64,000 nt of DNA from a virus. Under the pieces are notes generated by a model that did no database searches, was not told the DNA's origin, and saw only the letters and a program-made list of their open reading frames with translations. The position numbers and the translations under genes were made by a program. Where the stretch lies: the IMG/VR virus record IMGVR_UViG_3300032093_000013; one strand, given 5' to 3'. This document shows, one piece after another, positions 1 through 64,000 of this stretch (position 1 is the first letter of the stretch; each line of letters opens with the position of its first letter).

Positions 1-34
1 AGAGTCCCACCATTCTTGCCAAGAGTTTTTCTTT

Positions 35-265
35 TCAGTCATCTTTTCCAAAGATAGTTCCAAAGAAACCAGAGTCACCTGGTTTACGGTTTTCTAATTT
101 ATCAAGAAGAGAATCAGTTGTTTGAAGTGTTTCAATACGATGAATAAGATCTGCAATCACACTACAAACCATTGGACGTTCTTGACGCGCAGCATATGAA
201 AGAGCATTACGCAGAGATTGTTCCGCTTCCTTCAAAGATTCTTCTACTGATTGTGATAGTGCCAT
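35..265 (-). CDS. hypothetical cyanophage protein
   Basis: 76-aa ORF, coupled to its neighbour. Confidence 0.7.
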   Translation of the reverse strand: MALSQSVEESLKEAEQSLRNALSYAARQERPMVCSVIADLIHRIETLQTTDSLLDKLENRKPGDSGFFGTIFGKDD

Positions 266-504
266 TACTTAATTTCTCCTTTCAATAAATTATGATAACG
301 TAATACCTCTGGATTTTCAAGGTCTTTACATCGTGGATAGAAGATACCATCACGATAGCAGGCATCTTCTGGACTTGGTTGATAGTATTTCATTGCTTGT
401 GGTTGCGAATCTCTAAAGTTGCAGAGTTCTCCCTGCATTTTCATAAAATTATCAAAACAAAGTCCAGCAACAAATGGAGCGATAAATTCAAGACCATACA
501 TCAT
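265..504 (-). CDS. hypothetical protein
   Basis: 79-aa ORF with overlapping stop/start. Confidence 0.65.
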   Translation of the reverse strand: MMYGLEFIAPFVAGLCFDNFMKMQGELCNFRDSQPQAMKYYQPSPEDACYRDGIFYPRCKDLENPEVLRYHNLLKGEIK

Positions 505-1088
505 TTAAATCTAAACGTTTCAGTGTGTTTTTGCAAAAGATAAGAATCATCACCCTGATTCACCCACTCAACAATATCACCTTCTTTCAGATTTGCTGCT
601 TCTAGAAGATCATCGGGAAATGTTACGCAGTAAATATCTTCATCAGTGTCTTCATCTCGGACTTCTTCAACTGGAAGAACCCACTTCTTTACCTTATCTT
701 TTTTTACTTCTGGGGTCCAATCGTATCCACCCTCTTTACGAATGTCTTCAACTTCTTTTTGAAGATTGATATTATTTGTAGTATATTTTTGATATTCTTC
801 TGGGTAATAATTCTCTTCCCAGAAATCATTCCAGGATTTTTGACACTCTGGAGATTTATCGTCTTTATCACATTGAAGAATTGAACTATCTTCTACGGGA
901 CGATGACCACTCAGAAGTTCCAGAAGTCCAGAAGCACGACTAATACAGTCTTTATGGTAATAATACTCTTCACGAACTGCTTCACGAATCGCAGAATAGA
1001 TTTCGTGCGGTGAAGCATCACTATTCATCGCATCGTGAACCCACTCTTGAAGTTTTTCAAGCGAATACTTTTTGTAATCAGAGGTCAT
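501..1088 (-). CDS. protein with C-terminal AbrB/MazE/SpoVT-like DNA-binding domain
   Basis: C-terminus YCVTFPDDLLEAANLKEGDIVEW resembles the AbrB swapped-hairpin pattern. Confidence 0.6.
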   Translation of the reverse strand: MTSDYKKYSLEKLQEWVHDAMNSDASPHEIYSAIREAVREEYYYHKDCISRASGLLELLSGHRPVEDSSILQCDKDDKSPECQKSWNDFWEENYYPEEYQKYTTNNINLQKEVEDIRKEGGYDWTPEVKKDKVKKWVLPVEEVRDEDTDEDIYCVTFPDDLLEAANLKEGDIVEWVNQGDDSYLLQKHTETFRFK

Positions 1089-1239
1089 TGAGGTAGTCTT
1101 TGATTGCTTGTTCCATAATAACCTGAATCTCCTTGGAAGTCAACCCATTCAACCACTTCCAATTTGGGTCTTCCTTGTCCCATCCCATTGTATAAGACCC
1201 ATCTTCATTTTGTGTTATCTTAAGACTATCAGCATTCAT
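1078..1239 (-). CDS. hypothetical protein (53 aa, MNADSLKITQNEDGSY...)
   Basis: hand-translated ORF filling the gap; below the track cutoff. Confidence 0.6.
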   Translation of the reverse strand: MNADSLKITQNEDGSYTMGWDKEDPNWKWLNGLTSKEIQVIMEQAIKDYLNDL

Positions 1240-1414
1240 CGCAGTCAGTATCCTTATGTTTCTTACGAATTTTTTTAAGTTGTTTCAGTTCTTCCTTAAT
1301 CATCTTATAAGCAGTTTCAGAGTCAATCTTATCACCCAACTCAAGGGCAACAATAATATCTACTCGGGTACCAAAATGTGCGAGTGCTTTTTCAAAACAG
1401 TCTAAATCATACAT
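1229..1414 (-). CDS. hypothetical protein
   Basis: ORF; start MYDLD chosen from overlap with the upstream stop. Confidence 0.6.
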   Translation of the reverse strand: MYDLDCFEKALAHFGTRVDIIVALELGDKIDSETAYKMIKEELKQLKKIRKKHKDTDCDEC

Positions 1415-1622
1415 CGTAATTAATCCTACAGTGTTCGGCAAGAATATCTATACGGGCGTCAAGAGAATTCTCAAGACGATAAATTTCATTTGTTAGTTCT
1501 ACGTTTTCTTCCTCTAGTTTGCTGACTTTATCCTCAAGAGCAGCAAGTCTTTCATATACTTCATCCATAGGAACTTCTGGTTTAAGTCCCCACTTCTTAT
1601 GAAACCAATATGAATCACTCAT
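1407..1622 (-). CDS. hypothetical coiled-coil protein
   Basis: 71-aa ORF with heptad pattern. Confidence 0.65.
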   Translation of the reverse strand: MSDSYWFHKKWGLKPEVPMDEVYERLAALEDKVSKLEEENVELTNEIYRLENSLDARIDILAEHCRINYDV

Positions 1623-1783
1623 AATACACCAACCTCTTTCAAATAGTTTCTATATCGCATAAAACGATTCCAGTTTGGTTGCCCCTGGACATTTAATTGA
1701 TAGCAGATTTCACAATAACACAACCACTCATACCAAGGTGTGGTAGGATCTAATACGTGATATGGATAATCAGAGTTTTCCAC
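1619..1783 (-). CDS. hypothetical protein (54 aa, GTG start)
   Basis: hand-translated ORF filling the gap. Confidence 0.5.
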   Translation of the reverse strand: MENSDYPYHVLDPTTPWYEWLCYCEICYQLNVQGQPNWNRFMRYRNYLKEVGVL

Positions 1784-1976
1784 CTACTTCCGACTCATAA
1801 GTTTTGGATTCAGAGAAACCTTCCTGCCGTCCTTTAAGATAAAAACGGGTCGCTGAGATACACTGCTCTTCAGTGAGAGATGTGATAAGTCCGTTACCAT
1901 CTTTGTCAGTCGAATACCAGAGTCCATACTTTTTTTCATCAACATAAAAAGCATCATCAATTAGTTTCTTTTCCAT
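1770..1976 (-). CDS. hypothetical protein
   Basis: 68-aa ORF. Confidence 0.65.
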   Translation of the reverse strand: MEKKLIDDAFYVDEKKYGLWYSTDKDGNGLITSLTEEQCISATRFYLKGRQEGFSESKTYESEVGGKL

Positions 1977-1981
1977 TTGTT

Positions 1982-2155
1982 TTATTCTTCAAATTTGTAA
2001 CTCAATTTGATGTCTTTCTTTTTCAAACTATATCGATCGATATGCTTTTTACGATGGTCTTCAGATTGAAAATAGCACTTACGGGTTTCATTTCCGTCTT
2101 TATACACAAGTTTCCAGGGAAACTGATCAAAGGGAAATTCTTCGGAGTAGTCCAT
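1982..2155 (-). CDS. hypothetical protein (57 aa)
   Basis: hand-translated MDYSEEFPFDQFPWKL... Confidence 0.6.
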   Translation of the reverse strand: MDYSEEFPFDQFPWKLVYKDGNETRKCYFQSEDHRKKHIDRYSLKKKDIKLSYKFEE

Positions 2156-2313
2156 CAGGTAGGTTGTTCAACACGTTGAGTATACACGGAATCAAACAGT
2201 TCGTCAAGTACCTCACCACACTCATCGTAGGTTTTTGGATCAAATACACTCCACTCTTGATACCGACGAACGGCAGTGTAGATCAATCTATATTGTTCAG
2301 AGGTAAAGTTCAT
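2155..2313 (-). CDS. hypothetical protein (52 aa)
   Basis: hand-translated MNFTSEQY..., coupled at both ends. Confidence 0.6.
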   Translation of the reverse strand: MNFTSEQYRLIYTAVRRYQEWSVFDPKTYDECGEVLDELFDSVYTQRVEQPT

Positions 2314-2498
2314 TAGTCGTAAAGATTTTGCTCCTGTTGTATTTTATCTAGGTAGTGGTAGATCGTTGCTTTTGAGTACTCAAACTCCTCAAATCGTTGT
2401 GGTTTTTTCTTCTCCATCTTGGTGAGCATATTCACCCAGTCATAATGACTATTCACCACCCATCCATAATGATGGTCGTCACATAATAACTTGAACAT
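2313..2498 (-). CDS. hypothetical protein
   Basis: 61-aa coupled ORF. Confidence 0.65.
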   Translation of the reverse strand: MFKLLCDDHHYGWVVNSHYDWVNMLTKMEKKKPQRFEEFEYSKATIYHYLDKIQQEQNLYD

Positions 2499-2713
2499 TA
2501 CTTGAACCCCTTACTTTTCTTTTTGTCTAATACTTCAACGTGACTCAAAAAGTGCCCACCATTTTGAAACCAGGTGAGTTGAACATCCTCATAGTTATCA
2601 AAGATGACCTCTTTACCATCTTCATAAACTAACTTATAATCGTGGCGATCATAAGGTTTATCAGATGTTTGTTTAAAGTATTCTGGTGATGAGGAGTCAA
2701 TAAGTTGAGTCAT
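2498..2713 (-). CDS. hypothetical protein
   Basis: 71-aa coupled ORF. Confidence 0.65.
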   Translation of the reverse strand: MTQLIDSSSPEYFKQTSDKPYDRHDYKLVYEDGKEVIFDNYEDVQLTWFQNGGHFLSHVEVLDKKKSKGFK

Positions 2714-2889
2714 TTCAGATAATGAGGTTTTTCAGATTCAAATGTTACCCACTTTGCCATTTTAAGGCACATCAGCAAAGTTTGGTGTTCACGGTTATAC
2801 AGTTCCCAATCTTGTTTGAGTTTCGCAGCATACCTACGACGATAGGCACAGCACCAGACGTTATAGAATATCTTGTCTTTTTCAGTCAT
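2710..2889 (-). CDS. hypothetical protein (59 aa)
   Basis: hand-translated MTEKDKIFYNVW...; ATGA overlap. Confidence 0.6.
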   Translation of the reverse strand: MTEKDKIFYNVWCCAYRRRYAAKLKQDWELYNREHQTLLMCLKMAKWVTFESEKPHYLK

Positions 2890-3033
2890 AATGGGAATAC
2901 CTCCACATCACTAATCGTGGCACTTTTACATTTATAATAAGTTGTGAGTTGCTGAGCAGTCATCTCACTATTTGCAAGAAACTGTATTTTTACAGTTGCA
3001 CCATCCACAAGAGATGATAAGATCACCGCATAC

Positions 3034-3387
3034 TTATTCATCATTATCATCCCAAGGTGCTTTACGATTCATCAGTTCTTTAATTCTTTCCACCACAGCA
3101 GGGTCTTGTGGTTCATTGATTCGTCGCACAAGTTCATCATATGCTTCTGCGGATACAATAATCCTTTCTGGTTCTTGTCCCAATCTCAACCTGCGTTCTG
3201 GACTGATGGTTAGATTGTAAGGGTCATCATAAGGATAGATGTATTCCTGAAACCATCCAATACTCAAACTCTCCCAGAACTCACCATAACCCCATTCATC
3301 ACCGTCATCATAACAGTCAAGAATATACAGGACATTACGAAATCCATCAAGGAAAAGTTCCCATTTTGTTGGGTTTTCAAATCTCAC
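3034..3387 (-). CDS. hypothetical protein
   Basis: 117-aa ORF. Confidence 0.65.
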   Translation of the reverse strand: MRFENPTKWELFLDGFRNVLYILDCYDDGDEWGYGEFWESLSIGWFQEYIYPYDDPYNLTISPERRLRLGQEPERIIVSAEAYDELVRRINEPQDPAVVERIKELMNRKAPWDDNDE

Positions 3388-3569
3388 GGCGTTTCATCAC
3401 TCCACCAATAAGATAGTTTATCACCATAAGCAGAAATATTCAAGTGGTAGATTTTGCCATCTTTGGTATAAACTCCCACCCATAGAGTGCGTTCATTCAT
3501 ACTTTCAAGGTGAAACATCTCCACATCTTTCAGCACGATTTCATCTGGGTTTTCAGTAAATCTACTCAT
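3384..3569 (-). CDS. hypothetical protein
   Basis: 61-aa ORF. Confidence 0.65.
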   Translation of the reverse strand: MSRFTENPDEIVLKDVEMFHLESMNERTLWVGVYTKDGKIYHLNISAYGDKLSYWWSDETP

Positions 3570-4281
3570 TACTCTTCCTCACTCGTTCAAGAAATGTAAT
3601 TGATTGTTGATAAAGTGCCTCAATCAAGTTCTCAATATCACTAATCGCAATCTCATTATACTCACGATTGAGATATTCACAACGAATAGCATCAATCATA
3701 GATTGTAGAGTAATCATTTGTTGTTGCTCTGGAGTGATTGGTGTGCCGTGAGGAAGTCCAGAACATTCCAGATTGTAGTAATCATTATACCGTCGCAGGA
3801 CAGTATCACTTCGTTCTTTGCGTTCCCATTCTTCTTTTTCAATTTCAGCAAGTTTCAACATAGTATTGACGTTCTCTTCATAGAGATGTTTATCAAGAGC
3901 ATCAAGTGCCTTGCGTTCTGATTCACGACGCTCTGCCTCCTCAAACATTTCATCCGGGTATGGTTCTTGATTGTTCATAAGTTCTAGAACTTTCTGGTAA
4001 TCTTCTTCGGATACTTTTGCTTCAATTGGTTCAGTCATTTTGATTTCAAGTTTAATTTCAGGTGCTTTGGTTCCAGTAGTAAGAGTTTCAAGAGTTGGAG
4101 CAGGCATACGGGATGTTTCCTTACCGTTTGTATAGAAGATTAAGTCCTTGTTCATAAGTTCTCTCAACTTCTGTTTACCGTATTCCGTTAATTCTTTCTT
4201 TGATTTTCTCAATTCATCCAATTCACTTTGAGATAGATTTAAATGAGGCAAATCATCAGGAACTGGAAGATTATCAGTCAT
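3562..4281 (-). CDS. hypothetical early protein
   Basis: 239-aa ORF directly downstream of the promoter element. Confidence 0.7.
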   Translation of the reverse strand: MTDNLPVPDDLPHLNLSQSELDELRKSKKELTEYGKQKLRELMNKDLIFYTNGKETSRMPAPTLETLTTGTKAPEIKLEIKMTEPIEAKVSEEDYQKVLELMNNQEPYPDEMFEEAERRESERKALDALDKHLYEENVNTMLKLAEIEKEEWERKERSDTVLRRYNDYYNLECSGLPHGTPITPEQQQMITLQSMIDAIRCEYLNREYNEIAISDIENLIEALYQQSITFLERVRKSNE

Positions 4282-4303
4282 AAGATTTTTGTTTCATAAA
4301 GTC

Positions 4304-4361
4304 ATTATACAACAAAGGGCACCAGATTTCAAGTGCCCCTGTTCCAGTTTGCAAAGTGTCC
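4304..4361 (-). promoter_or_regulatory. early promoter element, copy 1 of 8
   Basis: GGACAC-TT-N4-AAC-TGGAAC...hairpin...TATAAT. Confidence 0.75.
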
Positions 4362-5120
4362 TTATGATACTCTTACTCTTTTAGAAGTGTCTATATTTTT
4401 TGATTTTTGATATCTCGTAAGTCCTCCTGGATTAGAAATAAATCCAGTTTCAATACACATCCATTTTTGATTTCCTACATTTTTTCCACTAACTTTTCCA
4501 CCATTTCTAGCATTTTCAATTCTCTGTTGTTTAGTAAATCCGTGTATTCCTAATCCGAGTTCTTTTACTTTATTTCCACCTTTTCTACCATCTTCACGAA
4601 TTTGTTCTTTTGTTTTTCCGTGTATTCCTATACAAAGTTCCTGTTGTGTTTTAGCACCTTTTCTACCATCTTCACTCATTTTTTCTTTTGTTCTTGAATG
4701 AACTCCCACTCCAAGTTCATATGCCTTTTTACCATTTTCAATTCTTTTTTCCAAAGAAACATTGTAAAGTCCTGTATTATTATTTTTATGAGTTTCTGCT
4801 GCTTTTTTTCCTGCTGCTTTGAGTATTTTTAGTGATAAAATACCATTACAATTTTCATTCAAACACCAATTATCGTTAAGAAAAGGTCTAATTATTCTTT
4901 TTTCAACTTCTTGTGCTTCTAACCAACTTTCGTCAGTATAATCAAAAACTTCAAGTATTTGTTTCTTTGGAGTATAAAATTTCCAACACCATTTATGAGT
5001 TATAGGAGTTCCCCAATATTCTTCGTTGTAATATTTTTCCTTATGAACCCCATAATAATAATATGGAACTTCTTCAAAAGTAATTTTGTATAAGTATATT
5101 CTTGGACTTTGTGAAGTCAT
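4362..5120 (-). CDS. putative homing endonuclease (GIY-YIG-like N-terminus, C-terminal tandem repeats)
   Basis: IYLYKIT...YYYG motif, downstream E and N, ~26-aa GIHG..GRKGG repeats. Confidence 0.7.
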   Translation of the reverse strand: MTSQSPRIYLYKITFEEVPYYYYGVHKEKYYNEEYWGTPITHKWCWKFYTPKKQILEVFDYTDESWLEAQEVEKRIIRPFLNDNWCLNENCNGILSLKILKAAGKKAAETHKNNNTGLYNVSLEKRIENGKKAYELGVGVHSRTKEKMSEDGRKGAKTQQELCIGIHGKTKEQIREDGRKGGNKVKELGLGIHGFTKQQRIENARNGGKVSGKNVGNQKWMCIETGFISNPGGLTRYQKSKNIDTSKRVRVS

Positions 5121-5130
5121 CGTAATCTTA

Positions 5131-5222
5131 TTGAAACCGCATTAGTATTTATAATAGAAAAGGTGCCCGAAAGCACCTAATCCGTCCGTAGAGATTGCGG
5201 TTTCAACAGACATTTTTATTTA
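5131..5222 (-). promoter_or_regulatory. endonuclease leader: late promoter, inverted-repeat arm, terminator, late promoter, complementary arm
   Basis: TAAATA 5217-5222; arms 5196-5206 and 5131-5141; hairpin 5161-5178 plus U-run; TATAAATA 5146-5153. Confidence 0.65.
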
Positions 5223-5999
5223 TTACCTTAATTTCTCCCGCATAAGTTTCAGACACTCGTTCCATTTATAAGAGTTAGTATCGTGTTCTTTCGGCAACCA
5301 TTCGGCAACAATACTACAAATATGCTCCCTATCAACATTAGAATAGGGGTCAAGATTAGCAAAAAGAGTAGTAGGTTTTGGTTTATAATAATCATCTTCT
5401 CTTACCTTCTCTTCATATGCTGCCTGAAAACCTGCTTGAAACCCCTTCCACCTCATATCATCATACTCGGAATCAGTTTCTAATTCAGGATATTGCCCCC
5501 CCCAATCTTTGTATGCTTCTTCTACTGGTGATTTGTGTTCATCAACCACATCATCATACTTTTCCTTCTTCACATCATTAAACCAAAGTCCTTCAAGAAG
5601 TCGTTCAGTTTCTTTATCAGTCACCATCACAAGTCTTGAAGCATTATCCCAGAAATCCTCTTCTTTTTCTCTTCTCCACCACACAACATACCCATACTCA
5701 TCAGTATATTCAATACGATAATAAGTTTTCTTATTATAAGAGACAATATGAACTTCACCAGATTTTTCTGCTTCCATTCTTGGTTGAGATTTATGTGTCT
5801 CAATCTCTTTGAGAAGTTCCAGTTTCTTTTGAAGCACTTTGATTTCTGCTTCTGTCTTTTCAATATCAGATTTGTAAGTCATTTGTTTAAGATAAGGAGT
5901 AGCATCCATCACACCATCTTTGATTGCTTGTCTAAAGGCATCACGCAATCCATCGGCAACTTGCTCTGGTGTTTGTGGTTTTGGTTGATATTCAGTCAT
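5223..5999 (-). CDS. hypothetical modular early protein
   Basis: long ORF; start MTEYQ chosen from overlap. Confidence 0.7.
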   Translation of the reverse strand: MTEYQPKPQTPEQVADGLRDAFRQAIKDGVMDATPYLKQMTYKSDIEKTEAEIKVLQKKLELLKEIETHKSQPRMEAEKSGEVHIVSYNKKTYYRIEYTDEYGYVVWWRREKEEDFWDNASRLVMVTDKETERLLEGLWFNDVKKEKYDDVVDEHKSPVEEAYKDWGGQYPELETDSEYDDMRWKGFQAGFQAAYEEKVREDDYYKPKPTTLFANLDPYSNVDREHICSIVAEWLPKEHDTNSYKWNECLKLMREKLR

Positions 6000-6177
6000 T
6001 TTCAGTTCCTTCAACATACTTTTGTGCGTTGAGTGTTCTCCACATTACAATCTGTTCAAAGCATTCTCCAAGATTGCGACAAACGAAACTGTCTTCATCC
6101 ACCCCATCTGGACCATCCCAGATTGTAGCAGTGCATCCCTTTGTGGGATGTGAAGTAATAGTGATTTCAATCTTCAT
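5992..6177 (-). CDS. hypothetical protein
   Basis: 61-aa ORF. Confidence 0.6.
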   Translation of the reverse strand: MKIEITITSHPTKGCTATIWDGPDGVDEDSFVCRNLGECFEQIVMWRTLNAQKYVEGTEND

Positions 6178-6358
6178 TATTCGTCAGTCCTACTTCAAGT
6201 CCTTCCATTCTTCCCATATTATAACCCATTTCGTGGATTTTTAGGGCAAACTCAACCATTTGTTTTTTGGTTGAAGAAAAATACTCTATTCCCTCATAAT
6301 CATCAACCAATACTTCAAGATGCTTTTCAGCGAGGTTAAGGATTTGTTCGTCAGTCAT
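6167..6358 (-). CDS. hypothetical protein, MTDEQIL/FAL paralog family
   Basis: follows a promoter element; similar to 7426, 7598 and 11123 ORFs. Confidence 0.7.
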   Translation of the reverse strand: MTDEQILNLAEKHLEVLVDDYEGIEYFSSTKKQMVEFALKIHEMGYNMGRMEGLEVGLTNNED

Positions 6359-6381
6359 CAGGTGTCTGTGTGTATGAAAGT

Positions 6382-6439
6382 ATTATACGACAAAGGGCAC
6401 CCGTTTTCAAGTGCCCCTGTGCCAGTTCTTCAAGTGTCC
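6382..6439 (-). promoter_or_regulatory. early promoter element, copy 2
   Basis: GGACACTTGAAGAACTGGCAC...TATAAT. Confidence 0.8.
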
Positions 6440-6678
6440 TTCTCTACCTCTTTTTCCAGTTGCTTATAAAGAGCATATTCGTATCCACACAAAAATGCAC
6501 TTTCCACCCAACTGATAAGAATTTGTTTCCTTTGGTTCTCATCCTCAATTTTTATGTCGTCCATAAAGTATTCATACCGATATGTAAATCGTCCATAAAA
6601 ATCTTCATAAAACCACTTGTTAAATGAAAGTTGAGCATCTTCTTGGGGGTCAAGATATTCATTAGCAGGATGTTTCAT
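6430..6678 (-). CDS. hypothetical protein
   Basis: ORF; start MKHPAN from ATGA overlap. Confidence 0.6.
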   Translation of the reverse strand: MKHPANEYLDPQEDAQLSFNKWFYEDFYGRFTYRYEYFMDDIKIEDENQRKQILISWVESAFLCGYEYALYKQLEKEVEKDT

Positions 6679-6860
6679 AGGTCTAATGGTTGTTGGGGGT
6701 CTCTTTTCCAAGTTTCCTTATAAGTAATCCACCGTTCCACACCAATTTCTTGTTGAGCAACCCAGTGTATTCCATTCTCATCAATCGCATCAAGATGATG
6801 AACACCAGTCTTGGGGCAGATGACTCTGGATACTTGTGTGAATTTTAGTTTGTTAGTCAT
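6675..6860 (-). CDS. hypothetical protein
   Basis: 61-aa ORF. Confidence 0.65.
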   Translation of the reverse strand: MTNKLKFTQVSRVICPKTGVHHLDAIDENGIHWVAQQEIGVERWITYKETWKRDPQQPLDL

Positions 6861-7216
6861 TCTTCCAAACTCTTAATACATTTTTGAATCAGGTCATTCC
6901 ACCTCTTTGGAGTAAGTTTTTCATTAGCAGTTGAGGACCTGAATGGATACTTATACCAATAAAGTCTAAAGTTTTCACTTGGGATTTCAAAGTTAGGTTT
7001 ATCCATTTCATCTTCTTCATCACCCCAATAATAAGGACGGATGATAAAGAAATCGTTGGAGAAATGTGGAGTGTATCCATAATCTTTTTCTCCTGTCTTT
7101 TCTGTGATCGCATCAATCAGGATTTGGAATGGACCACCCATCCATTTCTCACGAGGAACACTATATTCCTCTGTGGGATTTCCAAATAACATTTGCCCAA
7201 GTTCAAGTTCAGTCAT
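6857..7216 (-). CDS. hypothetical protein
   Basis: 119-aa ORF. Confidence 0.7.
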   Translation of the reverse strand: MTELELGQMLFGNPTEEYSVPREKWMGGPFQILIDAITEKTGEKDYGYTPHFSNDFFIIRPYYWGDEEDEMDKPNFEIPSENFRLYWYKYPFRSSTANEKLTPKRWNDLIQKCIKSLEE

Positions 7217-7433
7217 TTTCTTTCATACAAGGGTATTCAAAAGTTTCACCGATTTGTTCTAATAGAGTGCGGGCAAGGTGAATTTCACCGTAATCAATAC
7301 CCTCCGCAAAGGCATCATCATAACTACCAGCACTTGGAGTATAATCATCTCCATATACATCATAGCAGTGTTTTACCTCTGCGTATTCTTTGAGAACCTT
7401 GAGGAGAAGTGTGAGTTTTTGTTCGTTAGTCAT
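7209..7433 (-). CDS. hypothetical protein
   Basis: 74-aa ORF. Confidence 0.65.
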   Translation of the reverse strand: MTNEQKLTLLLKVLKEYAEVKHCYDVYGDDYTPSAGSYDDAFAEGIDYGEIHLARTLLEQIGETFEYPCMKEND

Positions 7434-7605
7434 AAGTTTTCACAATAGAACATTGTTCATAACCCTTATTGTATCCATCTTCATGAATTGCAAGGGCAAA
7501 CTTCAAGAGTTGTTCTTCCCAACACTCCCAGAAGTTTTCTTTCTCACCAGTGAAATCATCAAATCCACAGGTTTTAGCAAGTTCAAGTATTTGTTCGTTA
7601 GTCAT
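7426..7605 (-). CDS. hypothetical protein, MTNEQIL/FAL paralog family (59 aa)
   Basis: hand-translated MTNEQILELAK...LLKFALAIHEDGY. Confidence 0.7.
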   Translation of the reverse strand: MTNEQILELAKTCGFDDFTGEKENFWECWEEQLLKFALAIHEDGYNKGYEQCSIVKTYD

Positions 7606-7804
7606 AATTCATACTCATAATACGGTTGATTGCTGTTTTGTTTGCTTCTGGATTAGGAACATCTTTCAGTGAAGTAAGAACTTCCTCAATAGTTTCTTTA
7701 CGAATTGCAAGGGCAAACTTCAAAAGGTTTTCTGGTTTGTTTTCATCAATAGGATGAATTGCGAGAAAATGAGAAGCAAGTTTTAGAAGTTCTTCGTCTT
7801 TCAT
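7598..7804 (-). CDS. hypothetical protein, FAL paralog family
   Basis: start MKDEELL lies downstream of the promoter element. Confidence 0.65.
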   Translation of the reverse strand: MKDEELLKLASHFLAIHPIDENKPENLLKFALAIRKETIEEVLTSLKDVPNPEANKTAINRIMSMNYD

Positions 7805-7825
7805 CGGTTGGTTGCTTATGAGAGT

Positions 7826-7882
7826 ATTATAAGGCATTTTCAGGGACTTTGGGGAGTCCTTGTGCCAGTTCAAAAATTGTCC
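7826..7882 (-). promoter_or_regulatory. early promoter element, copy 3
   Basis: GGACAA..AACTGGCAC...TATAAT with the same spacing. Confidence 0.75.
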
Positions 7883-8166
7883 CACACCTCAAAGGTAATT
7901 CTTCTTGTGCGACTTGAATGGTCTATATTCATATTCATAGAATATACTTGTGCCTCTTTGTTTTTTAACTTTTCTGCAATTTGTAAGAAACCATCATTCA
8001 AACTCTCATTATCATAACAGGTGAGTTTTGTGATTGGAATAGTAGAAGTATCCCGAAGTTCTTCCAGTTCTTCTGCGTATGACTTTTCACCCTTATAATA
8101 ATCTGGTTTTGGTTCTTCTTTCTTTCCGTAGAGTTCTTCATATTTTTGTAGGAGAGGATTAGTCAT
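7870..8166 (-). CDS. hypothetical protein
   Basis: 98-aa ORF. Confidence 0.65.
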   Translation of the reverse strand: MTNPLLQKYEELYGKKEEPKPDYYKGEKSYAEELEELRDTSTIPITKLTCYDNESLNDGFLQIAEKLKNKEAQVYSMNMNIDHSSRTRRITFEVWDNF

Positions 8167-8347
8167 AATAAGTGTTTGCGTGTCCGTAGTTCAAATAATA
8201 CCAGAACAATTCTCTCATTCTTTCTTCATCTTCAAATCCGTGAATATGGTTCCACATATGATTACTCCAAGAATACACACAATACTCAAAGAGATGAATT
8301 GAAGTATAGATGTTCCATTTCTTCCAAGTGTCTTTCTTGTTAGTCAT
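8159..8347 (-). CDS. hypothetical protein
   Basis: 62-aa ORF. Confidence 0.6.
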   Translation of the reverse strand: MTNKKDTWKKWNIYTSIHLFEYCVYSWSNHMWNHIHGFEDEERMRELFWYYLNYGHANTYYD

Positions 8348-8578
8348 TTCTTACACCGATGTAATGGAATACGAAGAAACTGAAAGAACCTTCCAATATA
8401 TCCTATCATATCTCCGCATTTAGGACAACGATAAGATGGGTGGGTCATTCTTTATCACCAAAATGTTCAAGTAAAGCACGAGCAAGTCCTCTTACGATTT
8501 CTTCATCATACCACCAATCCATACCATCACTCAAATAACCTTCAATAAATCCATCAAGTTCTTCATCTGTTGGTTTAG

Positions 8579-8764
8579 TCATTTCAATCCAATCAGTTTA
8601 GCAAAATCAGGAGTGATAGTAAGGTTTTGTTCTCTTACAAGATTACGAACTTCTTTACGGAGATGAAGATACTTATCTCGGTATTCTGTGAGATACTTTT
8701 GTGCTCGGTTCTTTTCATCAAAGTCCTTTTGGTGCTCGTAAGTTCTGGTTTCGTAGTATCTCAT
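8579..8764 (-). CDS. hypothetical protein, paralog of 12653-12838
   Basis: MRYYE.RTYEHQ...LRKEVRNLVREQNLTITP shared. Confidence 0.75.
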   Translation of the reverse strand: MRYYETRTYEHQKDFDEKNRAQKYLTEYRDKYLHLRKEVRNLVREQNLTITPDFAKLIGLK

Positions 8765-8931
8765 TTCTCATCCACCTTTGGTGTTTTACCTTTACACCAA
8801 ATAGTATGAAGTTCATCAACACGATTTTCCCAAATCATAGTATCTACAATATAGTCATATGGGGTTTCATAAGTGTCTTCATACACTTCTCTAATGAAGA
8901 TAGATTTATTTACTGATTGGGGGTATTTCAT
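8761..8931 (-). CDS. hypothetical protein (56 aa) flanked by 16-bp direct repeats
   Basis: hand-translated MKYPQSVNK...KVDEK. Confidence 0.6.
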   Translation of the reverse strand: MKYPQSVNKSIFIREVYEDTYETPYDYIVDTMIWENRVDELHTIWCKGKTPKVDEK

Positions 8932-9470
8932 TTCTCATCCACCCATCTAATAGAAAGACATTTATCCATAAACCAACGAGTAATAGCATTTGGTTTATAA
9001 GGCATATAGAACCTCAAATAACCATTTCCAATCGTATAATAACCTTCGTGTTTATTTCCTTGTTTAATTACAAAACTGGAAGTAATATTACTACCATCAC
9101 CAAAAACAGAAATTTTAGAGTAATCTAATGTATATTTGAGTGGGAAAAATCCATTCTCACGGGCATACTCAAAGTCCTCATCCTGTTTCTTACAGAACTC
9201 CTCATACCTTTTTTTCTTATACAACCAATTGTGCCCTATCCTATATTCAAGATGAGTTTTCTCAATCAGTTTCTCAATCTTCTCATCAAGTTCTTGTTGG
9301 ATTTCTTCTAATGACTTGCGTGGTTCAGGAATATCAAGATAAGGTTTGATTACATCAAAATACTCAAACTCTTCGGTGTAATAAAAAGCACCACAAATAA
9401 AAGGAAGAATACTTTGAGGTGCTCCCACAAGTTTCTTTGGATTGAGTTTGTATCCTATTTTTTCAGTCAT
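8928..9470 (-). CDS. hypothetical protein
   Basis: 180-aa ORF. Confidence 0.7.
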   Translation of the reverse strand: MTEKIGYKLNPKKLVGAPQSILPFICGAFYYTEEFEYFDVIKPYLDIPEPRKSLEEIQQELDEKIEKLIEKTHLEYRIGHNWLYKKKRYEEFCKKQDEDFEYARENGFFPLKYTLDYSKISVFGDGSNITSSFVIKQGNKHEGYYTIGNGYLRFYMPYKPNAITRWFMDKCLSIRWVDEK

Positions 9471-9643
9471 TTTGCCCTCATAGCAGTAATCACAGCATCA
9501 CGGGCACTTTTACCTTTTGCTTTATTCATAGGAAATCCACTACTCATAAATTTCCAATCACTTTCACCATTCATTTGGAGATTGTGTGGATGAAATTGAT
9601 TGAGTAGAAATTCAAGGATTTCTGTGTCTGTTGGTTCAGTCAT
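9467..9643 (-). CDS. hypothetical protein
   Basis: ORF; start MTEPTD. Confidence 0.6.
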   Translation of the reverse strand: MTEPTDTEILEFLLNQFHPHNLQMNGESDWKFMSSGFPMNKAKGKSARDAVITAMRAK

Positions 9644-9995
9644 TTTCTTCATCGGGTAGTTTTTCATTCAAATCAATACCATCTAAAACTTTATCAGACC
9701 ATTTTAGCACATTCTCAATCAGTTTATCATTAACTTCTTTTTTCTTTTCCACAAACTTTTCAATCAGTTCATCATCAGGGTCGTTGAGGATTTGTTTTAC
9801 TGGGTCTTTTTCTTCAATCATCAGTTTGAGTTGTTTGAGATTATCATAAAGTTCTTTTTGAAAATCATAACATTCAGTCAAATGTTCTATGTTATTGTCT
9901 TCAAAGTTAGTTTCCTCACGGATTTCCCAAGACAAACCATCCATATCTGCTGCGGTTTCTGTGAGAAAGTATTCAAGTGTTTCAAGTAAATTCAT
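9636..9995 (-). CDS. hypothetical protein
   Basis: 119-aa ORF. Confidence 0.65.
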   Translation of the reverse strand: MNLLETLEYFLTETAADMDGLSWEIREETNFEDNNIEHLTECYDFQKELYDNLKQLKLMIEEKDPVKQILNDPDDELIEKFVEKKKEVNDKLIENVLKWSDKVLDGIDLNEKLPDEEND

Positions 9996-10134
9996 TTTCT
10001 AATCACAGCAATTACTTTACGATTTGGATACTTCTCTACAATTATATCACGAGCATCCTCATAGTCAATCGCATCCTTTACGGTTTCATAATACACAGTT
10101 TTATCTGCGTCATCCCAAGTTTGAACTTCGTAAG

Positions 10135-10467
10135 TCATTTCTTCTCCCAATTTGCTCTCACATCTTTATAAGGTTCTGCTTTCACTCCACCATAAGTATC
10201 AAAATGAGGTTTTGGGTCATTAGGTTGAGCAGTATGAACCAACTTTGTAATATTAGGAGAAATACCAGGATTACAAGGAATGGTTTGTTGAGGAGTGAGA
10301 GAAGTATAAGGAGGAATATAAGTGAGTGGAGATTTACTCAAATACTCTTCTACAATATTACAAGACCATCCATCCTCATAGAACTGCTTACCATAGAAAA
10401 TAGCATCTTCCTTATTTGGAAAGGAAGCAACATAAGTGTCGTTGTGATAGAGTGAATAAACTTTCAT
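10135..10467 (-). CDS. hypothetical protein
   Basis: 110-aa ORF. Confidence 0.65.
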   Translation of the reverse strand: MKVYSLYHNDTYVASFPNKEDAIFYGKQFYEDGWSCNIVEEYLSKSPLTYIPPYTSLTPQQTIPCNPGISPNITKLVHTAQPNDPKPHFDTYGGVKAEPYKDVRANWEKK

Positions 10468-10664
10468 TTCAGTTCCTCAATAAGTTTCATAAGAGTTTTG
10501 ACGGATACTACTTGAGATTTCTTATCAACTCGTCCAGTTCCTCTAACTTCACTATGCTCATCAATCAAATATTGAAGAACAGCAGAAGCAATTGTTTGTG
10601 GGGAAGATTGTTCCATTGAAGACCAATCCCAACTCACTTCATTCAGTGTTTCAAGTAAAGTCAT
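10464..10664 (-). CDS. hypothetical protein
   Basis: 66-aa coupled ORF. Confidence 0.65.
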   Translation of the reverse strand: MTLLETLNEVSWDWSSMEQSSPQTIASAVLQYLIDEHSEVRGTGRVDKKSQVVSVKTLMKLIEELK

Positions 10665-10858
10665 AATACCTCATTATCAAAGTTGTTTAGATAGTTCCAA
10701 AACCACAACATATCATCATCACTCACATATTCCTCATACCTTTTACCATATTCACTATAATAAATGTGAGGATACATTACTCTAAACCACCAATCAAAAC
10801 ACCATCTCCACATCAATCTTCGCAACCAAAACTGTTTGAGATTATATGAAAGTTTCAT
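10661..10858 (-). CDS. hypothetical Trp-rich protein
   Basis: 65-aa coupled ORF. Confidence 0.6.
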   Translation of the reverse strand: MKLSYNLKQFWLRRLMWRWCFDWWFRVMYPHIYYSEYGKRYEEYVSDDDMLWFWNYLNNFDNEVL

Positions 10859-11040
10859 TTCAATTTACTCATACAAATAGAACAGAGACAATCATCAGTT
10901 TTAGGAACTCTAAACATTATGTGATTTCCAGAGCAACAATCTCTATCACCACAATTTCTACATTCATCACAAATCCATTCTTTTTGATTACGACATTTGA
11001 CGAAATCTTCAAGAGTATAGTTTTGAAGAAGATTAGTCAT
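10855..11040 (-). CDS. Cys-rich putative zinc-binding protein
   Basis: CDEC, CGDRDCC and CLCSIC motifs. Confidence 0.6.
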   Translation of the reverse strand: MTNLLQNYTLEDFVKCRNQKEWICDECRNCGDRDCCSGNHIMFRVPKTDDCLCSICMSKLK

Positions 11041-11065
11041 TTCAGGTGTCTGTGTGTATAAGAGT

Positions 11066-11122
11066 ATTATAGGGCATCCAGAGGCACCCAGAGCATCCCC
11101 TGTGCCAGTTCTTCAAGTGTCC
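11066..11122 (-). promoter_or_regulatory. early promoter element, copy 4
   Basis: near-identical to copy 5. Confidence 0.8.
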
Positions 11123-11284
11123 TCAATAATTGTCGAAGCAACCATCATCATAAGCCTTATCATAGATTTCTTGGGCAAACTTCACAAAGGCATCAAAGTT
11201 TCCAGAATACTCCCAACCATCATTCTCATCCCAATCTTCTTCAAAATGTTCTTTTACAAGTTGTAGGATTTGTTCGTCAGTCAT
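11123..11284 (-). CDS. hypothetical protein, MTDEQIL paralog family (53 aa)
   Basis: hand-translated; stop abuts the promoter element. Confidence 0.65.
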   Translation of the reverse strand: MTDEQILQLVKEHFEEDWDENDGWEYSGNFDAFVKFAQEIYDKAYDDGCFDNY

Positions 11285-11493
11285 TTTTCAATCACAAATA
11301 CAGATTGTTGAATAAGTTGTTTTGGAAAATAGACACTACCCTTGTCAGTTTCAAAGGTAAAGTAGGTCACATCCCCAATTTTTGATAGAAGATTACAAGC
11401 ATCAAGATAATCTTGCTCATCACCTTCTTTATCAACACTCTCAAAATCAACACTCTCAAAAGTTCCTTGAGGTGTGTGTGCGATGATTTTCAT
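11281..11493 (-). CDS. hypothetical protein
   Basis: ORF; start MKIIAHT from overlap. Confidence 0.6.
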   Translation of the reverse strand: MKIIAHTPQGTFESVDFESVDKEGDEQDYLDACNLLSKIGDVTYFTFETDKGSVYFPKQLIQQSVFVIEK

Positions 11494-11720
11494 CAGTCTT
11501 TTTTGAAGAGTTTGTAGATTGCGTCTGCTACTGCGAGTGCTTCTTCTTTTTCCATACAAATATGATTTACTCGTTTTTCACTTGTATTCACACCAGAAGG
11601 AAGTTCCCAATAAGAAATGGTACAACCTTCAAATCCTACATCAAGGTGAGTGTCTTCTACGGTGTACCAAAAATCAGTGTGTTCCTGAATACGAACTTGA
11701 TTAGTGATTTCAATTGTCAT
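11493..11720 (-). CDS. hypothetical protein
   Basis: 75-aa ORF after a promoter element. Confidence 0.7.
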   Translation of the reverse strand: MTIEITNQVRIQEHTDFWYTVEDTHLDVGFEGCTISYWELPSGVNTSEKRVNHICMEKEEALAVADAIYKLFKKD

Positions 11721-11745
11721 AAGAGGTGTCTGTGTGTATGAGAGT

Positions 11746-11802
11746 ATTATAAGGCATCCAGAGGCATCCAGAGCATCCCCTGTGCCAGTTCTTCAAGTGT
11801 CC
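11746..11802 (-). promoter_or_regulatory. early promoter element, copy 5
   Basis: GGACACTTGAAGAACTGGCACAGGGGATGC...TATAAT. Confidence 0.8.
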
Positions 11803-12122
11803 TACATACCCAAGAGTTTTTTGTCGGCATCACTCAAAGAAGCAAGGTCTTTCTTCAGTTGTTGAAGTTTTCGTTCCTTTGCTTTTTCTTTCTCTGCCTT
11901 TTCTTTCTCCAGTTGTTTCATTCTCTTATTGTATTCTTTGTCGGTTTCTTCACGATGCTTGTAAAGATAATAGGCACCATCCTCATATGGTTCGCATTCA
12001 TATTCAAGTCCCACCCAACCAGCATCTAACTCTGCTTGAAGTGCGGCAATAATACTTTCAAGTGTTCCGTCAAAATCTCCCCAGTATTGTTGAGTTTCTT
12101 TGACTTGAATGCGTTCAGTCAT
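11802..12122 (-). CDS. hypothetical protein
   Basis: 106-aa ORF. Confidence 0.7.
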   Translation of the reverse strand: MTERIQVKETQQYWGDFDGTLESIIAALQAELDAGWVGLEYECEPYEDGAYYLYKHREETDKEYNKRMKQLEKEKAEKEKAKERKLQQLKKDLASLSDADKKLLGM

Positions 12123-12442
12123 TTCAGTTCTCCATAAGAAAGTTGTTGAATTTCTTCTCTATTCAAAGTTTTAACATAACCACGAGGATAGTCATTATCA
12201 TAAGCATTAAAGACAAAAACAGGAATGTTTCGTTCTTTACAGATTTGTTTGAACTTGTCTTCATTCAGTTCAAACTTACCAACATACTCAACATATGGAT
12301 ACATATCCCAAGATGCTACAAGTCCTCCTGGATAATAACCCCACTCAAACTCATCAAGTTCTTGAATGATTTGTTCTACATCTTGAATGTTTTCTGGATT
12401 AGTGTAGATGCGTCCGTATCCTTTGTAATTGAAGGCAGTCAT
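12119..12442 (-). CDS. hypothetical protein
   Basis: 107-aa ORF. Confidence 0.7.
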   Translation of the reverse strand: MTAFNYKGYGRIYTNPENIQDVEQIIQELDEFEWGYYPGGLVASWDMYPYVEYVGKFELNEDKFKQICKERNIPVFVFNAYDNDYPRGYVKTLNREEIQQLSYGELK

Positions 12443-12443
12443 T

Positions 12444-12656
12444 TCAGTTGTCCTCTATCAAACGAATGTTGTTTTCAATCTCACCTCTCATATCATAAAA
12501 ATACGATTTTCCCCTATCAAGAATAAAAGTATCATAATCTTCTTGGGTTGGTTCATCTTCCATTTCCATATCCTTCCAAACTTCCAAGAAATCTTCAACA
12601 GACATATGGTATTCCAGAGGAATGTATGCGACTTTGGGAATGATGTGGTTAGTCAT
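12444..12656 (-). CDS. hypothetical protein
   Basis: 70-aa ORF. Confidence 0.65.
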   Translation of the reverse strand: MTNHIIPKVAYIPLEYHMSVEDFLEVWKDMEMEDEPTQEDYDTFILDRGKSYFYDMRGEIENNIRLIEDN

Positions 12657-12838
12657 TTCAGTCCAATCAGTTTAGAAAATTCAGGAGTAATGGTGAGGTT
12701 TTGTTCTCTTACAAGATTACGAACTTCTTTACGAAGATTTATCCACTTTTTGTAGTAATCTTGTGATGCTTTTTCTGCTCTGTTTTTAGCATCAAAGTCG
12801 CACTGGTGTTCGTAGGTTCTACTTTCGTAGTATCTCAT
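12653..12838 (-). CDS. hypothetical protein, paralog of 8579-8764
   Basis: shared sequence with the 8579 ORF. Confidence 0.75.
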   Translation of the reverse strand: MRYYESRTYEHQCDFDAKNRAEKASQDYYKKWINLRKEVRNLVREQNLTITPEFSKLIGLK

Positions 12839-13065
12839 TTAATCGTCACAGTTTGATTTTTGATTTGGCAAAGACGGGAAAGATTATCACCCGCAGTAGC
12901 AACTTGGAAGAAGTTGTAGTTAGTCCCACACTGTTCGTTGAGTGCTTGTTGAGTTGTAATGACTTTCATAACTCCTGTGATGGGAGCAGCAAGAAGAACC
13001 AAAACAACAGTACCAACAATCAAAACAGTCCAAGCATCCATAAAATCAAAGTTGTTGCGTTTCAT
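12835..13065 (-). CDS. hypothetical membrane protein
   Basis: one hydrophobic segment; start MKRNN. Confidence 0.65.
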   Translation of the reverse strand: MKRNNFDFMDAWTVLIVGTVVLVLLAAPITGVMKVITTQQALNEQCGTNYNFFQVATAGDNLSRLCQIKNQTVTIK

Positions 13066-13066
13066 T

Positions 13067-13240
13067 TCAGTTCTGGTGTTGTTTGAGGTGAAGTTGGATA
13101 CATTCCATAACATTATCAAGAGTTAGAGCACTACCCTCATAGTAGTAATCCATATTCATTACATCTGTGACTTTGAGTTTGTAATAAAAATCTCCATCAG
13201 AAGAATACTGATGAATGATGATGTCAGTTTCGTAGTTCAT
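13067..13240 (-). CDS. hypothetical protein
   Basis: start MNYETD downstream of the promoter element. Confidence 0.6.
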   Translation of the reverse strand: MNYETDIIIHQYSSDGDFYYKLKVTDVMNMDYYYEGSALTLDNVMECIQLHLKQHQN

Positions 13241-13261
13241 CGGTTTGTTTCTTATGAAGTC

Positions 13262-13318
13262 ATTATAAGGCAAAAGGAGCACCTGTGGGATGCTCCTGTG
13301 CCAGTTCTTCAAGTGTCC
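13262..13318 (-). promoter_or_regulatory. early promoter element, copy 6
   Basis: consensus boxes plus GGAGCA/TGCTCC hairpin. Confidence 0.8.
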
Positions 13319-13572
13319 TATTTCAGTTCATCTTCCTCTTTTTGAATAGCAGAGATAGCATTTAGAAACTCCAAACCATATTTACCTACAACCCAAGCAT
13401 CTTTATCCTCAAAGAACCTAGTACCGATGGTTCTCATATCATAGCCTTCTGTGCTTTTATTGAAGAAAGCAACGACATAGCAACTATCACCAGAGTCGTG
13501 AGTATACCACTTGACGAGTTCATACTTGTTGTTGACTTTACTCCAACGAAACTCTATGTTACGAAATCTCAT
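13318..13572 (-). CDS. hypothetical protein
   Basis: 84-aa ORF. Confidence 0.7.
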   Translation of the reverse strand: MRFRNIEFRWSKVNNKYELVKWYTHDSGDSCYVVAFFNKSTEGYDMRTIGTRFFEDKDAWVVGKYGLEFLNAISAIQKEEDELK

Positions 13573-13744
13573 TCTTCTTCCTCTTCATAAGGGAACATTT
13601 CATCATACTCTTCATCAGTGAGAGTCAGATACTGAACATCAGCATCTTTGTGCTCTTCGGCATACACTAACTGATAGTGAGCAAAACTACTTTCAGAAGT
13701 GCTAGCGTACTCTATGAGTCCATCAACAATACAAAGGTAATTCA

Positions 13745-13957
13745 TTAGAGCACCTCCCAGTGTGCATCAGATTTGTCACCGAAACGATTAGTTCCAGTTC
13801 TTGTACTAACCCAAAAAAAGTATTTACGGTTTTCTGATGCCAAGAATAACTCACCACCAGTGTCCTGCTCTACAATACAGACAGGATTGTTTCCCATGAT
13901 ATTTGCTAATCTATTCTTCGCCTTGCTGCTTTTGGGTCTTACGGTTACTCTTCTCAT
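13745..13957 (-). CDS. hypothetical protein
   Basis: 70-aa ORF. Confidence 0.65.
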   Translation of the reverse strand: MRRVTVRPKSSKAKNRLANIMGNNPVCIVEQDTGGELFLASENRKYFFWVSTRTGTNRFGDKSDAHWEVL

Positions 13958-14174
13958 TTTGGATCTCCAGTTTCAGTTTGCGAATACCAGTAATAAAGTA
14001 AGCAAAATCACGGGATTCAGTCACCCGTTTTTCTTCACCACAGACACCACATTTACCATTCCAGACAGATGAACAACCGACTGAATAAACACCATAAGTT
14101 TGACCACAATCCATACAAGTGGTGCCTGCCTGCTCAAGTCGTTTGAGTAGTGCCTTCTTCTCTTTGAGAGTCAT
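13911..14174 (-). CDS. putative zinc-ribbon protein
   Basis: CMDC...CGVC; start MTLKEKK after the promoter element. Confidence 0.6.
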   Translation of the reverse strand: MTLKEKKALLKRLEQAGTTCMDCGQTYGVYSVGCSSVWNGKCGVCGEEKRVTESRDFAYFITGIRKLKLEIQNEKSNRKTQKQQGEE

Positions 14175-14195
14175 AGGGGCGTTTCGTATAATGGT

Positions 14196-14252
14196 ATTAT
14201 AGGGCATCAGGAGGCGTCTTCAACGTCCTCTGTGCCAGTTTCCAAAGTGTCC
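14196..14252 (-). promoter_or_regulatory. early promoter element, copy 7
   Basis: consensus boxes and spacing. Confidence 0.75.
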
Positions 14253-14578
14253 TCATCGCCAGTAAGGTCTTTAAGTCTATTCATAAAGTCTTCATCAAGT
14301 GGATAGACCTTTTCTTCACCACGATCAATCCTATCACACATCTCCATCAGATATTCTAGAAACTCTTTGGGATATGTTTCATCCATATTAATGCTGCACC
14401 AGAACCACTGATAACATTCTTCATATGGATCGTCGTTTTTCAGCAGAGCATAATCAGCATAGTTTCCACTGATGAGATCTCTCCACATCTTAAAGTTGTT
14501 CCAGATCTCTCTCCAACCAGTCTGGAAACAATGTCCGAAGTAATACTCAAACCAGTTCAGTTTTTTCTTCATCAACAC
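14207..14578 (-). CDS. hypothetical protein
   Basis: 123-aa ORF. Confidence 0.7.
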   Translation of the reverse strand: MLMKKKLNWFEYYFGHCFQTGWREIWNNFKMWRDLISGNYADYALLKNDDPYEECYQWFWCSINMDETYPKEFLEYLMEMCDRIDRGEEKVYPLDEDFMNRLKDLTGDEDTLETGTEDVEDAS

Positions 14579-14859
14579 TCATCCATTCCAAGATAATCAG
14601 TCTCTTTTTCATCCACTTCCTCTAAATGGTCCCATCTCCAAGTGCGGGAAAGCAAATCAATATCAAACCCAAACTTATATGCCCAGAAGAGAATACCTAA
14701 AAGACCATTACTTCCCATTGTAATCTGAAGATAAGGTGAAGAAGGATAATCATTCCAACTTACAGAAAACTGAAACAAACTCCATCGTTTAATATTAACA
14801 ACTTGAACATAAACTTCGTGTCCAAAGTCATAGCGATGCTTAAATTTAATTAGATTCAT
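14572..14859 (-). CDS. hypothetical protein
   Basis: 95-aa ORF. Confidence 0.7.
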   Translation of the reverse strand: MNLIKFKHRYDFGHEVYVQVVNIKRWSLFQFSVSWNDYPSSPYLQITMGSNGLLGILFWAYKFGFDIDLLSRTWRWDHLEEVDEKETDYLGMDEC

Positions 14860-15059
14860 TGCTCTTTAATAACACAAGATGTAGTGCATTTAAGGTCACC
14901 AGAAGATCCAGAGACCGTAGATGTATGGTGTGGTGTTTTTTCTGGTGTCAGATTATATGATACAATAGCGGACACAAAAAACGCAAGTGCAGGGATTGCG
15001 ACATATTGTAGATAAGTTTTACTGCTCATTATTGTTTTCCTCAAAGTCAAACCATTCAT
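14856..15059 (-). CDS. small membrane protein
   Basis: hydrophobic stretch; the true start is probably MSSKT. Confidence 0.55.
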   Translation of the reverse strand: MNGLTLRKTIMSSKTYLQYVAIPALAFFVSAIVSYNLTPEKTPHHTSTVSGSSGDLKCTTSCVIKEQ

Positions 15060-15204
15060 ACAGAGAGTTCATCGCACCATCAACCACACAATCAACCACA
15101 GCATCTTCGTGTGGGTTCTCTACGTGTTTATGGGCACGATTGTATCCATAACGGACACCTTCTTCCAGTGCCATCTCCAATACCTTACGAAAGTTAGGTT
15201 TCAT
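15019..15204 (-). CDS. hypothetical protein
   Basis: 61-aa ORF. Confidence 0.65.
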   Translation of the reverse strand: MKPNFRKVLEMALEEGVRYGYNRAHKHVENPHEDAVVDCVVDGAMNSLYEWFDFEENNNEQ

Positions 15205-15205
15205 A

Positions 15206-15409
15206 TCAATAAGGAAGAGATTTCAGACCATCCAGAACTTCCTGAAAGCGTTCGGCACGACTCTTGTGGTGCTCTACATTCTCCTCAAGCACACTCACAA
15301 TATCGTCCAGGACAACATCCAGAGACGCATCAGTATCAAAGTATTGTTGGATTGCTTCGGCAAGATACCGCCGCCGACTCCATTCCATACTATAGGGTTT
15401 GTAGTCCAT
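15206..15409 (-). CDS. hypothetical protein
   Basis: 67-aa ORF after a sigma70 promoter. Confidence 0.7.
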   Translation of the reverse strand: MDYKPYSMEWSRRRYLAEAIQQYFDTDASLDVVLDDIVSVLEENVEHHKSRAERFQEVLDGLKSLPY

Positions 15410-15430
15410 AATCAGAGTGTATATGCGGGT

Positions 15431-15459
15431 ATTATAAAGGTTTTTTCAGATATTGTCAA
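15431..15459 (-). promoter_or_regulatory. sigma70-type promoter
   Basis: TTGACA-N17-TATAAT. Confidence 0.75.
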
Positions 15460-15773
15460 TCTCTTGTTCGCCAATCGGTTTCGTCATCATCACGTTTAAA
15501 CCAATCATGCAGTTCATCTGGGTTGTCAAAACCTCTTCTACCAAATCTTTCGTGCCCTAAACCACCAATATCCATTGAGTTTAGGAAATCATCCATTTCA
15601 TCCATATTGGGATTTTCCGCTTTACGTCTTGCCTGGCGGAGCATTGTTCCAGCAGAGCGATTTGCCTTTGCAAGTTTCTCTGCCCAGATCATATCTTCTA
15701 AACTTACTTCTTTATGAAGTACAATCTTCTCACAGATTGCTTCCAGTCTCAATCTGTACTGCGTAGAGAGCAT
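15456..15773 (-). CDS. conserved cyanophage hypothetical protein
   Basis: MLSTQYRLRLEAIC...DMIWAEKLAKAN. Confidence 0.75.
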   Translation of the reverse strand: MLSTQYRLRLEAICEKIVLHKEVSLEDMIWAEKLAKANRSAGTMLRQARRKAENPNMDEMDDFLNSMDIGGLGHERFGRRGFDNPDELHDWFKRDDDETDWRTRD

Positions 15774-15793
15774 ATGTATTACCAGATGTAGTG

Positions 15794-16027
15794 TTATTTA
15801 TTTTTATATTCGTCCATTAACTCTTTTGCGAGTTTCATAGAACGACGCCACATTAAATATTTTACCACAGGATTACGTGGATTGTTTAACAACCACCACT
15901 TTTGTTTCTCATAGTTAGACTTTGCTAACTTAAGCACATAATAAAAGGCAGCAGCGATACTATCATCTGTTGCGATAAAGTATGCCGCTACTGCAAATAC
16001 GATAAACCAAGCATAATAAGACATCAT
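15794..16027 (-). CDS. hypothetical membrane protein
   Basis: 77-aa ORF with hydrophobic N-terminus. Confidence 0.65.
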   Translation of the reverse strand: MMSYYAWFIVFAVAAYFIATDDSIAAAFYYVLKLAKSNYEKQKWWLLNNPRNPVVKYLMWRRSMKLAKELMDEYKNK

Positions 16028-16049
16028 CTAGGTCTCATAGTTTTATTAT

Positions 16050-16295
16050 TTAACCAAGAAATTGATCTAGACTGGAGACCGATGCGCCTTTTGCGGACTT
16101 TTGAATGTAGGTTTTGGCGGACTTGTAATTGTTTGCTAGATGAACCTGCTGTCCGTTGTGAATGATAATAAACTTTTTACCAAATGGCACTGCTGCCCAC
16201 ATACCATCTTTAGTGACATAACCTTGTGGATCTGATGGTTTTGGATTTAAGATTCCTGGACGATCTACAAAAGGTTTCTGAAAGTTTTCGCTCAT
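16050..16295 (-). CDS. hypothetical protein
   Basis: 81-aa ORF. Confidence 0.7.
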   Translation of the reverse strand: MSENFQKPFVDRPGILNPKPSDPQGYVTKDGMWAAVPFGKKFIIIHNGQQVHLANNYKSAKTYIQKSAKGASVSSLDQFLG

Positions 16296-16435
16296 CCGAA
16301 TACAGCGGTCACACCAATAACTTTAGCACTTGGATTACGTGCTAGAGCAGTCCGCCTGGCATCATCATAATCACGTGCCTCGACAATCTCATCAAAGACT
16401 TTGCCAGCGACATAGAGTTGGACTTTGCAGCGCAT
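16292..16435 (-). CDS. hypothetical protein (47 aa, MRCKVQLYVAGKVF...)
   Basis: hand-translated; ATGA overlap; preceded by GGAG and a TTGTCA-17-TATACT promoter. Confidence 0.65.
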   Translation of the reverse strand: MRCKVQLYVAGKVFDEIVEARDYDDARRTALARNPSAKVIGVTAVFG

Positions 16436-16474
16436 TAGAGTTTCTCCTGATGTGTAGGTAGTATAGCAGAAAAG

Positions 16475-17704
16475 TCAGCGCCTGACAATGCTGACGGCAA
16501 CCTCACCTTGCTTGAAGATGATGTCCACCACATTCTGGACTGCCTTCGCAGTGCCCGTAGATGCCTTGTCAAAGACCGGGCAGACCACCAGACCATAGGA
16601 TTTAGTGTAGGACGACAGGTCGCCTGCCTGAATGGCGCCAGAGCGGATTCCAGCGGCGTCTTGGGGGTGCAGACGCAGCGTCCGACCAACGGTCTGACCG
16701 ATGCCCACAACGTCCATAGAGCGCAAGAACACGACCGCTTCCAGAGCAGAAATGTTGATGCCTTCTGCCAGAATGCTGTGATGCAGGACCACAAACTTTT
16801 TGTCAGGGTCTTTGCCCCAAGCATTCAGAGTGTCAAAAAACACCTCACGATTGACCTTCTGCCCATCAATAAATGCACCGTGCTTGGCAGTAATGTGCAG
16901 CACAGAGTAACCTTGCTCGGCAATCTGGTCTGCAAAGTCAGATTCAGACAGCAGAGCAATGATGTGGCGAGTTGCCTTTGCACACACCAGAATCTTATCG
17001 ACAGGATTGTCCTGAATGATTTGCATCAGATACTCACAGTCCCGTTGAGCAATATCCTCACCCTTGACGGACAGACGCATTGGAGCAGTAATCACTTTGG
17101 GAGGAATGATATAGCCACCCTGTACCAATTCAGGAGCAGGAACTTTGGCGATGATATTACCGTAGACAGCAACATCATTCATACCAGGTTTGGCAACGGT
17201 GGCAGAATACTTGGGAGTTGCAGTAAAGAAGTAGCAACGCTTTGCTTCAGCAGCAAAATGCTCTACAGCAGGAAAGAAGTGACGTTGAACGCTATTGTGT
17301 GCCTCATCAAAGTAAATCGTATCCACCTCAATATCTGCCTTTGCAAGTTGCTGCAGAGAATTGTAAGTGGTGAAAATCAGTTTGTGACCTTGAGTTTGCT
17401 CATACCAAGTGCGAATCGCATTGGGACGAGTGCTGCTGAAGTGATGAGTCTCACCACTGTGAATGTGCATCACAGAAGCATTAGTGATAAACTCAAGGTA
17501 TTCAGCAGACAACTGCTCTGCCAGGAGGATGCGCGGCGCCGTCACTACAATAGTCTTGGGGGTGCTAGACTGAAACACACGAATAGCATCAAAAATGCCC
17601 ACGTTGGTCTTACCACCACCGGTAGGAAACACACAGATACCTTTGAGATGCTGTGCCAGAGCATCCAGAGCAACTTGTTGGTGAGGGCGAAGTTGGTACA
17701 TCAT
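16475..17704 (-). CDS. superfamily 2 DEAH-box helicase
   Basis: Q motif LRPHQ, PTGGGKT, DEAH, TAT, LAEGIN, QTVGRTLR. Confidence 0.9.
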   Translation of the reverse strand: MMYQLRPHQQVALDALAQHLKGICVFPTGGGKTNVGIFDAIRVFQSSTPKTIVVTAPRILLAEQLSAEYLEFITNASVMHIHSGETHHFSSTRPNAIRTWYEQTQGHKLIFTTYNSLQQLAKADIEVDTIYFDEAHNSVQRHFFPAVEHFAAEAKRCYFFTATPKYSATVAKPGMNDVAVYGNIIAKVPAPELVQGGYIIPPKVITAPMRLSVKGEDIAQRDCEYLMQIIQDNPVDKILVCAKATRHIIALLSESDFADQIAEQGYSVLHITAKHGAFIDGQKVNREVFFDTLNAWGKDPDKKFVVLHHSILAEGINISALEAVVFLRSMDVVGIGQTVGRTLRLHPQDAAGIRSGAIQAGDLSSYTKSYGLVVCPVFDKASTGTAKAVQNVVDIIFKQGEVAVSIVRR

Positions 17705-17723
17705 CTCTCAATTCAATACACAT

Positions 17724-17780
17724 ATTATAGCAGCAAAAAAGGGGTCTTGCGACCCCCCTGTGCCAGTTTGTCAAGTGTCT
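17724..17780 (-). promoter_or_regulatory. early promoter element, copy 8, with terminator-like hairpin
   Basis: AGACACTTGACAAACTGGCAC-AGGGGGGTCGCAAGACCCC-TTTTTT..TATAAT. Confidence 0.75.
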
Positions 17781-17793
17781 TAAGTATCAAGAC

Positions 17794-19809
17794 TTATGGA
17801 ATTGTAGCGATACCACACCAACCAATTCCATTATAAACTTCTAATCTCTTGTTAGTTGTATTATAAATCAAACCACCTTCTACAATTGATAATGAATTTC
17901 TCTGCGTTGTTGTGACTTTAGGTGGAATCATAAATTGGAATATACTTCCAAGAGTTGGAACATTATACCCAGCAGCACTAAAATCAGCAAAAGAACTTGG
18001 AGTCGTTGTTCCAACTCCAACACCCTGAAAATAACCAACACCACGAGCAGCATCAACACTTACATCGTATGCAAGACTTGGTGCATAAGTGAATACATTT
18101 GTTCCAACTCCAATGCCACCAAGTGAATTGACTATGAATGCAGTAGTGCCGGCATTAACTATAAGAGGATAAGTTGAAGATGCAGATGTTTGAATGCCAA
18201 TGTTTCCAGTAGTAGTAATCGTTGTAAATCCTACTGAAGAATTTACTTGAATACGATTAAATGTTGAAATGCCTGTTGTTGCATTTACGTTGTTATTTAA
18301 AGATCCCGTAAGAGACAGTGTAGTTGTAATAAGATTATTTGCTGTTAAAACTCCACCAACAGTTAAGTTTCCGGAAACTCCAAGATTTCCACCAACAAAA
18401 GAATTTCCAGTTACTGTTGACGTTCCAACTACGTGTAGAGTGTTAGATGGAATGGTAATTCCAATTCCAAGAGAACCTCCATAAGTCAAAGTCATTAATG
18501 GAGTATTAGCATTTTGCCCATAAATCCAATTAAATGCACCAGTTCCGACACCAGAAGAACCTAGATTCAAGTAATTATTTACATTTCCAAGAGCATAATT
18601 GATAATATCTAAAGAAGACTGTGTGCTATATCCTTGACTTACGTTAGTATTTCCAAATCTTAATACCCCATTGGAAGTTTGTAGTGAATTGCTTCTTCCA
18701 ATAGAAATAAGTGCGGATTGAGTATCACTTGTAACTAGAATTGATGCAGCAGTTGCATTTCTAATTTGCAAATCACCAATTGGATTAGTTGTTCCAATTC
18801 CAATACTTGTTTGGGCAACTAGATTTGTGGTTGTTGTAAGTCCTGATACACCAAGAGTAGTGGCAGTTATGATTCCACTTGCATTTAAATTGGCAGCCGT
18901 TATATTTCCAACAGTAATACTTGGGGTCCCTGTTAGTGATTGTGCCGTGCTTGCAGTTCCAGTTACATTCCCAACAAATCCGCCAGCGGCAGTTACGATC
19001 CCAGAAACGCTGATGCTTTGAGGTAATCTAGGATTGGATAAAGTGCCCGAAGAAATATTTGAAGCATTGATTCCAGAAATATCTGTTCCAAATCCGGCAA
19101 AACTGTACGCTGTTACGATTCCAGAAACACTAATGCTTTGAGGTAATCTAGGGTTGGATAAAGTGCCTGAAGAAATATTTGAAGCATTAATTTGAGTGAT
19201 GTTTGACCCAATTCCATCAAAACTTGCAGCAGTTACAACTCCAGAAACATTGATGTTTTGGGGTAATCTAGGATTGGATAAAGTTCCTGAAGAAATGTTA
19301 GAGGCATTAATCTGAGTAATATCTGACCCAATTCCAGCAAAACTTGCAGCAGTTATGATTCCTGTATATGTTGCATTTCCATTATTATTGATCGTGACTG
19401 CAACACCAACCTGTAAAGTTCCTGTTGGATTGGTTGTCGCCACACCAACACTTGATGTTGTAGAAATAGTGCCTGCAGAAACATACCAACCATCAACAGC
19501 AATTGCATAAATGTTTGTTAGTCCCGCAGCATCTCCATAAAAAGTTGTTGCAGTTACGACTCCAGAAGCATTTATATTTGACGCAGTTAAAAATCCAACG
19601 GTGCTAACACCAGTAACATTCAAGTCACCAATTTTTGCACTCGTTGCAGTAACTAGTCCAATAACTCTAGTATCACCATAAACATTTAAAAGATAAGATT
19701 CTGGAATTGTTGTTCCAATTCCAACCAAGCCATTCGCATTTACAACGAAATTATCTTCGTCAACTTGGACTCCATTTCTAAAATTAAATGACTTCTTATA
19801 ATTTGCCAT
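17794..19809 (-). CDS. tail fibre protein
   Basis: GIGTT repeats, three ~40-aa repeats, C-terminal GGLIYNTTNKRLEVYNG. Confidence 0.8.
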   Translation of the reverse strand: MANYKKSFNFRNGVQVDEDNFVVNANGLVGIGTTIPESYLLNVYGDTRVIGLVTATSAKIGDLNVTGVSTVGFLTASNINASGVVTATTFYGDAAGLTNIYAIAVDGWYVSAGTISTTSSVGVATTNPTGTLQVGVAVTINNNGNATYTGIITAASFAGIGSDITQINASNISSGTLSNPRLPQNINVSGVVTAASFDGIGSNITQINASNISSGTLSNPRLPQSISVSGIVTAYSFAGFGTDISGINASNISSGTLSNPRLPQSISVSGIVTAAGGFVGNVTGTASTAQSLTGTPSITVGNITAANLNASGIITATTLGVSGLTTTTNLVAQTSIGIGTTNPIGDLQIRNATAASILVTSDTQSALISIGRSNSLQTSNGVLRFGNTNVSQGYSTQSSLDIINYALGNVNNYLNLGSSGVGTGAFNWIYGQNANTPLMTLTYGGSLGIGITIPSNTLHVVGTSTVTGNSFVGGNLGVSGNLTVGGVLTANNLITTTLSLTGSLNNNVNATTGISTFNRIQVNSSVGFTTITTTGNIGIQTSASSTYPLIVNAGTTAFIVNSLGGIGVGTNVFTYAPSLAYDVSVDAARGVGYFQGVGVGTTTPSSFADFSAAGYNVPTLGSIFQFMIPPKVTTTQRNSLSIVEGGLIYNTTNKRLEVYNGIGWCGIATIP

Positions 19810-19826
19810 TTTAGATTTTTAACTAT

Positions 19827-20459
19827 TTATGGTTGGCTAGTAATATAATAAAGTTTTGGAATATAAGTATCAATGACAGATTGAATTTCAAAAACTTCAC
19901 CTTTTTTAATTCTTAAATACTTACCAAAATTAAGGTTGGTGAAATTTTCTTGAGTAGGACTTTTATAGGTGATTGTGTTTAATTCTGATTTATATATTGG
20001 ATTTGCAAGATAAAGATCTTTGTTTTTATCAACTACTTCTATCGTTTCTCCTGCTGATATTTTTATTTGCTCACCATTTAAAGTTTTTGCAGAACTTGGA
20101 CACTCCCACTCCACTCCTTCAGATTCATTTGTGGTAAACAAACTATTAAAATGTAATGAATAGCACCATTTTGAATTATCTTCTAAGGCAGTTATTAAAA
20201 CTGCCTTTTGTGGTCTTCTATTAAAAGAGTCTCCAGCATAAACAGTATCGATTACATCCGTTCCTATTTCTTGAAATGTAAAGCTTCCTTCGGTTGCAAA
20301 AGTGCATCCATAATCTTCTATTTGATTATCTTCTCCCAATTCAAGACTAGTTTTTGATAAGTCGCAGGTGATGAATATTTCACCTTTATTCATAGTCCAA
20401 TAACTTAACAGCAGTTTATTTTTACTATCTCTAAAATTTTTAAATTCTACTGGTTGCAT
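19827..20459 (-). CDS. hypothetical protein (possibly cupin-like beta fold)
   Basis: 210-aa ORF coupled to the adhesin gene. Confidence 0.6.
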   Translation of the reverse strand: MQPVEFKNFRDSKNKLLLSYWTMNKGEIFITCDLSKTSLELGEDNQIEDYGCTFATEGSFTFQEIGTDVIDTVYAGDSFNRRPQKAVLITALEDNSKWCYSLHFNSLFTTNESEGVEWECPSSAKTLNGEQIKISAGETIEVVDKNKDLYLANPIYKSELNTITYKSPTQENFTNLNFGKYLRIKKGEVFEIQSVIDTYIPKLYYITSQP

Positions 20460-21346
20460 TACCCAACACCTCCTAATCTAGATCCAGTTACCAACCAAGT
20501 TGCAAAACCACTATTAACTATATAGTTGCCTGCCGTCCCTCCGCCACCAGAAGAACTTCCACCATTTTGCCCTAGATTTCCTCCACTTGCACCAGCAGAT
20601 CCTGAGGCGCTTGCAGCCCCATTTTGAGAATATCCACCGCCGCCGCCGCCACCGCCGGCAGTTAAATTTCCTGCAGTACCACTATTTGCACCAGATCCAC
20701 CAGATCCGGCAACAGATCCGGCGCCGCCACCACCTCCACCACCATCGGCGCAGGCAGTATCACACCTTTGCTCACAACAACCAACTTGCCGACATTGAGT
20801 AAAGCAACCACCGCTTCCTGCGCCGCCGCCACCTCCGCCGCCACCGATGGTTCCATTATTTGTAATGAAAGTTGTGAGATTTAAAGTTAAAGCTGGACCG
20901 CCATTGCTGCCCCCTCCACCATTTGCATTTCCACCATTTCCGCCAGCACCCACAATGTAATTATTATTTGTTAGATAGAGTGAAGATCCTGCAGGAAAAC
21001 TGCCGGTATTGAAGGCAGTTGTTGAAGTGTTTGATGCACTTATTGTTCCGTTTACAGTTAAGTAATATTTAACTGGCAGATTATTGGTAATAATCGTTGC
21101 AATTGATTTATATCCACCCGTAACAGATGCATTTGAAAGGTCATTATAGGCATTGTAATCTGTAGCCGCACCTATAGTTCTTGTAGCATTAATTATTTTA
21201 CTATAAAAATCTGAAAACTTTATCTGACCGCTGTTTGGAATACCAGCGTCTAAACCATAATATCTTGATATTGACCTTGTACCGGCAATACCAAATTCAT
21301 TTGTTATATCGGTAAAACTAATTGCACCAGATGATGGAGTGGGCAT
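20459..21346 (-). CDS. gp38-like glycine-rich adhesin
   Basis: GAGGNGG..GGPAL..NNGTIGGGGGGG..TW..G..G pattern; follows an S74 fibre gene. Confidence 0.7.
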   Translation of the reverse strand: MPTPSSGAISFTDITNEFGIAGTRSISRYYGLDAGIPNSGQIKFSDFYSKIINATRTIGAATDYNAYNDLSNASVTGGYKSIATIITNNLPVKYYLTVNGTISASNTSTTAFNTGSFPAGSSLYLTNNNYIVGAGGNGGNANGGGGSNGGPALTLNLTTFITNNGTIGGGGGGGGAGSGGCFTQCRQVGCCEQRCDTACADGGGGGGGAGSVAGSGGSGANSGTAGNLTAGGGGGGGGYSQNGAASASGSAGASGGNLGQNGGSSSGGGGTAGNYIVNSGFATWLVTGSRLGGVG

Positions 21347-21347
21347 T

Positions 21348-24300
21348 TTACTTATTGATTGTTTGTTTTAGTTCATCAATTTCAGTTTTTAAATCTTTAA
21401 TTGCTTCAATTAAAAGTGGGACAAGTTTTTCATAACGAACGGCGAGGTATCCATTCTCTCTTGTTGTTACTGCCTCCGGTAAAACTTCAAGAATTTCTTG
21501 TGCAACAACACCAACATCATTACCCTCTTTGTTTGATTTTTCATTCCAATCAAATGTATTACCACTGATTGAAATGACCTTATTCAAAGCATCTGGGATT
21601 GGAGTGATATTATCTTTTAACCTTTGGTCCGAAGTATAGAATGCCGTGATATCTTGAGTGACTCTTAATTCACCATTAACAGTTGTAATATCGGTGATTG
21701 CATCTCCAAGAGTTGTGTTTCCATTAACGTTTAATGTTCCAGCAACTGTTACATTTGCTCCCGAAAGACTGATAGCGGTTGATCCATCAGATGCTTGAAT
21801 ATCATTACCATTGACTCTAATATCGCCAGCAAATGTGGTCAGGGTATTTGATGTCAGAGTAATATTAGTATTACCATTTGATGCCTGAATATCATTACCA
21901 TTAATACGAATATCGCCAGCAAATGTAGTCAGAGTGTTAGATGTTAATGTAATATTAGTATTTCCATCAGATGCTTGAATATCATTACCATTAATTCTCA
22001 GGTCATTTGTAACAATTAAATCATTGGCAGTGGTTACATTTGTTCCAGATAGACTGAGTGCAACAGATCCGGTGGAAGATTGAATATCATTACCATTAAT
22101 TCTCAGGTCATTTGTGACAATGAGATTATTGGCAGTTGTTACATCTGTACCTGACAAACTAAGTGCTACAGAACCTGCTGAAGACTGAATATCATTACCA
22201 TTAATACGAATATCGCCAGCAAATGTTGTAAGTGTATTAGATGCTAATGTAATGTTTGTGTTACCATCAGATGCTTGAATATCGTTGCCATTGACGCGCA
22301 AATCGCTGCTTACTATTACAATTCCTGACCCATTTGGAGTAAGTGTAATGTTGCCGTTGGTATTTGTAGAACTTAATACATTTCCGTCCAGTCTCAAATT
22401 ATCAACATCAAGAGATGTATTTAAAGTTACGCTACCAGTGAAAACAGAATTTCCACCAACATAAAGATTTTCTCCAATTCCAACTCCACCTTTGACAGTC
22501 AGAGCACCTTTTCCAACAGAATCGGAAGATGTTGTATTTGTAATTCTGACTTGTCCACTAAATGTAACAGCATCTTTTGCTCTGATTTGTTTGTTGAATG
22601 TTACAGGACCGTCAAATTGAGAAAGAACCGTACCAGAATCACCACCCTCTACAAGAAGTCTTTCTTTAACAGTGACTTCATCATAAACAACACTGGATTT
22701 GGAAGGATCTTGTCCAGTTACTGTAGGAGTTGGAATATCATATGAAGTAACCTCACCTGAAGTTGAAGATGTTTTGGTGTTTCCACTGAAGAAATCACCA
22801 TTGTTATTCATACCAGTATAAACAACAATGCCCCCAGATCTTTCTTGTGATTGAACTAAGAAATCTTCTCTTTCAGTAAGAGACTTGATTTGAACTTGAG
22901 GAAGACCAGTGGAATAGTTTCCGGGACCGTAACCAAGATATTCAAATGTATGTCCAGAAGCACGAAGAATTGATGGTCTACGGAATTCAACTGGAATTGG
23001 GTCAATCTTACGAATTAGTGATCCTGCATCGTGAGTTTCTTTTCTTGTTCCAAGAGCACCACGAATGACTGTAAATTGAGAATTATTACTTGAAGAAGTA
23101 ATTCTCATTATTTCACTATCAATTTGGATGTAAGATCCCATTGAGAATCTTGCACCAGTTCCAATACCCGAAGTAATAGAAGAAATTTGAAGAGTTGTTG
23201 CAGCAGAATCATCTGTAATTGCTGCAGTGAGTCTTACAATTTCATTTCCATAAAAAGAAGTTTGACGAATACCAAAGTTTTCTTCTCTAATATCAGAAAT
23301 CGCATCATTAGCAGACAGACCGTGCTTCAATACATGACCATTTGCAACACTCAATGATTGATTTGTAATCGCAGTAAATGTAGTTACGCCTACTCTTTCC
23401 TTAACTAGATAGTCTCCAGCATTATTATTAGAAGAATCGATGACTCTAAACTTGTTTCCTGCCAACAATCCATGTGGAGTTGCTGTCGTGAATGTTGCAA
23501 TTCCAGTTGTTGAACTATAACTTGTAGATGTAATTCTAGCAGATGGTCCTACAATGAAGACATACTCACCAACAACTGGTGTTGGATCTCCAGCAGTTTT
23601 AGCAATAGAGATTTGAGATGCAGAATTAACTGCACTGATACGATGATAAGAATCAGATGTGGTGCCAATACCAGTAATCTGAACTACATCACCAATGCTT
23701 GTAGAAATACCGGCGGTTGATAATGTATATCTCGCGTTACCATTACCAGCACCAATTCTGGTGTTGTCAAAATAGAGTGCTTCTCCGTTTGTATATCCAG
23801 ATCCAGCGGAAATAATATCAACGGAAGTAACAGCACCACCAGTTACAACTACTTTTGCGGTGGCACCTTTCCAAGTTCCAACAGAGGGACTTGGGTCTGT
23901 GTTTAGGAGTTTTACATCATAATAGGTGCCATTATTGTATGATGCTCCAGCAGTAATCGCACCAATAGCAATACCACCGAGACCATGATTTCTTCCAAAG
24001 GTAAGAGTAGCACTTGTTGAAGATGAAGTAAGCGAAGTAATTGATTGACCAATTCCTAGAGATGTTGCGAATTTATCAATCGTTTCGCGGGTAATACTCT
24101 TCTTTAAGTCGCTTGTATTTGTGTCGCCAATTGGTGAGCGAAGTGCAAATGTTTTTGCTGCTGGAGGATTGGAATTGACATTATCTCTATCCAATTGGGG
24201 ATAAAGATCCACAGGACTTTGCGAATACTTTAGGTTTATAAACTCTTCAGGAATTCCGTTACTTGCATTTAAAACATACAAGTGGTAGATTCCATCTTGC

Positions 24301-27158
24301 TGCCCCTCAACATAAGAAGAAATTACTTCATTTCGATAGACATAAAGATTTTGTCGAATATCATTTCTTTCGAAACGAGGAAGATCTCTAATTTGGTCAT
24401 CGGTAACTCTTAAATCAATATTATTTGTGCTGGAAGCACCTGGAGTATGAACTCTTCCAGTCAAATCTGTGGTAGAGTATGTAAACGACATATCATTTAC
24501 AACAGAAGCAACACGGAATCTTCCGTTGTATCCACGATTATATGTGCCAGTTAAGTTACTGCTGTCGGTTACATTCTTAACAATGACAATATCATCAACA
24601 TTTAAGTCATGTGGAAGTTCAGATAAGACTGTAACCGTACCAGAACTTACTGTGCAAGTTGTAATGAATCTTTGATTCTTATTGTAATTGTAATCGGTGC
24701 TTGCAATACTAGTTCTTGTAAAATCATTAGGTCTTGCACCAGTTGTGCTTGAGTCCTGAATAATAAATCCGTTTTCTGGATCCTTAGCACCAGAAAGTTC
24801 TTTTGGAATAACTGCTCTTATCTTATAAACTTTCTCATCCAAACTTCTTTCATCAATGATTCTCTTCACATAAGTGAGATCGGTGGTCTCACTTAATCCA
24901 GCAACACCAAGCGTATTAATTTGATTGTAAATTTGGTTACCGCTATTTACGGTAATAAACCAGTTACCTGCACTTGAGTCATATTGAATTGGCGATCCAA
25001 TATCACCTGCAATTTTATCAGAAACTCTACTATAAACCTTCAGTTGAGTGCCACCATAAAGAGTCAGAGCTTCATTATTCAGAGCATTTGTAAATGATGT
25101 TGCAAGTTTAATTTGAGTAGAGCTAACTCGAATTGTATAGTAATCGATATGTGGGGTTACATTTTCTGGCAAATCTCCTGTTTCACTATTGATGATAATC
25201 TTTTCACCCGTTTGAATGGCATGAGTTCCAAGAGTTAGAATTGAAGAAGATACATTTGTTACTGAATATGCGTGGAAGGAACTTGTGATTCCATCCTCCA
25301 TATAAATGTCTGCAGAATATTCTGTAGCCCCAATTGCAAGGTATAATTTATCACGAACTCTTGCACCAATTCGGTATCCTTGAGTAACACTCACAGGAAT
25401 ACTATCTGATGCATTTAATCCATAAAGATAAAGATGAGTTGATACGCCAACAGAAGTTGTAAGACCAACATCAATTGACAACCATTCAATATCTTCTTCT
25501 ACTAAACTAATATCTCTTGGAGTAATGATAGAAGTGATGAAAGCATTATCATCTTTTGAAAATGCCTCTGCTTTGAATCCATCAGAGTTTAATGAAATTT
25601 GACCGAAGTTTGAGTTAGAGTTAGTAATCGATGCATCACCACCGGACTCTAAATCAAAATGCTTATTGAAACCAATTGCAAAAACAGAAACAACTTGAAT
25701 AAAAGAATCGTTTGTTACTTTGATATGACTCGTTTCCCACCCATGACGATAGATGGCATTTGGATCTAAGTGGTAGACTTTTGTTGTATCTGTTTGAGAA
25801 GCGCCAGTAGGTAAGTCTCCACCATAAACGGTGTTATAAATGACACCATTATAAGTTCTAGTTTCCTTATCATACTTTACAAAAGCTCTATCATCTTTTT
25901 GGAGTGACACAGCAGTAAACTGTGCAACAACCATTGAACGGAATCCTGATGCTTTGCTGCCATCAGCGTGCATTCCATTCATACCCCAAACTGATCTTAA
26001 TGAGCAGTTAAAGATATATGGCGAAGCACCAGATACTGTATCAGTTTCTACCGTAACTGTAGCACCCGATGCACTTGGACTAGCAGGTAATGTGATTGGG
26101 AATGTTTGAAGTAGATACGTAAATTGTGTATCACTAATGACTGCTTGTACAGTTGAAGCAATGTTATATTCTGGTGCAGAAACTCCTCTGATTTTAATTG
26201 GAGTGCCTATGTTTAAATTGTGCGCTTCTGTTGTAGTTACAGTAACTTGTGTGCTTGCTGTCGTTCCGTTACCAGAAATAATTGTTGCAATTTCAATAGG
26301 ATCTGAAGCAAAGGCACCAACAATTTGCCATTCTGGATTTCTCTTTGCAAAATCTTCAGTGCTGGCAGGAAACTTTGCAGTCGTTGGAATTGGGCGATAT
26401 GAATTAAAAGCATTCGATAACTTACTATAATACATATCAAGGTCTGTTAGACCATATGTGCCAACCTCATTGACACCATCAGCATATTCAAAACAGGTCA
26501 GTTTATGGTGAGAGAATCTTGGTGCTGACTGATAGTTACTTGAAAAGAAAGATGGGTGAGTATAAACAAGACTAGAATCATCTGCGTCAAAAAATGAAAA
26601 CTGCCAGAAATAACAAGCTCCTGTTACTCTAAAGATTGCAGATTTAGAAACCAAAGGATCCGTTGGGTTTGGAACATACTTTGGTCTAACTTTTGTTTTT
26701 CTTAAGTCAAGACCTACAATAGAAGTTCCTCTAGGAACTACAACACCGCCAGTAACGCTGTTAAATTTGTAAAGAATATTATCTTCTTGCGTTAAATCGA
26801 AGTTGGAATCTAATTCTAGGGATAAAACTGCTTGTGCAGGAGATCCAATTCCTCCAGTTGGCGGCACAGCATATGCAGTTCCACTATTATCATAAATTGC
26901 AAAACCTGGTCTGTTATCAATTAAATGCTCACCTGGCCAAACTAAAATTGTTGTTTTTTCTACTAAATCATTATCATTTCCATTCACAAAAGAAAATCTT
27001 GCTGCTTCCAATAACGCTCTTTGAATCGTCTTAAATGGCTGAGCAAGAGAGTTGCCAGTATTTGTAATTGAATCTGTAGCGTCTAAATCATTTGGATTTA
27101 CATATAATGTACGCCCTTCAATGTTTTTGATAAAGTTGTCTAATTTATTTAATCCCAA
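21348..27158 (-). CDS. large virion structural/tail fibre protein with C-terminal intramolecular chaperone (peptidase S74)
   Basis: 1936 aa; SDQRLKDNI...GVVAQE...VRYEKLVPLLIEAIK. Confidence 0.85.
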   Translation of the reverse strand: MGLNKLDNFIKNIEGRTLYVNPNDLDATDSITNTGNSLAQPFKTIQRALLEAARFSFVNGNDNDLVEKTTILVWPGEHLIDNRPGFAIYDNSGTAYAVPPTGGIGSPAQAVLSLELDSNFDLTQEDNILYKFNSVTGGVVVPRGTSIVGLDLRKTKVRPKYVPNPTDPLVSKSAIFRVTGACYFWQFSFFDADDSSLVYTHPSFFSSNYQSAPRFSHHKLTCFEYADGVNEVGTYGLTDLDMYYSKLSNAFNSYRPIPTTAKFPASTEDFAKRNPEWQIVGAFASDPIEIATIISGNGTTASTQVTVTTTEAHNLNIGTPIKIRGVSAPEYNIASTVQAVISDTQFTYLLQTFPITLPASPSASGATVTVETDTVSGASPYIFNCSLRSVWGMNGMHADGSKASGFRSMVVAQFTAVSLQKDDRAFVKYDKETRTYNGVIYNTVYGGDLPTGASQTDTTKVYHLDPNAIYRHGWETSHIKVTNDSFIQVVSVFAIGFNKHFDLESGGDASITNSNSNFGQISLNSDGFKAEAFSKDDNAFITSIITPRDISLVEEDIEWLSIDVGLTTSVGVSTHLYLYGLNASDSIPVSVTQGYRIGARVRDKLYLAIGATEYSADIYMEDGITSSFHAYSVTNVSSSILTLGTHAIQTGEKIIINSETGDLPENVTPHIDYYTIRVSSTQIKLATSFTNALNNEALTLYGGTQLKVYSRVSDKIAGDIGSPIQYDSSAGNWFITVNSGNQIYNQINTLGVAGLSETTDLTYVKRIIDERSLDEKVYKIRAVIPKELSGAKDPENGFIIQDSSTTGARPNDFTRTSIASTDYNYNKNQRFITTCTVSSGTVTVLSELPHDLNVDDIVIVKNVTDSSNLTGTYNRGYNGRFRVASVVNDMSFTYSTTDLTGRVHTPGASSTNNIDLRVTDDQIRDLPRFERNDIRQNLYVYRNEVISSYVEGQQDGIYHLYVLNASNGIPEEFINLKYSQSPVDLYPQLDRDNVNSNPPAAKTFALRSPIGDTNTSDLKKSITRETIDKFATSLGIGQSITSLTSSSTSATLTFGRNHGLGGIAIGAITAGASYNNGTYYDVKLLNTDPSPSVGTWKGATAKVVVTGGAVTSVDIISAGSGYTNGEALYFDNTRIGAGNGNARYTLSTAGISTSIGDVVQITGIGTTSDSYHRISAVNSASQISIAKTAGDPTPVVGEYVFIVGPSARITSTSYSSTTGIATFTTATPHGLLAGNKFRVIDSSNNNAGDYLVKERVGVTTFTAITNQSLSVANGHVLKHGLSANDAISDIREENFGIRQTSFYGNEIVRLTAAITDDSAATTLQISSITSGIGTGARFSMGSYIQIDSEIMRITSSSNNSQFTVIRGALGTRKETHDAGSLIRKIDPIPVEFRRPSILRASGHTFEYLGYGPGNYSTGLPQVQIKSLTEREDFLVQSQERSGGIVVYTGMNNNGDFFSGNTKTSSTSGEVTSYDIPTPTVTGQDPSKSSVVYDEVTVKERLLVEGGDSGTVLSQFDGPVTFNKQIRAKDAVTFSGQVRITNTTSSDSVGKGALTVKGGVGIGENLYVGGNSVFTGSVTLNTSLDVDNLRLDGNVLSSTNTNGNITLTPNGSGIVIVSSDLRVNGNDIQASDGNTNITLASNTLTTFAGDIRINGNDIQSSAGSVALSLSGTDVTTANNLIVTNDLRINGNDIQSSTGSVALSLSGTNVTTANDLIVTNDLRINGNDIQASDGNTNITLTSNTLTTFAGDIRINGNDIQASNGNTNITLTSNTLTTFAGDIRVNGNDIQASDGSTAISLSGANVTVAGTLNVNGNTTLGDAITDITTVNGELRVTQDITAFYTSDQRLKDNITPIPDALNKVISISGNTFDWNEKSNKEGNDVGVVAQEILEVLPEAVTTRENGYLAVRYEKLVPLLIEAIKDLKTEIDELKQTINK
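21770..22310 (-). repeat. tandem ~30-33-aa repeats D(I/L)R(I/V)NGNDIQ(A/S)S
   Basis: recurrent GAATATCATTACCATT in the DNA. Confidence 0.85.
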
Positions 27159-27187
27159 GGTTCCACACCATTAAATTCTTCTGTGTT

Positions 27188-27730
27188 TTATTTATATTTG
27201 CTCATCCAATACTTGTGTAGAAATCCCAAAATATAATCATCGCCAGGACGCTCTTTACTTAACTTATTTTCTATACCGTTATTCCACCATTTTTTTCCAA
27301 AAGATGGATTATTTTCTCCCGATAGTCCTTTACTCATATTGTGTCTGTGTTCTTTCGTAAATATTTTTTTCTTTGCTGCCTCACTTAATTTTCGTTTATG
27401 TTCATCTGTAAATTTCTTACCTTTATGACTATCACTTAACTTCTTTTTAGTTTCATCACTTAAACGGCGACCAGCACATCCTTCTCCACCGTCAGTCATA
27501 TTTCTCAAAATACCTGTTCCCAAATCTTTTCGACCAAGGACAGCAATCATATAAATCTCGTGCTTTCTTGCTTCTTCATCGGTAAGATTTTTCTTTAAAT
27601 AAATTATTCTTTCTTTTTCTTTAGGAACAGCAATTCTATGTAAATTATTAGTAATTCTTCCTGCCTTACCCTTACCAATATAATAAGGTGTGCCGTCTTC
27701 ACGCAAATAAGCGTAAGTGTAGTATTCCAT
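27188..27730 (-). CDS. putative homing endonuclease (GIY-YIG-like with NUMOD3 repeats)
   Basis: YYTYAY..PYYIGKG, RNMTDGGEG, KLSDSHKGKK; start MEYYTY. Confidence 0.8.
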   Translation of the reverse strand: MEYYTYAYLREDGTPYYIGKGKAGRITNNLHRIAVPKEKERIIYLKKNLTDEEARKHEIYMIAVLGRKDLGTGILRNMTDGGEGCAGRRLSDETKKKLSDSHKGKKFTDEHKRKLSEAAKKKIFTKEHRHNMSKGLSGENNPSFGKKWWNNGIENKLSKERPGDDYILGFLHKYWMSKYK

Positions 27731-27731
27731 C

Positions 27732-27830
27732 TGCTTTTTGTTTGTGGTAATAATATTTATACAAGAAAAGGAGCATTTCTGCTCCCATTCTTTACTTTTG
27801 AATAACCACAAACAAAAGCATTATTATTTA
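27732..27830 (-). promoter_or_regulatory. endonuclease leader with the same architecture as 5131-5222
   Basis: TAAATA 27825-27830; arms 27805-27820 and 27732-27748; hairpin 27770-27785; TATAAATA 27754-27761. Confidence 0.65.
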
Positions 27831-28133
27831 TGAAGTCAAATCTTCCCCACCATATTCAAATTCAAGGTCGTCTGGAAGGTCTTCAGGGTTTTCTAACTCA
27901 ACTGGAAAGAAGCAAGGATGCACCTCTTCATCGATAAGATAGAAAGAACTTCTATATAAGTCTTCTGGTTCAAATGTACGATTCTTATCTGCTGCTCTAC
28001 AAAGATCTTGATCGTATAAATGTCCGTCTGGGAGTTCGTCAAACGTGAAAGGAATGTGATTAATAAAATACATCTTCACGATCATACTGCCATCGTTATA
28101 CCAGCAGTATGCAGTGTCGATACGATAAGACAT
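27828..28133 (-). CDS. conserved cyanophage hypothetical protein
   Basis: MYFINHIPFTFDEL...SFYLIDEEVHP. Confidence 0.7.
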   Translation of the reverse strand: MSYRIDTAYCWYNDGSMIVKMYFINHIPFTFDELPDGHLYDQDLCRAADKNRTFEPEDLYRSSFYLIDEEVHPCFFPVELENPEDLPDDLEFEYGGEDLTS

Positions 28134-28157
28134 AGGAAAAATTCCCATATCTTATAT

Positions 28158-28619
28158 TTATTTTTTATTCTTACCCCTGTAGGTGTCTGTTTGAGCGTGA
28201 CAGTTGGGGCACAGGATGCGAAGGTTTTCTAAACGATTATCGTGATGGTTGCCGTTTATGTGGTCAAGTTCAATAGGTGCTGGTTTTCCATTCCACTCCG
28301 TTATACCACAGCACTCGCACTTATGTTGTTTGAGACCTTCTGCTATTAATCGTTTTTTAAATTTATGCGATTGGTGATATGAATTTTCAGTCAAATAATA
28401 TTCAATAGGTTTTTTAGTGTAATCGTGTGTTTTTCCTCTTAAGTGTGCTTGCCCAGTAAAATGAGAATCATCAAGATTTAGAGTTTTTATTCTTTTTTGA
28501 GCAACTTCATAGTTTCCACCTGCTTGTTTTAAATTAAGTTTGGATAAAACTTGTCTAATACTCGTGGAAGTTTTGACTGCCTCTATAAATTGCTCATCAG
28601 TATATTTACGATTAGACAT
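28158..28619 (-). CDS. HNH endonuclease
   Basis: CECCG...ELDHINGNHHDNRLENLRILCPNCHAQT. Confidence 0.9.
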   Translation of the reverse strand: MSNRKYTDEQFIEAVKTSTSIRQVLSKLNLKQAGGNYEVAQKRIKTLNLDDSHFTGQAHLRGKTHDYTKKPIEYYLTENSYHQSHKFKKRLIAEGLKQHKCECCGITEWNGKPAPIELDHINGNHHDNRLENLRILCPNCHAQTDTYRGKNKK

Positions 28620-28667
28620 AACTTAAACGGAAAACTCATTATTATTTATATTGCTATGTCTTTTAAG

Positions 28668-28742
28668 TAGCGGTGGCGAGATTCGAACTCGCACTGTATT
28701 GATTTTAAGTCAACTGCCTGCTGCCGATTGGGCTACACCGCC
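28668..28742 (-). tRNA. tRNA-Leu(UAA) with short variable loop
   Basis: cloverleaf; anticodon loop CTTAAAA; TTCGAAT; no encoded CCA. Confidence 0.85.
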
Positions 28743-28751
28743 AATAAGACC

Positions 28752-28780
28752 ATTATAACTCAAAGAGTTGTAGTGGTCAA
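28752..28780 (-). promoter_or_regulatory. sigma70-type promoter for tRNA-Leu
   Basis: TTGACC-N17-TATAAT. Confidence 0.65.
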
Positions 28781-28781
28781 G

Positions 28782-28855
28782 TGCTCGTTGAGAGAATCGA
28801 ACTCTTCCTACGGCGCTTTATGAGAACGCTGCCTTCACCAGATGGCTAAACGAGC
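28782..28855 (-). tRNA. tRNA(CAU): elongator Met or Ile2
   Basis: cloverleaf; loop CTCATAA; paired G1-C72, so not an initiator. Confidence 0.85.
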
Positions 28856-28884
28856 ATTCGCTATTCGCAAATAAAGAATAGCAA

Positions 28885-28972
28885 TACGAGTGCCTGGATT
28901 CGAACCAGGTCAAAGCCGCTAATCTGGCGGAAAGAGTTTATAAGACTCCTCTGACTACCAAGTCTCACTCGC
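28885..28972 (-). tRNA. non-canonical tRNA(UAU), nominally Ile
   Basis: acceptor GCGAGTG/CACTCGT, loop CTTATAA, T arm CCTGG-TTCGAAT-CCAGG, long variable arm. Confidence 0.75.
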
Positions 28973-28980
28973 TTCTGCGT

Positions 28981-29154
28981 TTATGATGCCTCGTTATTAT
29001 ACTCAGTGTGTATTCGTATGAGGTCATCATCGGCAGGTATCATAACTGCTGCTCTACCATTCTCGTCTACTATACCTAAACTCTCTCCGTTTTCCACTCT
29101 TTCAATTAGTTCGTCAAAACGTTCTTGAAACTCTGCCACTGTGAAAACTTCCAT
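28981..29154 (-). CDS. Phd/YefM-like antitoxin-family protein (57 aa)
   Basis: hand-translated MEVFTVAEFQERFDELIERVENGESLGIVDENGRAAVMIP. Confidence 0.65.
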   Translation of the reverse strand: MEVFTVAEFQERFDELIERVENGESLGIVDENGRAAVMIPADDDLIRIHTEYNNEAS

Positions 29155-29183
29155 TCGGTTTTTTCGATATTTATACTATAGCA

Positions 29184-29384
29184 TCACTGCCCATAAATGG
29201 CAAGATCAGCATACTCAATCTGCTCAGGGTCAAGTTGAGCGGTGACAACTTCCAACACATTCATAAACTCTTCTACAGTATCACACTCAACCAAACGCTC
29301 GCTGCCCTGGTCGCTGAGGAGAAGGAAGGTGCGGGTGCATACATCAATCACAATGCCCTGGACGGTTTCTTGTGCAGTGCTCAT
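29184..29384 (-). CDS. conserved cyanophage hypothetical protein
   Basis: 66-aa ORF after a consensus promoter. Confidence 0.7.
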   Translation of the reverse strand: MSTAQETVQGIVIDVCTRTFLLLSDQGSERLVECDTVEEFMNVLEVVTAQLDPEQIEYADLAIYGQ

Positions 29385-29410
29385 GGGGTGGTTTCGTCGA
29401 TTACCCCCAT

Positions 29411-29439
29411 ATTATAGGGCAGCTGGGGGCGGGTGTCAA
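29411..29439 (-). promoter_or_regulatory. sigma70-type promoter
   Basis: TTGACA-N17-TATAAT. Confidence 0.8.
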
Positions 29440-29783
29440 GGGGTTTGGTCGGTCGATCCTTCAATTATATTCATAGGGTTATCCATAGGTCTTATCTGTG
29501 CTGGCACAACTCCTTGTTGAAGGGCTGAAATATAAAGTTGTTGATTTTGTTGGTTTGCCCTTACAACTTCATTTCTAAAACTTTCTACTGCTCCTCCAGT
29601 TTGATTTGATTTTTGTGCGATTTCTACTGCCATAAAAGGCATCCAAGCAACAGCACAACCCCACTCATCCACTGGTTCTCCGGTGTTAGGATTTGTCCCT
29701 CTCATTTGAGTATACCAAGAACACTTAAGTCCGATACAATCTTTTTTAATCAGTGGGCAAAAGTTGCCTGGTTTGATTTTCAT
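29436..29783 (-). CDS. tail-associated hypothetical Cys-containing protein
   Basis: CPL..KDC..LKCSW...WGCA. Confidence 0.7.
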   Translation of the reverse strand: MKIKPGNFCPLIKKDCIGLKCSWYTQMRGTNPNTGEPVDEWGCAVAWMPFMAVEIAQKSNQTGGAVESFRNEVVRANQQNQQLYISALQQGVVPAQIRPMDNPMNIIEGSTDQTP

Positions 29784-29790
29784 TTTATTA

Positions 29791-30264
29791 TCAATAAGTA
29801 GGTTTTATTGGCCAATTTGAGTCGGTTGGATTTACAACAAGTTGTTTGGGGTCCGTAATACTTTCTGGTAAATCTCTCAATAATTGACGGTAATTTTTCC
29901 AAGAAATTTTTTGTTCTTCAGTAAATGAAACATCAGACATTTGAGTCCAATCGCAATCAGACAATCTTTGATTTCTCAAAACTCTCAACTCTTCCCAATA
30001 GTCTCTTGCTGCTTCAATTGCATCAAGTTCATCTTGAAGAATTTTCTTTTCATTATTAAAATCTGCAACTGCCTGTTCAAAAATTCCAAGATTTTCTATT
30101 CTTTCATTTGGTGTTTCATCATTATACTCTACTTCACCCCAAGTATCATACCATTGAAGAGCATGAACATTTGATGGAATCCAGTTTAAATCTTGTTGAA
30201 TATCGAGTAGTCCATTATTATCAATCGCAATATATTTGTCTCCAGGAATAATCGTGAGTCTCAT
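29791..30264 (-). CDS. tail fibre assembly chaperone
   Basis: RNQRLSDCDWTQ...WKNYRQLLRDLP...WP. Confidence 0.75.
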   Translation of the reverse strand: MRLTIIPGDKYIAIDNNGLLDIQQDLNWIPSNVHALQWYDTWGEVEYNDETPNERIENLGIFEQAVADFNNEKKILQDELDAIEAARDYWEELRVLRNQRLSDCDWTQMSDVSFTEEQKISWKNYRQLLRDLPESITDPKQLVVNPTDSNWPIKPTY

Positions 30265-30348
30265 TATTCTCCTTCAGGTAATTTTTTAATGTAATATTGA
30301 TTCACAATGACAAAATATTCAGTAATTAAATTAACTAAGTATATAGTA

Positions 30349-31500
30349 TCAATTTCTAGAAGCAATAATTAAATCTACATATTGAACTGCAAAGTCCATT
30401 GATGCCCCAGAGAATGATGCAGATCCACTCCATGATGGGTTTGTAAATGTGTGACTGTGAGCATTCATTGAAACGGAACCAGACCAGGATGGATTAGTAA
30501 ATCCGTGACCATGAGCGCCACTTCCGCCAGTAGCAGCAGTAGATGGAGTAACAAGAACTTGAGTACCACCCCCAGCAAATCCTTGACTTCCACCACCTCC
30601 ATTATCAATAAGAAAAGTTCCTGTAGTAGTACCATGACTATGTGATGGCATCTCCGCAGTAGACAGAGTAGTATTGCTTACACCTCCACCAGAGTTAGAT
30701 CCAGAAACAGAACCAGTAACAGTTGTGTTTGCAATACTTCCTCCACTATTAGAACCAGAAACACTCACAGACCCTGATGGAGTTCTTGATGCGAACACTG
30801 AAGTAAATGCTGTACTTCCACCAGAACCAGCAGCACCACTCACCACTCTCAATGTTTTATCATTATGTGTTGTTTGTTTTGTCCATCCAGTCGGTGCTGC
30901 TGTTTGTTGAAACAACATTAATGTTCCTGATGGAAATGTTTGTGTAGAATATGTAGTAGAATCAACTGATCCGTCTGCTTTTAAAAATTGACTTGAAGTT
31001 CCTCCAGATTTAACAAAAGAACCTGCGGTAAGTGCATTTGTGCTGGGATTATAAGTTAGATCTGCATCAACTTTAACAAGATTATTTCCAGAAGTAGCAT
31101 CAACAAAAGTTAAGTATCTCGAAGCATTTGTTGAATCTAAATTAATTCCAATAGAAGTTGCAGATCCAACGTTTGCGGCTGATGCATTAATCCAAGCAGT
31201 CTTTGTTCCATCAGAAGATAAAATTTGTCCAGATGATCCAAAAGTATTACTACCATCAAAATATTTTCCAATAATTCGAATATCTTGAAATGTAGAAATA
31301 CCACTTGAAGTTATATTTCCAGTCACATTGCCAAGTATATCGCCGGTAATATCGCCAGTTAAATTACCAATTACATTGCCGGTAATATCGCCAGTTAAAT
31401 TACCAATTACATTGCCAGTTAGATCTCCTGATATACCCGCATATGCATTAATTTTTTCATTGAAAAAAGTTTCTTGCCCGAAATATTGACTGTTGCTCAT
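30349..31500 (-). CDS. short tail fibre / collar-domain protein
   Basis: GDITGN repeats; FPSGTLMLFQQTAAPTGW; HSH/HGH motifs. Confidence 0.75.
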   Translation of the reverse strand: MSNSQYFGQETFFNEKINAYAGISGDLTGNVIGNLTGDITGNVIGNLTGDITGDILGNVTGNITSSGISTFQDIRIIGKYFDGSNTFGSSGQILSSDGTKTAWINASAANVGSATSIGINLDSTNASRYLTFVDATSGNNLVKVDADLTYNPSTNALTAGSFVKSGGTSSQFLKADGSVDSTTYSTQTFPSGTLMLFQQTAAPTGWTKQTTHNDKTLRVVSGAAGSGGSTAFTSVFASRTPSGSVSVSGSNSGGSIANTTVTGSVSGSNSGGGVSNTTLSTAEMPSHSHGTTTGTFLIDNGGGGSQGFAGGGTQVLVTPSTAATGGSGAHGHGFTNPSWSGSVSMNAHSHTFTNPSWSGSASFSGASMDFAVQYVDLIIASRN

Positions 31501-32072
31501 GATATTGCATCAACGACCGTGTTAATTACGTTGCCAACAATTCCACTTACCGCATTATCAATAAAGTCAATACCAACAAAACTTCCAGAGAAAACTTTTT
31601 TTGTAAAATCAATTCCAAGTAAAGAAGGAATGTTTCCACTAGTTCCTTTTATGTCTACTCGTTGACCATCAATCATGATGCGACCAGCACCACTCTTCAT
31701 TGTGATATTTCTTCCTGCTTTGAAATGAATATCTTCTTCTGCTTCAATCATAATATTGGTCGCATACAAACGAACCATTCCGTTTGCTGATATGGAAACA
31801 TTTCCATTGTTACCAATGATTACAACGTCTTCTCTTCCTTCAGGATTTTTAGAACCGCCAGAAATTTGAATGGTTTGGTCATTGTAAATTGAAAATAACC
31901 CACCACTACTTAAACTAATTGAAGATTGGTTATCTCCACTATCAGTGACACCATAAATTTTATACACATCCGTACCACTCAACCCCATCTGAGGGTTTGC
32001 AGTATCAATCCTGAAGTTTGGATTAAAACTAATAAGTTGTCTTTTAAAAATGTTTTTATCTCTTTCTGCCAT
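31497..32072 (-). CDS. gp5 C-terminal-like beta-helix spike protein
   Basis: IEAEEDIHFKAGRNITMKSG; follows gp5. Confidence 0.55.
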   Translation of the reverse strand: MAERDKNIFKRQLISFNPNFRIDTANPQMGLSGTDVYKIYGVTDSGDNQSSISLSSGGLFSIYNDQTIQISGGSKNPEGREDVVIIGNNGNVSISANGMVRLYATNIMIEAEEDIHFKAGRNITMKSGAGRIMIDGQRVDIKGTSGNIPSLLGIDFTKKVFSGSFVGIDFIDNAVSGIVGNVINTVVDAIS

Positions 32073-32073
32073 T

Positions 32074-34089
32074 TTATATCGGGCAATCTATGGATGTTTG
32101 CACCTCTTGTGCAAAAAGATTTGCTGAATTGGGAGAATTAGGATCTGCATCCGGAGAAGCAGGAATAGGTCCAGTCTCTTTGAGTGCTCCTATGACGGGG
32201 CGTAAAATTGCTCCAAATCCAGTATCTGATTCTATGTTAAGTCTAGGTAGACTATCGACGATATTATTTAGAGGAATGACTTGAGAGATACGACCATCAA
32301 CAATCTGAGAGTTGTATTCATTTCCAAGATTGTCAGTGACAACTGCATCTTCATATCCACCTCCACCATCTTCAACCAATACTCGCAAGACAGAAAACTC
32401 TGCAAGGTTACCAACAGAATAATTTTCACCCTCAGAAACCATATAAATGGATTCAACTTGACCACTATCATTAATAAGTGCTCTTGCTACTGCACCATAT
32501 CCTTGATCTGCATCATCAATAATTTCAACAAATGGCGAATAAGCATAACCAGATCCAGGATTCGTCAATTGAACTCCAATGATACTTGCAGTTGTATTCC
32601 CATCCGGATTTGTTACAAGATTTCCAAAGATAGGAATTGCAGATGCTCCAGATCCACGCCCACCAAAAATGTTGATAACTGGCGGGCTTGCAAATTGTAG
32701 AGCACCTGTAAAGCATTCTGTTACGGAATTAATGTCTACACCAGAACTAATGATATTTGTAATATCTCTAATGTTTCCATAAGTATTAACCAGAGAAGAT
32801 GCAGTTGATGAAACCGAACCGGAAGGTCCTCCACCAACCGTCCACTCATTTACAAGTCCTTTGTAATTATCTAAACTTTGATTGCAGGCAAATCCAGCAC
32901 CAAATTCAGACAACAACCCAATCGCTTCTCTCAAAATGTTTCCCAAATTGAAATTAGAGAAGAATTGAAGAAGTTTCTCAACTGCCGACAAGGGACCATC
33001 AAATAAAGTTTCAAGCACACCAATGATTGAATTTAACAATGTGCCAGCAAATTGATCTGCAGCACAACTTACAAAGCGGTCTACATTATTGACGGTGGAG
33101 TTTAGAATATCGAATACTAAACTCTTCATACTTTCAATTGCAGCACCAGCAATACATCCAAATGCTTCTTCAAGTGCCTTAACTGGCAAAACCATTGTTT
33201 CTTGTGCAGCGACACCGGCAAGATGTGCTGCAACTGGATTACCAGTGGCTGCAAGAACTTGAGAAAAAACTAGTTTGTAAAGCAAATCCAATCCTTGTTT
33301 TAAAAGACCTATTAGACCAGGAAAATCTTCATTTCCATAAATTAAAAAATTAAAAAGTCCACCAATCAAATCATTGCATAAAGTAACAATTTTATTTGCT
33401 GCTTCACGAATTGTTTGCGCTATTTTTTCTACGTTTCCTTGAAGATTTTTTAATTTACGAAGAAGATTTTTGACAATTGATTTGATTTTATCAACTCTTG
33501 TATTCTTAACAGTATTTGCTAATGGAATTTGGTTTCCAATTGCAAAGTTTTCAGAAAATACTTGATATCCAACTCTCTGTGCTATTTCTGCTGCTTGCTC
33601 TTCAGTGACGCTTGCAGGCGATGGATTGGAATTTTCTTTTACTTCATTTGATTGAATTGGAGTAACTTTTGCCTTTTCAACTTTACTAGAATATCCAGTA
33701 AAAGGAACAAATGGCGACTGATAAGTTTTTGAGGGAACAGAAAAACTTCTGCCAAATGTTGCCAGAATTACAGGAATTTGAGCATTATCGCCATCCAAAA
33801 AGAATCCAAGAACAGTATCGCCTGGTTGAAGTTGCACACCAGTCGCTACATTTGCAGCACCACTTCCTGCTGTAGTTGGAATTAAACATTGTGCCCAAGG
33901 AAGGTCTTCATTAGGAAGTTCTGCTTCACTATAAGGATGATAACCAATAATTCTTACTTTAAATCTATTTCCCCATCCCTTACCATCTACTTGACCATTC
34001 ATATCCTCGATAGGAGGAATCTGTCCAATCCACCATCGAAAACCGTCTCTACCGATAAAATTACTTTTAAGAAGTGATTCGTCTATCAT
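32074..34089 (-). CDS. baseplate hub / central spike gp5-like protein
   Basis: N-terminal OB fold GRDGFRWWIGQ..KVRIIGYH..LPWA..VLGFFLDG. Confidence 0.85.
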   Translation of the reverse strand: MIDESLLKSNFIGRDGFRWWIGQIPPIEDMNGQVDGKGWGNRFKVRIIGYHPYSEAELPNEDLPWAQCLIPTTAGSGAANVATGVQLQPGDTVLGFFLDGDNAQIPVILATFGRSFSVPSKTYQSPFVPFTGYSSKVEKAKVTPIQSNEVKENSNPSPASVTEEQAAEIAQRVGYQVFSENFAIGNQIPLANTVKNTRVDKIKSIVKNLLRKLKNLQGNVEKIAQTIREAANKIVTLCNDLIGGLFNFLIYGNEDFPGLIGLLKQGLDLLYKLVFSQVLAATGNPVAAHLAGVAAQETMVLPVKALEEAFGCIAGAAIESMKSLVFDILNSTVNNVDRFVSCAADQFAGTLLNSIIGVLETLFDGPLSAVEKLLQFFSNFNLGNILREAIGLLSEFGAGFACNQSLDNYKGLVNEWTVGGGPSGSVSSTASSLVNTYGNIRDITNIISSGVDINSVTECFTGALQFASPPVINIFGGRGSGASAIPIFGNLVTNPDGNTTASIIGVQLTNPGSGYAYSPFVEIIDDADQGYGAVARALINDSGQVESIYMVSEGENYSVGNLAEFSVLRVLVEDGGGGYEDAVVTDNLGNEYNSQIVDGRISQVIPLNNIVDSLPRLNIESDTGFGAILRPVIGALKETGPIPASPDADPNSPNSANLFAQEVQTSIDCPI

Positions 34090-34092
34090 TTA

Positions 34093-35454
34093 TTATGCCT
34101 TCTTGTTAATTCCAAAAGTGTCTCTGATTAATTTCATAGAAGTATATGAACGATTCGCATCAAAGTGATGACACAATTCCTTAATCATATATAGACCACT
34201 CGTTTCAGTGTCATATTCCTTCGCGTCCGATTGTGTAATCTTTGGAAAACGACATTCAACTACGTCTCCAGCTCTTAAGTTTGTATTGGATGGTACAATA
34301 ATACTCAAAGTTTGAGTAAACAGAATATTATATCTCATTAAAGATTGAGATTGATATAAAGTTTGGTCAGAGTTAATTTTTGAAGAAACTTCCAAACTAG
34401 TTGCAGGATTCAATGTCCCCACATCATAAACTGCAGTAATAATTCTAGTTGGTACATCTCCCAGTGTTAAATCAGAACCATCAGATAGTGGTGGTAGTTT
34501 AATTTGACTGCCAAGATTATTTGACTTTCCAGCATAATCTTCAAGTTTAAACTTTCCTTCTTCTGGTTTAGAGAATGAAAAATCTAGTGGATTGAAAAAC
34601 ATTCGATGACTTGCATAAGTGCCAAGTTTAAGTTTTTCAATTAGATTTTGATTTTTCTCGATGTAATAATTTAAAATTCTAAAATCATTATTAACCTTGT
34701 CGTCATTTTCATCATATGCCTGATTGACCTGATTATAAGTATAAACAACACGGGTATCGTTTATATCTGTTCTGGGTGGTTGTGTAATCAATCCATCAAC
34801 AGATCTAAATTGAAATCCATCCTGTGTTTGATAGAATAAAAATCCAGCAGTTGCACTTCCAGAAGATTGAGGAACTGCCTTTGATGCTAACCAGACTAAA
34901 AGAGTAAAGGGTTTCCTCAAATTCCCTATAAATCCATATTTGTTTGAGGATTTATCAATTGCACCTATTTTTTCGGTTTTAAGATAATTTGTTAAGATAT
35001 TTTCTACAGAATCACTAATTGCACTATCAACCTTAAACTTTTTACCAACTCGTACAGTTTCATTTGTGATTGCTTCTCTAGAAACCAAGTGAAGTGTAAA
35101 ACTTTCTTGATTGGTTTCCGAAATTACATCAGTGATACTTGAAACATATAAGTAATCTGCAACTCTTTTTGTAAAATCTAGTCCGGGATTTGTTGCAGAG
35201 TTGCCTGCAATTTTCATCGAAACTCTTTCACCACCTCTTAAAGGAAGACCATTATAAATTGACTGCCTTCCGGTGCCATTCTCTGCAACAATTGTGTTTC
35301 CGGTGTTGATGACTTTTATTTTTGCAGTAATAGTTGGAGAGAAAATATCCTCATAATAATCAATCGAAATAGCACCTGTTGAAATGTCAATCGTTCGACT
35401 ACGGTCGCTCGATTCTAAAATTAACTCTTCATATATGGACTTTTGAATTGACAT
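34093..35454 (-). CDS. baseplate hub protein (gp27-like)
   Basis: YYEDIFSP; LRAGDVV..SGLYMIKELCHHF..LIRD; position upstream of gp5. Confidence 0.65.
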   Translation of the reverse strand: MSIQKSIYEELILESSDRSRTIDISTGAISIDYYEDIFSPTITAKIKVINTGNTIVAENGTGRQSIYNGLPLRGGERVSMKIAGNSATNPGLDFTKRVADYLYVSSITDVISETNQESFTLHLVSREAITNETVRVGKKFKVDSAISDSVENILTNYLKTEKIGAIDKSSNKYGFIGNLRKPFTLLVWLASKAVPQSSGSATAGFLFYQTQDGFQFRSVDGLITQPPRTDINDTRVVYTYNQVNQAYDENDDKVNNDFRILNYYIEKNQNLIEKLKLGTYASHRMFFNPLDFSFSKPEEGKFKLEDYAGKSNNLGSQIKLPPLSDGSDLTLGDVPTRIITAVYDVGTLNPATSLEVSSKINSDQTLYQSQSLMRYNILFTQTLSIIVPSNTNLRAGDVVECRFPKITQSDAKEYDTETSGLYMIKELCHHFDANRSYTSMKLIRDTFGINKKA

Positions 35455-37355
35455 TATACGTATGCTAAATCTAAAAGAAGTTTATTCTTGATAAAGTTAT
35501 TTAACAGTTGAAAATCACTGATTGGAGACGGTGACATATCTCCACCACCAGATGCAGGAGTAATGATATTCTGCTGTTGTTGAGGTTCAATAATCATAAT
35601 GTCTTGACCCTTTCTTTCCGGTGTCAGTGATAATGGCACCATATTTGTTTGCTGTGGTGGTGCAGACATTTGCACTTCAGATGTTGTGTTAAATGGTGCA
35701 AATTTACTATATTTGTTTAGTGGGTCAAATTTACCAGTTAAAGTACCACCATTCCATCCAGTTCCAGTTTCCCAGTGCAAATGAGGTCCACTAGTTCTTC
35801 CACTCATTCCAACTTTGCCAATTACCTCACCTTTTTTAACTGGACCACTGCGTTTATATCCAGATTGCATATGCCCATATAAATGGTAAATTCCAAGATT
35901 ATCTCTCATTACTAAAAAGTTTCCCCATCCGTTTTCATAATCAGAATCAACAATAACACCATCAGAAACAGCCCTTAATGAGGTGCCTTGTTTAACTGCT
36001 AAATCGGATCCACCATGTGTTCGTGTCCCCCTTAATTCCCCATACCTACTTGTTATAATTGGGGTAATTCCTCTAGATGAAACTGCCTGTGTAGATTGTT
36101 GAGAAGTCTGAGCGGGACCTCCTTTTCTTTGCATATCTAGAGCATCTCCCGCTGTTTCAGGTGATATACTAGCTCTATTTCTACCAACACCAGCATATCT
36201 AGATTGCCCACGAACTCTACCAGCTTCAGGATATTCTAGACCAACTGAAGCAAATTCTCTTGCCAATTGTTGAATAGCTAATCTTCTATTATTTGATTTT
36301 CCATTAATATATGCACCAATTTCTGGTCTCTTTACATCAATCAAATAATCAAACAGTCTGTTTTGAGTTGCAGAATTAAACTTAGCATTTAATGGAATTT
36401 TAGTATGTCTAACCGCACCAGCTAAAGTGACGGGAATAAATTGATATTTACCAACTGCAAAAACTCTATTTTCTTTTTGAGCTTGCATAATTTCACCAAC
36501 TGTCATATCAGTTAGGTTTTTGCCAAAAATAGATTTTGCACCACCTGGAGTATCACCAGCATTTCCCCTATTAACTGAATTAAGTCCACCCTCACCCTTT
36601 ACAACTAAGGATGCCAATTCGGGATATTTTGTCCCACCCCCTGAAGTCACGGTGCCACCACTGTAAGGTGGTGGTTCTGCATAAGCACCTTCATTAGTTT
36701 GCTGTGTGCCCACTTCAGGAATCTTTTCTCCACTATACTTACCTTCTGTGAGTGGAGTTGTTAATAGTCCAAATGCTTCTTCAATTTGACTTGTAAGGTT
36801 TTCCATCGTAAAGTTCAAATCACTCATTGCAGTTTTGACACGGTTTGAAGTATCAAAGAAATCAAACTGCAATAGATTTTGACCAAGTGCTCCTAAAATA
36901 TTTCCAACATTAACAAACAATCTAATGGTGTTATTAAAAAATCCTGAAAGAATTTGACCTGCTTTTTGAATTCTTGCAACAAACTCTTTACCCATTGCAA
37001 TCCAAGTCGGAAGATTATTCATCAACCACCCAGCAGATAAGTATCCAATAAATCCTAAAATTCGATTAAAAAACCCCCCCACGCCTGCTGATTGAGTAAG
37101 TTGTTGAGGACCACCAAGACTAATAGCAACTCTTGGCGCTTCAAGTTCATCCTCAAGCATCATTCTTTTTTCATTTTCTTCTCTTCTTTTTCTAAAAAGA
37201 TTTGTCTGTGCAAATGATTCTCTTTTAACTTTAGTTCTTTTTAGAATAACCTGACCAATATTTTTTACAGAGCTTCGTGCTTCAGTGACTTTCTTTTGAG
37301 AATCACTTGCCGAAGTCGTAACTTTTTTTAAATTTAGAGGAGATGCTACTACCAT
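35454..37355 (-). CDS. tail-associated protein with lysozyme-like and M23 peptidase domains
   Basis: GEGG..AVGKYQF; HGGSD, YGHM and GPHLHWE. Confidence 0.8.
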   Translation of the reverse strand: MVVASPLNLKKVTTSASDSQKKVTEARSSVKNIGQVILKRTKVKRESFAQTNLFRKRREENEKRMMLEDELEAPRVAISLGGPQQLTQSAGVGGFFNRILGFIGYLSAGWLMNNLPTWIAMGKEFVARIQKAGQILSGFFNNTIRLFVNVGNILGALGQNLLQFDFFDTSNRVKTAMSDLNFTMENLTSQIEEAFGLLTTPLTEGKYSGEKIPEVGTQQTNEGAYAEPPPYSGGTVTSGGGTKYPELASLVVKGEGGLNSVNRGNAGDTPGGAKSIFGKNLTDMTVGEIMQAQKENRVFAVGKYQFIPVTLAGAVRHTKIPLNAKFNSATQNRLFDYLIDVKRPEIGAYINGKSNNRRLAIQQLAREFASVGLEYPEAGRVRGQSRYAGVGRNRASISPETAGDALDMQRKGGPAQTSQQSTQAVSSRGITPIITSRYGELRGTRTHGGSDLAVKQGTSLRAVSDGVIVDSDYENGWGNFLVMRDNLGIYHLYGHMQSGYKRSGPVKKGEVIGKVGMSGRTSGPHLHWETGTGWNGGTLTGKFDPLNKYSKFAPFNTTSEVQMSAPPQQTNMVPLSLTPERKGQDIMIIEPQQQQNIITPASGGGDMSPSPISDFQLLNNFIKNKLLLDLAYV

Positions 37356-37356
37356 A

Positions 37357-38964
37357 TCACATCACCACATTATAATTCATTTGTGAATAAAGCACATAAA
37401 AATTATCAGTATTGGAAGATGGTATGAATGGCACATCAGTCAATGGTTCTTGTTGTGCTACCATTGTTTGTGTTCTATCTCTACCACCACCTGCCATAAT
37501 AATATTTGCCTTTGCTTCAGGTAATGTTCCAACAGGAGTAGTTGGTTTTGGTGGTGCCTGCATGTTTGCCGCTGGTTTTTCTTGAATCAATCCTTCGATA
37601 TTTAATGTTCCGTAAGGAGATGCTGTTTCTTGTGCTAAAGGTTGTGCTGGTGCCTGTAACATATTTGCAGTATCCACACTGAATTTCATTTCAGATGCTG
37701 GCGGCATTGCTGGTGTTTGTGGTTGTGATGGAGACACTTTTGCTGCTGTTGGTGTTGGTGTTGGCGCATTATCTTTTTTCTTACCCAAGAATGTTCCTTC
37801 AAAAGCACCATACTCTCTTGCAATGTCAACACCTAAAGCAGGAAGTCCGATAATTGGGACAGCAGATGCGTAGGACAACAATCCGCCCGTGATATCTCCT
37901 TTTGCAATTCTGTAAGTTCCAACTCCAAGTGCTATAGGAGCAAAAAGTTTAGAAGCAACATTTCCAGCTCCCCTTAAAACTCCTTGAGCACCTTTTCCAA
38001 TATTTCCAATTCCACCTAAAAACCTTCCCAAAGGTCCGCTTCTACTCAAAACTCTTCCACCACTTGTAGTAATGGGAGTCCTACCACCAGCACCTGTAAT
38101 TGCTCTTGCTGCCCCTCTACCAAGTCCAAGCAACCCACCAATTGCTGACCCTGCTAATCTAAAAGGTGCTAAAGCAATTCTAGCAACAAGTGCCCCCAAT
38201 CTCAATGTTAATCCAGTAATCGTTCTCATTAAGAGACCGAATCCTATTTTAACAGCAGCAAAAGCACCTATTGCATATAAAACATTCTTAATAACATTAT
38301 TCTTAATTTCTTCAAGTTTTTTACTATTTCCTTCAGTCAGTGCTTTTAAGGTTTCAATACCTTGATTTGTAAGCCATCCAAAGAATAATGTTGTCAGAGA
38401 CCCCATAATACGGTCAAACAAACTTGTAATGGTTTGTTGAAGTTTGAGTATTGGTCTTGCAAGTGCCGCTTGAATTCCTCTTTCAAGAGCACTTTCTTTA
38501 CCAAGACGAATTTTACGCTCTGCTAATCTTCTTTCTTGTTCTTGCTCTTGCTTGAGTTGATTTTGCTCAACAGCACTTTCTGCTTGCAATAATTTGGCAG
38601 TGTTTTGCACTCCCTGATTTAAGTCGGTGACTTGCACACGAATCACATCAAGACTCTGCTGAAGACCGCCAACTGTTTGTTGAGTTGTTTGAATGCTTAA
38701 GTCTTGTGCTCTATCAACTAAACTAACTTGAGGTCTAACTACAATTGCTGTGCCAGTAGTGGCGCCAGCACCGCCACCTCCTCCACCTACTCCAGCACTA
38801 CCTCCACCGCCAGAGACTACACGCCCACCAAAAACAGTTCTTGGGAGGGTTGTAATTCTACCTAAAGAAAATTTTTGAAGGGTAATTCTTTCTGTGCCAG
38901 TATAATACCCACCACCCGGTTTTTCACCTGTTTGTGCTCTTAAACCAGCTTCTGCCCTATCCAT
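37357..38964 (-). CDS. tape-measure-like protein
   Basis: coiled coil plus G/A-rich hydrophobic segments; follows gp26/gp51. Confidence 0.6.
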   Translation of the reverse strand: MDRAEAGLRAQTGEKPGGGYYTGTERITLQKFSLGRITTLPRTVFGGRVVSGGGGSAGVGGGGGGAGATTGTAIVVRPQVSLVDRAQDLSIQTTQQTVGGLQQSLDVIRVQVTDLNQGVQNTAKLLQAESAVEQNQLKQEQEQERRLAERKIRLGKESALERGIQAALARPILKLQQTITSLFDRIMGSLTTLFFGWLTNQGIETLKALTEGNSKKLEEIKNNVIKNVLYAIGAFAAVKIGFGLLMRTITGLTLRLGALVARIALAPFRLAGSAIGGLLGLGRGAARAITGAGGRTPITTSGGRVLSRSGPLGRFLGGIGNIGKGAQGVLRGAGNVASKLFAPIALGVGTYRIAKGDITGGLLSYASAVPIIGLPALGVDIAREYGAFEGTFLGKKKDNAPTPTPTAAKVSPSQPQTPAMPPASEMKFSVDTANMLQAPAQPLAQETASPYGTLNIEGLIQEKPAANMQAPPKPTTPVGTLPEAKANIIMAGGGRDRTQTMVAQQEPLTDVPFIPSSNTDNFYVLYSQMNYNVVM

Positions 38965-39130
38965 TCGCTTGATTCTTCAGGGTTTCCTCTTCAATATATT
39001 GTTGGAGAAGAGTAATATAAACCTCCCTTTCCCAAGGAATCATATTTTCCAACTCTGTTAATGAATATTTATGGTGCTGAATCAAGGCAAAGTTTGTCTT
39101 GTAGTATGATGCAAGGTCTTCGTGCATCAT
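38957..39130 (-). CDS. baseplate hub assembly protein gp51-like (57 aa)
   Basis: hand-translated YYKTNFALIQHHKYSLTELENMIPWEREVY. Confidence 0.8.
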   Translation of the reverse strand: MMHEDLASYYKTNFALIQHHKYSLTELENMIPWEREVYITLLQQYIEEETLKNQANG

Positions 39131-39132
39131 TC

Positions 39133-39852
39133 CTAGGCGAAAAAACTTGTTAGACCCTCCAATACTACTTCACTTTCCACTTCAGTATTTGGATTTGTAA
39201 CTTTAATAGTATGAGAAAGTTTAGGCATTGTTTCAAAAAACTTTTCAATGTCTTTAAACTGTTGAGAAGTTAGTTGCTCAAGAAATTCCTTAAGTTCTTT
39301 TTTTGTTACATCAGAAGATGACCAAGACTCTTCTTCACTATAAATCTGCTCAATACAAGAGGTAATCATATCAAATGTTTCATCAACAGAAATTTCAGAT
39401 CCAGCAATAAAATTACTCTTGACAAATTCTTGCATTGATGGATATCTCATTCTCAAAGTTAAACTATCATCAAGTTTGATATCTCTCGAATGGTCTTCTC
39501 TAAACTCAACTTCAATATCATCTAGATTGATACTTACAGGAACTTGTGTATTTCCATCATCGGGACAAGTAATTAAAACATCAACGGTTTCACCAACAGA
39601 TTTTCCACGAATGTTGAGGAACAAATATTCAATATCAAAAGTTGCAAGTTGCTCAATCTTAATTCCACGAGTAACAATGCAATTGCCAATTACTGTTTTT
39701 ACTGCTTCAGCAATTTGCTTTGGGTCTTCACTTTCCATTGCAATGATTAAAACCTTTTCTTCCTTCACAAGAAATGGGCGATACTTGATACTTTTCTTTA
39801 GAGAAGGAATTTCCAACTCATAGGTCGGTGTTGAAATTTTTGGTAAAGGCAT
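39133..39852 (-). CDS. baseplate hub subunit gp26
   Basis: MPLPK..YRPFLVKEEK..DIEYLFLNIRGKSVGE. Confidence 0.9.
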   Translation of the reverse strand: MPLPKISTPTYELEIPSLKKSIKYRPFLVKEEKVLIIAMESEDPKQIAEAVKTVIGNCIVTRGIKIEQLATFDIEYLFLNIRGKSVGETVDVLITCPDDGNTQVPVSINLDDIEVEFREDHSRDIKLDDSLTLRMRYPSMQEFVKSNFIAGSEISVDETFDMITSCIEQIYSEEESWSSSDVTKKELKEFLEQLTSQQFKDIEKFFETMPKLSHTIKVTNPNTEVESEVVLEGLTSFFA

Positions 39853-39882
39853 AATAACCTATAGAAACGTCAGTAAAGTTAT

Positions 39883-40722
39883 TTAGAAGAGAGTTTCTGA
39901 GTTCGCTTGTGTAGATAATGGATTTGAAGATAAAGAATCTGATGCTGACTGAAGTGCTTCGCTATTGCTTACTCCAAAAGTATAAGTTTCCTGAGATGCT
40001 CGGAAAACATCCTCTGCAGATTGTGGAGCCGATGGAATATTCTGCGGTTGAAGAGGATTGAGATTATTATTATTTCCGATAACAAATTGATTAAAGGAAT
40101 TTGTTGCTCCAGCAATATAACGATCGTATTGAAAAGAAGCAGAAACTTTTAAAGTATCTGATGACGTATATGAAACAGGAACTGAACTTATGTTTAATGG
40201 AAACAACCCTCTAAAATTATATACAATCTCCCTTCGATAATCCCTATCAAACTTAACTATTCTAACTTGATTTGCCTTATAATATTGGGGGTATTGCATT
40301 CTCACAAAATAATTACTGACATTTTGACTAATTGGTGCGTTTTCACCAATAAGACCTTGATTATTAAAAGACCCACTGGCAATAAATTCCATCCAACATT
40401 CTAAAAAGTTAAGCATTTGATAATCACTATCGACATAAAAATCTAGAGTGATTTCTGAATAGATTCTAGAGCTTGCAAACTTTTCTTGAACTCCCATATA
40501 ATTTCCATCAACTGTAAAAGATCCTAATGATGTTGTTGGAAGCACAGCAGAGTAGCATAACAGACCAGCGCCTTCAGCAATAAATCTGGGATTGATTCCC
40601 CTTCTAGAAAGGTAAAACATCAACTCTGGAGGCAGCATTCCAAATTGCACTTCATAATGAGAAGTTTGTGCAAGATTGGTTAGCAGTGGTTTAATATCCG
40701 ATATTCTGCGAGGAAATGCCAC
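39883..40722 (-). CDS. tail tube-like protein (gp19/gp54 family)
   Basis: LLCYSAVLP...FYVDSDY..LECWMEFI...LFPLNI. Confidence 0.7.
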   Translation of the reverse strand: MAFPRRISDIKPLLTNLAQTSHYEVQFGMLPPELMFYLSRRGINPRFIAEGAGLLCYSAVLPTTSLGSFTVDGNYMGVQEKFASSRIYSEITLDFYVDSDYQMLNFLECWMEFIASGSFNNQGLIGENAPISQNVSNYFVRMQYPQYYKANQVRIVKFDRDYRREIVYNFRGLFPLNISSVPVSYTSSDTLKVSASFQYDRYIAGATNSFNQFVIGNNNNLNPLQPQNIPSAPQSAEDVFRASQETYTFGVSNSEALQSASDSLSSNPLSTQANSETLF

Positions 40723-40763
40723 TCTAAATACCTTATACGAGTCTTATATTATTAAGTATTTAG

Positions 40764-41201
40764 ATGTCATATAAGGGAAAATATAAACCATCGCATCCTG
40801 AAAAATACAACGGAGATCCTACAAATATCATTTATCGATCTCTTTGGGAAAGAAAGTTTTGTGTCTATTGTGATACGAATGAAAAAATAATTGAATGGTC
40901 ATCAGAAGAAAAAGCAATTCCTTATCGGTCACCAATCGACGGAAAGATACATCGGTACTTTCCAGACTTCCTTATTAAAGTCAAAGAATCTGATGGTAGT
41001 ATTAAAAAATATATGATTGAGATTAAACCCTCAAAACAAACAGTGCCTCCCCCAAAACCAAAGAGACAAACAAAGCAATACATTGCAGAGGTTTATGAGT
41101 ATGCTAAAAATCAATCAAAGTGGGAAGCAGCAAGAGAATGGTGTGCTGATCGTGGGTATGAGTTTAAGGTAATCACCGAACACGAATTGGGAATTAAGTA
41201 A
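40764..41201 (+). CDS. head completion nuclease gp4
   Basis: YRSLWE..WSSEE..HRYFPDF..IEIKP. Confidence 0.9.
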   Translation: MSYKGKYKPSHPEKYNGDPTNIIYRSLWERKFCVYCDTNEKIIEWSSEEKAIPYRSPIDGKIHRYFPDFLIKVKESDGSIKKYMIEIKPSKQTVPPPKPKRQTKQYIAEVYEYAKNQSKWEAAREWCADRGYEFKVITEHELGIK

Positions 41202-41575
41202 TGCCAAGAAAGACTTTACAACAAAGAAAAAGAAGTCGTATTACCCTTCTTGTAAAAAATCTGCTTGGGACAGAAAATGCTAATGATATTATGAATAAAT
41301 TAAAGACTATTTTACCAGAAACTGTAGGACCACCGAAGGCAGGTAAGTTTTATATTTTTGTATATAACGCAAAGACTTCTGGAGTGAGATATGACCAAAA
41401 TCCTTTAGTCGCAGTTACAGAAGTTTTTAATTGGGGATTTAGAGGAATCAATTATCACTGGGGAGAAGTGCGCCAATACACTTGGGATGAAGTTGCAGGT
41501 GCTGTCTATGAGGTCTATAGGGAAGAAATAGATGACTTAAGGCGATTGCCTTTCAGCAACATTCTAACTAAATAG
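41201..41575 (+). CDS. DNA end protector gp2-like
   Basis: YIFVYNAKT..YDQNPLV..GFRGINYH. Confidence 0.75.
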   Translation: MPRKTLQQRKRSRITLLVKNLLGTENANDIMNKLKTILPETVGPPKAGKFYIFVYNAKTSGVRYDQNPLVAVTEVFNWGFRGINYHWGEVRQYTWDEVAGAVYEVYREEIDDLRRLPFSNILTK

Positions 41576-41587
41576 TTCAAAAAATAA

Positions 41588-42505
41588 ATGTCCAAACCAA
41601 CAGTATTCAGATACCCATTAGGTCTCATAGATCAGAATACTGACTATGTAAAAATTGATGCTTATAAGTATCGTCCTCCAGGACTTAATGTTCCTACACA
41701 GCAAAACTTTTCTTTTGCTCAAAAAAGTTCTGATGGACTATATGATAGTTTGGGTGCAAAAGAAATAAGAGGGACTATTATTTTACCCATTCCACAAAGT
41801 ATGCCTACCAACACACAATCTGCGAGTTGGTCTGAAGGTAGAATGGGTCCAGGAGCAACTTTAGGATTGGGAATAGCATCTAAAACTATAGAAAGTAAAG
41901 ATTTTTTTAGTAATTTGGGGTCAAGTTTAGCAGCAGCTGCTGTTGGTATCAGCAAAGCTGCACAAACAACACTAGGTCAAAAAGGATTGCAAAGTTTTTT
42001 TGCTGCAAAAGGTGTTGAACAATTGCTAGGGCAAGATGGTCTATTTAATGATGTTTTAGCAAGACAAACAGGAGCAGTATTTAATGAAAATATTGAATTG
42101 TTATTCAGAGGTTTAAATCTTCGAGCACCATTTCAATTTGCCTTCGATTTGGCGCCAAGAGATGATAAAGAAGCACAAGTAATTCGAAATATGGTCATTT
42201 TCCTTAAAAAAGAAATGGCAGCTAGAAAAGGAAGCCAAACTGGAGCAGCTGCTGGATTATTCTTAACTGCTCCAAGCGTTTTTAAAGTTCAATATATGAG
42301 TGGTGGAAAACCACATCCATATCTCAACAAGTTTAAAATTTGCGCCCTTACTGATTTAGCACTTAACTTTACTGGGTCTAATACATATGCAACCTATTCT
42401 GACGGAACTCCAGTGCATATGAGTTTGGGATTAACATTCCAAGAGTTGACTCCAATTTACGCCCAAGACTACCCGGAAAGAAACGAAACAGGAGTTGGAT
42501 ACTAA
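41588..42505 (+). CDS. baseplate tail tube cap gp48
   Basis: ELLFRG..FQFAFDLAPR..CALTD..FQEL. Confidence 0.8.
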   Translation: MSKPTVFRYPLGLIDQNTDYVKIDAYKYRPPGLNVPTQQNFSFAQKSSDGLYDSLGAKEIRGTIILPIPQSMPTNTQSASWSEGRMGPGATLGLGIASKTIESKDFFSNLGSSLAAAAVGISKAAQTTLGQKGLQSFFAAKGVEQLLGQDGLFNDVLARQTGAVFNENIELLFRGLNLRAPFQFAFDLAPRDDKEAQVIRNMVIFLKKEMAARKGSQTGAAAGLFLTAPSVFKVQYMSGGKPHPYLNKFKICALTDLALNFTGSNTYATYSDGTPVHMSLGLTFQELTPIYAQDYPERNETGVGY

Positions 42506-43197
42506 TGACATACTTCAGAGAACTTCCAAATTTAGAATATCAATCCTTTTTACCAGGAACTAAATCTTCTCATCAATATGTCACGGTAAAGAATTTATTC
42601 CGTAGAGTTAAACTTCGTGACGACTTACAAAATGTCTTCACTATCTTTGACAAATATCAAATTCCAGATGGTTCCAGACCAGAGTTGGTCGCACAAGAAC
42701 TTTATGGAAGCGTTCAATATGATTGGGTTGTGATTGTATCTGCAGGAATTACAAGACTTAGAGATGAATGGCCACTTTCCGATAAACAAGTCTATGATTA
42801 TTCGGAATCAATTTATGGAAGTGACTTAAATGAAATTCATCATTATGAAACCAAAGAAGTCAAAGACCCAGAAGATCGTTTAATTTTACCTTCTGGTCAA
42901 GTTGTTGATGAAGACTTTAAAGTTTATTATACTTACGATGGAAATCTTTATACAAATGACGCAACAGCACTTGGAGAAAATGTCATTCGCATATCAGACC
43001 CAATTGTGGGTGTGAGTAATTATGAATATGAAGTCAGAAAAAACAATGATAAAAGAGGTATCTACGTATTAAAACCAAGATACCTCCAACAAGTTATTAA
43101 TGATACAAGAAAAGCGATGATCTATGATAGGTCATCGCAGTATGTGAATGATAGATTAATTAAGACTGAAAACACAAAGGTTTCAATTCCATTTTAA
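42505..43197 (+). CDS. baseplate wedge subunit gp53
   Basis: YFRELP..NLFRR..RPELVAQELYG..HHYET. Confidence 0.9.
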   Translation: MTYFRELPNLEYQSFLPGTKSSHQYVTVKNLFRRVKLRDDLQNVFTIFDKYQIPDGSRPELVAQELYGSVQYDWVVIVSAGITRLRDEWPLSDKQVYDYSESIYGSDLNEIHHYETKEVKDPEDRLILPSGQVVDEDFKVYYTYDGNLYTNDATALGENVIRISDPIVGVSNYEYEVRKNNDKRGIYVLKPRYLQQVINDTRKAMIYDRSSQYVNDRLIKTENTKVSIPF

Positions 43198-43219
43198 AGG
43201 AGGAGATTTCTCTCCTCCT
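43198..43219. terminator. hairpin terminator between convergent gp53 and gp32
   Basis: AGGAGGAGA-TTTC-TCTCCTCCT. Confidence 0.7.
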
Positions 43220-43227
43220 CATACACA

Positions 43228-44151
43228 TCAGTCTTCGGCAAGTTTTGCGAAGTACGAAAGTGCGTCATCATCCTCATCTTCTTCCACTGGAGCAGCAGCA
43301 CGACGAGTGGGTTGAAGATTATTCAGTTCGCTACGAAGACCATCATCAAGGTCCCTTGCAGAACCACGAGAATACTCTTCCTCGTTATCAACTTCTTCAT
43401 CGAGACGCACAGACTTTGCACCAAGCACTGAATCAAGACGCTTCTTCAATTCTTCATAAGTCTTGAATTGGTCAGGAGCAACAAATTCGGTAAGAGAATA
43501 CTGCTTCTTCCAGATTGCTTCCATTGCATCATCATCGTCCAGAAGAGCTCCAACCGAAGCAAACTCACTGGAATCATAGTTACGATAACCAGCAACACTC
43601 TTTGCCTTCAGTTTGAAGTTTGCACCTTGCCAGAAGTCAAAGGCATTAATCGGAGTTTCGTCCTCATATTCAGGTTGCATTGCTTCCATAATCTTATCAA
43701 AGATTTTCTTACCATACTTGAAGAGGAAGACTTTACCTTCGTTTTCAGGATTGGCAGGGTCTTTGACGACATAAACATTGCTGACATAAGTCAGTTTACG
43801 CTTCTGCTTACGGGCAACTTCTTTGCCAGCATCAGTGCCATTATTCCAGAGTCCAGAGTTGTGCTCGCACACAGGGCACTTTTGATTCACGGTAGTCAGG
43901 CACGTATCAATTAACCAACCACCAGGACCTTGAAATGCGTGACTATAAACTTTGACAAACGGAATATCTTCCCCATTAGGAGCAGGAAGAAAACGGATTA
44001 CGGCATAACCATTATTTGACTTATCTACACTCAACTTCCAAAAGCGGTCATCACTAGAACTTTCGGAGTTATTCATTTTTTCTACTTCTTTCACCAGTTT
44101 TTCGGTGAGAGAACCAAGTTTGGATTGCTTCTTAAGATTTTCGAATGACAT
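43228..44151 (-). CDS. single-stranded DNA-binding protein gp32
   Basis: DDRFWK..AVIRFLPAP..CPVCE..YGKKIFDKI; acidic tail. Confidence 0.95.
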   Translation of the reverse strand: MSFENLKKQSKLGSLTEKLVKEVEKMNNSESSSDDRFWKLSVDKSNNGYAVIRFLPAPNGEDIPFVKVYSHAFQGPGGWLIDTCLTTVNQKCPVCEHNSGLWNNGTDAGKEVARKQKRKLTYVSNVYVVKDPANPENEGKVFLFKYGKKIFDKIMEAMQPEYEDETPINAFDFWQGANFKLKAKSVAGYRNYDSSEFASVGALLDDDDAMEAIWKKQYSLTEFVAPDQFKTYEELKKRLDSVLGAKSVRLDEEVDNEEEYSRGSARDLDDGLRSELNNLQPTRRAAAPVEEDEDDDALSYFAKLAED

Positions 44152-44192
44152 AGGATTTTTAGGATACTTGGGATGAATTGGATTACTTGGAT

Positions 44193-44221
44193 ATTATAGC
44201 AAAAATGCTCTCAACCGTCAA
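44193..44221 (-). promoter_or_regulatory. sigma70-type promoter of gp32
   Basis: TTGACG-N17-TATAAT. Confidence 0.7.
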
Positions 44222-44543
44222 TGAATTGCTTGAGAGATTCGATGGTTTTGGTCATACTGCTAAACAGTACTCCCATATCAGTCTCTGGTGGGAAACCCAT
44301 CAGGGCAACTGATTTACGAAGATTCTCTTTCATCACAACCGCTTCTGGGTCATCCGAAAGAGACAATCTTGTATACATTACTCTCTGTTTTTCAAGTAAC
44401 ATTTCAAGTCTTTCAATATGCTCCAGTTTATCTTCACGGGACATAACACCAAAAGTCAAAATGCTTCCATATATACTCTCTTGTAACTGATTGATTTCTT
44501 TCAGTTCTTCCTGAATAATATCAGAATCAAAAAATTTACTCAT
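44211..44543 (-). CDS. DUF1825-like cyanobacterial/cyanophage protein
   Basis: FFDSDIIQEE...RLSLSDDPEA. Confidence 0.7.
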   Translation of the reverse strand: MSKFFDSDIIQEELKEINQLQESIYGSILTFGVMSREDKLEHIERLEMLLEKQRVMYTRLSLSDDPEAVVMKENLRKSVALMGFPPETDMGVLFSSMTKTIESLKQFIDG

Positions 44544-45132
44544 TGATAATTTCCCGTAAAATCTTCTTGAATTGAAACACATCAATATTTAGAAATGGAT
44601 TGTATTTTTTCATTTTTAAACTGACGGTTTCCCATACCGGATCTGAAAGTTTCTTATCAAACTTTTTCCCGAACAGGAATATTTTATCATAGATGATTAG
44701 AGTTTCAATAGAAATCTTCCCGCTCAGGAATCTTTTTAGAACGGGTGGATGACCTTTGGAACAGTTCAAGGCATCCTCTAATTTTGTTTCCAAGAACAAT
44801 TCGCTGCTTTGCTCTTTGAACAAGTAAGTCAAACTCTGTTGTCTCCGCATCCAATCTGCGTATTTCCTTTCGCCAGAATTGATAATTTCGCCAATCCATA
44901 AATTACTCGCGTTGTCTGCCTCTACAAAATTTGATACTAAAAAATCTACGACTTCTTTGTCAGAGTATTTGCGACTTGTTTTCTCGAACCAATATTTATC
45001 GCGCCTCTTATTAAAGGAAGCAATACTGGCACGGGTCTTCGCACCATACTTGAAGAAATCGTATTTTGGATTTGTAAAATGATTTTTAAGTGACAGATAA
45101 TGTTGATAAGTTTCAAATGGAGTCACAATCAT
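44536..45132 (-). CDS. helicase loader gp59
   Basis: YLSLKNHFT..YDFFKY..ISIETL; gene order gp33-gp59-gp32. Confidence 0.85.
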   Translation of the reverse strand: MIVTPFETYQHYLSLKNHFTNPKYDFFKYGAKTRASIASFNKRRDKYWFEKTSRKYSDKEVVDFLVSNFVEADNASNLWIGEIINSGERKYADWMRRQQSLTYLFKEQSSELFLETKLEDALNCSKGHPPVLKRFLSGKISIETLIIYDKIFLFGKKFDKKLSDPVWETVSLKMKKYNPFLNIDVFQFKKILREIINE

Positions 45133-45389
45133 AGAGGCAGTTTTGCACGCGAGGTCCGCTTCATAAAGTTTAAACTTATCGCATCATATTTCAACTTTTC
45201 TTTTAGAGGTTTTGAAATAAGTTTTGTAACTGACTCAACTTCAAGACTATTGATCTCACAATAATGACAAATTGCGTCAATATAATTGAAGTTTTCTTCA
45301 ATTACAATTTTCTCTATTTCTAGAGCAAACTTTGAAGGAGTAAGAAACTTATTTTCTATGACTTGTTCTAATTCTTTATTTGGTTCCAT
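45129..45389 (-). CDS. late promoter transcription coactivator gp33
   Basis: FALEIEKIV..NYIDAI..LKEKLKYDA; start MEPNKE. Confidence 0.85.
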   Translation of the reverse strand: MEPNKELEQVIENKFLTPSKFALEIEKIVIEENFNYIDAICHYCEINSLEVESVTKLISKPLKEKLKYDAISLNFMKRTSRAKLPL

Positions 45390-46059
45390 AGATCTCCAGT
45401 TTATCTCTAACAAACTTTCTAATGTATTCGGTGAGAAGTTTGATGTATTTTGATTTGTCATATTCTTCATAAACGACGCATTCTCCATTTTCACAAGCCA
45501 TGATGATTACAAGTTTTTTGACTGAAATACCAGTCAGTTCATATAGCATACAACCATATGCCATACATTGAACAAAATAGTGTTCAATCCACTCGCGTGG
45601 TTTTGGTTTTTTAGAAGTCTTAAAGTCAATTATTGCTAACTCGCCGTTATATTCAGCGATACAATCAACTGTCCCAGCAATACCCAGTTGCTTACTATAT
45701 AGGGACCCTTCAAGGGCGTAAATATTATTTATGCGCTTTATCTCCGTTTTCGCAATCTTAAAAAGAAAATCCGCAATCGGCGCAACAGACGGCAAATCTT
45801 GATTCTTAAGGTAGTGCTCCGTAAGAGAATGCATATCCGTGCCGCGAGAAGTCGCCGCTTTAGTAATCTTATCAGCTTCCTCCTCACCGACCTTTTTACG
45901 CCAATTGACAAAGATTTCACGATTAAAATGACTCGTAATAGAAGTAATGGATACTAACTTAAGGAGTTTTTCCTCATCTGGCACAGAATAATATCTTACA
46001 CCATCAATCGTTTCACGCTCCAACTTTGGGAGTTCAATATCAATATGATTAAACATCAA
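45376..46059 (-). CDS. PD-(D/E)XK exonuclease
   Basis: RGTDMH..AGTVDCIA..IIDFKTS..YFVQ..AY. Confidence 0.85.
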   Translation of the reverse strand: MMFNHIDIELPKLERETIDGVRYYSVPDEEKLLKLVSITSITSHFNREIFVNWRKKVGEEEADKITKAATSRGTDMHSLTEHYLKNQDLPSVAPIADFLFKIAKTEIKRINNIYALEGSLYSKQLGIAGTVDCIAEYNGELAIIDFKTSKKPKPREWIEHYFVQCMAYGCMLYELTGISVKKLVIIMACENGECVVYEEYDKSKYIKLLTEYIRKFVRDKLEIYGTK

Positions 46060-46814
46060 AAACCAGCATCCATTTTCGCAATAATGTATTCTTTGACAAG
46101 TCCAGAACGAACAATATCGTCTACACCAAATTCAATTATATCAAAAGATGGCATTTTACGCAATACTGACATAAAATCTACAATACCATTACGCTCATTT
46201 GTTTTCTGTAAGTCTGATTGAGAAGCATCACCACAGAAACAAATCTTGGTATTCTCACCAACACGAGTAATGATGGAATCAAGTTCGTGGAAGTTTAGAT
46301 TCTGAAACTCGTCCACAATAATGATTGCATTATCAAGAGTCGTTCCGCGAAGAAAAGAAGTTGACCAGAACTTAATTGTTTCTTGCGACTTTAAGTTGCC
46401 ATAGAGCATCTCAAATTCAGAATCACTAGGCATCTGGAACATATACTTCACCATATTCTTATAAGGAATCTGGTAAATATCTGCCTTATCTTCGTGAGAA
46501 CCAGGAAGGAAACCAATTTCTCTTGTCGCAACTAATGAACGAACAAGATAGATTTTCTCATAAGGAGTTGATTCATCTAGAACGTCAGCAAGAGCATTGT
46601 AAAGAGTAATAAAGGTCTTACCCGTTCCAGCACACCCGTAGGCAACTAGATGTTTACCGTCAGTATAAGATTCAAACAAACGCTTTTGGTTTTCTGTAAG
46701 AGGGTCAATATCAACCAAGTATTCTGCACTTAGAGGTTTTCTCCTCTTCATTTGTTTTGCGGTCAGACCAACACCGATTGGTTGATCGTTGTTTCCTCTT
46801 TTTCTTCTTGCCAT
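46056..46814 (-). CDS. phoH: PhoH-like ATPase
   Basis: GCAGTGKT, GFLPG, RGTTL, DEFQN, GDASQSD. Confidence 0.95.
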   Translation of the reverse strand: MARRKRGNNDQPIGVGLTAKQMKRRKPLSAEYLVDIDPLTENQKRLFESYTDGKHLVAYGCAGTGKTFITLYNALADVLDESTPYEKIYLVRSLVATREIGFLPGSHEDKADIYQIPYKNMVKYMFQMPSDSEFEMLYGNLKSQETIKFWSTSFLRGTTLDNAIIIVDEFQNLNFHELDSIITRVGENTKICFCGDASQSDLQKTNERNGIVDFMSVLRKMPSFDIIEFGVDDIVRSGLVKEYIIAKMDAGF

Positions 46815-46815
46815 A

Positions 46816-47055
46816 TTAGAGTTTTTTTACAGTTGAACCGGGCATTTTTTGAGCACGACCTAAGACATCATTCCACGAAGGATGTTTTTGAGTTAATTTA
46901 TTTCTCCAATCTCCCACCTCACCAACATTCATTTGTGTTGGAATGAGTGGTTTGAGATGAGGATTTTCTTTGAGATATGGGTCCTTTTCTGCCATAAGCA
47001 TCCATTTCTCAAAGATTTCACCAGTTTCAGTATTTTCGAAGCGATATGTAGGCAT
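46816..47055 (-). CDS. conserved hypothetical protein (FmdB-like N-terminus)
   Basis: MPTYRFENTETGE. Confidence 0.7.
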   Translation of the reverse strand: MPTYRFENTETGEIFEKWMLMAEKDPYLKENPHLKPLIPTQMNVGEVGDWRNKLTQKHPSWNDVLGRAQKMPGSTVKKL

Positions 47056-47080
47056 CAGTTATAATCTCAACATAAAATAT

Positions 47081-47716
47081 TTAGACCCACTCAAGAGCTT
47101 CTGCAACTGTCGGGAATTGCTCAGAAAATACTTTTTTGCATTCAAGAGCAATATCCATATGCTCTTTTTGAGTACCATTGGCAGATCTAAGTGTTATGTA
47201 ATGTATCCACGACCTGCAAGAACCCGTCATATAGATGCGTGTGGGCGTCGCTAAAGGCAATACAAATCTTGCACACTCTTTTGCTACACCTGCCTCTAAC
47301 ATTCGCTTGTAGAGGTTATTAGAGTGCTTAAACAATTCAGCAATTTCTGCCTGAAACTTAAGTTTTACATAGTCACCAAGATCATCTGTGGAGTTTTGAC
47401 GATTCTTGGTATCTTGTTTACGAAGATCTGGAATAGGAATATTTTCGGTGATTAGATTTGTGTCAGCATACCTTTGTGAAAATTCCTGAAATGTAAAGGA
47501 CCTGTGTCGAAGTATCTGAGCTGCGATACCACGGTTAGTTTCAATCTCAAGACTCATAGAAGATTGCTCAAACACAGACCAATGATTGTGCTTAATACAA
47601 TAACGTAGCAAACCCGCATAGTTTTCAGAATCCTGATTCTCTGGATTACTAACTCTCGCAATAAACGCCATTGTTTGTTCTGCATCGGGAGTCACGCTGA
47701 TAAGTTTTACAGTCAT
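47081..47716 (-). CDS. thyX: flavin-dependent thymidylate synthase
   Basis: HWSVFEQ; RHRSFTFQEFSQRY signature. Confidence 0.95.
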   Translation of the reverse strand: MTVKLISVTPDAEQTMAFIARVSNPENQDSENYAGLLRYCIKHNHWSVFEQSSMSLEIETNRGIAAQILRHRSFTFQEFSQRYADTNLITENIPIPDLRKQDTKNRQNSTDDLGDYVKLKFQAEIAELFKHSNNLYKRMLEAGVAKECARFVLPLATPTRIYMTGSCRSWIHYITLRSANGTQKEHMDIALECKKVFSEQFPTVAEALEWV

Positions 47717-47880
47717 TTCTTTCCAAATCCTTTTGATGTTTTTGATTCAAGTTCTGCGATTTCTTCCTTAAGCGTTCGCAGTTGTGTTTTCATCTCTCTG
47801 ATTTTTTCATCAGTATAAAGATTTTCTTGTTTTACCAATCTTTCTAAAAGTTTAATGAGTTCTCGTGCTCTACTGGTCAT
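47713..47880 (-). CDS. hypothetical protein (55 aa)
   Basis: hand-translated MTSRARELIKLL...KGFGKK. Confidence 0.65.
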   Translation of the reverse strand: MTSRARELIKLLERLVKQENLYTDEKIREMKTQLRTLKEEIAELESKTSKGFGKK

Positions 47881-48049
47881 CTAAATCAGAATCCTCAAAA
47901 ATTTCGTCGTAATCTAACACTGGTCTTTTTCTGACTTCTGGTTCTGTATACTTATTATACGCAGAAACATCAGAATAAACTTCTGCTTTCAGAGAATCAA
48001 CCAAGAGTTCTAAATTACGAACAAGAAGTTTTAGTTTGTCTTTATCCAT
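47870..48049 (-). CDS. hypothetical protein (59 aa)
   Basis: hand-translated MDKDKLKLLVRNLELLVDSLKAEVYSD. Confidence 0.65.
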   Translation of the reverse strand: MDKDKLKLLVRNLELLVDSLKAEVYSDVSAYNKYTEPEVRKRPVLDYDEIFEDSDLDDQ

Positions 48050-48112
48050 AAGTTACTATTCTCTTCAGGCATTTTACCATAAAAAAAGAGGGGCAGTCAA
48101 CCCCCCGTTTCA

Positions 48113-48289
48113 TTATGACTTGCTTAACAACTCCCTACAAATTCTTTTACAAGTTTGTTTTTCATCATCACACTCAATCAAACAATTAAAATAATCATTA
48201 ACTAAGTCGTTCTGTTCATTAGATCGTTCTACTGTCTCCTCAAATTGTTTCCATCCAGCTAATTGATTGTAAGAGATTAGGTTGTGCAT
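48113..48289 (-). CDS. small protein with four-Cys C-terminus
   Basis: GGAGG RBS before MHNLISY; CLIEC..CKRIC. Confidence 0.7.
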   Translation of the reverse strand: MHNLISYNQLAGWKQFEETVERSNEQNDLVNDYFNCLIECDDEKQTCKRICRELLSKS

Positions 48290-48423
48290 AATAACCTCCA
48301 TGCACATAGAATAACATAACAAAGGGGTTTTCGTTCATACGCTTCACCTCTATATTCTACTACTATCTAGGTGTTTTGTGTTGATTCCTTAACAATAATT
48401 TATACCTACGAGTTTATACCTAT

Positions 48424-48450
48424 AAAAAAAGGAGGAGATCAACCCCTCCG
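48424..48450 (-). terminator. rho-independent terminator of the riboswitch operon
   Basis: GGAGGGG-TTGA-TCTCCTCC followed by a T-run. Confidence 0.7.
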
Positions 48451-48454
48451 ATTT

Positions 48455-48538
48455 CTACTTAAATAAAAATTGAATATAAAGCGACAATAAAACAAGTACA
48501 ACCGCAGATCCTGCGGCAATTTGTAATACTGCGAACAT
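48455..48538 (-). CDS. 27-aa single-TM peptide
   Basis: MFAVLQIAAGSAVVLVLLSLYIQFLFK; TGATG overlap. Confidence 0.55.
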   Translation of the reverse strand: MFAVLQIAAGSAVVLVLLSLYIQFLFK

Positions 48539-48636
48539 CACTTTGCTCCAACGAGTTGTGCTAGTTGTGCTTGGTGACGGCGCTCTTCTTTTTGTTTTTG
48601 CTCTTTAATGATTTGAAGGAAGTTAAGTTTTTTCAC
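48538..48636 (-). CDS. 32-aa basic helical peptide
   Basis: GTG start, AAGGAGG RBS, GTGA overlap. Confidence 0.6.
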   Translation of the reverse strand: MKKLNFLQIIKEQKQKEERRHQAQLAQLVGAK

Positions 48637-48770
48637 TTGTGCCCCTCCTTTACAAACTTAACACCACGATAGGTTTCGTTGTATTGTTGGGCTTGTTGTT
48701 GCATTTGCTGTTGGTATTCAATACGCTTTTGAGTATCGTATTCAACACCACGATATACGACTTTAGACAT
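48633..48770 (-). CDS. DUF4278-family protein (45 aa)
   Basis: two YRGV motifs; AAGGAG RBS. Confidence 0.8.
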   Translation of the reverse strand: MSKVVYRGVEYDTQKRIEYQQQMQQQAQQYNETYRGVKFVKEGHK

Positions 48771-48801
48771 TAGGTTTTCTCCTTAATTTTGAGGCTAAAG
48801 A

Positions 48802-49036
48802 GCGTTCCTTCAGTCGGCTTTTGCGTCTATTTTGCACTCTTTTGGAGTAATCTGTTTGATTTCCCAAACCAAGTCATTTTTTGCTTGTTTTGGAATATCA
48901 ACTTTATGAATTCTCCCAACCATTAACTGTGCTTGAAGGCAAGTTAAAAGAAGTGTTTCCATAGATGAACGACCTATAAGTAGGTTTTAATCCGTTCCGA
49001 GTCGGCTTACTTCCGTCTGGTTTCCCAGATGAACGA
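48802..49036 (-). ncRNA. tandem glutamine riboswitch (glnA motif-like)
   Basis: aptamer 1 CGTTC-A-TCTGG-GAAA-CCAGA-CGGAAGTAAG..GAACG; aptamer 2 CGTTC-A-TCTAT..ATAGA..CTGAAGGAACGC. Confidence 0.75.
48810..48962 (-). CDS. 50-aa ORF nested in riboswitch aptamer 2
   Basis: METLLLTCLQAQLMVGRIHKVDIPKQAKNDLVWEIKQITPKECKIDAKAD. Confidence 0.65.
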   Translation of the reverse strand: METLLLTCLQAQLMVGRIHKVDIPKQAKNDLVWEIKQITPKECKIDAKAD

Positions 49037-49043
49037 TGAGAGT

Positions 49044-49073
49044 ATTATACTCCCTTTCGTGGATATTTATCAA
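49044..49073 (-). promoter_or_regulatory. sigma70-type promoter with overlapping late TAAATA
   Basis: TTGATA-N18-TATAAT. Confidence 0.65.
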
Positions 49074-49079
49074 GTATGA

Positions 49080-49099
49080 TTTGTATCATACGATACAAA
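49080..49099. promoter_or_regulatory. NtcA-binding site
   Basis: TTTGTATC-ATAC-GATACAAA = TGTA-N8-TACA palindrome. Confidence 0.65.
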
Positions 49100-49156
49100 T
49101 TTATAAAATCTTCGCGTGAGAAAATTTTGCCGGAATTTTTTGCCCCTTCTGGGGAA

Positions 49157-49531
49157 TCACTTACGCTTTTTCTTTTCGGGTGCCTGATATCCCCAGAGTT
49201 TTGGATTAATCTTTCCATAACCCCAGTCAATATTACGAACTACTGGACCGAGATTATCGTAATACATATCAAACAAATTAGATCTCTTTCCACAGCGTGT
49301 TAAATCATAACAAGTTTTACCATCAATTTGATAAGTGACTATGTAAGCATCAGTTGGAACTTGACTGTCTTTTGCTTCTTCTAGAGTACAGTTTTGTTTG
49401 ATAACTTCACACCCATATTTTGATTTAAACAATTCCTTTTCTTCGGGAGTCCAGGCATGGTTTAAATCTTTATTGGGCGCCTCTCCTTTATCTGATGGCA
49501 TCTTTGGTTTTTCTATAAGATTTTTTTCCAT
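49157..49531 (-). CDS. conserved cyanophage hypothetical protein
   Basis: 124-aa ORF. Confidence 0.7.
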   Translation of the reverse strand: MEKNLIEKPKMPSDKGEAPNKDLNHAWTPEEKELFKSKYGCEVIKQNCTLEEAKDSQVPTDAYIVTYQIDGKTCYDLTRCGKRSNLFDMYYDNLGPVVRNIDWGYGKINPKLWGYQAPEKKKRK

Positions 49532-49554
49532 GATAATAACTTCAAAAATTTAGA

Positions 49555-50166
49555 TTAACTTCTACCGCCCCACTGAATGTCTGAATACGCTTCAGCAACA
49601 ATTTCTTTTGTAAGATTATATTTTGTATTCAACTTTTTATCTTTCACCAGGCAAAGAATTTCTGCTTCAAGAGGATGAAGACCTTCAAGGATATTAATAA
49701 ACATTGTCTCACGACGAATATTATTCAACGAATCATTACCACCTTTGATGAAATGATAAAAGTTTTTGTATTCTCTACTAATTGTGGTATGCCCTTGCTT
49801 ATCACTCGATCCGATTGAAAAAGATCCAGTTTCGTGCATCTTACGAACTTCTTCAGAAATCTTCGTTGTAAGAGACCCGCTGTAAGAAGTTTGGTCTGAG
49901 TATCCAGAATATGGCACCGCACCTTCTGGAAGCATTGAAATTACTGATTCATCAAAATTCCAAATAAAGATTGATTTCAATGCGACATGCTCATACTTTC
50001 TAAGAATTTCTACCTTCTTGGAATTTGTTTTTTGTCTTGATACAATATCTAATACTTCAAAGACAAACGGGTTGTTTGGCAAACTTGGAGTTGCAGTAAC
50101 TCTAGCAGTAGTTGCCTTTGAAGTGGTCTTTTTAACGGGTGTTTTTGCTTTAGTTGTCGTAGTCAT
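49555..50166 (-). CDS. conserved T4-like phage hypothetical protein
   Basis: LPEGAVPY...RRETMFINILEGLHPLEAE. Confidence 0.75.
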   Translation of the reverse strand: MTTTTKAKTPVKKTTSKATTARVTATPSLPNNPFVFEVLDIVSRQKTNSKKVEILRKYEHVALKSIFIWNFDESVISMLPEGAVPYSGYSDQTSYSGSLTTKISEEVRKMHETGSFSIGSSDKQGHTTISREYKNFYHFIKGGNDSLNNIRRETMFINILEGLHPLEAEILCLVKDKKLNTKYNLTKEIVAEAYSDIQWGGRS

Positions 50167-50208
50167 ATGATGAACAAAATGTTGAATAATGTTAAAGTTA
50201 TTTATTGA

Positions 50209-50451
50209 CTATTCTTCGTCTTCCTCTACTTCAAACTCATCTTCAAAGTATCCTTGCTCAAATCGTACTGATACGATTTCTTGATCGATTAACTCACCAT
50301 CCTTATCATAAAACTCTGGATGGTATGCAATTTGTTTTGGACCTTCTTGGTGATTCATCATGTATTCTCTGGCAACCCAACCAAGCATTACTCCCACAAT
50401 CAGAAACAATACTGTTAGAAAAGAACCGAATACTAAACTGATTGCTAACAT
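50209..50451 (-). CDS. hypothetical membrane protein
   Basis: N-terminal TM segment; HPEFYDKDG. Confidence 0.7.
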   Translation of the reverse strand: MLAISLVFGSFLTVLFLIVGVMLGWVAREYMMNHQEGPKQIAYHPEFYDKDGELIDQEIVSVRFEQGYFEDEFEVEEDEE

Positions 50452-50468
50452 GTGTTTGCTCCGGGAAA

Positions 50469-50687
50469 CTACTTTTTCTTCCTTGATATAAAGGAAAACT
50501 CAAAATAGATGGTTACCTCCCGATTTAGAAAGCAAACCATCTTCTCAAAGATGATGTGAAACGGTTGAGTCTGCTTTCTTTTGCCTCCATTAAGTATAAG
50601 TTCAACACCACGATTAAAGTGGTCTTCCTTTTTATTTAGGTCAAGATTTGATGATTTGTTTTTCCTTGAGGAATTTGATTGTGTCAA
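50469..50687 (-). CDS. hypothetical protein (start uncertain)
   Basis: NRGVELIL... ORF. Confidence 0.5.
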   Translation of the reverse strand: MTQSNSSRKNKSSNLDLNKKEDHFNRGVELILNGGKRKQTQPFHIIFEKMVCFLNREVTIYFEFSFISRKKK

Positions 50688-50883
50688 CTGATCCTCCTAA
50701 TTTTTGTTCATCACAAATAACTTGTGGGAAAGTAGAGCCTTCGCCAAACTCGGCATAAAACTCATCTCTGGTAAAATGCTCATTGAGATTATATACTACA
50801 AAGTTACTTCCTGTCAACTCAAGAACTTGTTTGACTTTATAGCAGTATGGGCAATCCTCTTTAGAATATACAGTAAAGTTCAT
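50641..50883 (-). CDS. nrdC: glutaredoxin
   Basis: CPYC, TFPQV, LGG. Confidence 0.9.
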   Translation of the reverse strand: MNFTVYSKEDCPYCYKVKQVLELTGSNFVVYNLNEHFTRDEFYAEFGEGSTFPQVICDEQKLGGSVDTIKFLKEKQIIKS

Positions 50884-50915
50884 AATTTGTTATAATTTTT
50901 ATATTAATTTATAAT

Positions 50916-51020
50916 AGAAAAAAGGAGGGTATAAAAACCCTCCTTATTATACCACCAACTCACCTCTCCCACCACAGAGAAGTGGTCTTCATTCCCAAAG
51001 TTACAAGGATATTGAAGACT
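50916..51020 (-). ncRNA. candidate ~105-nt sRNA
   Basis: TTGACA-17-TATAAT promoter, two hairpins, strong terminator, no substantial ORF. Confidence 0.55.
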
Positions 51021-51122
51021 TGAATATTATAAAGGAAATTCAAAAGGTTGTCAACCGGTTGACGAAGTGTGTTTTTATAAGTAGACTAGGTTTGTTGCCG
51101 TTGAAGATAAGTTATAACTTAA

Positions 51123-51392
51123 TTAAGGTTTAGGACCTAAAAGACTCTCATTCCAAACTTCTTTGAGTTCTGTTGTGATCTCATCAACGGTTGTTCCAGT
51201 TATTTCTGCTTCAGTAACAATATTGGTTGCATCACGAAGTGCTTGTTTTTGAGTCTTAATTTCTTCAGTATCAGTACCAAATTCAAGTGCTCTTACAAAA
51301 TCCACATCCAGTTTTTCTAGAAGTGGTTTTCTCACCGCTCTCATCTTATCTTTTTGGATTTCTTTTGCTTTATCTACGTTAATCTTGATCAT
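51123..51392 (-). CDS. tail fibre assembly chaperone-like protein
   Basis: RKPLLEKLDVDF..KQALRD. Confidence 0.65.
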   Translation of the reverse strand: MIKINVDKAKEIQKDKMRAVRKPLLEKLDVDFVRALEFGTDTEEIKTQKQALRDATNIVTEAEITGTTVDEITTELKEVWNESLLGPKP

Positions 51393-51652
51393 TTCTTGTA
51401 CTCCAGTACCCAGTCTTCATAGTCCATACCGTATCCTGTCGGTTCTCCAAGTTCTTCTACATCAAGTTCCCAAGCATTAAAAAATGTATAGTCATTTGAT
51501 ACTTCTTCTTCATTTACAATCCAAAAAGGTTGCCCAGTTGGAGTATCCTTAAGAGCAATTTCAGTGATTGTATAATTTTCAAGTGCTTCTGGTGTTGGGT
51601 ATCCTACTGCAACTCCACCAAAATCATTATGCATAAGAATTAATTGTGCCAT
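51389..51652 (-). CDS. tail fibre-associated small protein
   Basis: IALKDTPTG..FFNAWE. Confidence 0.65.
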   Translation of the reverse strand: MAQLILMHNDFGGVAVGYPTPEALENYTITEIALKDTPTGQPFWIVNEEEVSNDYTFFNAWELDVEELGEPTGYGMDYEDWVLEYKK

Positions 51653-51683
51653 AATTATTTTAAGACTTGTGAATATTTATAAA

Positions 51684-52826
51684 TTAACGGAAAATTGCTA
51701 CATTACAACTATTAACATCAAAAGGAACACTACTAGATGGGTTACCAGTCACAATTTTTAGTGAACCAGTTCCAAATGCTGAATAATTTCCAGAGTTTAG
51801 GTTTGGTCCACCTTGTCCAACCTGATGAACTAATCCTTGCCCACCACCTTGAGAGATGGAGACCGTTGGACAATAGTTAGAATCTGGCATAGAACTTGAA
51901 AAATTGATTGTATAATTTCCAGTACTATTTCTAGTTACACTGGTTACATTAGCACTACCACGAATAGATCCACTTGTTCCATCAAAGTTCACCCAAACAC
52001 GACATCCATAAGCCGTTGCTACTGAACCATATCCAGAGTTAAATAATAAATTTCCATTAGAGTTCAATTGCATTTGAACTCCCAATTCACCATTATCAGG
52101 TTTGACTTGAAATCTCAAATATCCACCAGTATCTGCAGCATTTCCAACATTAGTATTTGTATAAGACTCAATAACTGCCTTAATACCAGGATTGCCTGTT
52201 AGATTGGTTCCAGATACTTTATTTCCAAAAACAATCGAACCAATTCTTGATGCACTTGGATTTGCATTTGGATTTACAAGTGCTAAACAACCGTCAGCAG
52301 GATTAGTTCCAGAAGCAGTTCCTGAAAAAGTATAAACTAATTGATTAGCGTCCTTACCCCAATTTAAATCTGATACTGTTACTCCAGCACCAAAAGTTGC
52401 TTCACCTCTTACGTCAAGTGTTTTTACAGCACTTATTGTTCCTATACCCAGACGACCATTACTATCAAACCTAGCTGCTTCTACACCACCTTCACCAAAC
52501 GCTATGGTATCAGCAGAAGGAAAGAATATACCGGTATTACTGTCACCTGTTGGACTTATAGATGGAGCTGAAGTGCTACCGGCAGCAACGGTTGTAACAC
52601 CAGTATTTGTAATGCTTGTAGCAGTTACAGTAGTGGCAGTTACTGATGTAAAAGTAGAAACCCCAGAAGAACTTAAAGTATTATTACCAATCTTAATCGT
52701 CCCTGACTGAACATCCAAAGCACTCGTTGGTACTGACGTTCCGATACCGACTCTACCAGTGGAATCTTGATAGACTCCGCCAGTACCAGATTGATGTAAC
52801 CAACGATTGAATCTTATATCAGACAT
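51684..52826 (-). CDS. tail fibre / receptor-binding protein
   Basis: GIGT repeats; C-terminal CRVWVNFDG..NVTSV..GNYTINF. Confidence 0.75.
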   Translation of the reverse strand: MSDIRFNRWLHQSGTGGVYQDSTGRVGIGTSVPTSALDVQSGTIKIGNNTLSSSGVSTFTSVTATTVTATSITNTGVTTVAAGSTSAPSISPTGDSNTGIFFPSADTIAFGEGGVEAARFDSNGRLGIGTISAVKTLDVRGEATFGAGVTVSDLNWGKDANQLVYTFSGTASGTNPADGCLALVNPNANPSASRIGSIVFGNKVSGTNLTGNPGIKAVIESYTNTNVGNAADTGGYLRFQVKPDNGELGVQMQLNSNGNLLFNSGYGSVATAYGCRVWVNFDGTSGSIRGSANVTSVTRNSTGNYTINFSSSMPDSNYCPTVSISQGGGQGLVHQVGQGGPNLNSGNYSAFGTGSLKIVTGNPSSSVPFDVNSCNVAIFR

Positions 52827-52846
52827 TTATATGAGTTTTTAGATAT

Positions 52847-53068
52847 TTATAGACCCAACAGTTCTTTGAGTTCTTCTATTGAGAGTCCTGCTGCCTCTAA
52901 CTTCTGTTGTGGAGTTAAAGATTCTGGTTCAGTAATTGGGTCTGGTGGAAGAGGTTCATTGCCTTCTTCTAACCAGAGAAGATATTCTGTTGAGGTCTCG
53001 ACATTGTGCCATTCGTCTGTTCCTATTTTATTTGCAGATGACCTATCTTGATTTAATTTAAAATTCAT
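52847..53068 (-). CDS. tail fibre chaperone-like small protein
   Basis: YLLWLEEGNEP. Confidence 0.65.
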   Translation of the reverse strand: MNFKLNQDRSSANKIGTDEWHNVETSTEYLLWLEEGNEPLPPDPITEPESLTPQQKLEAAGLSIEELKELLGL

Positions 53069-53080
53069 AACTTTATCTCC

Positions 53081-54319
53081 TTATAATTCGGCAGAAGCTC
53101 TAATGCGAACGTAAGTATGACCACACACTTCACCAGTAGAAAAGTTTCCGGATGTTCTAGAAGCTACAGATGAAACGGCACCCACTGTTGGAGCTTGATT
53201 ATTACCATAAGTTACAGCAGTACTGCCCCCATTATAATATATAAATCCAGAAGCTTGATATGCTGTATCATAAGTAACTACGGATGGACCAGTTCTCATT
53301 AATGGAGAAAGAGGTATGCTAAAATAACCATTAGTTGAACCAGGATACATATTAACTGTTCCCCCATTATATTCTTTTATTTGATAGTATCTTTCACATA
53401 ATGCTAACTCTTGCCCAAAACTTCTTCTCTCAAACGGGGTCGCAACTGTACCGGATTCTAATTGAACTCCTGTGATAAAAAAGGTAGCATTAAGAGTTGA
53501 AATCCACTGAGTTTGTGATGATGTTGCTAATTCTACACTTCCTGTCCATGTATTATTTGTTGCCTGATAGTCTGTACCAGCACCTAGTGTCCACGACATA
53601 TTCATACCACCAGAGTTGGTCTTTTCCCAAGTTCCAGTAGTATCTCCACTAATAATAATGGTTTTATACTCCCAAGTATCGGGAGAGTTAATTGAATAAT
53701 TTATTGGAATAGCACGACTGTCGGCATAGTTTGTAAGTGCGACACAATATGTCCCCGATATACTAGATTTTACCCAGAAAGATAAAGTTGCTGTTTTAGC
53801 ATTGGTAGTTCCATAGTGTAAATCGGCAACGTTATATCCCTCAAATCTATGACTAATAGAAGCGTAATCACCAGCAGCAATAGTGGCATCGGCGGTGGTG
53901 ACTTGTGCTCTTAAAGCATTTGAAAAACCTTGACCAGTTGGTACGTCAGATGTTTGAATACCAGAAATAACACACGTTGAGTTTTTTTGAATGTTAAATC
54001 TATCTACTGGAAATTGTCTATTACCAAATCCATCACCAGTAACTGAAACACTCGCTCCATTATTTCTCTGATCTAACCTCATATCTCCGTTAATTATTCT
54101 ATTCCGGGCACCAGAAAGGGGACCATCATTAATAGAACCAATATAAGCAGTAGTAATACCAGCAGTTGTTACACCTACAATACTTGTAGCATTTAAAGTT
54201 GTAAAAGTAGAAATCCCAGAGACACTCGCAGAATAAGTAATAGTTCCACCAGCAGTCCCGATAGCGACGTTAGTTCCACTCGCAGGAACGATAGCATTAA
54301 CTCGGAGACTGCTAGCCAT
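53081..54319 (-). CDS. tail fibre protein with carbohydrate-binding-like domain
   Basis: RNRIINGDM..TLSFWVKS..GVQLE.G.VATPFE..ELALCERYYQ. Confidence 0.75.
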   Translation of the reverse strand: MASSLRVNAIVPASGTNVAIGTAGGTITYSASVSGISTFTTLNATSIVGVTTAGITTAYIGSINDGPLSGARNRIINGDMRLDQRNNGASVSVTGDGFGNRQFPVDRFNIQKNSTCVISGIQTSDVPTGQGFSNALRAQVTTADATIAAGDYASISHRFEGYNVADLHYGTTNAKTATLSFWVKSSISGTYCVALTNYADSRAIPINYSINSPDTWEYKTIIISGDTTGTWEKTNSGGMNMSWTLGAGTDYQATNNTWTGSVELATSSQTQWISTLNATFFITGVQLESGTVATPFERRSFGQELALCERYYQIKEYNGGTVNMYPGSTNGYFSIPLSPLMRTGPSVVTYDTAYQASGFIYYNGGSTAVTYGNNQAPTVGAVSSVASRTSGNFSTGEVCGHTYVRIRASAEL

Positions 54320-54339
54320 TTATAAACTCCTTTGTATTA

Positions 54340-54621
54340 TCAACCAGCGAGTGCTGCTGACGCTGCTGCTGCCTCTTCGTTTCTTTGTGCTGCTGTCTTG
54401 ACTAAACCTTCTTCATAAGCTGCCAAAACCATATCTGGTTTGTTAGTAGCAGTGATTGCTTCGTTATTATCTAACTTATGCTTGACGTAAAGGTCGCAGA
54501 TTTCGTCAATCGCAATGCGAGCACGATTGGTTGCTGCATTATCAATCCAGTCCTGAGGATCAGCAGCGACGTATTGAAGTGCTAGGTCTTCTGCTTCCGT
54601 TAAAGTAATTGTATAGTCCAT
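54340..54621 (-). CDS. tail fibre-associated small protein
   Basis: 93-aa ORF following the C1q-like fibre. Confidence 0.65.
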   Translation of the reverse strand: MDYTITLTEAEDLALQYVAADPQDWIDNAATNRARIAIDEICDLYVKHKLDNNEAITATNKPDMVLAAYEEGLVKTAAQRNEEAAAASAALAG

Positions 54622-54661
54622 ACTTATATGTAAATTGTTTTGAAGTATTTAGTGGTATTTA

Positions 54662-55516
54662 TTATGATATTTTGGCGCCTGAAAATGAAATAAAACCACT
54701 ACCTGAAATTAATTGAACACTATTTGATGCCCAATAAATATCAACTACATCATTTGTTGCTAAACTTACAATACATGATGCATTAATGATAGTATTTTCT
54801 CCAATATCATCTCCTGCAGTTTGTCTTAACTCTGCCCTTTGGCGAATATTTCCATTTACTCTTATATCCCACATTGATTCTGTATTTGCATCAGTATATG
54901 TTGAGGCTTGGAAAAAATAAACTCCACCGACTGGTGCAGTAAAGGCATAAGTTGAAGTATTATATGAGTTTGTGTTATCAAAACCACCACTATCAGAGGT
55001 GGAATTATACGGTAATCTTTGTGCTGATGTAATAGTTACAGATGTAGTAGCTGTTGCTCTGAATGCAGGTTGATATAGGACAGACATATATCCATTACTA
55101 TCAACCTTAAATCTTTCTGTCCCAGATCCAATCTGCCCAGAATATAATCTAAAATTATCAATATAGTGGTGATGTATATTGCCAGAAGTTACACCAGTGT
55201 CCCATCCAGCGGCATGAGGACTCATTACAAATCTTCCGGTGGTATTAATTCCGGAATGAACACCAGTTATATCAATAAATTTAGTCGGATTATCAGTCCC
55301 TATACCAATAGATCCAGCAGCACCTACTCTTATTCTTTCGGTATTATTAGTACCTATGGTCAGTATATTAGTCGCAGGAGAAGCAATGGAAGCACCGGTG
55401 CCAACAGCAAAACCACCACCAGTAATGCCACCACTAAGAGTTACTGGACTACTAATTGTTACAGTAGAGACACCAGTATCAGATTGAATATTATTAACTA
55501 TAATTCTGCTAGTCAT
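54662..55516 (-). CDS. tail fibre protein with C1q-like head
   Basis: PAFRA..FTAPVGGVYFF..FSG. Confidence 0.7.
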   Translation of the reverse strand: MTSRIIVNNIQSDTGVSTVTISSPVTLSGGITGGGFAVGTGASIASPATNILTIGTNNTERIRVGAAGSIGIGTDNPTKFIDITGVHSGINTTGRFVMSPHAAGWDTGVTSGNIHHHYIDNFRLYSGQIGSGTERFKVDSNGYMSVLYQPAFRATATTSVTITSAQRLPYNSTSDSGGFDNTNSYNTSTYAFTAPVGGVYFFQASTYTDANTESMWDIRVNGNIRQRAELRQTAGDDIGENTIINASCIVSLATNDVVDIYWASNSVQLISGSGFISFSGAKIS

Positions 55517-55755
55517 ACGATTGTCCAAACTCCTTGTACTGTGACGGTGTAACCAGCACCGACTGTCACTGTTCCGGCAGTGACTCCGTTAGTTCCCAAT
55601 GGTATCGTCACGTTCTCATCAATAGTATTTTTATTTGTTTTAATCACACCATAACTATCAACCCATTGTGAAGCACCATTGACGCTGATTGGATCTTTAA
55701 AATCAACTGTGCTACCAGTTTGAGAGCGAATGTTTTGAACGTAGATGCGAGTCAT
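55513..55755 (-). CDS. small fibre adaptor protein, paralog of 55752-55991
   Basis: QWVDSYGVIKTN...GVWTIV. Confidence 0.7.
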   Translation of the reverse strand: MTRIYVQNIRSQTGSTVDFKDPISVNGASQWVDSYGVIKTNKNTIDENVTIPLGTNGVTAGTVTVGAGYTVTVQGVWTIV

Positions 55756-55991
55756 ACAATTACCCACTCTCCATTTACTGTAACTTCATATCCAGGTTGA
55801 ACTGTAATGGGACCAGAAGAAAGACCATTGGTTCCTGCGGGAATGATCACATTTTCAGCAATGGTATCACGATTGGTTTTAATCACTCCATAAGTATCCA
55901 CCCATTGCTTATCACCATTTGCAGTGATGGTTTCTTTGAACTCCGTTGTTGTGGAAGTTGAATCAATAATATTGGCTTTGAGTGTGCTCAT
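55752..55991 (-). CDS. small fibre adaptor protein
   Basis: QWVDTYGVIKTN...GEWVIV. Confidence 0.7.
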   Translation of the reverse strand: MSTLKANIIDSTSTTTEFKETITANGDKQWVDTYGVIKTNRDTIAENVIIPAGTNGLSSGPITVQPGYEVTVNGEWVIV

Positions 55992-56006
55992 TGGTTTTTT
56001 GAATAT

Positions 56007-56327
56007 TTATTCTGGTTTTGGATATTTTGCTTTGACTTCCATTACTCTTGTGAGCATTTCTTCATAGGCATCTCCACCTTTCCAAATCGCATCAAGTTGG
56101 TCTTTGATATCTGGATACTCTGGTGCTCTTTGGCGTTGGTATTCTTTTGCAGCATATTCTTCTTGAAGTCTAGCAATTTCTAATTCAATTTCCTCTCTCG
56201 TTGGACATTCTTCCTCTTCATCCAACCAATCTAAACCTTCATAAGTATTGTTTTTAACTATCCATTTTGTACCAGGAACTAAATTTCGTAGTGCTTCTAC
56301 AACACCAATAGAACGATTATAGGTCAT
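56007..56327 (-). CDS. XkdW-like fibre chaperone
   Basis: YQRQRAPEYPDIKDQLD..VKAKYPK. Confidence 0.65.
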   Translation of the reverse strand: MTYNRSIGVVEALRNLVPGTKWIVKNNTYEGLDWLDEEEECPTREEIELEIARLQEEYAAKEYQRQRAPEYPDIKDQLDAIWKGGDAYEEMLTRVMEVKAKYPKPE

Positions 56328-57073
56328 TGTGCCACCTCCCATACTTGTATGTAATTATTTCCCCAACCATAGTTAAACTCACCAGATCCGCCATAAGGTT
56401 GTATGGATAATAAAAATGTTGTTGAATTGGTTGAGTTAGACACCACGGAAGTATTACAGTGAACTTGATAATGGTGATTCACCTCATCTCCTTTATAAGC
56501 AAAGAATAAGGAATTTCTTTGATAACTTCCATTTATTGCTGAACCATCTCTTTTAATCATTGCGGATATTCCTTCAGATGGAATAATTCTCGTCTGACAC
56601 TCTGCGTGAATGATTAATCTACTATTTGAAAATTTTGGAGTAATTGAAACTGTAACAGGAGTATTGTAAATTACATCTTCACTAATAGTGACATAAACAT
56701 CATTGACTGATGGGACTCTATATTCACTATACTGTACAAGTGTTCCGGGAGCATAAAGACTTCCAGTATCCGTGCCAACTAGTTTATGTCCAGTTGGAAC
56801 TGTAATGGTATTATCACTCCCTCTAATTGTTGTTAAAGTACTAATACCTATTGAATTGATATTACCAGCAACATTGCCAGTTACATTACCAGTAACATTG
56901 CCAGTTACATTACCAGTAACATTGCCAGTAATATTACCAGTAACGTTACCAACGAAAGTCCCACTACCACCAGAACTCAAAGTAGTTGTACCAATTTTGA
57001 AGTCAGTAGCACTCACCGTGACAGTCTGACCTGTTCCAACTGGTTTTATTGTATTGACATTCAGAATGCTCAT
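56324..57073 (-). CDS. tail fibre protein
   Basis: TGNV repeats; ITPKFSNSRLII..WEVAQ. Confidence 0.7.
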   Translation of the reverse strand: MSILNVNTIKPVGTGQTVTVSATDFKIGTTTLSSGGSGTFVGNVTGNITGNVTGNVTGNVTGNVTGNVAGNINSIGISTLTTIRGSDNTITVPTGHKLVGTDTGSLYAPGTLVQYSEYRVPSVNDVYVTISEDVIYNTPVTVSITPKFSNSRLIIHAECQTRIIPSEGISAMIKRDGSAINGSYQRNSLFFAYKGDEVNHHYQVHCNTSVVSNSTNSTTFLLSIQPYGGSGEFNYGWGNNYIQVWEVAQ

Positions 57074-57090
57074 TGGAGTTTTTTAGGTAT

Positions 57091-57417
57091 TTATTGTTTT
57101 GGTTTAGGATACTTTAATTTAACTGCTTCACATTTAGCATAATACTCATCAAGTTTTGTATTATCGCCTTTTGAAGACCAATACAAAGCATCAGCAAGTT
57201 CTTTCAAGTCTGGATATTCTGGTGCTCTTAATCTTTGATATTCTTGCTGACTATATTCTGTTTGAAGTCTTGCTATTTCTGCTTCTACTTCCTCTTCTGT
57301 TGGTTGTTGATATACTTCGTCCCACCAGTCAATAGTGTTATAATCATCGTCTCTTATTGAAAATTCCGCACCAGGTAATAAAGAATCAATTGCTTGGTGA
57401 ATTGTTATTTTTTTCAT
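57091..57417 (-). CDS. XkdW-like fibre chaperone
   Basis: YQRLRAPEYP..VKLKYPK. Confidence 0.65.
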   Translation of the reverse strand: MKKITIHQAIDSLLPGAEFSIRDDDYNTIDWWDEVYQQPTEEEVEAEIARLQTEYSQQEYQRLRAPEYPDLKELADALYWSSKGDNTKLDEYYAKCEAVKLKYPKPKQ

Positions 57418-58484
57418 TACGCTGCTACCTCCATTAAAGTCCAAGAAGAATTAAAATCTCCTGCTGATCCAACAAACATAACTCCACCACATCCTGTTGC
57501 CCTACAATACAATTCATAACTAATCAATGATGTCGTCGCTGGACTGTCTAACCAAGTAAAAGTATATGCGGGCATATCATTTGTATATGAAGCAGTAATA
57601 CCATCTCTATAAGAGTCCATTAAACTTGGAGAAACTACAGTTCCACCTCTAGCAATTGCTATATTTCCATCACAAATAAATTGACATCCGATAGTTACAG
57701 TGTGAAGTATCTTACTAGTAGATGCACTTGGTGTAATAGTATTTGTAAAACCAGTGGCTCTATATGTTGAAGAAGTGGAAGTAGCAGTAAAAGATGAAGA
57801 ACCCAAATCTTTCCAAATTACTTGAAGAATACTTCCAGTTTGTTGAAGAATTGGATTGCCAGAACTATTTAATACTTTTGTCCCCGCTGCTGAAAGTTTT
57901 AGGTTTCCAGAGCTATCAATTCTTGCTCTTTCATTTGCACCAGTAGAAAATATAATTGGATTGCTGGTATCTGCTTGTAAGGATAATGTATCGTAAGAAT
58001 AAATTAAACTTCCAGTTCCAGTTATACCGCCATAACTATAAGAAGAACCTGTTCTTGATAATTGGACGTTTCTAGTTCCATCACTAATTCTTATACCATC
58101 GGATGAAGTGCCAAGAGATGTTGGATCACTTACTCCAATATGAGTTTTGTTTAATGGATTATTAGTTCCCAATCCAATAAAACCAGTAGCAGTTGTAGTA
58201 ATAACTGTTCCACCAGTTCCAACATTTAATCTTGTAAAAGTAGAAACACCAGTGGTATTAACGTTCGCAGCAGTAATGACACCTACAAACTGAATATTAC
58301 CATTTGGATCAACAGTAAATGTATTGCCCGTTGTGTTAATTCCTACCGTGGTAATACCAACAGTCTTACCATCAATCTGTACCAGAACTCTTCCCTGCGA
58401 GTTGGTAACTTTAACCTTCTCATCAATAGTAGGACTTGAAGCATCTGCCTTTGCTTCTATATTACTAACGCGGAGAGTGCTCAT
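57417..58484 (-). CDS. tail fibre protein
   Basis: GSILQV..ITPSASTSKIL..LDSPATT..LMEVAA. Confidence 0.75.
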   Translation of the reverse strand: MSTLRVSNIEAKADASSPTIDEKVKVTNSQGRVLVQIDGKTVGITTVGINTTGNTFTVDPNGNIQFVGVITAANVNTTGVSTFTRLNVGTGGTVITTTATGFIGLGTNNPLNKTHIGVSDPTSLGTSSDGIRISDGTRNVQLSRTGSSYSYGGITGTGSLIYSYDTLSLQADTSNPIIFSTGANERARIDSSGNLKLSAAGTKVLNSSGNPILQQTGSILQVIWKDLGSSSFTATSTSSTYRATGFTNTITPSASTSKILHTVTIGCQFICDGNIAIARGGTVVSPSLMDSYRDGITASYTNDMPAYTFTWLDSPATTSLISYELYCRATGCGGVMFVGSAGDFNSSWTLMEVAA

Positions 58485-58508
58485 TCCTTTATATCACCTT
58501 TTGAATAT

Positions 58509-59249
58509 TTAGACTACGACTAAAACGGAACCAGTTGCAACGTCAATTGTAATACCAAGTCCAACTGTTACGGGACCAATTACAAGACCGTTTTTACCTG
58601 ATGGAATAAAAAGATTTGAATCAATATTTTGATCTGTTAAAATGGCACCATCTACAAGAGCAATGTTACCAACTGCCTGAATTGCTCCTTCAGAGTTAGC
58701 AGCACCAGCAATAGTTGTGGTATTGATTCCAAGAATCTTTGTGGTATGAACACCAACAGCATTGGCACTGAATGTTCCACCCGCGCCAGCATTTCCAGAA
58801 ATACTTACATCAATAGAATTGGTTGATGAATTATAGGCAAAAGTATTTCCAAAACCAATAAAGTTAAGTTGAGTAACACCAACTCCAATGTTGACGCCGC
58901 CAGACTGAATACCAACTCCTCTTGCTGAAGGTGCTAGTTTTGCAAAGGTAACTGATCCATCAGCAGGAACACCAACACCTAGTGCAACTCCAAGAGAAAT
59001 GCAAAAGAAGTCATCAGTTGATTGTGGTGCTGCTGCGAAGATGATTTGGTTTTCATCAATCTCATATGCTGATGATGGTTCTTGTATAACACCACCAAGA
59101 GATACCAGAATTGAAAATGGTGATCCAGGATAGTATGGATTTCCACCAGAGGTTAAGTTGAATCTTACGGTAGACCCATTAAACTGTGATGAGATATCAT
59201 CCAGTTTGAGATAATTTCCAGCGTCTAATTGTCTACCAATATATGCCAT
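58509..59249 (-). CDS. tail fibre anchor/structural protein
   Basis: MAYIG..LDDISSQFNG..VSLGGVIQEP. Confidence 0.7.
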   Translation of the reverse strand: MAYIGRQLDAGNYLKLDDISSQFNGSTVRFNLTSGGNPYYPGSPFSILVSLGGVIQEPSSAYEIDENQIIFAAAPQSTDDFFCISLGVALGVGVPADGSVTFAKLAPSARGVGIQSGGVNIGVGVTQLNFIGFGNTFAYNSSTNSIDVSISGNAGAGGTFSANAVGVHTTKILGINTTTIAGAANSEGAIQAVGNIALVDGAILTDQNIDSNLFIPSGKNGLVIGPVTVGLGITIDVATGSVLVVV

Positions 59250-59266
59250 TATGGTTTTTTAGATAT

Positions 59267-61693
59267 TTATGATGGGTAGGAGATGATGACGATACCGGAA
59301 CCACCAGTTCCACCACTTCTATAGTATGGATATCCTCCAGCGCCCCCGCCGCCACCGGTGTTTGCTTGACCTACTGTAGCAAGTGTTCCAGAACCTGTAG
59401 ATCCATTTCCACCACCACCGCCGCCACCGGTGCCACCAGTTCCGTTATAAGCTCCACCACCACCGCCGCCAGAATAAGTTAATGTTGTGCCAGAAATGGT
59501 AAAAGCAAGACCACTTCCACCATTTCCACCAGTTCCACCAGAAGCATTACTTCCGGCATTGCCAGCGCCGCCGCCGCCACCGCCTGAACCATAACCATCT
59601 CCACCGCCACTATTGCTTCCAGTTCCACCAGGATTTCCCCATCCTAACGGTGGGGAGGCAGTTACAGGAGCACCACCAGTGGCACCTGATCCAGTTCCTC
59701 CTGGTTGAATTGGTCCACCAGGTCCAGGAGCTCTACCGCCTCCACCACCACAACCACCAGGAAGACCTGTACTTCCATAGTTTGGAGAACCTGCTCCACC
59801 ACCAGTAGCAGTTACTGTAGTTGAAAGTGATAAAGAACTATTTGATCCATTCGTCGCCTGAATGCCCATATCTCCATTTCCACCTTGCCCACCTCCACCA
59901 ACTGTTACGGTGTATTGTCCTGGAGATGCTGAAACTGGTGCCGAAGTCGCATATTGAATTGCTCCTGCCCCACCACCACCAGAAATAGTACCCCCGCCAC
60001 CGCCGCCACCAGCGATAACCAAATAATCAATAGAAGTTAAAGATGGGCTTAATATGCTAAAGGTGCCAGAACCTAAAAATGTATGAATTGTTTTTGTTGG
60101 AGAATATGAAACTGTACCGCCACTTGCTTTTGCTGCGATTAAACCTTGTTGATATCGAATTACAACAACACCAGATGCACCAGACTTTGAAACATTAGGA
60201 GATGCATGTGATGCTCCACCACCGCCCCCACCTGTGTTAGCAGTTCCATCATTTCCTGCTCCTGCTGGTGATCCACCACTACCACCTCCACCAGGTCCAC
60301 CAGATCCCCCTTGACCTGCTACATTTGCTCCACCACCACCGCCACCTGCATAAGTCACTGATGTTCCTGTAAGACTATATGATAATCCGTCACCACCAAC
60401 GCCACCATATGTAGATGGACCAGGACCAGAAGTTCCCATTGGATTACCTTGTCTTCCTGCTCCGCCACCACCTCCAAAAGCAGCATAAACGGATGGATTA
60501 TGTTGACCATATCCACCAGGATTTCCTTGACCAGAAGTTCCAGAACCACCACCAATAGATGGAATCGTAGCAACTGCGCCGCCGCCGCCGCCAGAACCTC
60601 CAGGATGTCCAGCAGCTGCTGGTGCTGAAGGTGAAAATTCTCCTCCACCACCGCCACTAATTGCAGTAATAGTTGTTATATCAGGTCTTGATATTGTTGA
60701 TGGAGTTCCATCATTTGGTGTTCCTGCTGCTGGGAGTCCTGCACCACCACTACCAATTGTAACTGAATAAGAACCTGGTGTAATTGGATATGAAGAGTTG
60801 TACAATAAACCACCAGCACCACCTCCGCCACCACCTCCAGAGGGACCAGCACCGCCACCACCGCCGCCAGCGACTACCAAATATTCAATAACTGCGTCTG
60901 TTCTAGAAGAAGTAACGTTAAATGTTCCAGAAGAAGTGAAACGATGTGCTCTATAAAAAGCACCATTTAGTTCATATTCACTTATAGTTCCACCTGTTGC
61001 CTGAATATAAGGCGATCCAACATTTGCCCATCCCTGAATATTTCCATTGTAAACTTGAACTGCCCCTTCTGTCGCATTGTAAATTATAGTTCCAGTTGCA
61101 GTATTGATGCCAGCATTTCTACCAGTGGTGCTTGTGGTTCCTAAACCAACCAAATTATTTCTTATAAACGCATTTCCAACAGTGATACTTGAAGCTGAAC
61201 CAACTTGAACTCCATTAGTCGCAGTAATGATACCAGAAGATTGAAGTCCTTGTGACTGTAAAACTCCAAAGACAGTCGCACCGTATCCTGTGGTTTCCAG
61301 TTCTTTTGAGTTATCATAATAAAGTTCTGCTGCTCCATTTGTATTAAATACGGCAAGTAATTCACTAAAAGCAGCATTGTATAATATTATGCCATTACTT
61401 CCAGCAATAGCTAAATTTCCAGTTCCAGAATCACTAATTATACTGTTGGACCCATCGTGATAAATCTGCAGATCATTACTATCACCTAAAAGAATTTTAT
61501 CATTATCACCAAGATTCACATTACTTTGGAATGTGGAGACGCCTGATACATTTAGTGCTGTGGAATTGACATTCCCGTAGTTTGGTGCTGTGATCGAAGT
61601 CGCAGTAATCACACCAGTGATATTAATGCCCGTCAAAGGTGCGGTGCTTGAAATACCAGAACTGGTGATTTGTGTAAGACGGTCAAGTGCCAT
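59267..61693 (-). CDS. tail fibre protein with two glycine-rich domains
   Basis: EYLVVAGGGGGG...NTGGGGGG..SGVVVIRY, twice. Confidence 0.8.
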   Translation of the reverse strand: MALDRLTQITSSGISSTAPLTGINITGVITATSITAPNYGNVNSTALNVSGVSTFQSNVNLGDNDKILLGDSNDLQIYHDGSNSIISDSGTGNLAIAGSNGIILYNAAFSELLAVFNTNGAAELYYDNSKELETTGYGATVFGVLQSQGLQSSGIITATNGVQVGSASSITVGNAFIRNNLVGLGTTSTTGRNAGINTATGTIIYNATEGAVQVYNGNIQGWANVGSPYIQATGGTISEYELNGAFYRAHRFTSSGTFNVTSSRTDAVIEYLVVAGGGGGGAGPSGGGGGGGAGGLLYNSSYPITPGSYSVTIGSGGAGLPAAGTPNDGTPSTISRPDITTITAISGGGGGEFSPSAPAAAGHPGGSGGGGGAVATIPSIGGGSGTSGQGNPGGYGQHNPSVYAAFGGGGGAGRQGNPMGTSGPGPSTYGGVGGDGLSYSLTGTSVTYAGGGGGGANVAGQGGSGGPGGGGSGGSPAGAGNDGTANTGGGGGGASHASPNVSKSGASGVVVIRYQQGLIAAKASGGTVSYSPTKTIHTFLGSGTFSILSPSLTSIDYLVIAGGGGGGGTISGGGGAGAIQYATSAPVSASPGQYTVTVGGGGQGGNGDMGIQATNGSNSSLSLSTTVTATGGGAGSPNYGSTGLPGGCGGGGGRAPGPGGPIQPGGTGSGATGGAPVTASPPLGWGNPGGTGSNSGGGDGYGSGGGGGGAGNAGSNASGGTGGNGGSGLAFTISGTTLTYSGGGGGGAYNGTGGTGGGGGGGNGSTGSGTLATVGQANTGGGGGAGGYPYYRSGGTGGSGIVIISYPS

Positions 61694-61699
61694 TTATTT

Positions 61700-62041
61700 T
61701 TACTGCGGTGGTTGTCCTTCTGGTTTTGGATGTCTTGCTTTTACTGCCTCTACCATCTGAACCCATTTACCATTCTCCAAATTACCAGACTTGATATCAT
61801 CAAAGAGAAGGTTCAGTTGGTCTTTCCAATCTCCATACTCCGTTTCACGATTACGGGCATAGAGGTAGTAATTATAAGTTTCTACATCCTTTTGAATTTG
61901 CGCTTCTACTTCTTCCCATTCAGGTGGTTCAGATCCATTTGGACATTCCCACCTTGTAAAAGTCCTATTATATAAGTCAAACTTAGCATCAGGACGAAGA
62001 TATTTAATAGCGGTATCAACACCAGGCAAACGAATATTCAT
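61700..62041 (-). CDS. XkdW-like fibre chaperone
   Basis: R..EYGDWKDQL..VKARHPK. Confidence 0.65.
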   Translation of the reverse strand: MNIRLPGVDTAIKYLRPDAKFDLYNRTFTRWECPNGSEPPEWEEVEAQIQKDVETYNYYLYARNRETEYGDWKDQLNLLFDDIKSGNLENGKWVQMVEAVKARHPKPEGQPPQ

Positions 62042-62066
62042 TTCAGTAGTCTCCTAATATAAGTTA

Positions 62067-62471
62067 TTATTCGGCAGCAGGCTCAGGGGTAACGAGATCC
62101 CACTCACCGTTCTCTTCGTCCCACTGGTATCTTGAACCTGCTTCCACTTGCTCTGCAGTAAGTTCAGGAGCAGGTCCAACTGGCGATTCCCAGTCGGCAG
62201 TTTCGTTGTTCAAAACCCAAGACTCAAAAGGCTTTGGTGCGACGAAGGCATCCAGTCCAGCATTGTATGAGTAACCAACGCCAGCATAACGCTTTCTGAT
62301 GCTGCTGTTGTAGGAGGTCTGAACCCACTTACCACCCAGAAGCTTCTTACAGAAAGCAATACCTAGAATCTCATCCTCTTCGCCAGTGTGAGGATCGGTA
62401 ATATCTTTGTTATCTACTACGATAACTTGTGTGACGACGTTGTTTTCGTCTAGTTGAGCAAAGTGTGCCAT
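62067..62471 (-). CDS. partner protein of Gly-rich fibres
   Basis: MAHFAQLDENNVV..WVQTSYN..YAGVGY. Confidence 0.7.
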   Translation of the reverse strand: MAHFAQLDENNVVTQVIVVDNKDITDPHTGEEDEILGIAFCKKLLGGKWVQTSYNSSIRKRYAGVGYSYNAGLDAFVAPKPFESWVLNNETADWESPVGPAPELTAEQVEAGSRYQWDEENGEWDLVTPEPAAE

Positions 62472-62544
62472 AAGTCTTTATTCGTGAATATAATAAATGA
62501 ATGGTATGTTTTTATTTATGTATTATGAAGGGTAAGTGACACTA

Positions 62545-63999
62545 TCAAACTCTATATCTAATAACCACTATTCCACTACCACCTTGCCCTGCCGATCCAC
62601 CAGCAACCCCAGCACCACCTCCGCCACCAGTATTTGCAACTGCATTAGAACCACTAGTTGGTCCTGCAACTCTAGCACCACCAGCGCCGCCGCCGCCAGG
62701 TCCACCACTACCGCCTGGTCCAGGACTCCAAATAGAACCACCACCACCGCCAGCATATAGACCAGTAGGTCCAATCGCAGATGATGTTGGGGAAGGGACA
62801 GCAGGACCAATTAACAAGGAACTAAATGTGGAGTATGATAATCCAGCACCTCCTGGAGAAGGAGTGCCATTTGGACCAGCACCATTTGTTCCTGCAGCTC
62901 CAGCGCCGCCACCGCCGCCGCCAGGACCACCAGGTCCAGCTCCGCCGGCAGCGGACCCGCCAGGATTTCCCCACCCAGCTGGCGGTGAAGCATTTCCAGC
63001 AGTTCCACCAGGTGATCCAGTTGCTGGACCAGCAAATTGTACTGTAGGTCCACCACATCCAGCACCACCACCCGATCCACCAGGTCCTCCTGGTTGATTT
63101 CCACTGTCTGATCCACCACCGCCTCCTCCAGGAGCCGTTACTAAACCTCCAAGAGAAGAAGAACCTCCAGTAGTTCCTCTTGAGCCAGCCACTGCAGGCC
63201 CACCAGCGCCTCCAGCACCAATTGTTACTGGATACGTTGCATTTGAAACTAAAACCGAAGTTGAATATACTAAAGCGCCAGCGCCGCCGCCGCCGTTGCC
63301 ATCAAAGCTTGGAGCACCATTTCCTCCCCCACCTCCGCCACCGACACACAAAACTTCAACTGTGTTACTTCCAGTAACAACAAAGCTCGCAGGACTTGAT
63401 GCAAATACATGATAAGTATATCCATTATTTGATACAGTAGAAGGAATTATTGTCCCTCCACTAGCACTAAATGCTGACTTAATTGTTTGCCATCCCAAAA
63501 TAGGTCCAAAATATCCTTCAATTGATGTTGTGGTATCATTATAAACCAAAGTTCCAGTCGCAGTTCCAACACCAGCATTTCTACCAGTTGTTGTTGTTTG
63601 ACCTAGACCAATTTGATTATTTCTTATAAAACTTTGTCCAACAATAATACTTGTTGTAGCACCAACTTGAATACCACCAGAAAATGTAGAGAGTCCAGTA
63701 GCATTTACATTACCAGTTACATTACCACTAAATCCACCAGTCGCTGTTACAACTCCAACAACAGAAGCACCAGCACCAACTACAAGACCGCTTCGTGCGG
63801 TAATAACACCAACAGAATCAACGTTAGTTACATCTTCATAGGTCACTGTTCCAGCAACACTAATGTTTCCACTAAAAGATGCACTCGCAGCAGTGATAGT
63901 GCCGACAGTAATGTTGGGTGTTCCGCTTAACCCCGTTGCGTTTCCTGTTACATTTCCTGTTAGATTCCCTACAAAACCACTAGAAGAAGTTGTAACACC
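62545..63999 (-). CDS. glycine-rich tail fibre protein (5' end outside the window)
   Basis: frame stays open past the track start at 63846 to the window edge. Confidence 0.75.
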   Translation of the reverse strand, partial: GVTTSSSGFVGNLTGNVTGNATGLSGTPNITVGTITAASASFSGNISVAGTVTYEDVTNVDSVGVITARSGLVVGAGASVVGVVTATGGFSGNVTGNVNATGLSTFSGGIQVGATTSIIVGQSFIRNNQIGLGQTTTTGRNAGVGTATGTLVYNDTTTSIEGYFGPILGWQTIKSAFSASGGTIIPSTVSNNGYTYHVFASSPASFVVTGSNTVEVLCVGGGGGGGNGAPSFDGNGGGGAGALVYSTSVLVSNATYPVTIGAGGAGGPAVAGSRGTTGGSSSLGGLVTAPGGGGGGSDSGNQPGGPGGSGGGAGCGGPTVQFAGPATGSPGGTAGNASPPAGWGNPGGSAAGGAGPGGPGGGGGGAGAAGTNGAGPNGTPSPGGAGLSYSTFSSLLIGPAVPSPTSSAIGPTGLYAGGGGGSIWSPGPGGSGGPGGGGAGGARVAGPTSGSNAVANTGGGGGAGVAGGSAGQGGSGIVVIRYRV

Positions 64000-64000
64000 A

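Follow-up and report, generated by a model that had tools for sequence, protein, structure and literature searches.

A Long-Armed tRNA(UAU) of a T4-like Cyanophage with the Isoleucine Anticodon GAU at the Tip of Its Extra Hairpin

The tRNA(UAU) Gene and Its Surroundings

The window, i.e., the whole stretch of 64,000 nt of viral DNA analysed here (IMG/VR record IMGVR_UViG_3300032093_000013), derives from a cyanophage of the T4-like type. Its relative S-SRM01, a Synechococcus phage, shares 82% identity with it over half of a 24-kb stretch, and its G+C content is about 37%. ARAGORN detected a cluster of three tRNA genes on the minus strand, with the anticodons UAU, CAU and UAA (Leu). A non-canonical tRNA(UAU) had been proposed in a preliminary description of this DNA. 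ARAGORN called it as a tRNA at precisely the same position, 28885-28972 (-), with the anticodon TAT at tRNA position 31, and the minimum-free-energy fold of the 88 nt (-31.1 kcal/mol, z -2.6) was the fold that had been described before. All features of the locus are listed in Table 1.

Table 1. Features of the tRNA(UAU) locus and positions in related contigs
Feature	Position	Strand	Basis
Non-canonical tRNA(UAU), 88 nt, CCA not encoded	28885..28972	-	ARAGORN, fold, covariance-model score 113.4 bits, covariation
Anticodon UAU within the 7-nt loop CUUAUAA (28938-28944)	28940..28942	-	ARAGORN
1-nt connector (A8) and compact D arm GACU-UGGU-AGUC	28953..28965	-	Compensatory changes in 4/4 D-stem pairs
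Anticodon arm, 4 inner covarying pairs and 3 outer R:U pairs giving 7 bp	28931..28951	-	Covariation
Extra (variable-arm) hairpin CCGC-CAGAUUA-GCGG, GAU at 28922-28924	28916..28930	-	Stem covaries 4/4, GAU unchanged
6-nt linker CUUUGA from extra hairpin to T stem	28910..28915	-	Kept as CUUUGA, CUUGA or CUCGA in the compact type
T arm CCUGG-UUCGAAU-CCAGG	28893..28909	-	4/5 pairs with compensatory changes; G53:C61 invariant
tRNA(CAU), elongator Met or Ile2 type, just downstream of tRNA(UAU)	28781..28855	-	ARAGORN, Rfam
tRNA-Leu(UAA)	28667..28742	-	ARAGORN, Rfam
HNH-endonuclease gene after tRNA-Leu	28158-28619	-	Weak Pfam matches
57-aa Phd/YefM-like ORF, ends 8 nt upstream of tRNA(UAU)	28981..29154	-	PF02604, 28.7 bits, just under the cut-off of 29.8
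DUF7294 ORF, upstream of Phd/YefM-like ORF	29184-29384	-	
Perfect TTGACA-17-TATAAT sigma-70-type promoter, upstream of both small ORFs and the tRNAs	29411..29439	-	Consensus match only
Weaker sigma-70-type sites	29175-29203 and 28752-28780	-	Consensus match only
S-CRM01 90-nt tRNA and 3' half copy	NC_015569.1 145590-145746		
Contigs with both builds of tRNA(UAU)	L013:5551-5623, L026:4834-4907, L028:941-1015, L047:859-933, L093:1557-1631, L109:91-165, L196		

The acceptor stem of the tRNA(UAU) has 7 bp, including G1:U72, and is followed by the discriminator A73; A21 stands after the D stem. The anticodon stem GAGGAGU/ACUCUUU encloses the loop CUUAUAA, and the variable region comprises 21 nt (a 15-nt hairpin plus a 6-nt linker). 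Several features required in translation are kept, namely a 12-bp acceptor/T branch (7/5), the T loop UUCGAAU and a 7-nt anticodon loop with U33 and A37. The general tRNA model of Rfam (RF00005) missed the gene at its gathering score. With a loose threshold, and with only the best match of the clan being reported, the top family was tRNA-Sec, at 29.7 bits compared to a cut-off of 47.

The Phd/YefM-like ORF has a counterpart in phage S-SKS1 that is annotated as 'Phd-like antitoxin'; no toxin gene was adjacent to this ORF in the window. A promoter scan revealed 7 sites versus 2.6 expected, and the Phd/YefM-like and DUF7294 ORFs are apparently co-transcribed with the tRNAs. The tRNA(CAU) was the downstream neighbour of 105 of 266 long-armed UAU tRNAs and also of most close relatives of the window tRNA. 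At a distance from the cluster, at 48989-49037 (-), the window harbors a glutamine riboswitch aptamer (RF01739, 39.2 bits, cut-off 35), a riboswitch class of cyanobacteria and their phages.

Three cultured cyanophages carry the tRNA without annotation. In S-SRM01 it is identical in sequence, and an HNH endonuclease gene is inserted between tRNA(UAU) and tRNA-Met (L001:2636-3055). The tRNA of S-SKS1 is 82% identical and has C4:G69. S-CRM01 encodes a divergent tRNA(UAU) of 90 nt (L122:1404-1493), in which the connector measures 1 nt and the D loop 7 nt, and the side loop reads CCGAUUA. Directly after this 90-nt tRNA, at about L122:1494-1560, we found the 3' half of a compact-type tRNA. It begins with the 3' strand of the anticodon stem and runs through the acceptor end, and the 5' half is lacking. 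An HNH-endonuclease gene also lies beside or inside the tRNA cluster of S-CRM01 (L122:865-1413). Homing endonucleases may explain the presence of near-identical tRNA copies in distantly related cyanophages. This tRNA architecture is missed by standard annotation, as seen in the three phages and from its score below the Rfam tRNA threshold, and cyanophage tRNA counts and codon-adaptation analyses omit the tRNA(UAU) gene.

Conservation of the Compact Fold

Relatives were collected with a pattern on the D and anticodon arms only, from which the extra arm was left out, and this pattern matched at least 118 viral contigs. The exact 88-nt sequence of the window recurred in 62 fetched viral loci. Looser patterns brought in remoter forms of tRNA(UAU). 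ARAGORN missed many true members when applied to short excised segments, so we used whole loci together with our own structural parse. A covariance model was built from the fold of the preliminary description, and 64 distinct sequences of the compact type were aligned, which scored between 58 and 116 bits.

Standard pairs were present in 99.4% of the alignment cells of these 64 sequences, compared to 74.8% after shuffling and to 41-48% when the partners were slid. Changes on both sides were seen in 23 of the 27 pairs, and none of 500 shuffles reached the observed values. Compensatory changes occurred in all pairs of the acceptor stem, the D stem and the extra hairpin, and in 11 of the 12 pairs of the acceptor and T stems, which were 100% paired. 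In the anticodon stem, the pairs 25:39 to 28:36 changed on both sides. The outer pairs 22:42 to 24:40 varied on one side only (G:U/G:C, A:U/G:U and G:U/A:U). The anticodon stem had been described as extendable to 7 bp: this is compatible with the pairing data and the four inner pairs covary, but the outer three are unproven by compensatory change.

The 1-nt connector, the 4-nt NGGN D loop (with the D-loop GG) and A73 were found in all 64 relatives, and G1:U72 in 56 of them. A37 and A38 were also present in 64 of 64, in a loop that was partly fixed by the search patterns. No compact body with a nucleotide other than U at position 34 was found in the viral contigs. These results show that the tRNA(UAU) gene is real and that its fold is kept by selection. 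The computed fold also agreed on the G1:U72 acceptor, the 1-nt connector, the 4-bp D stem with its 4-nt loop, the long variable hairpin with the 6-nt linker and the normal T arm, all of which had been noticed before.

An alternative 6-bp pairing of UCAGAG (end of the D stem to start of the anticodon stem) with the linker CUUUGA was rejected: the GUGU/ACAC subtype, with the linker CUCGA, cannot form it, and the D stem covaries. Readings of the tRNA(UAU) locus as an intron, as an attachment site or as two tRNAs that overlap had no support. Several close relatives (L035, L071, L084, L099 and L110) have the T loop AUCGUAA for UUCGAAU (A54 for U54), with the remaining tRNA kept.

We also compared the tRNA with known irregular tRNAs. 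A likeness to tRNA-Pyl had been suggested, and it holds only for the compact core: in tRNA-Pyl and mammalian mitochondrial tRNA-Ser(UCN), too, the connector is 1 nt, the D loop is very small and the anticodon stem exceeds 5 bp (PMC7609411 and textbook knowledge). However, every defining feature of tRNA-Pyl itself is absent. tRNA-Pyl has the anticodon CUA, a variable loop of 3 nt, a 6-bp anticodon stem and no usual GG/T-psi-C contact, whereas in the window tRNA the anticodon is UAU, the extra arm is long, the T loop is canonical and the D-loop GG is present. With tRNA-Sec (RF01852) it has the 4-nt D loop, the long extra arm and the longer anticodon stem in common, but, apart from the low score, its branch has 12 bp instead of 13, its D stem 4 bp instead of 6, its anticodon is UAU instead of UCA and its discriminator A73 instead of G73. 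Class II tRNAs (Leu, Ser, Tyr) have the long arm, but the anticodon here is UAU.

The allo-tRNA(UAU) species (Mukai et al. 2017, PMC5389517; PMC7609411) are likewise irregular and long-armed with the anticodon UAU, and were found in metagenomes, phages and Acidobacteria, some of them beside toxin-antitoxin genes. By definition, the acceptor/T branch of an allo-tRNA is 8/4 or 9/3, and most members have Ser identity (G73 plus long arm) (PMC5389517). The 7/5 branch with full covariation and the A73 in 64 of 64 relatives set the window tRNA apart from the allo-tRNAs. An 8/4 register would also require a pair between A8 and the base next to the T stem on its 3' side, which is unable to form in any variant. 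The closest remark in the searched literature concerned allo-tRNA(UAU) species, which are described as abundant and of odd structure and may have no part in translation. Full-text literature searches revealed no paper on a tRNA-Ile(UAU) that combines a long arm with a side loop showing GAU, and the design with UAU and GAU hairpin appears to be absent from the searched literature.

The GAU-Tipped Hairpin Is Tied to the UAU Anticodon

The loop of the extra hairpin, CAGAUUA, displays GAU, the ordinary (major) isoleucine anticodon. The preliminary description had listed this loop correctly but had overlooked the GAU, its most constrained feature. Among the close relatives listed as matches with the arm left unconstrained, the loop was always C[A/C]GAU[U/C]A, while the stem occurred in four covarying forms. 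A sample with unconstrained arm was obtained by a pattern that consisted only of CUUAUAA, 23-37 nt and GGUUCGAAUCC. It yielded 61 distinct long-armed tRNA(UAU) genes, and about 57 of the 61 had GAU at the hairpin tip. As a control, we inspected the long tRNAs of these loci that have other anticodons (Ser, Leu, Tyr and a few more). Of 258 distinct ones, only 4 showed GAU in the loop of the arm.

In the reverse test, IMG/VR was searched for the CAGAUUA loop together with the same T loop and an anticodon deviating from UAU at position 34, 35 or 36, and no true case was found. The same test for position 34 in 241 million metagenome records gave 12 matches without a true case (4 UAU tRNAs, 2 tRNA-Ser whose stem includes part of the motif, and 6 non-tRNAs). 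The UAU version with the CAGAUUA loop was present in at least 148 fetched viral loci. Because of the strong difference between about 57 of 61 and 4 of 258, and because of the empty reverse tests, we concluded that a UAU anticodon and a side loop with GAU are coupled. This strict coupling makes the uncoupling of synthetase identity and codon reading, which is an old question, experimentally simple to address.

With its compact core, the window tRNA represents one form of a much larger class of tRNA(UAU) from phages and mobile arrays. The class is characterized by UAU and a 4-5-bp extra hairpin on single-stranded tethers with GAU at the tip of a loop of about 7 nt, and the window tRNA has both. 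Other members have an ordinary D arm (U8-N9 and a D loop of 7-8 nt) and a 5-bp anticodon stem, so the GAU hairpin is common to the canonical-D and the compact-D forms. From the Ile anticodon loop, only GAU and the outermost C and A recur in the extra loop. The equivalent of U33 is A (or C, G, U), and that of A37 (t6A37) is U. A conserved complement in the anticodon loop or the T loop that would allow loop-loop pairing with the GAU loop was not found.

One genome from each of 185,579 prokaryote species was searched for UAU in combination with CAGAUUA and the same T loop, and 18 genomes matched. These were mostly metagenome-assembled genomes (MAGs) of Acidobacteriota (Pyrinomonadaceae, Blastocatellia), a group in which allo-tRNA(UAU) species also occur; none was cyanobacterial. 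Nearly all of the 18 matches lie within dense tRNA arrays with up to 27 genes in 8 kb. Most such arrays also hold tRNA-Ile(GAU), often adjoining, and the long-armed tRNA fills the AUA slot of near-complete sets. This distribution is that of a mobile or viral tRNA rather than of a core cellular tRNA. In the Acidobacteriota MAG contigs L307-L324 (e.g., L314:1-8000 and L309:1-8000), 13-27 tRNA genes including the long-armed tRNA(UAU) are packed into 8 kb or less, and the arrays may be prophages or mobile tRNA islands. A BLAST search of cultured phages with canonical-type relatives, which is too insensitive to map hosts, gave a few matches to Lactobacillus phages, one of them annotated as tRNA-Ile.

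A few viral contigs contain an ordinary tRNA(UAU) of 73-75 nt beside the long-armed form, and the two UAU builds coexist there (Table 1). Since some contigs also hold the ordinary tRNA(UAU), the long-armed form is not always the sole reader of AUA. Metatranscriptome runs of several studies contained short parts of the window stretch. Four RNA-library runs contained tRNA copies of relatives in contigs that run into the flanks of other phages and have no CCA tail; such contigs cannot show ends, and DNA carry-over is possible.

Decoding, Charging and Possible Role of the Hairpin

The codon AUA accounts for 177 of the 16,012 codons in the ORFs of the window, which is 11 per 1000 and 16% of the Ile codons. 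We aligned the window ORFs to all fetched loci by tblastn (25-85% identity; counts were not corrected for relatedness). Opposite the AUA codons of the window, Ile was found in 38.9% (24.7% plus 14.2% that were again AUA), Val in 14.4%, Leu in 12.7%, Thr in 8.1%, Met in 2.9% and Ser in 2.2%. The rank order of residues was the same as opposite AUU and AUC (Ile > Val > Leu). This identical order shows that AUA keeps its ordinary meaning and rules out its wholesale reassignment to Ser, Leu or Met. As judged from these alignments, AUA is not recoded in the window phage. The earlier suggestion of a tRNA charged with another amino acid finds no support here, as far as the main meaning of AUA is concerned.

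We consider it likely that the gene encodes a working, TilS-independent elongator tRNA-Ile that reads AUA in this AT-rich cyanophage. Of the three options that had been raised for its function, the evidence most favours an AUA decoder that does not depend on TilS: the anticodon UAU is invariant in CUUAUAA, A73, an intact T loop and the D-loop GG are present, the genes lie in clusters or arrays, AUA is used at 11 per 1000, and AUA sites align with Ile, Val and Leu. The tRNA would read AUA as isoleucine without lysidine, and it would provide a decoder to a phage that uses AUA far more than expected of G+C-rich Synechococcus-type hosts. The body is compacted by the 1-nt connector and by a 4-nt D loop that keeps GG for the contact to the T loop, together with the lengthened anticodon stem. 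If this reading is true, the tRNA represents a widespread and so far undescribed phage route to AUA without the lysidine pathway of the host. An unmodified U34 would read AUG too. This problem of AUA/AUG discrimination by a U34 tRNA is real (PMC3575796). It is only an idea that the neighbouring tRNA(CAU), if Met, is an extra tRNA-Met that competes against AUG misreading by U34.

Isoleucine identity in bacteria involves A73, A37 (the t6A site after U36), A38 and G34 or lysidine-34, and the anticodon and A73 (and t6A37) are strong determinants (PMC9976931). A73, A37 and A38 are present in the tRNA(UAU). G34 or lysidine-34 is missing from its anticodon, and GAU is found only in the extra loop. 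The loop context CU-UAU-AA and A73 agree with the identity set of bacterial tRNA-Ile, from which we infer that the tRNA is charged with Ile. In E. coli, the minor determinants are C4:G69, U12:A23 (printed as 'U12-G23' in the review) and C29:G41, and G16, D20 and D21 of the D loop matter for charging and editing by IleRS (PMC9976931). These minor elements are lacking: the window tRNA has A4:U69, and the compact D loop is without G16, D20 and D21, which counts against the proposed tRNA-Ile.

A tRNA-Ile with UAU is not without precedent. Mycoplasma mobile tRNA-Ile2 (PMC3575796) and the tRNA of lactobacilli (cited in PMC9976931) likewise have UAU in a CUUAUAA-type loop and A73, and presumably read AUA without lysidine. 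E. coli IleRS charges tRNA-Ile(UAU) inefficiently unless W905 is replaced by Arg, as in the IleRS of M. mobile, and the tRNA of the M. mobile type has an ordinary class I body and its own, adapted IleRS (Arg865 in M. mobile) (PMC3575796). In contrast, the cyanophage tRNA has the long hairpin with GAU, the 1-nt connector, the 4-nt D loop and mostly G1:U72, and it meets a host IleRS that it cannot change.

Since a typical bacterial IleRS accepts UAU poorly and the phage cannot adapt that of its host, a GAU in the side hairpin is an attractive means to restore recognition. We tentatively suggest, as a possibility that we hold with reservation, that the GAU hairpin is a surrogate identity element for an unadapted host IleRS. 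The flexibly tethered GAU would act as a 'second anticodon' that is read by the synthetase and not by the ribosome, and the IleRS of any host would still charge Ile. Identity and decoding would be placed on two separate loops of one tRNA, and such a portable arrangement would suit mobile elements. The strict coupling of UAU and GAU fits this idea. The side loop without equivalents of U33 and A37 argues against it, t6A37 being a strong determinant, and so does the ordinary short tRNA(UAU) that is also carried by a few contigs. Moreover, class I synthetases bind their tRNAs with the variable region facing the solvent. For this reason, a contact between IleRS and hairpin would need the flexible tether or another docking mode. 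The C-terminal domain of Pyrococcus horikoshii LeuRS reportedly reads bases at the tip of the variable arm of tRNA-Leu. Archaeal LeuRS is a class Ia enzyme related to IleRS, which makes the proposed contact conceivable, although enzyme, amino acid and domain of life are different. We know of no IleRS with a contact to the tip of a variable arm. If the surrogate role were true, the tRNA would provide a natural template for engineered tRNAs with an identity element outside the anticodon.

The tRNA could also read AUA as isoleucine with the hairpin serving a purpose other than recognition by IleRS, e.g., as a tertiary brace of the shrunken core, as a site for a phage or host protein or modification enzyme (for example acting on U34 and preventing AUG misreading), or as an antideterminant. 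The departure of the loop from a true Ile anticodon loop at the equivalents of U33 and A37, the usual orientation of class I synthetases away from the variable region and the discrimination problem of U34 (PMC3575796) would all be in line with such a role. We regard it as only somewhat less probable than the surrogate role. Against it, the triplet under constraint is precisely that of the major Ile anticodon and is found only with UAU, and the presence of the hairpin in both canonical-D and compact-D forms argues against a brace that is a specific fix for the compact core.

That the RNA is tRNA-like without acting in translation appears improbable. It would then be a decoy or sponge for a host defence that targets tRNAs, as had been considered before, or a regulator linked to the Phd-like antitoxin gene. 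The Phd/YefM-like ORF ends only 8 nt upstream, the RNA would resemble the inactive allo-tRNA(UAU) species beside toxin-antitoxin genes, and some contigs possess an ordinary tRNA(UAU) as well. A hairpin with the anticodon of the major tRNA-Ile of the host could in principle bait an enzyme that targets this tRNA, but to our knowledge no nuclease against tRNA-Ile(GAU) is known. Against such a role, the association with Phd is limited to close cyanophage relatives and absent from the wider class. Furthermore, all features needed on EF-Tu and the ribosome (D-loop GG, T loop, U33/A37 and the 12-bp branch) are under purifying selection, the anticodon is invariant, and the genes reside in ordinary tRNA clusters and arrays, where they take the AUA slot.

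Even less probable is a mistranslating or recoding tRNA, for which the long arm and A73 would create a substrate for LeuRS (or SerRS, TyrRS), so that AUA would partly be read otherwise. In bacteria, it is otherwise only the tRNAs for Leu, Ser, Tyr and Sec that have long variable arms, and E. coli LeuRS ignores the anticodon and has A73 as its main determinant. However, the compact core is without the D-loop and tertiary elements that E. coli LeuRS uses. SerRS needs G73 and a long rigid arm, and neither the A73 of all 64 relatives nor a hairpin of 4-5 bp on flexible linkers fits this; U34 and A35 do not fit TyrRS. The residues opposite AUA are distributed as for Ile (Ile 39%, Val 14%, Leu 13%, Ser 2%), and low-level mischarging may still be compatible with these codon statistics. 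As a further form of the extra arm, a tRNA(UAU) variant in L306:3800-3935 (-) and in L340 carries two hairpins in the variable region, one capped by GAAA and then one with the CAGAUUA loop.

Follow-up and report, generated by a model that had tools for sequence, protein, structure and literature searches.

A conserved small gene nested in a probable interlocked glutamine-I-type riboswitch of a lake-type cyanophage

Results

Organization of the locus

The window analysed here is a 64,000-nucleotide stretch of viral DNA (IMG/VR record IMGVR_UViG_3300032093_000013) whose source phage is a lake-type cyanophage. On its minus strand, an element of 234 nt (49035-48802) lies between a promoter and a small DUF4278-like gene, and holds a second small gene within itself (Table 1). 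Read 5' to 3' on that strand, the first part of the locus consists of the promoter, AUCGUUCA-UCUGG-GAAA-CCAGA-CGGAAGUA-AGCCGACU-CG-GAACG and a 21-nt linker. The second part runs CGUUCA-UCUAUGG, about 125 nt of further sequence, and AUAGA-CGCAAA-AGCCGACU-GAAG-GAACG-C. In what follows, the two glnA-like units are called half 1 and half 2, half 2 (48971-48802) beginning with CGUUC-A-UCUAU and ending with the string just given. The predicted transcript start, at about 49037, coincides with the first base of the riboswitch. A first-pass annotation, made from the sequence alone, had described these two units on the minus strand, and a read-out of the sequence located every one of the listed features at its coordinates. 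Two micro-ORFs lie between the DUF4278-like gene and the terminator-like hairpin.

Table 1. Features of the locus and elements of the proposed fold, in minus-strand order.
Feature	Position	Strand	Basis or remark
Sigma-70-type promoter, TTGATA-18 nt-TATAAT	49044..49073	-	11/12 consensus matches
Outer P1 5' strand CGUUC	49031..49035	-	Partner 48807-48803; CGUUU/AAACG change in L145, L146; RNAalifold
Outer-core P2 hairpin UCUGG-GAAA-CCAGA	49016..49029	-	Rfam alignment; 4/4 P2 pairs covary in relatives
Outer J2/3 CGGAAGUA, with G22 equivalent 49014, linchpin G23 equivalent 49013 and AGUA E-loop half	49008..49015	-	Rfam alignment
Shared helix P3c strand a (AGCCGACU)	49000..49007	-	Antiparallel partner 48819-48812; covariation
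Inner P1' 5' strand GAACG (classical 3' strand of aptamer 1)	48993..48997	-	Partner 48971-48967
Linker capping inner P1', 21 nt, own hairpin ACCUA-CUUA-UAGGU	48972..48992	-	Comparison with 109 elements; folding
Inner P1' 3' strand CGUUC	48967..48971	-	Sequence; fold; RNAalifold
P2' 5' strand UCUAU	48961..48965	-	Holds A and U of nested AUG (48962-48960); pairs 3-5 covary
Nested gene, 50 codons and UGA	48810..48962	-	Two-Cys helix-loop-helix small protein, phrog_504 family
P2' 3' strand AUAGA, doubling as Ile-Asp codons	48826..48830	-	Stem covariation
Inner J2/3' CGCAAA, doubling as Ala-Lys codons; G22' 48824, linchpin C 48823	48820..48825	-	Sequence; linchpin comparison
Shared helix P3c strand b (AGCCGACU)	48812..48819	-	Last base is U of UGA stop; covariation
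GAAG, 3' E-loop half of outer core	48808..48811	-	Sequence; Rfam consensus
Outer P1 3' strand GAACG	48803..48807	-	Compensatory changes; RNAalifold; alignment of relatives
C60-equivalent linchpin base 48802, then anti-Shine-Dalgarno CUCUUUAG	48795..48802	-	Partner 48786-48779; RNAfold
Shine-Dalgarno region UUAAGGAG of downstream gene	48779..48786	-	Sequence; RNAfold
DUF4278-like 45-aa gene (IF17-like, YRG repeats)	48633..48770	-	Weak PF14105 match
Intrinsic-terminator-like hairpin and U run	48431..48449	-	Probable end of ~0.6-kb operon

Half 1 (49037-48989) scores 39.2 bits against the Rfam glutamine-I (glnA) model RF01739, whose gathering score is 35. In an Rfam scan of 48600-49200 with E up to 10, half 2 was matched by no model, and the glutamine-II model (RF01704) gave no match either. 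Rfam misses half 2 because some 125 nt sit within its P2 stem; the ORF-less counterpart of half 2 in phage S-CREM1 reaches 33.5 bits against RF01739, for the same gathering score of 35. A covariance model of our own (R1), built on ORF-less elements in the interlocked fold described below, does not bridge the 125-nt insert, and the element of the window appears in it as two partial matches.

The consensus parts of a glutamine-I aptamer are distributed over the two halves. For P1, CGUUC/GAACG, which includes the ligand-contacting pairs C1:G59 and G2:C58, both strand pairs are present, and comparison with relatives points to pairing across the halves. The E-loop is complete only as a composite of AGUA (49011-49008) and GAAG (48811-48808), each of which adjoins the shared helix, and neither half alone holds both parts. 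A local P3 hairpin that would close the three-way junction was not found in either half, each of which could make just 2 bp. The first-pass annotation had remarked that the units are degenerate in complementary ways, unit 1 having GGAAGUA and lacking GAAG and unit 2 the reverse; this pattern recurs in all relatives, with or without an ORF.

Relatives of the element

In a BLAST comparison with cultured phages, the same layout, with an ORF inside the aptamer, was found in the Synechococcus phages S-SRM01, DSL-LC02 and DSL-LC03, together with an ORF-less tandem in S-CREM1, where the annotation names a glnA riboswitch. When IMG/VR was scanned with a pattern for the 3' core of the second unit, 119 contigs matched. 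GTTCA stands 15-59 nt upstream of this core in 53 of them, four of which are ORF-bearing with an internal GTTCA, leaving 49 plain-hairpin loci. The ORF-bearing set consists of the 69 loci (67 distinct elements) in which the 5' strand lies 143-200 nt upstream. By this count, the recurrence of the ORF-in-aptamer arrangement is judged to be far beyond chance. The variant core ACGCAAA-NGCCGACU-GAAGGAACG was matched 5 times among 185,579 species genomes, each time on a phage-like MAG or SAG contig; in the collections searched, the variant 3' core is accordingly seen only on phage or phage-like contigs. The linker is a loop of 3-6 nt in 108/109 relatives, and the 21-nt linker hairpin of the window directly abuts CGUUC.

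The first unit can hold a gene too. Among long first units, an AUG follows CGUUC at a distance of 10-11 nt in 42/42, and the ORFs that start there have 61-69 codons, encode two-Cys proteins and end in or just before the core, often at a UAA within AAGUAAGCC. In phage P-SSM4, each of the two arms holds a gene (PSSM4_169.2 and 169.3), and the DUF4278 gene PSSM4_170 comes next. One contig (L071) has a downstream leader almost identical to that of the window, yet its gene is in the other arm. From these comparisons, the architecture appears to be widespread in cyanophages. Signal-peptide-like N-termini occur in some of the first-arm proteins.

The nested open reading frame

As the first-pass annotation had it, a 50-codon ORF (48962-48810) begins with an AUG in the 5' strand of P2 and ends with a UGA in CUGAAG. 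The AUG (48962-48960) lies inside UCUAU, while the UGA (48812-48810) takes its U from the end of AGCCGACU and its GA from GAAG. The 3' strand of P2', J2/3', P3c and the beginning of the E-loop are also read as the final seven sense codons and the stop. This placement is constant among relatives: the AUG stands 9-11 nt after the C of CGUUC in 67/67 distinct elements, as it does in the isolates S-SRM01, DSL-LC02 and DSL-LC03, the open frame has 49-66 codons, and the same UGA stop is used in 64/67 distinct elements (66/69 loci).

One may ask whether the frame is an untranslated by-product of constraints on RNA structure, the 125-nt insert being a long structured extension of P2. No Shine-Dalgarno sequence precedes the nested AUG, which follows the inner P1' hairpin by 4 nt, and the codons at both ends of the ORF are under pairing constraints as well, as that reading would have it. 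Many cyanophage and cyanobacterial genes lack a Shine-Dalgarno sequence. Against the by-product reading, the 67 distinct homologous ORFs from IMG/VR have 0 in-frame stops in 3638 codons, compared with 311 and 378 in the other two frames, and their length differences are multiples of three. In the middle of the ORF, dN/dS is about 0.36-0.40 for a 30-member clade, with variable third positions, and across the nested ORFs the second codon position is conserved and the third varies. Two Cys residues are invariant across proteins that are just 10-25% identical, and AlphaFold2 predicts the nested protein with confidence as a helix-loop-helix hairpin (pLDDT 88). We regard the by-product reading as hardly credible. 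We conclude from these patterns that the nested ORF is a real, conserved gene.

The family to which the gene belongs corresponds to phrog_504, whose function is unannotated; 58/65 family members match it, with a best E-value of 5e-25, and the match of the window's own nested protein is weak (E 0.007, 17 bits). In a profile search, 986 protein clusters matched the nested-protein family, all of them unnamed or 'hypothetical', and a look-up of the nested protein in a protein atlas likewise returned unnamed clusters only. A fold search of the PDB, at E up to 0.001, gave no informative neighbour. NblA was considered as an identity for the nested protein and rejected, as Pfam gave no match at E up to 1 and the fold matches (E up to 0.001) do not include it. 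Conservation of a C-terminal DAKAD was discarded as evidence, since the search pattern itself fixed those residues.

The stem that encloses the gene

The pairings around the ORF, on which the first-pass annotation had depended, are kept in its homologues: five perfect P2' pairs are formed in 65/67 elements. Counted from the junction, pair 3 is UA in 31, CG in 33 and UG in 3 of the 67 elements; pair 4 is AU in 30, UA in 12, CG in 13 and UG in 11, with 1 mismatch; and pair 5 is UA in 39, AU in 19, UG in 6 and CG in 2, again with 1 mismatch. Among the same ORF-bearing elements, the mean run of consecutive pairs is 7.04, compared with 4.14 +/- 0.25 when the partners are shuffled (maximum 4.99 in 2000 shuffles). 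The helix reaches 11-14 bp in many relatives, and the whole AUG is engulfed. In the clade to which the window belongs, roughly the first five codons are paired with the final codons ahead of the core; the extension, compared by eye, exchanges CACUC/GAGUG, CAUUC/GAAUG and CAUUU/AAAUG. This covariation indicates that the stem enclosing the ORF is real.

Pairing between the two halves

One pairing between the halves is P3c, an 8-bp helix in which AGCCGAC-N of half 1 (the AGCCGACN segment, after AAGUA) is antiparallel to N'GCCGACU of half 2 (before GAAG). Among 109 distinct elements, its variable end pair is U-A 75 times, A-U 18 times and G-C 16 times, with 0 mismatches; when partners are shuffled, the mean number of matches is 59.5 and the maximum in 10,000 shuffles is 76. 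Position 4 of the half-2 strand is other than C in 13 contigs, all of which have AGCUGACU together with AGCCAACU in half 1, and pair 5 is changed from G-C to A-U in 13/13. In S-SRM01, pair 1 of P3c is C-G instead of A-U, and the same change abolishes the UGA stop. The AGUUGACU of DSL-LC02 keeps the pairing via G.U and A-U, and one contig (L144) has one uncompensated change. On this comparative evidence, the shared helix P3c is well supported.

Strand exchange in P1 was assessed in the same way. Variants of the outer P1 (AAACG in half 2) occur in two contigs only, L145 and L146, both with CGUUU in half 1; in both, the inner strands keep their usual sequence, GAACG in half 1 and CGUUC in half 2. 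Scans for variants of the inner P1' strands and for A56 variants of the outer P1 found none, and therefore the strand swap rests on one covarying P1 pair and the linchpin. The latter is known from the glutamine-I aptamer, where G23 of J2/3 pairs in a ligand-dependent manner with C60, the base just after P1, as described, with the roles of G22, G23 and C60, in PMC11477058 (which summarises Ren et al. 2015) and in PMC6212724. Across the halves, the outer linchpin (49013 G and 48802 C in the window) is G-C or C-G in 92/92 elements. For the inner linchpin, the C of J2/3' in half 2 is complementary to the first linker base (48823 C and 48992 G in the window) in 90/92. If each half were closed on itself instead, the linchpin would be mismatched in 42/92 elements in each half.

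An alignment of 30 ORF-less elements agrees with this assignment, with 99.5% of cells paired in the swapped model versus 95.2% in the unswapped one. Run unguided on ORF-less relatives, RNAalifold returned the long-range outer P1 and an inner GAACG-loop-CGUUC hairpin, and the unconstrained minimum-energy fold of the window also makes the inner P1' hairpin. The folding energy of the swapped fold is -56.5 kcal/mol; with two separate P1 helices the value is -59.4, and the unconstrained minimum lies at -64.6. Nearest-neighbour energies ignore tertiary contacts and the ligand. Thermodynamic folding, as modelled, hence does not discriminate between the swapped and unswapped models, and the energies do not favour the swap.

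When the ORF-less elements are placed on a tree, about 6 changes are seen in the end pair of P3c, always on both sides, and one in the linchpin state. On a tree of the nested ORFs there are about 6 co-changes of the P3c end pair and 6 changes of the linchpin; no change on either tree is contrary for P3c. The linchpin changes on the ORF tree could be recombination of ORF cassettes between two backbone types, and independent linchpin events are few.

The conventional description of such a locus would be a tandem of glutamine aptamers independent of each other, with a passenger gene tolerated in the P2 loop of the second one and translated without any link to sensing. The P2 loops do differ in length, Rfam scores half 1 as a complete aptamer, and the literature classes such RNAs as tandem or pseudo-cooperative (PMC9481103). 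The covariation between halves in P3c, the linchpin and P1 is not expected from two independent aptamers, however, and each half alone would be without half of its E-loop, the freshwater type also being without a linchpin of its own. Moreover, no element has the ORF lying entirely in the loop and preceded by a ribosome-binding site of its own: the AUG is inside the stem and the end is in or just before the core in 67/67 elements for this arm and 42/42 for the other. We therefore consider independent aptamers improbable.

The first-pass annotation had also offered, as one of two options, a composite aptamer made of the 5' half of unit 1 and the 3' half of unit 2, closed around the ORF. The covariation of P3c, P1 and the linchpin speaks for this composite in preference to aptamer 2 alone. 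An inter-half helix and swapped strands would make the two units parts of one fold, and this would be the reason for their complementary degeneracy, which then appears as a design feature, the outer core having the full AGUA/GAA E-loop. Judged from the alignments, the full strand swap is probable, and it is highly likely that two sensor cores are folded one inside the other as one RNA.

Downstream gene and proposed regulation

The only Pfam match of the downstream 45-aa gene is PF14105 (DUF4278), at 19.7 bits, which is below the cut-off of 25.3; its homologues score 20.3-24.7 bits. An 8-bp hairpin that pairs the anti-Shine-Dalgarno with the Shine-Dalgarno region (48802-48795 with 48786-48779) was formed in every RNAfold fold tried and is present in relatives too. 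The linchpin C48802 is the first base of the anti-Shine-Dalgarno, and the nested stop lies 9 nt before it and 39 nt before the next AUG. In the gifB leader of Synechocystis, according to PMC6212724, glutamine switches translation on; the probable means is that C68 (the C60 equivalent) is drawn out of a helix that blocks the ribosome-binding site.

From the position of the gene in the fold, a ribosome at 48962 would need P2' to be open, and probably the inner P1' hairpin as well. A ribosome finishing the ORF would unwind J2/3', P3c and the E-loop, its footprint reaching the outer P1. Since the AUG lies in a covarying stem and the ORF is a conserved gene, folding and ORF translation would be mutually exclusive by geometry, and the earlier proposal that the aptamer folds only when the ORF is untranslated is upheld to this extent.

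We propose the following scheme. The outer core would be made of P1 (CGUUC of aptamer 1 with GAACG of aptamer 2), the aptamer-1 hairpin as P2, and ACGGAAGUA as J2/3, with GAAG of half 2 completing the E-loop. The shared helix P3c (AGCCGACU with AGCCGACU) would join it to an inner core made of a linker-capped hairpin (GAACG from half 1 with CGUUC from half 2), P2' and ACGCAAA. P2' would close around the 50-codon two-Cys gene, whose start codon is inside its 5' strand. When glutamine is high, the ligand would lock the fold; the locked fold would bury the nested AUG and keep the nested protein off, while the linchpin G49013-C48802 would pull C48802 from the anti-Shine-Dalgarno hairpin and turn the DUF4278/IF17-like gene on, as has been proposed for gifB. 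When glutamine is low, the RNA would be open, the nested gene would be translated, and ribosome traffic would keep the sensor unfolded. In this way the RNA would switch reciprocally, and possibly with hysteresis, from one small protein to the other.

Three things about this RNA are inferred: that it binds glutamine, how many sites it has, and in which direction it regulates. The reciprocal logic is drawn by analogy with gifB, and we put it forward as a tentative suggestion. Its main rival keeps the same interlocked architecture with positive coupling, in which glutamine or an open 5' half permits translation of the nested ORF and both genes are on together. A ribosome terminating at the UGA (48812-48810) would cover GAAGGAACGCUCU and melt the anti-Shine-Dalgarno hairpin, in the manner of leader-peptide or translational coupling, and the resting state, with the sensor folded, would have both genes off. 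The short distances from the nested stop to the anti-Shine-Dalgarno and the next AUG would suit this, as would the single operon with one promoter and one terminator. In S-SRM01, moreover, where the UGA stop is lost, the nested ORF ends inside the anti-Shine-Dalgarno (CUUUAA), 21 nt before the next AUG; with such a layout, a passing ribosome would switch on the downstream gene, and in this phage at least that speaks for positive coupling and not for reciprocity. On the other hand, the gifB model, with C48802 as the linchpin, predicts that the ligand-bound fold opens the Shine-Dalgarno region and buries the nested AUG, that is, opposite signs for the two genes, and the stop at the same UGA before the outer P1 in 64/67 distinct elements (66/69 loci), rather than in the platform, is not what positive coupling would lead one to expect. 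Positive coupling is rather unlikely, and the reciprocal switch is the scheme that we prefer.

Discussion

Taken together, our results describe an interlocked glutamine-I-type riboswitch (49035-48802) that would enclose a conserved gene and act as a reciprocal switch, a combination that, taken as a whole, we hold to be somewhat probable. By its pairing pattern, the element would be a new architectural variant of the glutamine-I riboswitch. More broadly, and as a conjecture that we put at a little under even, the 'tandem' glutamine riboswitches of cyanophages may be single strand-swapped double-junction RNAs whose P2 arms serve as sockets for one or two genes of the two-Cys family. Glutamine binding and ribosome traffic would then oppose each other to give a reciprocal, possibly bistable switch during infection, between nested proteins at low glutamine and an IF17-like inhibitor of glutamine synthetase at high glutamine. 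It should also be noted that tandem glutamine aptamers have been reported as non-cooperative in vitro (work cited in PMC5066625), which weighs against our best explanation.

We know of no other riboswitch with a conserved protein gene inside a helix of the ligand-binding domain. If the proposal is true, this would be the first such riboswitch, one in which the sensor fold and translation of the gene are physically exclusive. It would explain why standard Rfam scans miss or under-score such elements, and it would give phrog_504, with its roughly 1000 unannotated protein clusters and its occurrence in model phages such as P-SSM4, a regulatory context in the nitrogen status of the host. It would further represent a compact natural design for RNA switches with two outputs.

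In the glutamine-riboswitch literature, we found no published nested gene or inter-aptamer helix, a mention in Ames and Breaker 2011 being possible; likewise, the supplement text of Weinberg 2010 mentions neither inserts nor nested ORFs for glnA RNAs. The tandem arrangement itself has long been recorded. PMC5066625, citing Ames and Breaker 2011, describes tandem glutamine aptamers as separated by a few nucleotides and as having no known benefit, and PMC9481103 counts tandem glutamine riboswitches as 157 pseudo-cooperative doublets. Like these, the present element has two glnA-like units a few nucleotides apart before one gene; unlike them as described, its covariation indicates one interlocked fold. 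This would offer an answer to the 'no known benefit' remark of PMC5066625, as only both units together would give a complete E-loop, P3 and linchpin.

Among known riboswitches, the closest is glutamine-I (RF01739), for example the gifB/IF17 leader of Synechocystis PCC 6803 as described in PMC6212724. The CGUUC/GAACG P1, the P2 hairpin, the ACGGAAGUA of J2/3 and the GAAG half of the E-loop are shared, as is a linchpin base right after P1 that leads into the anti-Shine-Dalgarno. The downstream gene may be of DUF4278 type in both, the PF14105 match being weak and below the cut-off here. The differences lie in P3, which here would be an 8-bp inter-half helix rather than a local hairpin; in the P1 strands, which would be swapped to give two nested cores; in a P2-type stem that encloses a complete conserved gene; and in the length, 234 nt versus about 60. 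The inner core, with its ACGCA-type J2/3 and no E-loop, resembles glutamine-II (Downstream-peptide motif, RF01704), whose sequence as quoted in PMC6698751 contains an ACGCA core. Glutamine-II can also be divided into two strands that come together when the ligand binds. Unlike glutamine-II, the element has no pseudoknot with downstream sequence, and no match to RF01704 at E up to 10.

Outside the glutamine riboswitches, two kinds of RNA offer a comparison. In the mgtL-containing Mg2+ leader of Salmonella mgtA, and in classical attenuation leaders, translation of a short ORF sets which RNA structure forms, and here too a short ORF in a regulatory leader would decide the structure of the RNA. 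Whereas ORFs of the mgtL type encode short sensor peptides and belong to the expression platform, the ORF described here encodes a conserved folded family (phrog_504) and would lie inside a helix of the ligand-binding domain. Homing-endonuclease ORFs of group I introns provide the other comparison: there a protein gene occupies a stem-loop at the periphery of a functional RNA, and the core of that RNA pairs across the gene. Those ORFs are mobile passengers that lie wholly in loops; in the element of the window, by contrast, the stem and core of the sensor itself would contain the start and stop codons.

Variation among related elements

In P-SSM4 and P-HM2, both model phages of Prochlorococcus, the interlocked glutamine-I riboswitch carries a gene in each of its two arms, all four annotated simply as hypothetical; with both arms so occupied, the sensor reaches a length of about 430 nt, most of it coding. 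Among the ORFs of the first arm, one subfamily of nested proteins (L022, L027, L049, L055, L071, L074, L099, L111 and L112) is marked by the N-terminus MTKALLLLAWVPLLSVS. Judged from its sequence, this N-terminus looks like a Sec signal peptide, and the two-Cys hairpin of the subfamily may therefore be exported and disulfide-bonded.

In S-SRM01 (L001:1861-1895), the UGA stop codon of the nested ORF is replaced by GGA. At the position of the first half that pairs with the altered base, C stands in place of A, such that the pair between the halves is preserved. The ORF terminates instead at a UAA within the anti-SD of the downstream gene.

Three loci (L040, L024 and L122) possess the second-half core, but no recognizable first-half core within 45 nt upstream. 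They may be single units, or a gene may sit in the linker; in L040, the sequence 5′ of the second-half core has a coding look. Furthermore, in marine-type elements (e.g. L005, L012, L014 and L057), a small covarying hairpin (GGGG/UCCC, GGAU/GUCC or GGGGU/ACCCU) begins at the base immediately after outer P1. Unlike the element in the window, they have no obvious anti-SD after outer P1, and their expression platform may work differently from that of the window's element.

Operon and genome setting

Each of the two micro-ORFs in the window's operon overlaps the stop codon of the ORF before it. The tRNA genes and the ThyX-type ORF fit a T4-like cyanophage genome.

Features of the window and of two related phages
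Feature	Location	Strand	Basis or remarks
Interlocked riboswitch, gene in each arm	L129:805-1218 (P-SSM4)		PSSM4_169.2, PSSM4_169.3
Interlocked riboswitch, gene in each arm	L130 (P-HM2)		PHM2_179, PHM2_180
NtcA-box-like palindrome GTA-N8-TAC (GTATCGTATGATAC)	49083-49096	-	Sequence
Two tRNA genes	28668-28742, 28782-28855	-	Rfam
ThyX-type thymidylate synthase ORF	47081-47716	-	
Micro-ORF, 32 aa, lysine/glutamine-rich	48538-48636	-	Same operon, before terminator
Micro-ORF, 28 aa, hydrophobic, transmembrane-segment-like	48455-48541	-	Same operon, before terminator

The NtcA-like palindrome lies 33 nt 5′ of the -10 box, and similar GTA-N8-TAC boxes are found 5′ of the riboswitch promoters in the upstream sequences of many marine relatives. 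The window's palindrome is centered roughly 52 nt upstream of the predicted transcript start, whereas the canonical NtcA box is centered at -41.5; the window's box is thus one helical turn farther upstream.
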